From Candidatus Heimdallarchaeota archaeon B3_Heim (GTDB taxonomy: Archaea > Asgardarchaeota > Heimdallarchaeia > Hodarchaeales > Hodarchaeaceae): 32,000 nt of DNA. The DNA lies in assembly GCA_003144275.1 (NCBI GenBank), contig NJBF01000005.1:60001-92000 (forward strand). The letters are read 5' to 3'. The notes under the pieces were generated by a model that made no database searches, had not been told where the DNA came from, and was given only the letters and a program-made list of their open reading frames with translations. Each line of letters starts with the position of its first letter. Positions within the stretch are counted from its first letter, which is position 1. This document shows positions 1 through 32,000 of this stretch, piece after piece. Made by a program: the position numbers and the translations under genes.

Positions 1-48
1 AATTTATTTGAGAAAATGATTAAAGACTCAATGAGACAGAAGAAGTAA
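1..48 (+). CDS. 3' end of an upstream CDS (partial, unknown product)
   Basis: Frame 1 is open from base 1 (NLFEKMIKDSMRQKK) to TAA at 46-48, co-oriented with the next gene. Too short to identify. Confidence 0.3.
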   Translation, partial: NLFEKMIKDSMRQKK

Positions 49-78
49 TCTTTTGTAAAATATTGGAGGAAATACTGG

Positions 79-1404
79 TTGGTATTAGTTGATTTAGTTA
101 TAAATCAAAAATCTAGCATGTTGATTGATTCTTACGAATTTTGGTGTTATAAAGCATCGATAAAGAAGAACAAAATTACGTCGAAGATTGAATATCAAGT
201 TGTTTATGATGAGAAAGTAATGACGGAACTGAAAAAGTTTAATTTGTATGAAAAGGTGATGAAAGACACCATAAAAGAATTAATTGTGGATAAACAAGAT
301 TTCATAACCCTAGATGAACTACTTTCCTTTGTATCAGAGCTAGGAGGAAAGACTTTTGGTTTTTCAAAGCATTTAATTATTCCTGTTCTTTTCAGAATTC
401 TAAACATGGAGAGAATTGGATCCTTGCTAGTAGATAACCAAATTGATGAAATATACCTGGACTCTAGTAAATCTTATTTATACATTGATCATGCTCAGTA
501 TGGTAGGTGTTCTTCCCAAATTCGGTTATCCAAAAAAGAAATTGACTCTTTTATACATAGGGTAGCTCTTGAGAACGATTTTAATTTAAATCGAGAAAAT
601 CCAACAATGAAGGGGGATTTTGTGACTAAGCTATTTCATACACGAATAACAGTTGATATACCACCTTTACTGATAGATGATATTCATTTAGATATACGGA
701 AATTTCGTCATCACAATTTTCATCTTAAGGATCTGATTGATATCGGGAGTATCACGAAATCTCAAGGAATTTTTCTAAGTATTATAATGAGTAATTTAGT
801 ATCCCTCTCCATTATCGGTCCTCCAAACTCGGGAAAGACAACTCTGCAAAATGCTCTATTAGAATTTATTCCTTCTCATTTCAGAGTTTTATCTGTAGAG
901 GATGTACTAGAAACTTCAAGTTTGAGGCGTGGTAATCAAGTAAGATTTAGGCTTGGTTATGATCCTCATGAAAGCAATATCTATACAAAAGCAATGGAAA
1001 TTCAAAAATTATTGCATAGAAGCCCTGATTATGTCAACTTAGGAGAACTTTCTACAAAAGATAATTTTATAGCATTCTTGAATGTTCTTTCGGTTGGTAT
1101 ACCCTCGATCCAGACAATTCACGGAAAAGACCCTAATTATCTGCTCTTACGATTACAAGATATATATAAAATTCCTATAAATCTTATTAAAACGTCATTC
1201 CCTCATGTGTTTGTTGAGATGGATACAGTTTGGAGAGAAAACATCCGTAAGAGATTTATTATTAGAATTGCAGAGCTAACTCCAGAAGGAGATATCTTAA
1301 CAATTTCTGATAGGCAAAATGATCGATTTAGCGACTCACAGATTAATACGCATTCTTCTTTTACCATTAATTATCTCGAAACAAGAAATTTGGACATGAT
1401 TTGA
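79..1404 (+). CDS. Type II/IV secretion system ATPase (VirB11/TadA/CpaF/FlaI family)
   Basis: Walker A GPPNSGKTT, Asp box RVLSVEDVLE, Walker B region RSPDYVNLGE, His box SIQTIHG. TTG start with GGAGG upstream. Confidence 0.88.
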   Translation: MVLVDLVINQKSSMLIDSYEFWCYKASIKKNKITSKIEYQVVYDEKVMTELKKFNLYEKVMKDTIKELIVDKQDFITLDELLSFVSELGGKTFGFSKHLIIPVLFRILNMERIGSLLVDNQIDEIYLDSSKSYLYIDHAQYGRCSSQIRLSKKEIDSFIHRVALENDFNLNRENPTMKGDFVTKLFHTRITVDIPPLLIDDIHLDIRKFRHHNFHLKDLIDIGSITKSQGIFLSIIMSNLVSLSIIGPPNSGKTTLQNALLEFIPSHFRVLSVEDVLETSSLRRGNQVRFRLGYDPHESNIYTKAMEIQKLLHRSPDYVNLGELSTKDNFIAFLNVLSVGIPSIQTIHGKDPNYLLLRLQDIYKIPINLIKTSFPHVFVEMDTVWRENIRKRFIIRIAELTPEGDILTISDRQNDRFSDSQINTHSSFTINYLETRNLDMI

Positions 1405-1508
1405 AGGATAAATCCTTCACCTCAGATAAGGGGGTATTTGGTTTAGGAAGTACTACTTACGGATATAGAATATTTTATGGTTCTTATATACAAGTGAAAC
1501 AATAATTT

Positions 1509-2063
1509 TTGAACATGTATCGATTAAGTCATAAAGACGAATTAAATTCTTATTTAATACTCTTAGGGAGGCAAAAAATTCTAATTAATGACATTTTAGA
1601 TGTTAATCAAATTGAGGGGATTTCTTCATCGATTATTGGCTTATTCGTTGAAGTTGTACCCTTTCTTCATGTGATTGCACTTCTAATATCATACGTATCT
1701 TTGATATTAGGAGGAATAACATATTTACTAGATGAAAGGGAAGAAAATGGGAAGAAAATGATCATCCGTGCACTTAGTGTAATTATATTATTCATTTTCA
1801 TATTTAATGATTTTTCTCCTAAGAATAATATGAATTCGCCAAATCTTGAGCAGCTTGAATCTTTTACATCATTCGTTAGTATGTATCTCGTATTTATTCT
1901 TGCTACACTATCTCTAATTTTTCTCATTGGCAACTGTGGGTTATATATTATTAATCCAGAAAAAAATTTTGTGAAAAATATAAGGAAAAGTATAATTTGT
2001 CTTTTAGCTGTCATTATTCCCCTTGGAAATAACTTTCCTAATTTTCCCACATGGAAGTGGTAA
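1509..2063 (+). CDS. Membrane protein with two tandem helical hairpins, VirB2/TrbC (T4SS pilin)-like
   Basis: Four hydrophobic segments in two hairpins (SLILGGITYLLDEREENGKKMIIRALSVIILF; LIFLIGNCGLYIINPEKNFVKNIRKSIICLLAV). The start may be ATG 1515. The gene is likely real; the pilin assignment is inference. Confidence 0.55.
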   Translation: MNMYRLSHKDELNSYLILLGRQKILINDILDVNQIEGISSSIIGLFVEVVPFLHVIALLISYVSLILGGITYLLDEREENGKKMIIRALSVIILFIFIFNDFSPKNNMNSPNLEQLESFTSFVSMYLVFILATLSLIFLIGNCGLYIINPEKNFVKNIRKSIICLLAVIIPLGNNFPNFPTWKW

Positions 2064-2067
2064 TAAA

Positions 2068-2250
2068 ATGCTAGAAGTAATAGTAGTTCAGATAATTAAG
2101 GAAATTATTTCGATTTTTATCTCGATACCTTTTGGACTCCTTTCACTTACCTTTGGGTCGATACTCTATGTTCCTACTGGGACGAAATTTGGAAAGTATG
2201 CAATAATATTTGGATTATTGATTTTAACTCTCAACGTGTATGTTGTATAA
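2068..2250 (+). CDS. Small 2-TM membrane protein (60 aa), possible VirB2/TrbC-like pilin
   Basis: ATG at 2068, 4 nt after the upstream stop. Hairpin GLLSLTFGSILYVPTGTKFGKYAIIFGLLILTL has the same pattern as the upstream gene. Confidence 0.5.
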   Translation: MLEVIVVQIIKEIISIFISIPFGLLSLTFGSILYVPTGTKFGKYAIIFGLLILTLNVYVV

Positions 2251-2607
2251 ACACAATTTTATCATTTAGAACTAATATAATTGGATTAAATCAGGGTTTG
2301 GGATTACTAAATACTATAGTAACTCTTAACTTCACATCAAATCGCACTGTATTCATCAGATAACAGAAAAAATATAGGAGGAATTTTATTTGCTTTAAGA
2401 AGATCATTTTCTGTGATCAATGACTCACTCAGAGTTTCGAAATCCTTAATGAATCAAATTCTCTATGAAACTACATAAATCATTTTTAAATTTGCATTAG
2501 TTGATTAATGCTCAAATTCTGTGCGAATTGCTCAGATTAAAAATTTCTAATTACTTTCTAATCCAATAATTCTTACTCAGCTGATACTATGACTGGGAGA
2601 ATACACT

Positions 2608-6501
<3,894 letters not shown>

Positions 6502-6503
6502 AT

Positions 6504-6806
6504 ATGAAACCAGATATAGAAAAAGCTATAAATATGGCAATGAGTACAGGAAAAGTAAGAATGGGTTATAATGATGTGATAAAAAGCGTATTAAATGGGA
6601 AAGTAAAAGCTACGATTGTTTCAAGCAATTTACCAGGCAATATTGCAGAAGAATTGAAAAGAAGCTGTGAGCTTTCAAAAATACCAATAATTTCATATGA
6701 AAAGAGTGGAAAAGAGTTGGGAGCCGTATGTGGACGTCCACACAAAGTATCAACAATCGCCATCTTAGATCCAGGAAATTCAAAGATTCTTGAATATATT
6801 GAATAG
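6504..6806 (+). CDS. rpl30e: 50S ribosomal protein L30e (eL30)
   Basis: MSTGKVRMGYN...ELGAVCGRPHKVSTIAILDPGNSKIL. Canonical position after rpoA2. ATG 6504 is preferred over the overlapping ORF start at 6456. Confidence 0.96.
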   Translation: MKPDIEKAINMAMSTGKVRMGYNDVIKSVLNGKVKATIVSSNLPGNIAEELKRSCELSKIPIISYEKSGKELGAVCGRPHKVSTIAILDPGNSKILEYIE

Positions 6807-6817
6807 GAAGTTCACTT

Positions 6818-7258
6818 TTGTCTAAGATACGAATGTCGCAAGATGAATTGAGCTTAATATCGACATTAGAAGGAATAACAGGGGCTCTAGCTATCGACTG
6901 TATTTGGGAAAAAGAAGATAACAGAGTTATCTTTATTGTTCGTCGAAATGACACAGGAAAAGTTATTGGAAGGGGAGGAACTACAATTCAAAGACTTCGT
7001 GAGTATTTCAAGAAGAATATTGAAGTTGTGGAATATTCAGAAAGAATCGAAAAATTTGTAACAAACACATTGGCACCTGCAAAAACAAAAAACGTTGAAA
7101 TTATTGAAAAATCAGGTCGGAAAACCGTGATCGTTACAGTGATTCAAAGAGAAAAAGGAAAAGCGATTGGGAAAAATGGTAGAAATATACAGCGGTCACG
7201 TTTGCTACTAAAAAGACATTTTGGGGTAAATAATGTAATTATTCAATGTCCGAATTGA
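6818..7258 (+). CDS. nusA: Archaeal NusA-like transcription elongation factor (two KH domains)
   Basis: GKVIGRGG and GKAIGKNGRNI KH motifs. Canonical position between rpl30e and rps12. TTG start. Confidence 0.95.
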   Translation: MSKIRMSQDELSLISTLEGITGALAIDCIWEKEDNRVIFIVRRNDTGKVIGRGGTTIQRLREYFKKNIEVVEYSERIEKFVTNTLAPAKTKNVEIIEKSGRKTVIVTVIQREKGKAIGKNGRNIQRSRLLLKRHFGVNNVIIQCPN

Positions 7259-7396
7259 TCTAACAACGTGAAGGTAAAGCCAAACTGTTCAAAAACCTAA
7301 CAAAAAACAAAGTTAAACACGTTTATTGCGACTTTAAACAATATATCTGAGAGAAAACAAAACTCACATTCATCTACAAAGATTAGGCGAGAAAAC

Positions 7397-7840
7397 ATGA
7401 CTGGATTGAAATCACCACGGGGCGAATTCGCAGCAAATAAGCTGGTCAAGAAACGGAAAAAATTCCGATGGAAGAGTACAACATATAAGAGAAAAGTGCT
7501 CCGTTTGAAGGAAAAATATGACCCTCTTGAAGGTTCTCCGCAAGCTCGTGGGATTGTGATTGAAAAAGTTGGTATTGAATCAAAACAACCAAATTCAGCT
7601 ATCAGAAAATGTGTACGAGTTCAACTTATCAAAAATGGAAAACAAGTTACAGCTTTTGTACCTGGAGATGGGGGATTACTATTTATTGATGAACATGATG
7701 AAATTTCAATCGAAGGGATCGGTGGAGGAAAAGGAGGAGCCGTAGGAGATCTTCCAGGAGTACGATATAGAGTAGTCCATGTCAACGGAGTAAGTCTAAA
7801 AGCTATGCTCTCGGGAAGAAAAGAAAAACCAATGCGGTAG
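7397..7840 (+). CDS. rps12: 30S ribosomal protein S12 (uS12)
   Basis: [38 protein letters not shown]. Confidence 0.99.
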
Positions 7841-7930
7841 TTTCTGTCGCTAATAAACTCATTTCTTTTTATGAAATGAGGGGGAGAGAAATATTTTTAG
7901 TAATATCTCTTTAAATGTTAATTTGTACAG

Positions 7931-8626
7931 ATGTCATTCCCTGAAAAGCGTCAATTTGTTCTTCATTATCCTAAAAAAATGAATTTATTGAGAAGTGAAC
8001 ATGTATTATTTAATGAAATCAAGTCATTAGTAAATAATATTGAACCATTCAAAAATCCCAAAATAGGTTTAGAACAATATTCACTCCCAAGTGATCTAAT
8101 CGCGTTTATCCTCATTCTAACTAGGAAGAATTTAATTAATAATAATATTGTTGACTTAGGTTGTGGTACTGGTAGGTTTACTCTTCCGATATCAAAATTT
8201 TTCTCTGAAAGAGTCATTGGGGTTGATAGTGATTTTTCTGTCCTTAATCAACTTCGTTCTGCTATGAATAAGCTTCATTTGCATGTTGATCTTCTAAATA
8301 CTTCAATTGAATTTGTAGAACCAAGTAACTGGAAAAATCTCTTCCAAACGACTATTATGAATCCTCCTTTTGGAACTCAGAGGAGAGGTATTGATCAAGT
8401 ATTTCTCAGAAAATCACTTTCTTATTCTGAAGTAGTAATTTCTTTGCATAAGACAAGCACTAAATCACGTAACTTGTGGAAAAGAATTGCATCTTCTTAT
8501 AATAAACGATCAACAATACTTGCTACTATAGAGTTTTCTGTACTTCGAACATTTAAATTTCATCGCCATGATCAGCATAATGTGAAAGTAGATCTTATCC
8601 GATTTTCCAATAAGGATTCTAGTTAA
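7931..8626 (+). CDS. METTL5-family N6-adenine RNA methyltransferase
   Basis: PKIGLEQY, SAM motif VDLGCGTG, catalytic MNPPFG, C-terminal FKFHR. Next to csl4, as is common in archaea. Start position uncertain. Confidence 0.88.
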   Translation: MSFPEKRQFVLHYPKKMNLLRSEHVLFNEIKSLVNNIEPFKNPKIGLEQYSLPSDLIAFILILTRKNLINNNIVDLGCGTGRFTLPISKFFSERVIGVDSDFSVLNQLRSAMNKLHLHVDLLNTSIEFVEPSNWKNLFQTTIMNPPFGTQRRGIDQVFLRKSLSYSEVVISLHKTSTKSRNLWKRIASSYNKRSTILATIEFSVLRTFKFHRHDQHNVKVDLIRFSNKDSS

Positions 8627-8774
8627 AATTAGAATTGATTACTATATAGGTCCAATCTGAAATCTATCAAGGACTAATCTCTACAAGAATTACTTAGTAA
8701 GGTGATGAAAAAAACGGTTCAATCTCTAGTAGAATATTAAAATTATTCCCCATTACCTACCATTGGGATTAGAA

Positions 8775-9386
8775 ATGAGTAAAAGACTTGTAGAAAATTC
8801 AACTCAAAATCGAGTTGTACCAGGTGACAAAATTGCCGTCATAGAGGAATTTTTACCTGACGAGACATGCTTTGAGCAGGATGGAAGCATATTATCTATG
8901 ACCACTGGTGAAGTAATAACTGACCTGAAAAAACATAAGATCACAGTAAAACCAATTAAAAATGTATTTGTCCTCAAGAGAGGAGATACTGGTGTTGGTA
9001 GAGTTGTATATGTAAAAAAACAAATTGCTTCTGTAGATATTCATATGATAAATGATACAAAAGTTCCTTTACCAATGAATAGCATCTTGCATGTATCTGA
9101 AGCTTCAAGAAGATTTGTTAAAAATATGTACGAGGTAACCCGTCCTGGAGATTGGCTTAAATTTAGAATTGTAAGGAGGATGAAACCTATATACATCAGT
9201 CTGATTGGTGAAGGGTTAGGAGTAGTAATTGCTCAATGTAATCACTGTGGACACGATTTAGAATTCTACAGAAGAAACGCCTTGAAATGTCCAAATTGTA
9301 GCCTAATTCAAAATCGAATAACTGCAAATTCATTTGGGAAACTAGTAACCTCTTTTACGAGGACTTCACAAAATGAAACCCGATGA
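8775..9386 (+). CDS. csl4: Exosome RNA-binding subunit Csl4
   Basis: VVPGDKIAVIEEF N-terminus, S1 domain (LHVSE...RPGDWLKFRI), C-terminal Zn ribbon CNHC...CPNC. Confidence 0.92.
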   Translation: MSKRLVENSTQNRVVPGDKIAVIEEFLPDETCFEQDGSILSMTTGEVITDLKKHKITVKPIKNVFVLKRGDTGVGRVVYVKKQIASVDIHMINDTKVPLPMNSILHVSEASRRFVKNMYEVTRPGDWLKFRIVRRMKPIYISLIGEGLGVVIAQCNHCGHDLEFYRRNALKCPNCSLIQNRITANSFGKLVTSFTRTSQNETR

Positions 9387-10218
9387 TAAAAAGTTTTGGG
9401 AACAATTAACCGATAATAATGATCGCTGGCGCAAGAAAAGAAAGGGAAAAGAAGATTTCCAGACAATTAATGCAGTAATTGATAGAAATACAACAAAAAT
9501 ATTATCAGGTCTTCAGAGTAAGGGGATTATTGATTCTATTTCCGGAACAATAGCATCTGGTAAGGAATCGGGAGTTTTTCTCGCAGAACTCGGCTCAAAA
9601 GGGAAATTGAAATGTGATGATCTCTCTATAGAATCACCAATTGTTATTAAAATCTTTAGGACTAGTACACTGAATTTCAGGACTATAGAAAAATATATTT
9701 CAGGAGATATTCGGTTTAGGAAGTACAGCAAAAAAACTAGAAGTTTAGTGAAATTATGGGTTGAGAAAGAGTATAGAAATTTGAATAGAAGCATGCTTGC
9801 TGGAGCTAACGTACCAAAACCTATATTAGTGAAGAATAATGTACTCTTAATGGAATTAATTGGGCAAAACGGAATTCCTTCCCCTTTACTAAAAGTAAGT
9901 CCAAATGAAGCTACTCAACCAATGATGAAAGCAATATTGGACCAGATTAAGATAGTTTACCAAAAAGCTGGGCTTGTACATGCAGATTTATCTCCTTATA
10001 ATATCTTAATAAAAGAATCTACTCCGTATCTAATAGATATGAGTCAAAGTGTAACAACTTCTCATCCAAAAGCAGAAGAATTTTTGGAACGAGATTTAAA
10101 CAATATACTTTACTATTTTTCAAAACGAGGAGTTAAAACACCAGAAGTCGAATCTGTTCTTGACTCAATTGTTGATAATGAAACGAAAACCGATGAGGAT
10201 ATGATCTCCAGACAATAG
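9373..10218 (+). CDS. rio1: RIO1-family serine kinase/ATPase (small-subunit maturation)
   Basis: IASGKESGVF, VIKIFRT, EYRNL, HADLSPYNIL, IDMSQSV. Confidence 0.95.
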   Translation: MKPDDKKFWEQLTDNNDRWRKKRKGKEDFQTINAVIDRNTTKILSGLQSKGIIDSISGTIASGKESGVFLAELGSKGKLKCDDLSIESPIVIKIFRTSTLNFRTIEKYISGDIRFRKYSKKTRSLVKLWVEKEYRNLNRSMLAGANVPKPILVKNNVLLMELIGQNGIPSPLLKVSPNEATQPMMKAILDQIKIVYQKAGLVHADLSPYNILIKESTPYLIDMSQSVTTSHPKAEEFLERDLNNILYYFSKRGVKTPEVESVLDSIVDNETKTDEDMISRQ

Positions 10219-10236
10219 ATATGAGGAAATGATTTA

Positions 10237-10803
10237 ATGAGTATCTCATGCCGAATAAGAATCCCAAGAAGTAGGATAGGGGTATTAATTGGAAAACAAG
10301 GAGAAACGAAAACAGAAATAGAATCACTTGCTGGAGTAGATATACAAGTTGATAGTGATGATGGATCTATAGTGATTTTGTCCACTGAAAATACAATAGA
10401 TCCAACGTACGTTTGGAAAGCACGAGATATTATAAAAGCAATTGGAAAAGGTTTTAATGCAGATAAGGCTTTTTATCTGATTGAGGACAGCACTTTTTTA
10501 GAAACAATTCAGCTAGAAGGCTCTAAGAATAATATACAGAGATTAAAATCTCGTTTGATCGGAGAGAAGGGAAAAGCTAGATCTATGATTGAGACTGGAA
10601 CAGATACGTATATTTCAATTTTTGGATCACATATCTCTATAATTGGAGAAATAGCGGAAATTCGTTCTGCAAGAGAAGCTATAGATATGTTAATCAGAGG
10701 ATCAAAACATGGAACAGTCTATAGACTCCTAGAGCAGAAACGTTTCAAATTAAAGCAAGATCCGATGAGAATTTGGAAAGATCCACCTCCTAAAGATAAT
10801 TGA
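10237..10803 (+). CDS. dim2: KH-domain pre-rRNA processing protein Dim2/Pno1
   Basis: RIGVLIGKQG, RLIGEKGKAR, MLIRGSKHGTVY. Directly follows rio1, as is typical in archaea. Confidence 0.93.
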   Translation: MSISCRIRIPRSRIGVLIGKQGETKTEIESLAGVDIQVDSDDGSIVILSTENTIDPTYVWKARDIIKAIGKGFNADKAFYLIEDSTFLETIQLEGSKNNIQRLKSRLIGEKGKARSMIETGTDTYISIFGSHISIIGEIAEIRSAREAIDMLIRGSKHGTVYRLLEQKRFKLKQDPMRIWKDPPPKDN

Positions 10804-10816
10804 AAGCTTTTTAAAA
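10802..10816 (+). promoter_or_regulatory. Putative BRE/TATA promoter of tRNA-Ala
   Basis: GAAAGC TTTTTAAAA ends 30 nt upstream of the tRNA 5' end and overlaps the dim2 stop codon. Confidence 0.5.
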
Positions 10817-10846
10817 CACAACTAAATAATCAGAAATCAAGTCATT

Positions 10847-10921
10847 GGGCCGATAGCTCAGCTTGGTAGCAGCGCCTGGTTTGCATCCAGGAGGCCGTGG
10901 GTTCAAATCCCACTCGGTCCA
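10847..10921 (+). tRNA. tRNA-Ala(TGC), intronless, CCA not encoded
   Basis: Acceptor GGGCCGA/TCGGTCC with the G3:U70 Ala determinant, anticodon arm CCTGG-TTTGCAT-CCAGG, T arm GTGGG-TTCAAAT-CCCAC, discriminator A. The D stem has a C13-C22 mismatch. Confidence 0.97.
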
Positions 10922-11063
10922 TATTATGCTCTTTTAATAATTTTCACTTTGCAAAACAAATCTACGTAATTTTTGAGAACAGCAAATAATTTCAAATAGC
11001 CGATAGGTATTTTTAAGACAATAGATAGCGGTTTGTAACAAAAAAGGTCAAGATGAGCTGCAT

Positions 11064-11279
11064 CTAAGCAAATAAAGATCCAAGTTCTCGTAATAGCTCA
11101 TCTGCATTTATCAAAAGCCAATCTAGAACTCCTGTAACGATCGAAAAAATGAGTAAAAAACCGAATAAACTCAATCCTATCAATATTCCTTCTTCCACAA
11201 GTGGGGAACCTCTTCTTTTAGTTCGTATTCTTGTTTTTATTGAATGAATTCCTTTCAAACTATTATGCCTTTTCATCAT
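11064..11279 (-). CDS. Small Flp-like/class III signal peptide prepilin
   Basis: Basic leader ending KRRG, then SPLVE (Glu at +5) and a long hydrophobic helix. Predicted mature protein about 47 aa. GGTGG upstream. Confidence 0.65.
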   Translation of the reverse strand: MMKRHNSLKGIHSIKTRIRTKRRGSPLVEEGILIGLSLFGFLLIFSIVTGVLDWLLINADELLRELGSLFA

Positions 11280-11316
11280 TCCACCATGAGATCAAGAAAA
11301 ACATTCTTTATAATAT

Positions 11317-11330
11317 CCCTAAATTTAGGG
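11317..11330. promoter_or_regulatory. Perfect 14-bp palindrome CCCTAAATTTAGGG in a divergent intergenic region
   Basis: Self-complementary sequence between the divergent prepilin and GTPase genes, next to TTTATAAT at 11307-11314. Function inferred only. Confidence 0.35.
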
Positions 11331-11382
11331 TTTTTTTAGGAGTTTAAATTGGACTCAATTACTAAGGAATTAGGTGTAATTA

Positions 11383-11973
11383 TTGCAGTTAGTTCCTTCG
11401 AAAGAAAAAAAACCATTGAAAATAGTCCTTTTGGGAGAAGGGGGTGTAGGAAAAACAACAATTTCGAAATCATACATCGATAATTATTTTTTCACAAAAT
11501 CGAAACAAACAATTGCAGTAGAGTTTCATTCAAAGATTATTACTCATTCTGATAAGGGAGTGAGCAAGCTACAGATCTGGGATCTTGGTGGTCAAGAGCA
11601 TTTCAAACACATGGGAGTCTTTAGTGAATTTTGTAAGGGCGCAGATGCTGCATTACTTTGTTTCGACCTTACTGATCTTTCTTCATTATTCAATCTAAGT
11701 GAATGGCTTGAGTTTATCACACCTGCTATTCCCCGATTTTTAATTGGTACAAAATCCGACTTAGCAACTCAAGATGAGAAAAATTTCGATTTAGCGAGAT
11801 ATATTCAAAGGTTTAATTGTATAACTTCTTTTAAATGTTCAGCTAAAGATTTAAAATCGGTTATGGATATTTTTGAGAAAGTTCTATTGGCAATCGAAAG
11901 AAAAAACAGCAAATTAACGAACATGTCTTCAGGTTCAAATACTCAATTATCTAATAAACTATTAGTTTCATGA
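11383..11973 (+). CDS. Rab-like small GTPase
   Basis: G1 GEGGVGKT, G2 TIAVEF, G3 WDLGGQE, G4 TKSD, G5 SAK. No C-terminal Cys prenylation motif. TTG start. Confidence 0.95.
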   Translation: MQLVPSKEKKPLKIVLLGEGGVGKTTISKSYIDNYFFTKSKQTIAVEFHSKIITHSDKGVSKLQIWDLGGQEHFKHMGVFSEFCKGADAALLCFDLTDLSSLFNLSEWLEFITPAIPRFLIGTKSDLATQDEKNFDLARYIQRFNCITSFKCSAKDLKSVMDIFEKVLLAIERKNSKLTNMSSGSNTQLSNKLLVS

Positions 11974-11983
11974 GGAATTAACG

Positions 11984-12733
11984 ATGCAAAAATTATTGAG
12001 AAAAACGATAAATGCGCGATCTTCGCGGATACCTAGCGGAGTAATCGGTTTTGACAACCTTGTAAATGGTGGATTTAGAGAACATTCGGTCAACGTGATT
12101 ATTGCGGATCCTGGGTGTGGAAAATCCACTTTTTGCTGGCAGTATTGTTCATCTGATCTACACACTCCAGCTCTCTATGTGTCATTAGAGCAAAATATAA
12201 ACTCGGTATTAAGAGACTGTAGTGATATCGGATTGAAAAACTTTGGTGAAAAATACAGAGAGGGGAATTTACAATTCCAAGTTGCTTTTAATGTCGACTC
12301 AGAATTAACTTCAGGAGAAATTGGTTTAAGATTTTTTATGAATGAGCTCCCTAAATATCTTGAAGTAATAAAAGAAGCCGCTTCAAAATATTTGGGAGGA
12401 ATACGTATAGCAATTGATCCTTTGACGCCATTACTTCTAGAAATTTCAGACCCTAATCAACAGCGTAACGCAATCAATCGAATTTTTTCTTCTCTTAGAG
12501 AGATTGGAACAGCCGTAGTCACATTAGAAAAAGGGTTTGGAGATGTCTTAGCTAGAATCCCTCTTTTTCTATCCGATTCCATCATAGAACTAGAACATAT
12601 TGGATTAGGAGGCATCTACAATCGAACAATGAGTATTAGAAAATTTAGAGGATCGTCACACTCTGAAACTCCTCAACCTATCAGTTTTCAAAAAGAAAAG
12701 GGATTAATCGTTCATGATATCTCCAATAAGTAA
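11984..12733 (+). CDS. Single-domain KaiC/RAD55-like (RecA superfamily) ATPase
   Basis: IPSGVIGFDNLVNGG, Walker A ADPGCGKST, YVSLEQ, RIAIDPLT, SDSII, arginine finger RKFRG. Confidence 0.9.
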   Translation: MQKLLRKTINARSSRIPSGVIGFDNLVNGGFREHSVNVIIADPGCGKSTFCWQYCSSDLHTPALYVSLEQNINSVLRDCSDIGLKNFGEKYREGNLQFQVAFNVDSELTSGEIGLRFFMNELPKYLEVIKEAASKYLGGIRIAIDPLTPLLLEISDPNQQRNAINRIFSSLREIGTAVVTLEKGFGDVLARIPLFLSDSIIELEHIGLGGIYNRTMSIRKFRGSSHSETPQPISFQKEKGLIVHDISNK

Positions 12734-12734
12734 T

Positions 12735-13163
12735 ATGGATGATCAGGCTTTAAAATTATCCAGAGCAATCTCATCAATCCAAATAGAAGCTGACCATCTT
12801 TTTAAATTTCGAGATGTAAGAGCAACAATTCTTTTTCGCTTAGATGGAAGAGCTTTAACCGCTTTTTATGATCCAAAAACTTCTAGTTCTATTCTAACGG
12901 TTATTAAATGGGTTAAAGACATTATTTCAAAAACAAAAGAAGAACTCAAACATGGTGCAAGATCTATAAAATATAATAAACAAATAGATCAAAATGAAGC
13001 ACTTCCAGTTTATTTCTACCGTACTGGCAACTCAGGGATTTTAGTTGTGATATTACATTCTAGGGCGAATACTGGATTCATGGAAATAGAGATGAGCAGA
13101 ACTGCGAAGCGTTTAGGAATAATAATAGATAGAAAACAATCAATAGGTGATTTAGAGCAATGA
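12735..13163 (+). CDS. Roadblock/LC7 (MglB/LAMTOR-like) domain protein
   Basis: VRATILFRLDG and GILVVILHSRANTGFMEIEMSRTAKRL fit the Roadblock pattern. ATG 12735 lies 1 nt after the upstream stop. Confidence 0.7.
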   Translation: MDDQALKLSRAISSIQIEADHLFKFRDVRATILFRLDGRALTAFYDPKTSSSILTVIKWVKDIISKTKEELKHGARSIKYNKQIDQNEALPVYFYRTGNSGILVVILHSRANTGFMEIEMSRTAKRLGIIIDRKQSIGDLEQ

Positions 13164-14533
13164 AAACTTCCGTTGGACTATGTATAAATCACGATTTAAA
13201 ATTCGCAACGAAGACAGCTCTTCAACAAGCTGAAACAGAGTTAAATACAGAACCAACTGGAATTCTTTACTTTACAGGATCCCATCCTGGTGGTAAGAAA
13301 GTATATAATCAATCTTTAAAGATTATCAAGAAAAAATATTCAACTATTCCTTTAGCAGGATGTTCGGGAACTGGAATAGCGAATAGTAAGGATTATGGTC
13401 TGAAAGGAGCTGCAATCATGCTTTTTTCAGGTATATCGGTCAGTACACATTTAATTAAGCGTTTCCGTCTTAGGACTGGAACCAAAACCAAAGAAATTCT
13501 AAAAAAATGTATAAACATTGAAAATAAAGAATTAAAACAGAATTCTTCTACAAGTTTCATCTTTTTTCCTCCTGGTCTAGGATTTCCGAAACTTATGGTA
13601 AATTTAATGAATCATAGACTCGAAGGGTTTAATCCATTTTTTGCCTTAAATAATCGAATCTGGAGGGATGTACCAGCTCTTTCCCGGTTCACAGGAAAAA
13701 TTGTTAATTTTCTCATGAATCTCTTTGGCATTGGAATATCATATTCATCAGCATGGCCCTTATTTCAAGAATTATATCAACGAGGTATTCATTATACCGG
13801 TACATTTGGGGTAGATCCCATTTCAATGAATAAATCTTATCAATTTTACAATTATAAAGCATTTAAAGATTCTATGACATTTATATCACTTAGCTCTCCT
13901 GATTTAAGATTCATGAGCAAAACTGATACTGGAGCAACGATAGATTTCCGGAAACCTTTCTCTCTTGACAGTTATTTGGATGGAGGATTTATTCCGCGGA
14001 TAGATGGTCAATGGGGAGCAAAATCTTTACTTAAAATATATGAAATGGAGAATACTCCAGAAATTCTTGAAGAATGTACCCAAAAATATTTCTATTACCA
14101 CCCCTTTAAGCCTTTATGTATCTTAGACGATAAGAAGAGTCAAAATTTATATGGACTTTCAATAAACCCAAATCTTAATCATGCTTTAATTACTGCACCG
14201 AATCAGGTTGCTAAAAAGCTATATGTTAATCATAAAGATAAATACCAATCGTATATCTGTAATCAAAGTGCGGTAACAATTGAGAATTTACTAGATGAAA
14301 GCTTATCCTCGTTAGTTGGAAACAATACAAAATTTGGCCTATTCTTTGATTGTGGTAATCGTGCAATGATTGTTGGAGATCGATTTCAACAGTATATGGA
14401 ACATTATGCCCAGATATTAGGAAAAATTCCGTATCTTGTCATTATATCTGGAGGGGAGGTTAACTCTCAATCATTCCCCATTGTTAATTTCAGTTTAGTC
14501 TCTAGTGTTGCACAACAGCTTACTCCTGCTTAG
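13160..14533 (+). CDS. FIST N/C domain sensory protein
   Basis: N-terminal IPLAGCSGTG; C-terminal GLFFDCGNR...IPYLVIISGGEV. ATGA overlap with the Roadblock gene. Confidence 0.8.
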   Translation: MKTSVGLCINHDLKFATKTALQQAETELNTEPTGILYFTGSHPGGKKVYNQSLKIIKKKYSTIPLAGCSGTGIANSKDYGLKGAAIMLFSGISVSTHLIKRFRLRTGTKTKEILKKCINIENKELKQNSSTSFIFFPPGLGFPKLMVNLMNHRLEGFNPFFALNNRIWRDVPALSRFTGKIVNFLMNLFGIGISYSSAWPLFQELYQRGIHYTGTFGVDPISMNKSYQFYNYKAFKDSMTFISLSSPDLRFMSKTDTGATIDFRKPFSLDSYLDGGFIPRIDGQWGAKSLLKIYEMENTPEILEECTQKYFYYHPFKPLCILDDKKSQNLYGLSINPNLNHALITAPNQVAKKLYVNHKDKYQSYICNQSAVTIENLLDESLSSLVGNNTKFGLFFDCGNRAMIVGDRFQQYMEHYAQILGKIPYLVIISGGEVNSQSFPIVNFSLVSSVAQQLTPA

Positions 14534-14549
14534 TCAAGAATTTTTGTTT

Positions 14550-15953
14550 ATGAACAGGAGATTAAACAAATTGTTATATGTTGATACCTTATTGGGTGTA
14601 AAATATTATCCGAAAGAACTGAAAAACCTCACAATGAGGTTTTTTAGTCTTGAACTCATCATTACAGTAATTTATCTTAGCCATGCATGGATTTCTTTAT
14701 ATTATATCTCAATTCTTGGATCATACGCACTTTTTGGTAGTATCGTAGCCATTGGTATGTTCTTTGGGATTGTATTAGATCTTCCATTAGGGGTGCTCAC
14801 TGACAAGTTTGGTCAAAGAGGGGCCTTTTGTGCGGCTTTAGGATGTTTAACGATTTATTACCTAGGATTAATTTTTGCTACGAATTCGTTTCAGCTATTA
14901 TGTCTTGAAATATTAGTAGGGGTATTTTCTGCCCTTCTTTCAGGTTCATTTATTGCATGGTTTCTGAATTCTTGGGAGAATCTCGTGGATAGAAATGAAA
15001 AAAGTGAGATACTATTTCGAAGTACAATGGGCAATGTAAAATTCGTTAAAATGATCGCAGTTTCCTCTTTAACTATTTTGGGAGGAATTTTATTGTACCA
15101 AGTGCATCTAGCTCCCCAATTGATATTTTTATTACAGGCATTTATTGCATTAGTGGGTTTCATTCTTGGATTCATTATTATGGTGAACTATAACCCTGTA
15201 GGGAGGAATATAGGTCTTCGTTTAACATCTGAGAATAATAAATCCCATCCTTTTTCAAATATTAGAATTTTGGGGAATAATTTACGTATAAAATACCTCG
15301 CTGTCTCACCCTATTTTCTTAGTTTTGGGATCCTTAGTTTTACTTCACTAGCTTTTACAACTATTGTTTTTCCATTAATTATTTATTCCTTATTATCTTC
15401 TGATAACGTTGTGAATGGAGAATATGTCAAAATTGATTTTAGTTCACTCGCTATATTGATTATATCTTTAATTAATTCTATTACAGATTTTATATACGGA
15501 ATTTCAAGTAGGTTTTCAGGTAGATTCACATCATTTATTAAATCTCCCCGTCAAGGATTAGTTGCATTTTATACTCTGAATTTCCCTCTAGCTTGGATTT
15601 TATTTTTCTTTATTCTCCTAGTGAATATCAGTTATTATTGGCGACTGATATTTATAATTATTATTTTCTTGAGTCGGCTCATTATCAGTGGGTTGACCTC
15701 AGGACTTCATTGGCATTTATATTACGATATAACACTATCAGAATATCGAAGCTCTCAAGAATCTTATTTGAATACGTTATCTCTCACAGTCTCTATAATC
15801 GGATTTAGCATTCTTGGATTAATTTTGGAGAAAATAGGATTTTTAGAAACGTTACTATTTCTTTTCATGCTTAGCGTTATTGGAATCCTCCTTCTGTTTA
15901 AAGCAAAGGAACCTGGATCAAAAAATTCAACAAACCTAAGGAACTCAAAATAA
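14550..15953 (+). CDS. Major facilitator superfamily transporter
   Basis: About 12 hydrophobic segments; motif A LGVLTDKFGQR. ATG 14550 is preferred over the TTG at 14505. Confidence 0.88.
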   Translation: MNRRLNKLLYVDTLLGVKYYPKELKNLTMRFFSLELIITVIYLSHAWISLYYISILGSYALFGSIVAIGMFFGIVLDLPLGVLTDKFGQRGAFCAALGCLTIYYLGLIFATNSFQLLCLEILVGVFSALLSGSFIAWFLNSWENLVDRNEKSEILFRSTMGNVKFVKMIAVSSLTILGGILLYQVHLAPQLIFLLQAFIALVGFILGFIIMVNYNPVGRNIGLRLTSENNKSHPFSNIRILGNNLRIKYLAVSPYFLSFGILSFTSLAFTTIVFPLIIYSLLSSDNVVNGEYVKIDFSSLAILIISLINSITDFIYGISSRFSGRFTSFIKSPRQGLVAFYTLNFPLAWILFFFILLVNISYYWRLIFIIIIFLSRLIISGLTSGLHWHLYYDITLSEYRSSQESYLNTLSLTVSIIGFSILGLILEKIGFLETLLFLFMLSVIGILLLFKAKEPGSKNSTNLRNSK

Positions 15954-16000
15954 CAATCATGAGGACAACAACTCAATCTATTACTCAAATAATACCTTGC

Positions 16001-16020
16001 AAAAAGAGAAAAAAGAAGGA
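16001..16020 (-). terminator. Possible U-rich archaeal terminator of secY
   Basis: The minus strand reads TCCTTCTTTTTTCTCTTTTT about 20-40 nt after the secY stop. Confidence 0.3.
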
Positions 16021-16038
16021 ATAGGGATAAGTTTATTT

Positions 16039-17547
16039 CTAGCTAATCCCTAGGAACCCACGTAGAGCAGGATTCATCTCAGCGACCCGTTCTTTGCTAA
16101 TTAGTTCAAAGTATTGCCTCATAATACTAACAGAGAGGAGAATTCCCATACCTGAACCGATTGCCCCTAAGAAGTCAGCAAAAGCGGCAAGAACCCCAAT
16201 GAAAAGGCCACCGATAACTGCGATTGTCGGGATATACATTTCAAGACGTCGTTCAACAATTTTTTTGCTTCGTCTCCATCCAGGCATCTGCATACCTGAT
16301 TGGAGAAATTGACTTGCAACATCTCTTGGGCCCATACCCGCTGTCTCCAACCACATCATAGAAAAGACCACTGAAAGGAGAATCAGAATGATAGCGTATA
16401 TTAAGGCTCGTGTGAGAGAACTCAATGGATCTGCGAAATTAAAAACACCTTGATCCCCAATTAATGAACGCGGAGGTGTTAAAAAGTACACAAGTCCTCC
16501 TATTGGAACATATTGATTATTTGCAGCATCCAATCTAAACGTTCCAAGAATTTGTGTCAATAAACTTGTTGAATTTTCACGGCCAGAGCTATTCCAAATC
16601 ATCTGGGCTATAAAGTATATATCTGCAAATACTGCTGAGGTTAGAATTACCGGGATATTTGAGACGTAGAGTAATTTTATAGGATAGGTAGACCTAATTC
16701 CTTTATATTGAGCATAAGAAATTGGAATTTCTATTCTCATTGATTCAAAATAGATCACAATAACGAAGACGACAAGTGTAGCGATTACTGAGAGGATAGA
16801 CAAAGAAGGTAAATTTAAATTGTGGGCTGGATTGGTGCTATACCTGAAAAACAGGTTTCCAAAAGCAGATAACGGTCCTTCTTCTCCTAACCAGTAAATA
16901 AATGCTAGAACAATTCCACGTGCAGAAACTATTCCATTTGGCCCTTCCATAATATTATTTGGGGCAAACAATCCTTGGAAGATCTGTAATCCGACTCCTC
17001 CAGCAATAAATAACGAAATTCCTGAGCCTAACCCCCAGCCTTTTTGTACCATCTCATCTAACAAGATAATAATAATTCCTGCGGCTAATAATTGTGAAAT
17101 AATCCCGACTTGAGAGCTTAGAGATAGATCTGTTCCATAAGTTCCACCTATGAGAAAAGCGCCAGCCTCTATGATTGTCATCAAAACGGACATAACTTTC
17201 TGAGCGCCAGTATAGAGGGATCTTTCCTCTGGGTCTCCCATATTGACATTAATTATCTTTGAACCAACCAAGATTTGCATAATTAATCCTGCAGTTACTA
17301 TAGGCCCTATCCCTAGCTCAGCAAGTGATCCCTGTGTGGAAGCAGTAATAGTCCTCATAAAAGCAAAAGGATCACCTTGTCCTAAATCCGCACCAATAAT
17401 CGGTGTAGAAGTCATAACAAAATATATTATAAGGGCTGCAAAAGTCCAAATCATTTTTTCATTGAAGTGAACTTCACGAGTAGGTTTTACAACCTCAGGA
17501 GTAATTGACATAAAGGGTCGAACAGCTTGTAGAAATCTGGATGTCAT
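16039..17547 (-). CDS. secY: Preprotein translocase subunit SecY/Sec61 alpha
   Basis: EKMIWT, GSLAELGIGPIVTAGLIMQIL, GWGLGSGISLFIA, PIKLLYVSNIPVIL, GMQMPGWR, GSGMGILL. ATG 17547 has a GAGGT SD. Confidence 0.98.
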   Translation of the reverse strand: MTSRFLQAVRPFMSITPEVVKPTREVHFNEKMIWTFAALIIYFVMTSTPIIGADLGQGDPFAFMRTITASTQGSLAELGIGPIVTAGLIMQILVGSKIINVNMGDPEERSLYTGAQKVMSVLMTIIEAGAFLIGGTYGTDLSLSSQVGIISQLLAAGIIIILLDEMVQKGWGLGSGISLFIAGGVGLQIFQGLFAPNNIMEGPNGIVSARGIVLAFIYWLGEEGPLSAFGNLFFRYSTNPAHNLNLPSLSILSVIATLVVFVIVIYFESMRIEIPISYAQYKGIRSTYPIKLLYVSNIPVILTSAVFADIYFIAQMIWNSSGRENSTSLLTQILGTFRLDAANNQYVPIGGLVYFLTPPRSLIGDQGVFNFADPLSSLTRALIYAIILILLSVVFSMMWLETAGMGPRDVASQFLQSGMQMPGWRRSKKIVERRLEMYIPTIAVIGGLFIGVLAAFADFLGAIGSGMGILLSVSIMRQYFELISKERVAEMNPALRGFLGIS

Positions 17548-18079
17548 TAAGAAAACCTCGAAGGTTAAGTCCATCTATCAAGTTCATTCAGGCATAGAAT
17601 ACTATTCTAATGTTATCTCAGCACAAAAAAACTTGTTTTTAACCTTATGTGGACGGAGATTTATAATTCATTTATTTTTTTTCTATTACCAGATCTATTT
17701 AATATCAAGGAATCGCCAATTTAATCCTAATTTTTACCTTATACAGTAAATAAGGCATGATATGAGCCAAAAAAACTGGCAAAGTATAGAAGGGAAATAC
17801 TAAAGAATGAAGGTAATTTTACATTCCTTAAAGGACCATTTAATATCAATTAATGTTATCGTATAGTGAAAGTTGGCGATGTGTTGTTTTAAAGTCATTT
17901 TTATTAGCGAAATTTTGGAAATTTACTAATTAAACTAAGAACAAAATATTTTACACTCTGAAAAACGAGAACCATTCAGTATTATTCCTTAAACTTAGGG
18001 AGTAAAGTTAAAGATTGCACAGAAGCTTAATCTAAAGAACCCTAAAGTTGATTGTAAAGATATAACGGAGTTTTTATAA

Positions 18080-20143
18080 ATGAAGAAAATCCTAGGAAAT
18101 GGTTTGCGTTTTTTACTACTCGCCATAGTTATTACTTCGACATTCTTGATCGCTAATCCTCAAGTTAACGCTGGTGAGGCGAGTTCGAGCACCGATTCAG
18201 TGAACACAAAAAACAGTAATTTAAACATCACAGATTTAATGTATTTCGATGTTACTGAATTTACTAACACAAGTCATCTAATTAATGTACATCGAACAAT
18301 AACTGCAAACCAATATGGATATACTTCATCTAGAACAGAGATTCAGATATCAAGCAATAGTTCCACTGAAATCAACGCTTTAAATTATATTCTTCCAACA
18401 AGTGAGTATAATAGCTCCAAGTATTTCAAAATTTACTCACAGAATGATACAGAGACTGAAAACACTGAATATGATGTTCACATCGAAAATCAAACAACAG
18501 AAATTGTTATAAAATTCCCTTCAGTCGGCTCTGATGAAACAGTAACTCTAATTATGGATATAGATCATCCGAACGCAATAACTTATGATCAAAACGATGA
18601 ACTTGTGGAGTCGGAATATCCTTACCATTTCAATTTAAGTTTTTTACCTTTACTTACCATTCCCATTACTTCTTACACTTTAGAATGGATGGTAGGAAAA
18701 GACATTAGTATTAATATAAATAATGAATCATTAAGACCAACAGAAGCAAATTTTACTGGAAATGTTAATCAAGAATTAACTACTCTTCGTTACGAGGAAA
18801 TTCAAGAATTATCATCAATTAATCGGGAAGTTCTAAATCAGTCGGAACATGGTAACTATAATCTTACAGCTCTAGCAAATCGGAGCTTTATTCCTTCTTA
18901 CCGACCGAATATTGCTCAGAATTTAACAGAGAATTTGACATTTGACTATTTCCAGGTTGCTGGAACTTTTATGACATTCACTTCTTTGGTGACCACTATT
19001 GAAGTATCGGAGTGGGGAAAAGTGTTCACCACGCAAGAAATACGTCTAAAAAATATAGGATTACAATCTGGACCTGTCCTATCAACCGCACTTGGAGGGG
19101 CAACTTTTCCTACTATATCATTTAACGTCCCAGATTCTGCGGGGAATATTGGAGTCAAAGATAACTACGGAAATATCACTCCAGTTGTAGATGCAGATCC
19201 AGAAACACAGAAAAAAGTAATTGAGTTTAGACCAAGAATCCAGATAGAACAAGGTGCAGAGTATCAGCTCCTACTCTCGTTCACACAACCATCAACTAAA
19301 GTTCTCAACAATCTCGGTGGGGGAAAAGTACAACTATTGACTGGTCTATCAACGAGCTTCAATTGTACTATTCAAGAGTACCATCTTGAATTACTATTCC
19401 CATTTGGATCATCCATATCCAGAACAAAAATTATGGACGCAACATTTGAAAGTTCATTGAGAAGTCCCGTTTCTGTTTCCGCTATTCAGAAAAGACAATT
19501 CTTAGGTCTATTTAATAGTAGAGGATATAGATTAAGTTTTGAAGAATTTACCCCGCTTAGTAATAAGCAAATTACAATAGAATATGGAATAAATCCATTG
19601 AACCAACTTTATACTCCAATCTCTTTTTCATTATTCTTTTTATTAATTGGTCTAGCATACGCTCTTGTTAGAAACCTTTCATTTGGATATAAACCCTCGA
19701 AACTCGCACTTGAAGAAATACCACTAGATTTGATTAAAAGTTTCGTTAAATCGTATGAAGAGAAGACAGCAATTCGCGAACAAATACTAAGATTAGATCG
19801 TAAACGAAAATCAAAAAATATTAGTGCCCGAGAATATGAACAGACAAAAATAATTCTCCGAAATCAACAGCAACAGAATGATCGGACAATTGTCTCTGTT
19901 TCTCGCAAACTTGCTGAGGAAAATCCTCGTATACGGTTGTCTATGCGATCAATTGAAGTTGCTGAGGCGAGTAGAGAAGATTACTTGAGTAATATTGAGT
20001 CATTAGAGAAGAAGAAAACACAAGGTCGGATTGGAAAAGAGGCTTATGCTAAGTTAAAAATCGATTATGATAATAAACTTAGAAAAGCAAACAACGAGAT
20101 TGATAAAGTTTTAATTGAGCTAAGGAACTTACTTACGAAATGA
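18080..20143 (+). CDS. Ribophorin I (OST1/RPN1)-like oligosaccharyltransferase subunit
   Basis: Signal peptide; lumenal motifs TTIEVSEWGKV, VKDNYGNI and IEFRPR resemble RPN1 (VIEVSHWGNI, YRDEIGNV, EIRPR); a single TM and a helical cytosolic tail; about 16 N-x-S/T sequons in the external part. Confidence 0.85.
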   Translation: MKKILGNGLRFLLLAIVITSTFLIANPQVNAGEASSSTDSVNTKNSNLNITDLMYFDVTEFTNTSHLINVHRTITANQYGYTSSRTEIQISSNSSTEINALNYILPTSEYNSSKYFKIYSQNDTETENTEYDVHIENQTTEIVIKFPSVGSDETVTLIMDIDHPNAITYDQNDELVESEYPYHFNLSFLPLLTIPITSYTLEWMVGKDISININNESLRPTEANFTGNVNQELTTLRYEEIQELSSINREVLNQSEHGNYNLTALANRSFIPSYRPNIAQNLTENLTFDYFQVAGTFMTFTSLVTTIEVSEWGKVFTTQEIRLKNIGLQSGPVLSTALGGATFPTISFNVPDSAGNIGVKDNYGNITPVVDADPETQKKVIEFRPRIQIEQGAEYQLLLSFTQPSTKVLNNLGGGKVQLLTGLSTSFNCTIQEYHLELLFPFGSSISRTKIMDATFESSLRSPVSVSAIQKRQFLGLFNSRGYRLSFEEFTPLSNKQITIEYGINPLNQLYTPISFSLFFLLIGLAYALVRNLSFGYKPSKLALEEIPLDLIKSFVKSYEEKTAIREQILRLDRKRKSKNISAREYEQTKIILRNQQQQNDRTIVSVSRKLAEENPRIRLSMRSIEVAEASREDYLSNIESLEKKKTQGRIGKEAYAKLKIDYDNKLRKANNEIDKVLIELRNLLTK

Positions 20144-20154
20144 GGTAGGATAAT

Positions 20155-20397
20155 ATTCCCCCAAAGATCGAGATAAATAGGGATCTTTGTATTTTATGCT
20201 GGAAGTGCACTAAAAGCTGTCCAGCAGAAATCCTCATCTCAAATTCAAAGAGGAAAAATGAAGGAAAAGGATTTCTCGAAATTATCTCTCCAGAGAAATG
20301 CTTTGAATGCCGTGCTTGTGAAATCGTCTGTCCTGTAAAAGCCATAAAAATTTTCGCTGATCTAGGGCAATATCACATTCTAATAAAAAAGACCTGA
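20155..20397 (+). CDS. 2[4Fe-4S] ferredoxin (absent from the ORF track; non-canonical start)
   Basis: Manual translation gives CILCWKCTKSCP and CFECRACEIVCP. The frame is open 20149-20397 with no ATG/GTG/TTG before the first Cys motif. ATT at 20155 lies 8 nt after GAGGT. Confidence 0.8.
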   Translation: MPPKIEINRDLCILCWKCTKSCPAEILISNSKRKNEGKGFLEIISPEKCFECRACEIVCPVKAIKIFADLGQYHILIKKT

Positions 20398-20415
20398 ATT
20401 TTAGAATCATATTGG

Positions 20416-20685
20416 TCAAAGTGATACAGGCTTTCCGTTTTTTAATATCTCATCTGGAATCTTTTCTTTATTTGTAAACAAGAAATTTCTATCTTCTTCC
20501 ATATCTCGTAAATCATCAGGAAGCATGATTGGTATGGTTTTCTTGATAGGATAATATCTGGAACATTTATTACAAGTAATCAGACCTGTTTCAACTTCTT
20601 CTTTATCTTTTTCAATAATAATGAGCTTAAGTTCTTCGTTCTTGCAGATTGGACAAGCTAGTATATCCATTAAATCCATCTTCAT
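20416..20685 (-). CDS. trm112: Trm112-family methyltransferase activator
   Basis: MKMDLMDILACPICK...GLITCNKCSRYYPIKKTIPIMLP. ATG 20685 has GGAG upstream. Confidence 0.92.
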   Translation of the reverse strand: MKMDLMDILACPICKNEELKLIIIEKDKEEVETGLITCNKCSRYYPIKKTIPIMLPDDLRDMEEDRNFLFTNKEKIPDEILKNGKPVSL

Positions 20686-20867
20686 AATAAGTCGTACTCC
20701 TTTAGTAAAATAAACATAATCAATGGTAATCACTTCAGACGGCTCTTCTTGAGTTCATCGTTGTTAAGACAACTCCTTCGGGGATAACTTCATCATAAGT
20801 GAAAGAATTCTCATCTAGAGAATAAATATACGAGTCTTAAATTCAATTGACGGGAAGAATTATGCTA

Positions 20868-21185
20868 CTAATAAGTTACTGGATAAATGAGTATGAGAAG
20901 TACGAAAAGAAGAATCATAATTGTAGAAATTATTAGCCACTCACGGAAATGTCGCTTTTGGACTTCCTGCTTTGATAGAGAGAGCAGCTGGGAACGAAAA
21001 TTCCATGTAAATATCAGAAGTATCGCCACAAGAAATATTGGCATGAGATTCTGCACAGTTTGATCAAGAATGAAAAAATATAATGAAAGTGAAATGATAA
21101 GTAAAATTCCGTAACTAATGATTGAAATATCTAACAGTTTAACTGATTTGGGTAGGTTAGACCAGCCTTTAAAATCGGAACTCAT
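20868..21185 (-). CDS. Hypothetical 3-TM membrane protein
   Basis: 105-aa ORF with three hydrophobic segments; no recognised motif. Confidence 0.6.
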   Translation of the reverse strand: MSSDFKGWSNLPKSVKLLDISIISYGILLIISLSLYFFILDQTVQNLMPIFLVAILLIFTWNFRSQLLSLSKQEVQKRHFREWLIISTIMILLFVLLILIYPVTY

Positions 21186-21550
21186 TGTATGTTCACCAAA
21201 CTAAGCAGAAAGACGTTTTTTCATGAGTTATTTAGTATTTTCGTTCAAAAAAGAAATACCAAAACAGGGAACAACTTGCATTGAAGAAATTTGGGATAGC
21301 TTATTAGGTCCTAGCAATAAAAATTCTAATTTCATGCTCTGTATTTCTTAAGTAATTTTATTTCATTTCATAAAAATCTTATCGAGTTCCAATTTAAAAT
21401 GACTGGATTGTTTCTAATGACTTACATATTTGATTGGGGCTCTTAAACCTCCTCTTTAGTAATATATTGTAGTCATATCATTGAAGAGAGAATATTTTAA
21501 ATATTTACGCTGAAAATCACCTATCAAACAAGATCAAAGAGAGGTTTACC

Positions 21551-22873
21551 ATGAAAAGGATAAAAGCACTAATACTAGGAGCTGCTGGAAGGGATTTCCA
21601 CAACTTCAATACATACTTTCGAAATAACGAAAATTACGAAATCGTTGCTTTCACCGCTACTCAGATACCCGATATATCAGATAGAAGATACCCCCCTACA
21701 CTATCAGGTAGCCTTTATCCTGAAGGAATACCTATATATCCAGAAGATGAATTTGATGATCTTATTAAAACCCACAACATTGAACAGGTTATATTAGCTT
21801 ATTCAGACTTATCTTATGGATATGTTATGAATTTAGCGTCTAAAGTTCTTGCAAATGGAGCAGATTTTCGAATTTTAGGTCCGAAACATACAATGATAAA
21901 GTCTAAATTACCTGTAATTGCGGTACTTGCAGTACGAACTGGGTCAGGAAAGAGCCAGACTACTAGGAAAATAGGAAAGATATTACGAGAGCAAGGTAAA
22001 AAAGTCGCTGTCATTCGTCATCCGATGCCTTATGGGGATTTGGAGAAGCAGAGGTGCCAAAGATTTGACTCTTATGAGGATTTAAAAAAATATGAATGCA
22101 CAATTGAGGAGATGGAGGAATATGAGCCTCATATTAATGAAGGAAACCTTGTTTTTGCTGGAGTAGATTTTGAAGAAATTCTTCGTGAAGCAGAAAAGGA
22201 AGCTGATGTTATTCTATTTGACGGAGGAAATAATGATTGGAGTTTCTATGACGCTGACCTAACAATAACAATTGCTGATCCTCATCGTCTTGGTCATGAG
22301 AGATCATATTTTCCAGGTGAAGTAAATGTACGGAGAGCTGAGGTTGTTATAATAAATAAAGCAGGAACCGCACCACCTGGAAACATTTCAAAACTCAAGG
22401 AAAGTATTAAGGAATTAAATCCAAAAGCACTAATATTAATTGCGAACTCGCCAATCACTGTAGAGGATCCAAAGTTTATTTTAAACAAACGAGTGTTAGT
22501 TGTCGAAGATGGCCCAACCTTAACACATGGTGAAATGAAATATGGAGCGGGTCACATCGCAGCAAAGCAATATAAAGCCAAAGAGATAATCGATCCAAGA
22601 CCTTTTGCAATTGGAAGCATTAAAACCACTTATCAAAAGTATAAGCATTTATCAGATGTTTTACCTGCAATGGGCTATGGTGAAAAACAGATGAAAGAAT
22701 TAGAAGATACTATTAATGCATCTGACTGTGATACAGTGGTTATCGGTACACCAATAAATTTAGGACGATTGTTATCTATAAAAAAACCATCCATAAGAGT
22801 AACTTATGATTTAGAAGTGCAAGGTCAACCTTCCCTAAAAGAAATCATAACTGATGTTATAAAGAAGAGATAG
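21551..22873 (+). CDS. COG2403 P-loop NTPase (cyclic 2,3-DPG synthetase-like / arginine synthetase ArcE-like)
   Basis: ILGAAGRDFHNFN, AFTATQIP, Walker A RTGSGKS, IRHPMPYG, DGGNND, VEDGPTLTHG, PAMGY. GAGGT SD. Confidence 0.88.
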   Translation: MKRIKALILGAAGRDFHNFNTYFRNNENYEIVAFTATQIPDISDRRYPPTLSGSLYPEGIPIYPEDEFDDLIKTHNIEQVILAYSDLSYGYVMNLASKVLANGADFRILGPKHTMIKSKLPVIAVLAVRTGSGKSQTTRKIGKILREQGKKVAVIRHPMPYGDLEKQRCQRFDSYEDLKKYECTIEEMEEYEPHINEGNLVFAGVDFEEILREAEKEADVILFDGGNNDWSFYDADLTITIADPHRLGHERSYFPGEVNVRRAEVVIINKAGTAPPGNISKLKESIKELNPKALILIANSPITVEDPKFILNKRVLVVEDGPTLTHGEMKYGAGHIAAKQYKAKEIIDPRPFAIGSIKTTYQKYKHLSDVLPAMGYGEKQMKELEDTINASDCDTVVIGTPINLGRLLSIKKPSIRVTYDLEVQGQPSLKEIITDVIKKR

Positions 22874-22959
22874 AATAATAGTAAGTCTCTTCTTTTAAAA
22901 TTCTATTCATATTTCACTTGACCTAATAAGTGAAAAAAGGATTTTAAATAGAGAGAAAC

Positions 22960-23337
22960 TTAATAAGTCTCCTGTGTTGACACTACGACAATGTATAAGC
23001 CAATAAGGGCTAAGATGGCACCTACAAAAGCAATAGCAATCCCTACAAATGGAGGGGAATCATTAATCATCATCCAGATTGCCAGAATTACACTAACGAT
23101 AAATCCCAATCCACCGATTATTGTTGCATTATTGCCTTCATTGTAGCCAAAACTCTCACGACTTCCATAACCCATTCCTAAACCACCGACAATACCAGCA
23201 ATCCATATAAAGAATAGCTCAAAATACTCTGTCCTAGCATCAGCAGTTACGATAAAATCTAAGCGAAATACAGCAATAGCAGTGACCAGAATACTAAAAC
23301 CAAAAATAATTGTACCTAACAAAGTGGGAGTTTTCAT
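22960..23337 (-). CDS. Hypothetical 4-TM membrane protein
   Basis: Four Gly-rich hydrophobic segments. ATG 23337 is preceded by GAGGTG. Confidence 0.65.
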   Translation of the reverse strand: MKTPTLLGTIIFGFSILVTAIAVFRLDFIVTADARTEYFELFFIWIAGIVGGLGMGYGSRESFGYNEGNNATIIGGLGFIVSVILAIWMMINDSPPFVGIAIAFVGAILALIGLYIVVVSTQETY

Positions 23338-23677
23338 ATCAATACACCTCAATAAATCGAAAATTATTCCTTAACAAAATTCATTGGAAAATTCATCTTT
23401 TATTTGTTTTTGTTTCAATACTTAAACTTAATCCTGAGGAATTAATCTGAAGTTTATTAACAGTAATTAGTGATAATTCGAGAATAATTGATTATTTATC
23501 AAATAATTCTTTGAATCCTTAGGGAAATAAGTGAAAACTAATTTATATCAGTGGAGAACAGATTATCCCTTTAGAGGATTGAGATCCAAAAGCTATTTCA
23601 TATTCTAATATTTTGCTCAATTACATAGGTAGAATACTATCAATAGGCACAAAAAGGGCCCGTGGCTTAGCCTGGAT

Positions 23678-23719
23678 TTAAATGCTGGATGTACCATGGT
23701 GAACACAGCAATGCTAGAC
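23678..23719 (+). other. 42-nt non-canonical tRNA intron in the D loop (20a/21)
   Basis: Relaxed BHB: central helix CTGG/CTAG, bulges AT|T and AC|A, intron stem TGCTG/CAGCA. Confidence 0.75.
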
Positions 23720-23736
23720 AGAGTACTGCGCTGCGG

Positions 23737-23765
23737 AAAGACACATTAATTATGGTCTTGAAGAT
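23737..23765 (+). other. 29-nt canonical tRNA intron (37/38)
   Basis: BHB: central helix CTGC/GAAG (one G-A mismatch), bulges GG|A and AT|A, intron stem AAGAC/GTCTT. Confidence 0.88.
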
Positions 23766-24046
23766 ACGCAGGGGTCATGAGTTCGAATCTCATCGGGCCC
23801 GTTTCACTTTATTTTTAGGATAATACTTTAATAACAACAAAATTATCCTCGAACTCTGATTTCTCAACAAGAAAGTTTCAAAGAATGATGAAATAAAGAC
23901 GGGAGAAGACTCACAATAATAATATATGAGCTAGATGTTATGATGAGTTTTATCTTCTCGAGTTTCTCCTTAGCATGAACATGATGTAGTAGCTCTTTCG
24001 AGTTCCAATTCACTATAATCCTGAACCCAAACCATTGGGAAAAAAA

Positions 24047-24364
24047 ATGAGCACTTTTATATCTAACATACGGAATAATCTCCATCGGCAATTTAAAGGA
24101 AAATATCAGAGAGTACGATGTATCTCCATTCAGGATATTCGAGATAGTGACGAAATTGAACTAGAGATGATGAAACAAAATGTTGTTGTCCTTTTTTTTA
24201 GAGAATTTCGTATCACCAAATCATTAGAAGCAAAGCGATTCCTTCAATCTCTTAATGCCCTTATTCGCCAGTATAACTATGAAATATTGAATTTGGGTAA
24301 TTTAGATTACCTGTTATTATTACCTGAATCTTTTGAGATCTCAGCAGAATCATTAATTCTATAG
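24047..24364 (+). CDS. SepF-like (archaeal DUF552-type) protein
   Basis: Pattern ISIQDIRDSDEI...NVVVL...KRFLQSL...YEILNLG..YLLLLP matches the SepF core, but the Gly-Gly motif is missing. Confidence 0.55.
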   Translation: MSTFISNIRNNLHRQFKGKYQRVRCISIQDIRDSDEIELEMMKQNVVVLFFREFRITKSLEAKRFLQSLNALIRQYNYEILNLGNLDYLLLLPESFEISAESLIL

Positions 24365-24384
24365 ATAAGAAAAATAAGGAAGAT

Positions 24385-25683
24385 TTATACTTCCTTTAGA
24401 TTCATTCGAACAAGAAAAGCGGTTGATACAAACAGAATAACAACTGCAATTAATAGTCCCCATTGGGCTAAATTTGGAAGAATTGGAGAGGGAAAGGGAC
24501 TTTTTAGATAAATTCTACCCGCAAAAACTTGAATTGGGAGATAGCCAATGCGATTAGCAATGAAAATAATGTCACAGCTTCCACTACTCAATCCTTCGGT
24601 ATCAATAGTTCCAAAGAATTTGGTTGAGTTTAATGGGTCAACATTCATTATCCTTTTAGTCAGAATCGATCCCGTCCGTTCTAAGGCGATGAATATTTGA
24701 GTTTGAGATAAGCTCTGATTTTGAGAATTCACTAAGGTAACGTTTCCGCTTATTGTCACTCCCAAATTAACAGATTGTCCTTCTAGATCAGTCCAAGGAT
24801 TATAAAAACTCATAATTCCTGTGTTACGGCCAAGCCATCTAATCGAATTTATAATTAAATCAGAATTATCAATAAAAACACTTGTTGAATTATCTAGTGG
24901 CTCAATATACGTATCGTTAAACATATCAACGGAGCCAATTGTAAATATTCGACCACCATTCTCGAACTCCAAGGTAGAGGCAAAAGTATTATTTTCTGAC
25001 GGTTCTTCTGTAGAATCCTTCAATAGGAGAGGATTAAAGTAAGTAATTGAGGGAGAAACATATGATTCCAATTTTGATGTATTGAAAGATATACCAAGTG
25101 CATTAGGAAGATTTACTTGTGAAATGTTTTCCGTAATAGGTGTAATAGGAGTAGTGAAATTACGTGCTAAATATTCATAGGGTATAACAATATCTCTGTT
25201 ATCTCTCACTTCAGCTGGTATAAGAGAGCTAGAGAGATTAAATGAAAGTCCAAATCTATCTAGGATATCATTGGATTCCACAGTAGTCTGATTCATATAA
25301 CCTGTAGCAACAAGCATTGAGTTTCCATCTTTAATGAATTCCTCGACATCCTGAATTTCTGAATCAGTATAAGATGAAGTTGGAGCCAAGACGAGGAGGA
25401 CATCGATTGATGTTAGAGCTTCCTCATTTACATTCTCACTGAGAAACTGAACATCTTGAGTTGGACTAAATATTCCATTTAGTAATGTTGTAAGGTTACT
25501 TAGCTGGCTTTCAGAGATATTATTGTTATGTGCCATATCTATACCGATCACGATATCTGATTCGAGAATTGGGGCTCCCGCACCCATGACAATCATTGAG
25601 GCTGAGTTGTTATCCTCTATTGTAACCGCAGTTAGAAATATGACAAACATAAATAAGACGTAAGTATTTTTCAGTTTTTTCAA
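24385..25683 (-). CDS. OST48/Wbp1 (DDOST)-like oligosaccharyltransferase subunit
   Basis: Signal peptide, GATase-like domain (LLVLAP...EFIKDGNSMLVA), GRIFTIGSVDMFND, NSDLIINSIRWL, ANRIGY, C-terminal TM. 432 aa. TTG start with AGAGGA upstream. Confidence 0.72.
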   Translation of the reverse strand: MKKLKNTYVLFMFVIFLTAVTIEDNNSASMIVMGAGAPILESDIVIGIDMAHNNNISESQLSNLTTLLNGIFSPTQDVQFLSENVNEEALTSIDVLLVLAPTSSYTDSEIQDVEEFIKDGNSMLVATGYMNQTTVESNDILDRFGLSFNLSSSLIPAEVRDNRDIVIPYEYLARNFTTPITPITENISQVNLPNALGISFNTSKLESYVSPSITYFNPLLLKDSTEEPSENNTFASTLEFENGGRIFTIGSVDMFNDTYIEPLDNSTSVFIDNSDLIINSIRWLGRNTGIMSFYNPWTDLEGQSVNLGVTISGNVTLVNSQNQSLSQTQIFIALERTGSILTKRIMNVDPLNSTKFFGTIDTEGLSSGSCDIIFIANRIGYLPIQVFAGRIYLKSPFPSPILPNLAQWGLLIAVVILFVSTAFLVRMNLKEV

Positions 25684-25860
25684 TGTTTATTCCTCTAATG
25701 ATGGATTATTTTAATTCAACGATTCAACGTATCTCTTGAAGGAGTTTATGCGACTAGAGCGATTCTAAAGACGTTTGAGGTCACTTTGAACCCTCTTTAT
25801 TGACTTTTTTATGTTATAGGTCATGTTAATCTTTCATCCGTGGAGAGATCAGCGGTTCAC

Positions 25861-26403
25861 TTATGGAACTACAGTTCGATAGACCAAGAATTCTCCAGCT
25901 GTAGGGCTATTTCTTTTGATTTTTAATACATCGCCAACTTTTGCGCCTAAAAGTTGAACTGCAGGATCTTCAGCTGAAATTTTGGGAAGCTGATATGTAA
26001 ATATTGAATATTTTTTCTCTAATTCTTGAACTTCCGATTCAGTAGCAAATTCATGAACTGGAACGAGGTAATGTTTAAAAAGATTGAAGAACGGAAATTT
26101 TATCGAAAAAGTTTCGATATCTGCTGCTTTGGCTTCTCTTTTTGCATAATGAGTGTATTTATTTAATGCAAGCAGCAAGGCGTAATTATACCCCTTCTCC
26201 TCAATTTCTTCCTTATAATCCCTTAATTCACGAACACCAACGACTTCTTTTTCTGGAATTCGCACTATAATCGTCTGGCCTTCAGAATTTTTGCCAAAAA
26301 TATCATGGTATTCTTCATTCTCAACTTCAGAAGTTACTTCAAAACCTCTAGTTAGTAGAATGGACTTTGCACCATCAATAACTCGATCTTTACGCCCAGT
26401 CAA
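25861..26403 (-). CDS. rpoH: RNA polymerase subunit H/Rpo5 with N-terminal Rpb5 jaw-like domain (180 aa)
   Basis: C-terminal HYLVPVH...LPKISAEDPAVQLLGAKVGDVLKIKRNSPTAG...YRTV is canonical Rpo5. The extra ~100-aa N-terminus resembles the eukaryotic Rpb5 N-domain. TTG start with GAGGT. Confidence 0.95.
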   Translation of the reverse strand: MTGRKDRVIDGAKSILLTRGFEVTSEVENEEYHDIFGKNSEGQTIIVRIPEKEVVGVRELRDYKEEIEEKGYNYALLLALNKYTHYAKREAKAADIETFSIKFPFFNLFKHYLVPVHEFATESEVQELEKKYSIFTYQLPKISAEDPAVQLLGAKVGDVLKIKRNSPTAGEFLVYRTVVP

Positions 26404-26437
26404 ATGTATTAAACCTCTAAAAACAATTCAAGGGGAC

Positions 26438-26445
26438 TTTTTAAA
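26438..26445 (-). promoter_or_regulatory. Possible TATA box for rpoH
   Basis: Minus-strand TTTAAAAA about 35 nt upstream of the rpoH start. Confidence 0.3.
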
Positions 26446-26502
26446 GCGGGGTTTTTTGTTTTTCTACTAAGAGAATTCAACTGAATTTAATTCTAAAAAA
26501 TA

Positions 26503-28473
26503 TCACACATCTTCAATTATATAACTAGCATCACTACGATATCTTAACAAAGGACAAAAACTGTTACATCTCATACAGTGAATACATTTTGAAGTATCGA
26601 CCTTAATCTTCCCATTTCTAAGAAATAACGCATCTTCCTCACAATTATAAATACAAACACCGCATCCATCACAATATGTAACACGAAATATAGTTTTTAT
26701 AAAATCTATTGCTTTAGCATCTATAGAAGCCTTGAAATTATCTCTAACAATGACTGATCCATCCCGAAAAACATCGGTTCTGTTTCCTCTGGAATCAGTG
26801 CTATGGAGGAGATCCAATTCTTCATTAAGTTGTGTTTCTCCAACAATTGGAAGCAATTGGTTAATTAATTCCAATTCAAGCAATTGGTTCGCTGAAACAT
26901 AGCTGGAAAAACCTCCCAAAACACAAGGAGAAGGAGAACGAGTCATAGAAAACTGGAGTTGTGAGCTAGGCTCTGACGAGGAATTCTTAATTTTGTATTT
27001 AATATTATTTCTTTGAAGGAGTTTCAAAATTTTCGCTGGAAGAATCTTCCATCTCCAGAGACCCCAGGATATGTATTGTTTTGGAAAATTATTTACTGAT
27101 TTAATACTTGATAATCTTTGGGTTAATTGTTCAAGCAGAATAGGATGAGTCTCTTCCATTATAGAAAAATCAGCAAGCGAGGCAGCTGGACAGACCCAAC
27201 AGCCAATTCTGATAAAACCCTTGGTATATAGTGGATTGAGAAGCCCCATTAAACCCCGAGCTTCAATATACAAATAAACCTCAAAAGCACTCCAATTGTT
27301 AATCGGGGAAGCGGAGACTTGTTTAGGGATCCAAGGATTTTGAGATACACGGGGTTCTTGGGATCGCCCAAACGACTCATACCGACGTTTTCCCAAAAAA
27401 GTTAAGACTTGATCATCATCGGGAAAGTTTTTTTCTAATATAGAATTTATCGGAGCAAGTTTGGACGATTTACAACACCAGCGTGAGTTTCTAGTCGGAG
27501 GACCAAACTGTTCAAAACGCTCCCAAAAATCCCAAGATTCATTTTCATCAACCAGTACTTTTCGTCCATAAGTTTTCGAAATTAATTTAACATTCTCGAG
27601 TGTTTCGGGATATTCTAATCCTGTATCTGCAAAAATTATCTCATAGGGAACATCAGATTGGGCAATAAGGTTTAGAGTCGCAAGAGAATCTTTACCTCCC
27701 GAATAGGCCACGACGATGTTGTTGAAATCCTGAGCTGTCTTTTCAATGAAATTTATCGCTTCGTCTTCAATGTATACTAATGATTGACGATTGGCTTTAA
27801 TCATTTTCTCCCATGAAGAATGCGATATTGGCTCAACCATAAGTGATTTTTTTCTATATTTAGTCTTAATGGCAACACCACGAGGCGAGTTAAGCATAGT
27901 TTCTCGATCCATCTTTGCTAAACCGACGGCAATGACCTCGTATTGACAAACAATTATTATAGGATCATTTAAATTAATATTTCCATGCACTCCTAATATA
28001 CCTGGTGCAAGGACTGAAGCTCCTTTTATAATTGGTTCTTTTGCTCCGATATCTACCTCGACCCAATTGGATGCGCCACTATGCCAAAGTTTTTGGGCCA
28101 GAGCAAGTTTAGGTACCAGTTCAAAGTTCTCTTTAAGTGGATTAAATCGAAGTAATCCGATCACTCCCCCAAGATAATAAATTTCATCCATTCTATCAAC
28201 ATAAGGCACTTTGTTTAGAAGAAGAATCTGATTCTTAATCATATTTTGAAAAATCTTGGCCGATTCTACTCCATATTGGTCTTCCACCGCTTTAATTAAT
28301 TGTGACAAATCCCCCTCGAATGCAGGACGAATATCTCCTGGAGGTGTGACCTGAATCTTACGCCCAGACTTTCCACAGCTACTACACTGTTTACGTATCA
28401 AAGGAACCTGGCATATATCGCACCAATGAAGTCGTACCTTACCCAAGAATGGAATTTTCAAAAATATCTCCAC
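26503..28473 (-). CDS. Zn-ribbon/PUA/PAPS-reductase-like/4Fe-4S multidomain protein
   Basis: WCDICQ...CSSCG, PUA domain (GASVLAPGI), PP-loop VAYSGGKDS, WCCKSSK, RIGCWVCP, C-terminal CDGCGVCIYNC and CIHCMRCNSFCP. GTG start. Confidence 0.88.
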   Translation of the reverse strand: MEIFLKIPFLGKVRLHWCDICQVPLIRKQCSSCGKSGRKIQVTPPGDIRPAFEGDLSQLIKAVEDQYGVESAKIFQNMIKNQILLLNKVPYVDRMDEIYYLGGVIGLLRFNPLKENFELVPKLALAQKLWHSGASNWVEVDIGAKEPIIKGASVLAPGILGVHGNINLNDPIIIVCQYEVIAVGLAKMDRETMLNSPRGVAIKTKYRKKSLMVEPISHSSWEKMIKANRQSLVYIEDEAINFIEKTAQDFNNIVVAYSGGKDSLATLNLIAQSDVPYEIIFADTGLEYPETLENVKLISKTYGRKVLVDENESWDFWERFEQFGPPTRNSRWCCKSSKLAPINSILEKNFPDDDQVLTFLGKRRYESFGRSQEPRVSQNPWIPKQVSASPINNWSAFEVYLYIEARGLMGLLNPLYTKGFIRIGCWVCPAASLADFSIMEETHPILLEQLTQRLSSIKSVNNFPKQYISWGLWRWKILPAKILKLLQRNNIKYKIKNSSSEPSSQLQFSMTRSPSPCVLGGFSSYVSANQLLELELINQLLPIVGETQLNEELDLLHSTDSRGNRTDVFRDGSVIVRDNFKASIDAKAIDFIKTIFRVTYCDGCGVCIYNCEEDALFLRNGKIKVDTSKCIHCMRCNSFCPLLRYRSDASYIIEDV

Positions 28474-28687
28474 AACAGAATTTTAATCTTAGAAATAACT
28501 CATTTATATAGAAATGTTAACGTATAAAGCCAGAATAGAGCTTAAAAATCTAATATAAAGATTTTTAGTATCGTTTTAAGTCAATTCTGAGTAAAAGATG
28601 TAACTCAGCAATAAAAGGTAAATGATCTGAAAAAGAGAAATACTTCCTATAAAATGTTAGATTACTCTGAAAAAGAGGAAGAGAAAA

Positions 28688-29128
28688 ATGGCTAGTCCTT
28701 TTTGTGAGATCTGTGGTACTTTGATAACAACTCGAAGAATCGGATCAGAAAGAAAATTAATGTATTGGTGTCCCAAATGTCAAAAAGAAATATTAGAAAG
28801 CAGAAAGGTGGACAAAGTAGCATTTCAAGAGACTACACTCATAAATCACAATGTAAAAGATAAAACACGAATATTAGAAGATGAACCTCCACCCATTCCA
28901 AAACTAATGACCCAAACTTATGAACAACGAAAAAAGAAACGATGTCGACATCCTCAGGCGATCTTTCAGGGTTTCTATCAATTTTCTAGCGGTGATGAAG
29001 CTTCACGAAAATATTGGTACTGTCCAGATTGTGGTCAGGTTTTTCGATTTTCAGGAAAAGTGATAGTAAAGAGCCATCGCAAACTAATCCACACAGAAGA
29101 AGAGGGAGAAAAGTTAGACAATAAATAA
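28688..29128 (+). CDS. Divergent TFS/RpoM (Rpb9/TFIIS-like) double Zn-ribbon protein
   Basis: N-ribbon FCEICG...WCPKC; C-ribbon RCRH...QFSSGDEA...YCPDCG keeps the DE hairpin; there is a C-terminal extension. Confidence 0.78.
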   Translation: MASPFCEICGTLITTRRIGSERKLMYWCPKCQKEILESRKVDKVAFQETTLINHNVKDKTRILEDEPPPIPKLMTQTYEQRKKKRCRHPQAIFQGFYQFSSGDEASRKYWYCPDCGQVFRFSGKVIVKSHRKLIHTEEEGEKLDNK

Positions 29129-29139
29129 AAGGGAAATAA

Positions 29140-30351
29140 TCAAAGAATTTTCAACTTATTTCCAAGTTCTTCAAATGCCCGAAGTCCTTCATCCAATTGT
29201 TCCTTTGTGAGAGCAGTATTTGCCTGTACACGTATCCTATCTAAACCTCGTGGAACCATGGGAAAAACTATTGGCAGGGCAAAAATTCCATAATCACTAT
29301 ACAGTAAATTTGATATTTCTTTCGCTTTTAATGGATCTCCACAAATAATAGGGATTATTGCTGTAGTGGATGCGTCTGTAATTCCATGATTATAACCCAT
29401 ATCAATAATCCTCCTTTTAAAGTAGTTAATATTGTCCCATAATCTCGGTACTAAGTCTGGTTCCTCATCTTCAATTAAGTCCAAGGCTTTAATAGAAGCA
29501 GCTGCAGTTGCAGGAGGGTGACTCCCTGATAATAGATATGATCTAGTCTTGTTTCTGCACCAAGTCACCAGCTCCTTTGATCCAACAATAGATCCGCCCA
29601 TTGTACCAAAAGCCTTAGAAAAGGTTCCCATTTCAACATCTACTTTCCCTTGTAAACTATAATGATCTACAAGACCCTTCCCCGAATTATTTCGACCAAG
29701 TACACCATCACCATGTGCATCGTCAACATATATCATTGCACCATAGGGGGAAGCAATTTTGTATATCACATCTAATTTAGCTGCATCCCCGTCCATCGAA
29801 AACACACCATCCGTGATCAAGAGAATCCTTCTTGGATTCTGCTTATCAAGCTCAGCTATAACCTTTTCCAAGTCACTCATATCATTGTGTTTATAAACAG
29901 CCCGTTTTGCTTTAGATAAGCGTACTCCGTCAATTATCGAACCATGATTCAGCTCATCTGACAATATTATATCGTTTTTATCAGGAGCTAGCTGGGGGAT
30001 GATTCCTTCATTAGCAGCAAAACCCGCGGAAGTGACAAAGCCGGCATCTTGTTCTTTGAATTTAGCAAGACGTTCTTCCAGTTGTACATGTAAATCCATA
30101 TTACCTGCGATTGCTCGAACAGATCCTGAACCAACACCATGCGTTTTAACCGCCTGAATTGCTGCTTCCTTCATTTTCGGATGATTACTTAATCCTAGAT
30201 AATTATTAGAACATAACATAATGACATTTTTTCCCTCAACATTGCACACAGTATCAGAAGCTCCTTCTAAAGTCCGATGAACCCATTCCCTACCTGCATT
30301 ACGAATTTCTTTCATTTCAGTGACAAAAAAGCTGTTTGGATCTCGTGTCAT
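29140..30351 (-). CDS. kbl: Glycine C-acetyltransferase / alpha-oxoamine synthase family PLP enzyme
   Basis: CSNNYLGL, GSGSVRAIAG, SDELNHGSIIDG, DGVFSMDGD, VDDAHG, PLP lysine in GTFSKAFG. Substrate (Kbl versus BioF) is not proven. Confidence 0.85.
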   Translation of the reverse strand: MTRDPNSFFVTEMKEIRNAGREWVHRTLEGASDTVCNVEGKNVIMLCSNNYLGLSNHPKMKEAAIQAVKTHGVGSGSVRAIAGNMDLHVQLEERLAKFKEQDAGFVTSAGFAANEGIIPQLAPDKNDIILSDELNHGSIIDGVRLSKAKRAVYKHNDMSDLEKVIAELDKQNPRRILLITDGVFSMDGDAAKLDVIYKIASPYGAMIYVDDAHGDGVLGRNNSGKGLVDHYSLQGKVDVEMGTFSKAFGTMGGSIVGSKELVTWCRNKTRSYLLSGSHPPATAAASIKALDLIEDEEPDLVPRLWDNINYFKRRIIDMGYNHGITDASTTAIIPIICGDPLKAKEISNLLYSDYGIFALPIVFPMVPRGLDRIRVQANTALTKEQLDEGLRAFEELGNKLKIL

Positions 30352-30506
30352 AGATTTTCACCTGTTGTTCGGAAGAAAAATGGACATTCCTTTTTTATTT
30401 TTCTCAGCTCTGTATTCAAATTAAAGCAATCTTTGTTGTAGAACGGATATTGACTTTGATTTATTAAGTATTTTTTGTTTTTTAAGAAAATAATCAGATT
30501 TTCCAA

Positions 30507-31439
30507 TTAAACAAATTTAATCTGTTCCCCTAACAATTCAATTAAGAGTTTAATTACAAAAAATGCAGTGATGTCTGCAGTATCAAACAGGGGGTTATAT
30601 TCTACAATATCCCAGCTAAAATTTTTCCCAGGAGGAAGCGCATTAAAGATTCCCAAGAGTAACGTAACTAAGTCCCGACTAGTAAGTCCGCATGCTACAG
30701 GATTACCGACTCCAGGAGCAAAACTCGGATCAAGGACATCTAGGTCAATTGAAATATGAAAATACTGATGTTTTGAGGCCAATTTCTGAATCAAAGAAGT
30801 TCCAAAATCAAATAAATTTGCTTGATACTGAAGGGAGGATGTAGAATACAATAGCATATCTTTTTGCTTTGCGTATTCGACCTGTTCGCTTAAAAAATCA
30901 CGGTATCCAAGTATAGTTGCTCCGTCAAAGGTTTGTAGCTCAGAGAGTCTTTTGAGCGAACACGCATGAGAGAAACGAGACTCATTTACTTCATCATAAA
31001 GGTCTAAATGTCCATCAATGTAAATAATATGCACAGGAATGTTTTTATTCTCGAACGCTTTTCCTACGCCAATAGTAATACTGTGATCACCTCCCATTAT
31101 AAGAAAAGGTTTTTGAAAAGAAATTAGATCAGTTACACCTTCGCTTACGCGTCTTAAACTTTTTTCAATATCGGTATTAATAATTCCAATATTGCCCCAA
31201 TCTTTAAGACGAAAATACCTTGTTAAATCTATCCCTTTTTCTGAAACACACTCAAAATTTTCTGATTGAAGTATTCTTCTTAACGAATTTGGACCAAAAC
31301 GGGCTCCTGGACGATAAGACGAGGAAATATCTAACGGAACTCCTATTAAATTATAGTTTGGGATTTCGTCCTTCCAATCATATTTAATAAGCCCACAAAA
31401 TGATTGTGGTTGATGAGATACAAAATCTAGATTACTCAC
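30507..31439 (-). CDS. speB: Agmatinase/ureohydrolase (arginase family)
   Basis: SYRPGARFGP, GGDHS, DGHLD, SIDLDVLDP, PGVGNP, DIVEYNP. GTG start. Confidence 0.88.
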   Translation of the reverse strand: MSNLDFVSHQPQSFCGLIKYDWKDEIPNYNLIGVPLDISSSYRPGARFGPNSLRRILQSENFECVSEKGIDLTRYFRLKDWGNIGIINTDIEKSLRRVSEGVTDLISFQKPFLIMGGDHSITIGVGKAFENKNIPVHIIYIDGHLDLYDEVNESRFSHACSLKRLSELQTFDGATILGYRDFLSEQVEYAKQKDMLLYSTSSLQYQANLFDFGTSLIQKLASKHQYFHISIDLDVLDPSFAPGVGNPVACGLTSRDLVTLLLGIFNALPPGKNFSWDIVEYNPLFDTADITAFFVIKLLIELLGEQIKFV

Positions 31440-31570
31440 GAGGGATCACACAAAAAGACTTATCTAATACAAATATAAATAATATTTCCTGATGAGACTA
31501 TTCTGTATTGTAGTACCCCAGCTAAGTACAAGTAGGAGCCACTTAAGTCTTGCACTCAGAAAAAAAAAAT

Positions 31571-32000
31571 ATGGATGAGGAAAAGTATTTATTGCTTGAG
31601 TATCAAGAAAAAACACTATTTTTCAACGGATTGAACCTAGAGGAGCTTCTAAAGAAGTATAAGACACCATTATTCATATTTTCTCAAGAAATTCTAGAGC
31701 TACAATATAAAAAAATTCATGAAACATTTTCTTCTCTTAATACTCAATCCCTGAAGATTGCATTTTCAGTGAAATCTAACCCGCTCCCTGAAGTGGCTCA
31801 AACATTTATGGAAAAAGGTGCTGATTTTGAAGTTACTTCGATAGGAGAAATAAAACACGTTATTGCGAATGGAGGGGAACCAACTAAGATTATATTCACT
31901 AATATCGTTAAGGATAAAACAACGGTAAAGTACTGCCTAGAAAAAGGTGTTGGTTTGTTTGCAGTTGACTCTTGGAGTGATATGAAAAACATTGAGGAAG
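31571..32000 (+). CDS. Group IV PLP-dependent decarboxylase (LysA/ornithine/arginine decarboxylase family), 3'-partial
   Basis: Manual translation (not in the ORF track): MDEEKY...YKTPLFIFS...AFSVKSNP (PLP lysine)...FEVTSIGEI...IIFTNIVKD. Runs off the end of the window. Confidence 0.85.
   Translation, partial: MDEEKYLLLEYQEKTLFFNGLNLEELLKKYKTPLFIFSQEILELQYKKIHETFSSLNTQSLKIAFSVKSNPLPEVAQTFMEKGADFEVTSIGEIKHVIANGGEPTKIIFTNIVKDKTTVKYCLEKGVGLFAVDSWSDMKNIEE

Follow-up and report, generated by a model that had tools for sequence, protein, structure and literature searches.

What do five closely packed genes, encoding a small GTPase, a KaiC-like ATPase, a Roadblock-fold protein, a FIST-fold protein and a transporter, do together in an Asgard archaeon? 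The genes lie co-oriented at 11383-15953 on the + strand of a 32,000-nucleotide stretch of DNA from Candidatus Heimdallarchaeota archaeon B3_Heim (we call the whole stretch the window), a genome of the Hodarchaeales (Heimdallarchaeia, Asgard). An earlier note had read them as an operon for a small-molecule-sensing switch. The locus comprises:

11280-11382, + strand: candidate promoter and 5' leader for the operon, as we infer from an A/T-rich TTTATAAT near 11307 and AGGTG 8 nt before the TTG start of the GTPase gene
11383-11973, + strand: Rab-like small GTPase (Ras superfamily), 196 aa; motifs G1-G5 all complete, lipid-anchor Cys absent
11984-12733, + strand: single-domain KaiC-like (RecA-superfamily) ATPase, 249 aa
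12714-13163, + strand: Roadblock-fold protein of the AF0774 family (PF27410), 149 aa (142 aa from an alternative start at 12735)
13160-14533, + strand: FIST-fold protein (FIST_N and FIST_C), 457 aa, overlapping the Roadblock gene by ATGA
14550-15953, + strand: MFS transporter, 467 aa (alternative GTG start at 14505)

The spacing of these genes is close. The GTPase and KaiC-like genes are 10 nt apart, the FIST and MFS genes 16 nt, and the ATGA at 13160-13163 joins the Roadblock stop to the FIST start, an overlap indicating that the FIST gene is translationally coupled to the Roadblock gene. These figures and the shared orientation are as the earlier note had them, but its 1-nt gap between the KaiC-like and Roadblock genes does not stand, since it exists only if the Roadblock gene starts at 12735. 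Because Roadblock orthologues open with "MIS...", matching the ATG at 12714, and gene calls in close relatives give a 149 aa protein whose gene overlaps KaiC by 20 nt, the start is most likely 12714, with a 20-nt overlap onto the KaiC-like gene. Overlaps of start and stop codons are found in relatives too, as ATGA between the Roadblock and FIST genes and as 4-20 nt between the KaiC and Roadblock genes.

The family assignments proposed for the two nucleotide-hydrolysing proteins are borne out. The GTPase matches the Pfam Ras model at 2e-31, and its best 60 matches among PDB sequences are all Rab/Ypt proteins (E about 1e-34). It carries the features of the Ras superfamily (G1 P-loop, switch I Thr, G3 DxxGQ, G4 [NT]KxD and an SA-like G5). 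We sought a C-terminal Cys prenylation motif in the GTPase and found none, its Cys residues being at positions 84, 93, 146 and 152; with Rab/Ypt proteins as best PDB matches, yet no C-terminal Cys, the protein is probably best called Rab-like and nothing narrower. The KaiC-like protein matches Pfam PF06745 (KaiC) at 6.5e-29, and its profile matches KaiC structures at 7e-59. Circadian KaiC proper is ruled out: the protein has one domain in 249 aa, not two tandem domains (about 500 aa), and NCBIfam circadian KaiC models score it far under their cut-offs. The catalytic motifs of both proteins are intact and invariant across orthologues: GxGxVGKTT, T43, WDxxGQ, [NT]KxD and S153 in the GTPase, and Walker A G44/G46/K47/T49, catalytic E69 and Walker B D145 in the KaiC-like ATPase.

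A Pfam search with the Roadblock protein of the window gave no match, Robl_LC7 (PF03259) included. Its relatives score 15-21 bits with that model (cut-off 23) and carry PF27410, "AF0774", in precomputed annotations. The family profile matches the PDB entry 7f8m, the crystal structure of an Asgard Roadblock protein, over its full length (E 2e-6). Foldseek, run with the AlphaFold model (pLDDT 89, topology a-b-b-a-b-b-b-a), found structures of MglB and of Asgard Roadblock proteins with probability 1.0 and E about 1e-7; the entries 9jue, 3t1r, 1j3w and 7f8m lie between E 3e-7 and 5e-6. Thus, the Roadblock fold of 12735-13163, which the earlier note had named in advance as a point on which its proposal could fail, holds by Foldseek and by the profile match to 7f8m. 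The AF0774 family is small, with 48 representatives among 1.84 billion proteins. At all the loci examined where its gene is unfused, it lies directly 3' of a KaiC-like gene; this Roadblock gene almost always comes after KaiC. One AF0774 relative is a fusion with a Ras domain, and this architecture ties the Roadblock family directly to small GTPases.

The FIST fold of 13160-14533, the other such point, likewise holds. FIST_N scores 29.2 bits (cut-off 23.2, E 1e-6) and FIST_C 25.3 bits, slightly short of its cut-off of 28.5; the AlphaFold model (pLDDT 80) matches the FIST domain of FBXO22 at Z 21-21.7, with an rmsd of 3.2-3.4 Å over 260-280 residues, the next fold being at Z 13.6. No other structure matches nearly as well as FBXO22 (Z 21.7, rmsd 3.2 Å over 264 residues), and the FIST protein might be a protein-recognition adaptor for ubiquitin-like modification, as FBXO22 is, with the Roadblock protein, the KaiC-like ATPase and the GTPase gating the choice of substrate. 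There are neighbourhood hints in the same direction: a divergently transcribed gene resembling UFM1 E3 ligase and DDRGK adjoins the Heimdallarchaeota-labelled clusters described below, the Roadblock protein beside FIST in one lineage has a weak DDRGK-like region (E 0.023), and elsewhere in this genome a ThiF/E1-like gene comes after another GTPase-KaiC pair. However, all of these hints are weak or lineage-specific, the window contains no F-box, E2 or E3 gene, and a common fold does not prove a common function. We consider a role in ubiquitin-like modification highly improbable. The last gene encodes an MFS protein, as had been proposed, with an MFS_1 score of 34.9 bits (cut-off 33.4), the motif A sequence "GVLTDKFGQR" and, in a crude hydropathy scan, some 12 hydrophobic segments.

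Does the grouping of these genes reflect a shared function? The full order GTPase-KaiC-Roadblock-FIST-MFS was found in 11 of 42 named species loci, all 11 from Hodarchaeales, and 24 further Heimdallarchaeota-labelled loci have KaiC-Roadblock-FIST-GTPase without MFS, at 20-35% protein identity; gene order is therefore conserved in relatives, as the operon proposal supposed. FIST orthologues are present in 21 of 21 genomes of the genus and in 28 of 31 genomes of one family (f3). For KaiC, Roadblock and FIST the orthologues are either single-copy or clearly reciprocal, the cluster KaiC scoring about 105-130 bits across families against about 50 bits for paralogues. Adjacency could still come from inherited synteny alone, with no shared function: the stretch RIO-KH-tRNA-pilin ... 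SecY is syntenic in its entirety across the genus, and therefore gene order kept within the genus says little alone. Across families, however, the four core genes stay together at 20-35% identity even though the flanking genes all differ and the order is rearranged. Synteny alone also sits poorly with the overlaps of neighbouring genes at start and stop codons, with the AF0774-Ras fusion, and with a predicted complex of the Roadblock dimer and FIST (below) that reached its mark. Because dozens of species keep these genes side by side, at identities as low as 20-35%, their linkage exceeds chance, and we put the likelihood of mere inherited adjacency close to negligible. By this linkage across species and the close spacing, the operon that had been claimed is genuine, in the sense of an operon-like cluster that evolution has conserved.

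The five genes do not form a single invariable set, contrary to the earlier reading; the conserved core is KaiC-Roadblock-FIST, and the GTPase and MFS genes are changeable. The GTPase gene stands at the 5' end in Hodarchaeales and at the 3' end in the Heimdallarchaeota-labelled loci, and is missing in one Hodarchaeales species (L038) and in a distant Asgard genome (G397). In a tree with the paralogues of this one genome, cluster GTPases of both arrangements form sister groups (support 94/73), a grouping that joins two long branches; in a reciprocal-best-hit check, the GTPases of the two arrangements did not pair. At the most divergent locus examined, in GCA_001914405.1, which we take to be a euryarchaeal (non-Asgard) genome, the gene after KaiC-AF0774 encodes a FIST-like protein, "AF0772_C", whose match to FIST is weak (hhalign probability 77%, E 2e-5; FIST_N E 4e-4). 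The MFS gene lies 3' of FIST in all untruncated Hodarchaeales loci and is absent from the 24 Heimdallarchaeota-labelled loci and from the GCA_001914405.1 trio. G397 has a different, non-homologous MFS gene 78 nt downstream of KaiC-Roadblock-FIST, in the same orientation. The cluster MFS gene is an addition confined to Hodarchaeales, the MFS gene of G397 being unrelated to it.

One neighbour outside the operon raises the idea of an MglA/MglB-type switch for polarity or surface filaments, in which the GTPase and Roadblock protein would control where a pilus-like filament is placed or how it is assembled, with the KaiC-like protein in the role that ArlH has in the archaellum. Upstream of the GTPase gene and divergent from it, all Hodarchaeales loci examined carry a short prepilin-like gene (11064-11279 here, - strand); MglB structures are matched by the Roadblock model, and PMC4858521 reports Roadblock and KaiC-like genes at type IV pilus loci of archaea. 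However, the pilin gene belongs to the genus-wide syntenic block, no pilin gene lies beside the Heimdallarchaeota-labelled clusters or the GCA_001914405.1 trio, the GTPase is Rab-like, not MglA-like, and the interior of the cluster contains no pilus assembly genes. A filament switch is thus, in our judgement, quite improbable.

Complex prediction suggests how two members of the core could meet. The model of the Roadblock dimer with FIST scored 0.79, and the best of three controls 0.50; in the tool's calibration, whose set-up differed from this job with its three chains and custom alignments, 58 of 80 solved complexes reached the mark that this score passes, as did 2 of 110 mismatched pairs. 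Three runs share at least 84% of contacts, with a partner pLDDT of at least 85. The predicted interface includes invariant N112, E119 and R122 on the Roadblock side and invariant or nearly invariant Q369, S370, I404, G406 and D407 on the FIST side, a mild enrichment of conserved residues (about 5 observed, about 3 expected, on each side). Since the control at 0.50 was an unrelated 488-residue protein, the Roadblock dimer is "sticky" in the model. We know of no solved FIST-Roadblock complex, so the score is unlikely to reflect memory of one. FIST is therefore predicted by the model to dock on the Roadblock dimer, using part of its conserved surface for the contact.

These results bear on the logic that the earlier note had proposed, namely a nutrient sensor like Rag-Ragulator-SLC38A9 in which FIST senses a small molecule imported by the MFS protein while KaiC and Roadblock set the state of the GTPase. 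FIST domains have been proposed as ligand sensors, and the position of the MFS gene in every untruncated Hodarchaeales locus, together with the non-homologous MFS gene in G397, fits such a scheme. However, the 24 Heimdallarchaeota-labelled loci and the divergent trio lack MFS, and therefore ligand import is not the core logic. NosP-type FIST proteins have a conserved haem-ligating His and an associated histidine kinase. The alignment of this FIST family has no His that reaches 60% conservation and only one conserved Cys; the lack of a conserved His makes a haem sensor of the NosP type less likely, and the cluster encodes no histidine kinase, as had been stated. Moreover, the part of the conserved FIST surface predicted to bind Roadblock, and the recognition of a protein by the closest solved FIST domain (that of FBXO22), count against this nutrient-sensor scheme. 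The GTPase itself is Rab-like, has no Rag-type C-terminal roadblock domain (196 aa, no extra domain) and scores 21.2 bits with the Gtr1_RagA model, below the cut-off of 22 and over residues 13-76 only. The likeness to Rag/Ragulator survives as logic, not in the GTPase, and we regard a nutrient sensor of this kind as unlikely.

The explanation that we favour, and hold to be somewhat more probable than its negation, is a conserved operon for a kinase-free cytoplasmic signalling module with a KaiC-Roadblock-FIST core, to which the GTPase and MFS genes were added. The old core would consist of a KaiC-like ATPase, catalytically intact by its motifs, a dedicated AF0774 Roadblock protein and the FIST protein; a Rab-like GTPase with all catalytic motifs would have joined it in Heimdallarchaeia, and an MFS gene would have been added at the 3' end of the cluster in Hodarchaeales. 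The Roadblock dimer would be the hub. FIST is predicted to dock on one of its faces, and the dimer may serve the Rab-like GTPase as a regulatory platform of the GAP or GEF type, as MglB does for MglA. ATP turnover or autophosphorylation by the KaiC-like protein might set the state of this platform, with input through FIST from a small ligand or a protein partner. The MFS protein would be a lineage-specific input or output outside the core. Such a module names likely partners for an otherwise unassignable GTPase in an archaeon closely related to eukaryotes.

The earlier note's suggestion that the combination is undescribed agrees with the searchable literature, in which we found neither a description of this five-gene cluster nor an account combining KaiC, Roadblock and GTPase in Asgard archaea. 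Several known systems resemble it in part. MglA/MglB consists of a bacterial Ras-like GTPase and a Roadblock-dimer GAP; there too a small GTPase gene stands beside a Roadblock-fold gene, and the Roadblock model matches MglB at a Foldseek E of about 5e-7 (TM 0.65-0.7). However, the GTPase here is Rab-like, the Roadblock protein is of the KaiC-linked AF0774 family and is paired mainly with a KaiC-like ATPase and FIST, both of which Mgl systems lack, and a GAP role here would be by analogy. Actinobacterial conservons combine CvnA, a sensor kinase-like ATPase, with CvnB (Roadblock), CvnC (DUF742) and CvnD (GTPase), and thus, as here, one operon groups a sensor and an ATP-using protein with a Roadblock protein and a small GTPase. 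In a Pfam search, none of the five proteins of the cluster matched HATPase or DUF742; a KaiC ATPase of the RecA type and a soluble FIST protein replace CvnA and DUF742, and the GTPase subfamily differs, so the resemblance would be one of functional analogy, not membership. Makarova, Galperin and Koonin are said to have described KaiC-like ATPases as archaeal signalling hubs in mBio in 2017, and in the present cluster too a single-domain KaiC-like ATPase has conserved neighbours that may supply input and output. Rag/Ragulator/SLC38A9 likewise brings a small GTPase together with Roadblock proteins and a membrane transporter in one functional unit, but the cluster has no Rag-type GTPase and no set of several LAMTOR-like subunits, and its transporter is not conserved with the core; that resemblance is purely conceptual. 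Finally, the accessible part of Liu et al. 2021 (bioRxiv 10.1101/2020.10.19.343400) describes an Asgard operon of a LAMTOR1-like Roadblock protein, a Rab-like GTPase and a DENN protein, which shares with ours a Roadblock-superfamily protein, a Rab-like GTPase and a larger third protein. The Pfam DENN model has no match in the whole genome, although their DENN call used more sensitive methods, and no DENN structure is among the listed matches of the FIST model. The large protein here has the FIST fold, and the cluster includes a KaiC-like ATPase, which that part of the report does not mention; on this comparison, the present cluster is most likely distinct from the Roadblock-Rab-DENN operon.

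We identified five co-oriented ORFs on the + strand of the window at 11383-15953, which are listed here with their Pfam matches and the features immediately upstream.

Features of the cluster and its upstream flank
10846-10922, + strand: tRNA-Ala(TGC)
11064-11279, - strand: prepilin-like gene (71 aa), divergent, upstream of the GTPase gene and beside tRNA-Ala(TGC)
11383-11973, + strand: ORF 1, GTPase (Pfam Ras, 2e-31)
11984-12733, + strand: ORF 2, KaiC-like ATPase (Pfam KaiC, 6.5e-29)
12714-13163, + strand: ORF 3, Roadblock protein (probable start; no Pfam match; profile and fold matches)
13160-14533, + strand: ORF 4, FIST protein (Pfam FIST_N, 29.2 bits, over the cut-off; FIST_C just under the cut-off)
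14550-15953, + strand: ORF 5, MFS protein (Pfam MFS_1, 34.9 bits against a cut-off of 33.4)

The tight spacing described in the earlier note was confirmed except at the Roadblock gene, which probably starts at 12714 rather than 12735, since its orthologues begin "MIS...", in agreement with an ATG at 12714, and gene calls in close relatives give a 149-aa protein whose gene overlaps the KaiC gene by 20 nt. The end of the Roadblock gene and the start of the FIST gene overlap in an ATGA. Housekeeping genes of archaeal type flank the cluster, namely those for RNA polymerase A'/A'', RIO kinase, a KH protein, tRNA-Ala, and SecY with the Sec61 plug. Judged by its named relatives, the window's genome belongs to Hodarchaeales (class Heimdallarchaeia, Asgard archaea). 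The pilin gene keeps its position in every Hodarchaeales locus for which the upstream flank was recovered.

A profile of the Roadblock protein and its orthologues matches the Thorarchaeota Roadblock crystal structure 7f8m over its full length (E 2e-6). The AlphaFold model (pLDDT 89) has the topology a-b-b-a-b-b-b-a and resembles solved structures of MglB and of Asgard Roadblock proteins (E 3e-7 to 5e-6). With the window protein as query, we detected no match in Pfam, and the sole match in NCBIfam was to MglB at chance level (E 0.013). For the FIST protein, the AlphaFold model (pLDDT 80) superimposes on the FIST domain of human FBXO22 with Z 21-21.7 and rmsd 3.2-3.4 A over 260-280 residues, the next-best fold scoring Z 13.6; FBXO22 was found by fold comparison only, as the family profile matched no PDB sequence. 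The earlier note had staked its reading in part on these two folds, and each was recovered.

Orthologues of the GTPase show no variation in the P-loop, the switch I Thr, DxxGQ, [NT]KxD or the G5 Ser, and Rab/Ypt proteins make up all 60 of the 60 best PDB matches. We looked for a C-terminal Cys for prenylation and found none; hence, "Rab-like" is used here for likeness, not for family membership. The KaiC-like protein has one domain, with Walker A, the catalytic Glu and Walker B invariant among orthologues. From these motifs, the GTPase and the KaiC-like ATPase both look enzymatically active. The MFS protein has motif A and ~12 hydrophobic segments.

As the earlier note's reading would have it, the gene order is kept in relatives. 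We found a FIST orthologue in all 21 genomes of the genus and in 28 of 31 genomes of a second Heimdallarchaeial family. The order GTPase-KaiC-Roadblock-FIST-MFS is present in 11 of 42 named species loci, from records mostly labelled Hodarchaeota, and another 24 of the 42, labelled Heimdallarchaeota and including Heimdallarchaeum aukensis, H. endolithica and AB_125, have the order KaiC-Roadblock-FIST-GTPase with no MFS gene. The rest are interrupted by contig ends or assembly gaps, with the exception of one locus (L038) that is complete but lacks the GTPase gene. Because proteins of the two arrangements are only 20-35% identical and every flanking gene is different, we conclude that descent of a syntenic block does not explain the linkage. 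Heimdallarchaeota-labelled loci also have a conserved 106-128-aa ORF of no known family after the GTPase gene, and clusters with this label are flanked by a divergent gene for a protein similar to UFM1 E3 ligase and DDRGK.

UFM1 E3 ligase/DDRGK-like flanking genes in three Heimdallarchaeota-labelled loci
L024:3697-4506, - strand
L026:3867-4625, - strand
L098:4245-5003, - strand

KaiC, Roadblock and FIST each occur in a single copy or can be paired clearly as reciprocal orthologues. The GTPase gene is the mobile part of the cluster, which it opens (5' end) in Hodarchaeales and closes (3' end) in Heimdallarchaeota-labelled loci. In the Hodarchaeales locus L038 (4431-4827; JBHLKP010000038.1), the order is RIO-KH-pilin-KaiC-Roadblock-FIST-MFS, with 235 nt at the expected GTPase site, which suggests that the GTPase gene was cleanly lost. 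An apparent loss of both KaiC and GTPase from a Hodarchaeales "chromosome" (L037) was rejected, as runs of N mark an assembly gap. In a distant Asgard genome, G397 (L075:3753-8613), KaiC-Roadblock-FIST is followed by an MFS gene (MFS_1, 7e-39) that is not homologous to that of the window. On the upstream side is a divergent longin-like gene, and we found no GTPase gene within 6 kb. The window-type MFS gene is specific to Hodarchaeales. We considered independent recruitment of the GTPases of the two arrangements, since they are not reciprocal best hits. They form sister groups with support of 94/73 in a tree whose paralogues come from the window's genome only and in which both groups sit on long branches, and a single origin is favoured only moderately.

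Precomputed annotations assign the Roadblock protein to Pfam PF27410, "AF0774". Searched in full with HMMER, a set of 1.84 billion representative proteins yielded only 48 relatives, and in every unfused context examined the AF0774 gene lies directly 3' of a KaiC-like gene, usually overlapping it. Genome GCA_001914405.1, which we take to be that of a euryarchaeon of the Methanonatronarchaeia, has the order KaiC, AF0774 and then a gene for a 452-aa "AF0772_C" protein whose resemblance to FIST is weak but specific (FIST_N E 4e-4; hhalign probability 77%, E 2e-5). The KaiC-AF0774-FIST core probably predates its association with the GTPase. A 337-aa metagenomic protein (P0119, L102:5001-6014) joins AF0774 and a Ras domain in one polypeptide, with no KaiC gene nearby, and this fusion hints that the AF0774 family works with small GTPases.

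We modelled the complex of a Roadblock dimer with FIST, chosen as the most conserved and least textbook pair. The model scored 0.79, against 0.50 for the best of three controls (an unrelated protein), in a three-chain job with our own alignments that differs from the calibration set-up, in which 58 of 80 solved complexes and 2 of 110 mismatched pairs attained the mark. Contact agreement between runs was at least 84%, and partner pLDDT was at least 85. The predicted interface is made up of residues 110-126 of both Roadblock copies, running from the b5-a3 loop through the first half of helix a3 and containing the invariant N112, E119 and R122, and, in FIST, of residues 79-82, 296-309, 368-372 and 402-410, including Q369, S370, G406 and D407; conserved positions are only mildly enriched there. 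FIST is thus predicted to bind the Roadblock dimer.

Related gene pairs occur elsewhere. Three of the five KaiC-like genes in the window's genome come after a GTPase gene. Besides the cluster, this genome has two such co-oriented pairs: one (L095, G000:C4:9001-14100) with the order GTPase, 65-aa ORF, KaiC and then LplA, and the other (L096, G000:C10:22001-31000) with GTPase, KaiC, an 80-aa ORF and then a ThiF/E1-like gene. The first pair recurs in a genome of the same genus, and G397 has a similar pair. Other Asgard families encode more distant FIST proteins beside other Roadblock proteins, without KaiC. In one family, the neighbourhood of such a FIST protein is conserved (L082:4050-10571; also L080 and L083-L085), with the order in L082 being Roadblock (139 aa), a 330-aa protein without known family, gelsolin-like (165 aa), FIST, LuxE and LuxC.

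The earlier note proposed a ligand-sensing switch in which FIST reads a ligand possibly imported by the MFS protein, and KaiC and Roadblock set the state of the GTPase. Its observation of the cluster is confirmed; its interpretation is supported only in part. In the mechanism that we consider most likely, the module would be a cytoplasmic switch without a kinase, with the Roadblock dimer as its hub. FIST would dock on this dimer, which may serve as a GAP/GEF-type platform for the Rab-like GTPase, as MglB does for MglA; FIST and the GTPase would then sit on opposite sides of the dimer. The KaiC-like ATPase would set the state of this assembly by ATP turnover or autophosphorylation, and the MFS protein would be a lineage-specific accessory. 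Established here are the families and folds of the proteins, how their genes are linked and how that linkage evolved, and the preservation of the catalytic motifs; that Roadblock regulates the GTPase, and what KaiC does, we infer from knowledge of their families. A wider reading, which we think rather improbable, is that the KaiC-like, AF0774 Roadblock and FIST proteins are an ancient kinase-free archaeal trio with the Roadblock dimer as hub, to which Heimdallarchaeia recruited a Rab-like GTPase. If true, the trio would represent an ATP-driven precursor, in prokaryotes, of eukaryotic Roadblock-based platforms for GTPase regulators (Ragulator-like), and binding of FIST to Roadblock would be a new mode of FIST signalling, possibly akin to protein recognition by the FIST domain of FBXO22.

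Asgard archaea have dozens of small GTPases (we counted ~41 GTPase-like ORFs in the window's genome), and their regulators are usually unassignable because few of the GTPase genes share an operon with Roadblock or longin genes, as described for the cultured Asgard archaeon MK-D1 (Tran et al. 2024, PMC10933270). The cluster is useful as an exception to this pattern: its four soluble proteins are a defined, testable set that offers candidate partners for an Asgard Rab-like GTPase. It also ties AF0774 and archaeal FIST-like proteins to GTPase systems thought to be ancestral to eukaryotic membrane and nutrient signalling. PF27410 and PF27411 are at least registered as families by curators. Our search for literature on AF0774 returned no relevant paper, and we found no functional or structural study of this family or of archaeal FIST-like proteins, in Asgard or other archaea. 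Nor did we find a description of the cluster in the full-text literature, in a search that did not include the key KaiC paper (Makarova 2017).

Liu et al. (bioRxiv 10.1101/2020.10.19.343400) predict an Asgard operon with a LAMTOR1-like Roadblock, a Rab-like GTPase and a DENN protein. Since the large protein of our cluster is FIST-folded and KaiC is among its genes, the two are most likely different, as far as their text describes the operon; on the same description, equating our FIST protein with their "DENN" protein was rejected on fold grounds, and the Pfam DENN model had no match in the window's genome. In its logic, our cluster comes closest to MglA/MglB and the actinobacterial conservons. 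The cluster has no MglA-type GTPase and so does not belong with the former; it has neither CvnA nor DUF742 and so does not belong with the latter. The similarity to Rag-Ragulator-SLC38A9 drawn in the earlier note is conceptual only. We conclude that, compared with these systems, the cluster is a GTPase/Roadblock signalling variant, of putative function, on a KaiC-AF0774-FIST core.

Follow-up and report, generated by a model that had tools for sequence, protein, structure and literature searches.

A jaw-like N-terminal domain on the single Rpo5 (RpoH) of a Hodarchaeales archaeon and its likeness to the eukaryotic Rpb5 jaw

The jaw domain of Rpb5 forms the lower jaw of Pol II, where it lies beside the downstream DNA and serves as a factor docking site. 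It has been stated to be specific to eukaryotes, with archaeal Rpo5 (subunit H) corresponding to the C-terminal third of Rpb5 only (PMC2675907, PMC2847245, PMC3906176), and a 2012 census of PD-(D/E)XK folds placed Rpb5_N in Eukaryota only (PMC3424549). An rpoH gene of unusual length in Candidatus Heimdallarchaeota archaeon B3_Heim (Hodarchaeales) raises the question of whether an archaeal RNA polymerase (RNAP) carries such a jaw and, if so, where the jaw came from. The gene lies in the window analysed here, which is a 32,000-nucleotide stretch of contig NJBF01000005.1. The original prediction, made from the DNA letters, held that the jaw is classically described as absent from archaeal RNAP, and this is indeed what the three papers above state. 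Full-text searches of the literature outside subscription journals and most supplements turned up no description of an archaeal Rpo5 with two domains, and recent overviews of the small RNAP subunits and of the folds of archaea do not mention one (PMC13257274, PMC13607799, PMC13539645).

The gene and its product as subunit H

The rpoH open reading frame has 180 codons and a stop and begins with TTG (Table 1). This start is supported by close, equally long homologues, in which the corresponding first codon is ATG (MNGRKERV...). The frame is uninterrupted and contains no internal Met codon from which a short form could start. The putative TATA-like and GAGGT signals (26413..26445) were read directly from the sequence; a sigma-70 promoter and terminator scan is inapplicable to archaea and was ignored. 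Three runs of a marine-sediment study labelled as metatranscriptomic, although possibly DNA, yielded four short contigs covering only 26140-26402, and among the listed holders of the sequence none is on record as RNA. Named homologues, which carry 'Hodarchaeota' or Heimdallarchaeota labels, and 21 genome loci agree with a place in Hodarchaeales, and the nearest database record is 99% identical over the N-terminal domain (N-domain).

Table 1. Features of the rpoH locus and of other genes named in the text. Positions are those of the window unless a contig handle is given.
Feature	Position	Strand	Basis or remark
rpo1N (A')	2608-5295	plus	Pfam Rpb1 domains 1-5, genome search
rpo1C (A'')	5308-6501	plus	Pfam Rpb1 domains 1-5, genome search
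rpo1N-rpo1C, then NusA-like KH gene and S12 (rpsL)	2608-7840	plus	
432-aa protein	24385-25683	minus	N-terminal signal or TM and C-terminal TM segment
rpoH/rpo5, two-domain Rpo5	25861..26403	minus	ORF list, translation, NCBIfam RpoH equivalog
C-terminal assembly domain (Rpb5_C/RpoH), residues 106-178	25870..26088	minus	PF01191 and genome search
Junction SIKFPFFNLFK, 11 residues, closing strand IETF to HYLVP motif	26071..26103	minus	Spacing conserved
N-terminal jaw-like domain, residues 1-100, Mrr-type PD-(D/E)XK fold	26104..26403	minus	AF2, Mrr_cat, hhalign
Putative Shine-Dalgarno-like GAGGT	26417-26413	minus	~11 nt 5' of TTG; read from sequence
Putative TATA-like TTTAAAAA	26445-26438	minus	5' of GAGGT; read from sequence
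656-aa protein, 5' of rpoH	26503-28473	minus	Zinc-ribbon-like cysteines, PUA, PAPS-reductase, 4Fe-4S
146-aa protein, divergent	28688-29128	plus	Two zinc-ribbon-like CxxC pairs; no family above cut-off
rpoB	G000:C88:105974-107104	minus	~14 kb past window end; ~19 kb beyond rpoH

The C-terminal domain (C-domain) was matched by Rpb5_C (PF01191) in hmmscan over profile positions 1-73 of 73 (E 6.5e-25, 87.1 bits against a cut-off of 23.5), and the genome search returned the same Rpb5_C coordinates as the protein domain search. The whole protein also exceeds the cut-off of the NCBIfam RpoH equivalog NF007129 (91.4 bits versus 83). The original prediction called the protein longer than a typical archaeal Rpo5 and raised the matter of a second, short rpoH. 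The first point holds, as the frame is real and solved archaeal chains have 77-84 residues. As to the second, a six-frame search of the organism's own genome (3.95 Mb, 93.97% complete) found no other Rpb5_C gene over the cut-off, so the long protein should be the organism's only subunit H rather than a paralogue beside a short one. The 180-residue protein would be the single Rpo5 (RpoH) subunit of the Hodarchaeales RNAP, with the conserved assembly domain pointing to its membership of the polymerase.

An N-terminal domain between the Rpb5 jaw and Mrr nucleases

AF2 predicts the N-domain with a pLDDT of 94.8 and the element order alpha-beta-beta-beta-alpha-beta-alpha followed by a closing strand, which is the PD-(D/E)XK core. 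In a three-way alignment, the 'QCK' of Mrr is replaced by 'VRI' in the N-domain and by 'VFF' in plant Rpb5. The helix-1 'FE' of Mrr reads 'VI' in the N-domain, so that the glutamate is lost and only D34 is kept. Because both the catalytic (Q/E)xK and the helix-1 glutamate are missing, the domain is expected to be a dead nuclease and, judged on its residues, should be a catalytically dead Mrr-type nuclease fold. Its net charge is slightly negative, with 16 K+R against 20 D+E.

The domain is under constraint. Its identity between lineages ranges from 41 to 97%, a number of residues being invariant, and purifying selection on it is as strong as on the C-domain (median dN/dS 0.055 versus 0.037 in 20 Hodarchaeales genes), with dS of about 1 or above in most comparisons with other Hodarchaeales species. 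The genes for this analysis came from a contig search with the N-domain that followed one narrow pattern (21 Hodarchaeales loci), a set unsuited to questions of distribution.

The parallel between the N-terminus and human RPB5 that the original prediction drew was reproduced computationally. A phmmer alignment places residues 44-178 of the query colinear with residues 70-208 of human RPB5. With a profile built from the N-domain only (20 Asgard sequences), 11 distinct Rpb5 sequences were matched among 177,635 PDB sequences, and no nuclease was matched in the same set. The profile alignment runs in register from helix 1 through the last strand, including the first helix and the 'RGY/F' motif of plant and yeast Rpb5. 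The similarity, also claimed beforehand, is well above chance: hhalign of the N-domain against 11 Rpb5-type jaws gives a score of 98.9 (E 2e-17, 103 columns), and Foldseek of the full-length model against Rpb5 aligns both domains at E 1e-15. The full-length predicted model superimposes on the Rpb5 of Pol I, II and III and of ASFV with TM scores of 0.74-0.86 over ~205 columns (0.79-0.86 for the top 36 matches), and the match in inter-domain orientation may partly reflect Rpb5 structures in the AF2 training set. Several details coincide as well. Of 28 Asgard-type proteins, 27 have precisely 11 residues between IExF and HxLVP, as do 16 of 17 Rpb5-type proteins; the closing strand IETF is identical in the N-domain and plant Rpb5, and both share a derived proline after beta-3, where it replaces the lysine region of Mrr.

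The Pfam model for the eukaryotic domain, RNA_pol_Rpb5_N (PF03871), gave no match at E<=10 in either the hmmscan of the protein or the six-frame genome search. We do not take this as a refutation, because PF03871 is limited to roughly the N-terminal 90 residues of Rpb5 (~1-94), the eukaryote-specific insert included, and because Rpb5_N has itself been assigned to the PD-(D/E)XK folds (PMC3424549), with a bona fide plant Rpb5 exceeding the Mrr_cat cut-off. The strongest similarity between the N-domain and Rpb5 lies in the part of the fold beyond the coverage of PF03871. On domain profiles the original prediction thus stood for the C-terminal half, where the Rpb5_C match is strong, but not for Rpb5_N as Pfam models it, and the Mrr_cat match is weak at 22 bits.

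The likeness to Mrr nucleases is of comparable depth. Mrr_cat (PF04471) scores 20.2 bits against the whole protein and 22.0 bits against residues 1-105 alone, around its gathering cut-off of 21 bits, and hhalign of the N-domain against ten true Mrr_cat domains reaches E 7e-17 over 91 columns. The motifs 'VGV..R' and 'T..AK..A..IE' are common to both, and the N-domain model is tied at the fold level with EndoMS and AF1548. A profile search of 1.84 billion representatives returned two-domain RpoH proteins first, followed by Mrr_cat and Rpb5 proteins interleaved, and Mrr_cat fusions score equal to or better than Rpb5 proteins. The nearest non-RpoH relatives (P0105, P0124 and P0139; E 6e-10) combine Mrr_cat with TackOD1 output domains, zinc ribbons and response-regulator receivers and are signalling proteins. 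Rpb5-N itself aligns with Mrr_cat at a score of 46.6 over 44 columns only. As the Rpb5 jaws are much nearer to the Asgard domain than to Mrr_cat, the Asgard domain bridges the two. "Rpb5 jaw" and "Mrr domain", which the original prediction set against each other, do not exclude one another.

Distribution and origin of the long form

To describe how widely the long form occurs, 301 Asgard genomes were sampled with a threshold of E<=1e-10 for an N-domain match. An Rpb5_C gene was present in 280 and an N-domain match in 163, and where both were present the N-domain lay directly 5' of Rpb5_C in the same frame. In the organism's own class (families f1-f7), 73 of 77 genomes carry the N-domain, as do all sampled genomes of families f9, f17 and f25 and 51 of 76 genomes of family f11. 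Other families have short forms: there are no N-domain matches in f14 (0/68 genomes, Rpb5_C frame of 87-100 aa), f8 (0/4, 81 aa), f19 (0/4, 88 aa), or f13 and f18 (91-125 aa). Accordingly, tblastn with the Hodarchaeales Rpo5 covers residues 1/6/13-179 in ten long-form loci and residues 106-179 only in three short-form loci. The long form is therefore found in most sampled Asgard families. It also occurs in clusters named as Bathyarchaeia, as a two-domain RpoH of 182-189 aa, which means that it is not an Asgard-only signature.

Gene calling affects how visible this architecture is. The 90% clusters of P0125 and P0159 hold RpoH proteins of 182-189 aa (from JGI or Logan) beside NCBI records of 72-91 aa, at least one of which is marked partial. 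Start-codon choice can thus hide the long form, and in some NCBI records long rpoH genes are reduced to their C-terminal ~80 aa, which is an annotation problem in its own right.

Some lineages carry further variants. In many f11 genomes a second full-length rpoH with both domains follows the first in tandem at a distance of ~650 bp, and a few genomes have three such genes (L032, at G209:C111:1-2900; G263:C207; G087:C32; G134:C31; G152:C186; G046:C19; G251:C25); these would be paralogues of an archaeal RNAP subunit. Family f4 of the organism's own class has RpoH proteins with at least two jaw-like N-domains in one frame of 430-500 aa (L037, at G015:C63:9500-12500; also P0091, P0096 and P0099, 378-481 aa). 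The Rpb5-type protein P0138 (456 aa) has three Rpb5_N matches, one Mrr_cat and one Rpb5_C.

The gene neighbourhood differs between the two forms. In the Hodarchaeales genome, the classical rpoH-rpoB-rpoA1-rpoA2 operon is dispersed: rpoH lies ~19 kb from rpo1N and rpo1C on the opposite strand, and its neighbours are a PUA/PAPS-reductase/4Fe-4S gene and a membrane-protein gene. The latter protein (24385-25683) also has matches to ABC_transp_aux and, at 34.7 bits (cut-off 27.2), to the IFT52 GIFT domain. In families f14 and f19 the short-form rpoH immediately precedes rpoB (L026, L028), whereas rpoB was found within 1.5-2 kb downstream in none of ten long-form loci from nine families (L029-L038). 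The rpoB beside the short genes was called from the conserved N-terminal motif of Rpo2, since the Rpo2 tblastn query lacked the first ~160 residues. Thus the short-form Asgard genes examined are 5' of rpoB and the Hodarchaeales long-form gene is not.

A phylogeny of 112 N-domains over 107 columns (IQ-TREE, LG+C20+F+G4) recovers the Rpb5-type jaws (n=18) as one clade (99/92), nested in a larger one (95/98) that also takes in 34 Asgard-type RpoH N-domains, the Hodarchaeales query among them. The Bathyarchaeia-type RpoH N-domains fall outside it, as do 25 true Mrr nucleases and a family of stand-alone "restriction endonucleases" from Bathyarchaeia. A tree constrained to unite Rpb5-N with the Mrr nucleases is not rejected by the AU test (delta lnL 4.1, p 0.38), so the phylogeny favours one origin without deciding between one and two. 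The original prediction named a grouping with stand-alone Mrr domains as the observation that would count against it. The Rpb5 jaws do group with the Asgard RpoH N-domains and not with Mrr, but the opposite arrangement is left unrejected. Six stand-alone Bathyarchaeial proteins of ~180-235 aa annotated as restriction endonucleases (P0126, P0134, P0141, P0144, P0147, P0201) lack Rpb5_C and group with the Bathyarchaeial RpoH N-domains (91/92). They are either the source of the Bathyarchaeial fusion or a split-off copy, and such domains have therefore been fused or split off repeatedly. One further protein (P0120, 275 aa) joins an Asgard-type RpoH-N-like domain to an MgtE_N/FliG_M-like domain without Rpb5_C and nests in the Asgard RpoH-N clade.

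We consider it probable that the N-domain and the Rpb5 jaw are homologous and go back to a single fusion; since the N-domain is equally near to Mrr and the AU test returns p 0.38, a single origin is favoured but unproven. With rather less assurance, we lean towards a history in which a dead Mrr-type domain was joined once to archaeal RpoH, in the Asgard ancestor or earlier, the fusion coincided with rpoH leaving its operon, and eukaryotes inherited the product and added the insert. The fusion is possibly shared with Bathyarchaeia. The eukaryotic jaw would then be the same domain with a ~26-residue insert and further divergence. That the jaw was acquired before eukaryogenesis, as originally predicted, remains the favoured reading, although its presence in Bathyarchaeia takes away its standing as an Asgard-only feature.

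Alternatively, archaea and the eukaryotic stem could each have joined a different Mrr-type domain to the N-terminus of RpoH, which would make the archaeal N-domain an analogue and not the ancestor of the Rpb5 jaw. Such a convergence is compatible with the near-equal hhalign values for Mrr_cat and Rpb5-N (E 7e-17 and 2e-17), the unrejected tree, the fold-level tie with EndoMS and AF1548, the grouping of Bathyarchaeial RpoH-N with stand-alone Mrr-like proteins, and the duplicated and multi-copy N-domains, which indicate a domain mobile around rpoH. We nevertheless judge it unlikely, given that the maximum-likelihood tree puts the Rpb5 jaws within Asgard RpoH-N, that Rpb5-N scores 98.9 (103 columns) against Asgard-N but 46.6 (44 columns) against Mrr_cat, and that the two share domain order, the 11-residue junction, the proline and the IETF strand. 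The loss of identical catalytic positions in Rpb5 and the N-domain and the near-universal carriage of the domain in the closest archaeal relatives of eukaryotes likewise argue for common descent.

Transfer in the opposite direction, with a two-domain Rpb5 from eukaryotes or giant viruses displacing the native short rpoH in Asgard archaea and Bathyarchaeia, appears very improbable. The C-domain is archaeal in type (55-59% identity to Thermococcales RpoH, with the equivalog above its cut-off), the N-domain lacks the eukaryotic insert and is more Mrr-like than any Rpb5, and the long form is near-universal in its own class and present in most sampled Asgard families. Rpb5 also forms one derived clade, and archaea are not nested inside eukaryotes. 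It is true that Rpb5-type proteins, one with a weak match to a poxvirus RNA polymerase, fall in the same large clade, and that the long-form gene lies apart from the rpoB operon, as one gained by transfer could. It is harder still to believe that the long form is an annotation artefact, in which translation from an internal start would yield just the C-terminal ~80 residues, while the 100 codons before that start would be separate or untranslated. The Bathyarchaeial NCBI records of 72-91 aa, at identical loci called at 182 aa by others, and the lack of confirmed RNA among listed holders of the sequence would fit it. The single open frame has no internal ATG, however, and the N-domain shows a dN/dS of 0.055 with dS mostly around 1 or above, conservation at 41 to 97% identity and a confidently predicted fold, while a Shine-Dalgarno-like motif stands 5' of the TTG and homologues start at the same codon.

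Expected placement and comparison with known systems

Descent from one fusion is thus the reading we carry forward in considering what the domain may do. Archaeal H binds A'', cross-links DNA at +10 to +20 and is required for open-complex formation, and yeast Rpb5 can substitute for it in vitro (PMC2847245). In Sulfolobus RNAP, the jaw is absent and an open, positively charged groove is filled by Rpo13 (PMC2675907). The jaw of Pol II has few direct contacts. The C-terminal assembly domain would anchor the Hodarchaeales Rpo5 on Rpo1, as in all archaea. From the jaw position in Pol II structures, the Sulfolobus groove and the H-DNA cross-links, the N-domain is expected at the position of the Rpb5 jaw, where it would form a lower jaw beside the downstream DNA and fill the groove that is open in Sulfolobus RNAP. 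There it may act as a non-catalytic, DNA-proximal module with a structural or factor-docking role. Its slightly negative charge would suit the docking of proteins or the steering of DNA more than a tight grip on DNA.

The subunit family is a familiar one, found here in an architecture so far regarded as exclusive to eukaryotes, and the jaw piece probably arose in archaea. A jaw-bearing Rpo5 in Hodarchaeales and most other sampled Asgard families moves one more "eukaryotic" feature of transcription into archaea and would give the jaw a concrete origin in a disabled restriction-endonuclease domain. If this is true, Asgard RNAP would already have a Pol II-like lower jaw able to dock regulators or grip the downstream DNA, and the tandem rpoH paralogues or two to three jaws per subunit of some lineages would be further elaborations of it. 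It raises the questions of what a jaw does in a single-polymerase, TFIIF-less system, how it affects the lower-jaw rearrangement reported for Pyrococcus RNAP, and whether an Asgard Rpo5 complements yeast rpb5; a chimera of yeast N-domain and Pyrococcus C-domain failed to do so (PMC3906176).

Compared with canonical archaeal RpoH/Rpo5 (NF007129; PDB 4qiw_H, 8cro_H, 7ok0_H), the C-domain is 39-59% identical, with 55-59% for the Thermococcus and Pyrococcus chains, and superimposes at an rmsd of 1.2-1.6 A. The canonical subunit is likewise a sole copy, presumably with the same Rpo1-binding role. The Hodarchaeales protein differs by its 100 extra N-terminal residues, which form a separate domain, and in Foldseek the short archaeal structures match only the C-domain of the full-length model. 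Mrr_cat and its inactive relatives (NA-iREase1 PF22722, AF1548 1y88 and the C-domain of EndoMS/NucS, 5gkj) are related to the N-domain. True Mrr nucleases, however, keep the catalytic D...(Q/E)xK intact and fall on the opposite side of the N-domain tree, whereas the Hodarchaeales domain lacks the Q/E and the lysine and is fused to an RNAP subunit.

Rpo13 of Sulfolobales lies beside Rpo5 and Rpo1 at the locus partly filled by the Rpb5 jaw in Pol II (PMC2675907) and may be a functional analogue of the N-domain, bringing extra mass close to the DNA at the lower jaw. Rpo13 is a helix-turn-helix protein, presumably unrelated, and a separate subunit restricted to Sulfolobales, whereas the Hodarchaeales jaw is a fused domain. 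The closest counterpart is eukaryotic Rpb5/RPABC1 (PF03871 and PF01191; PDB 1dzf, 5xog_E, 7vba_E), which has the same order of a PD-(D/E)XK jaw followed by the assembly domain and a nuclease site that is dead as well. Rpb5 is longer (~210 versus 180 aa), as its N-domain has about 125-130 aa, with residues 1-100 of our model corresponding to residues 6-131 of the Rpb5 chain, and it carries a ~26-residue insert between helix 1/strand 1 and strand 3 that the Hodarchaeales N-domain lacks. The C-domain of the Hodarchaeales Rpo5 is nearer to archaeal RpoH than to Rpb5, and the protein serves one polymerase, whereas Rpb5 is common to Pol I, II and III.
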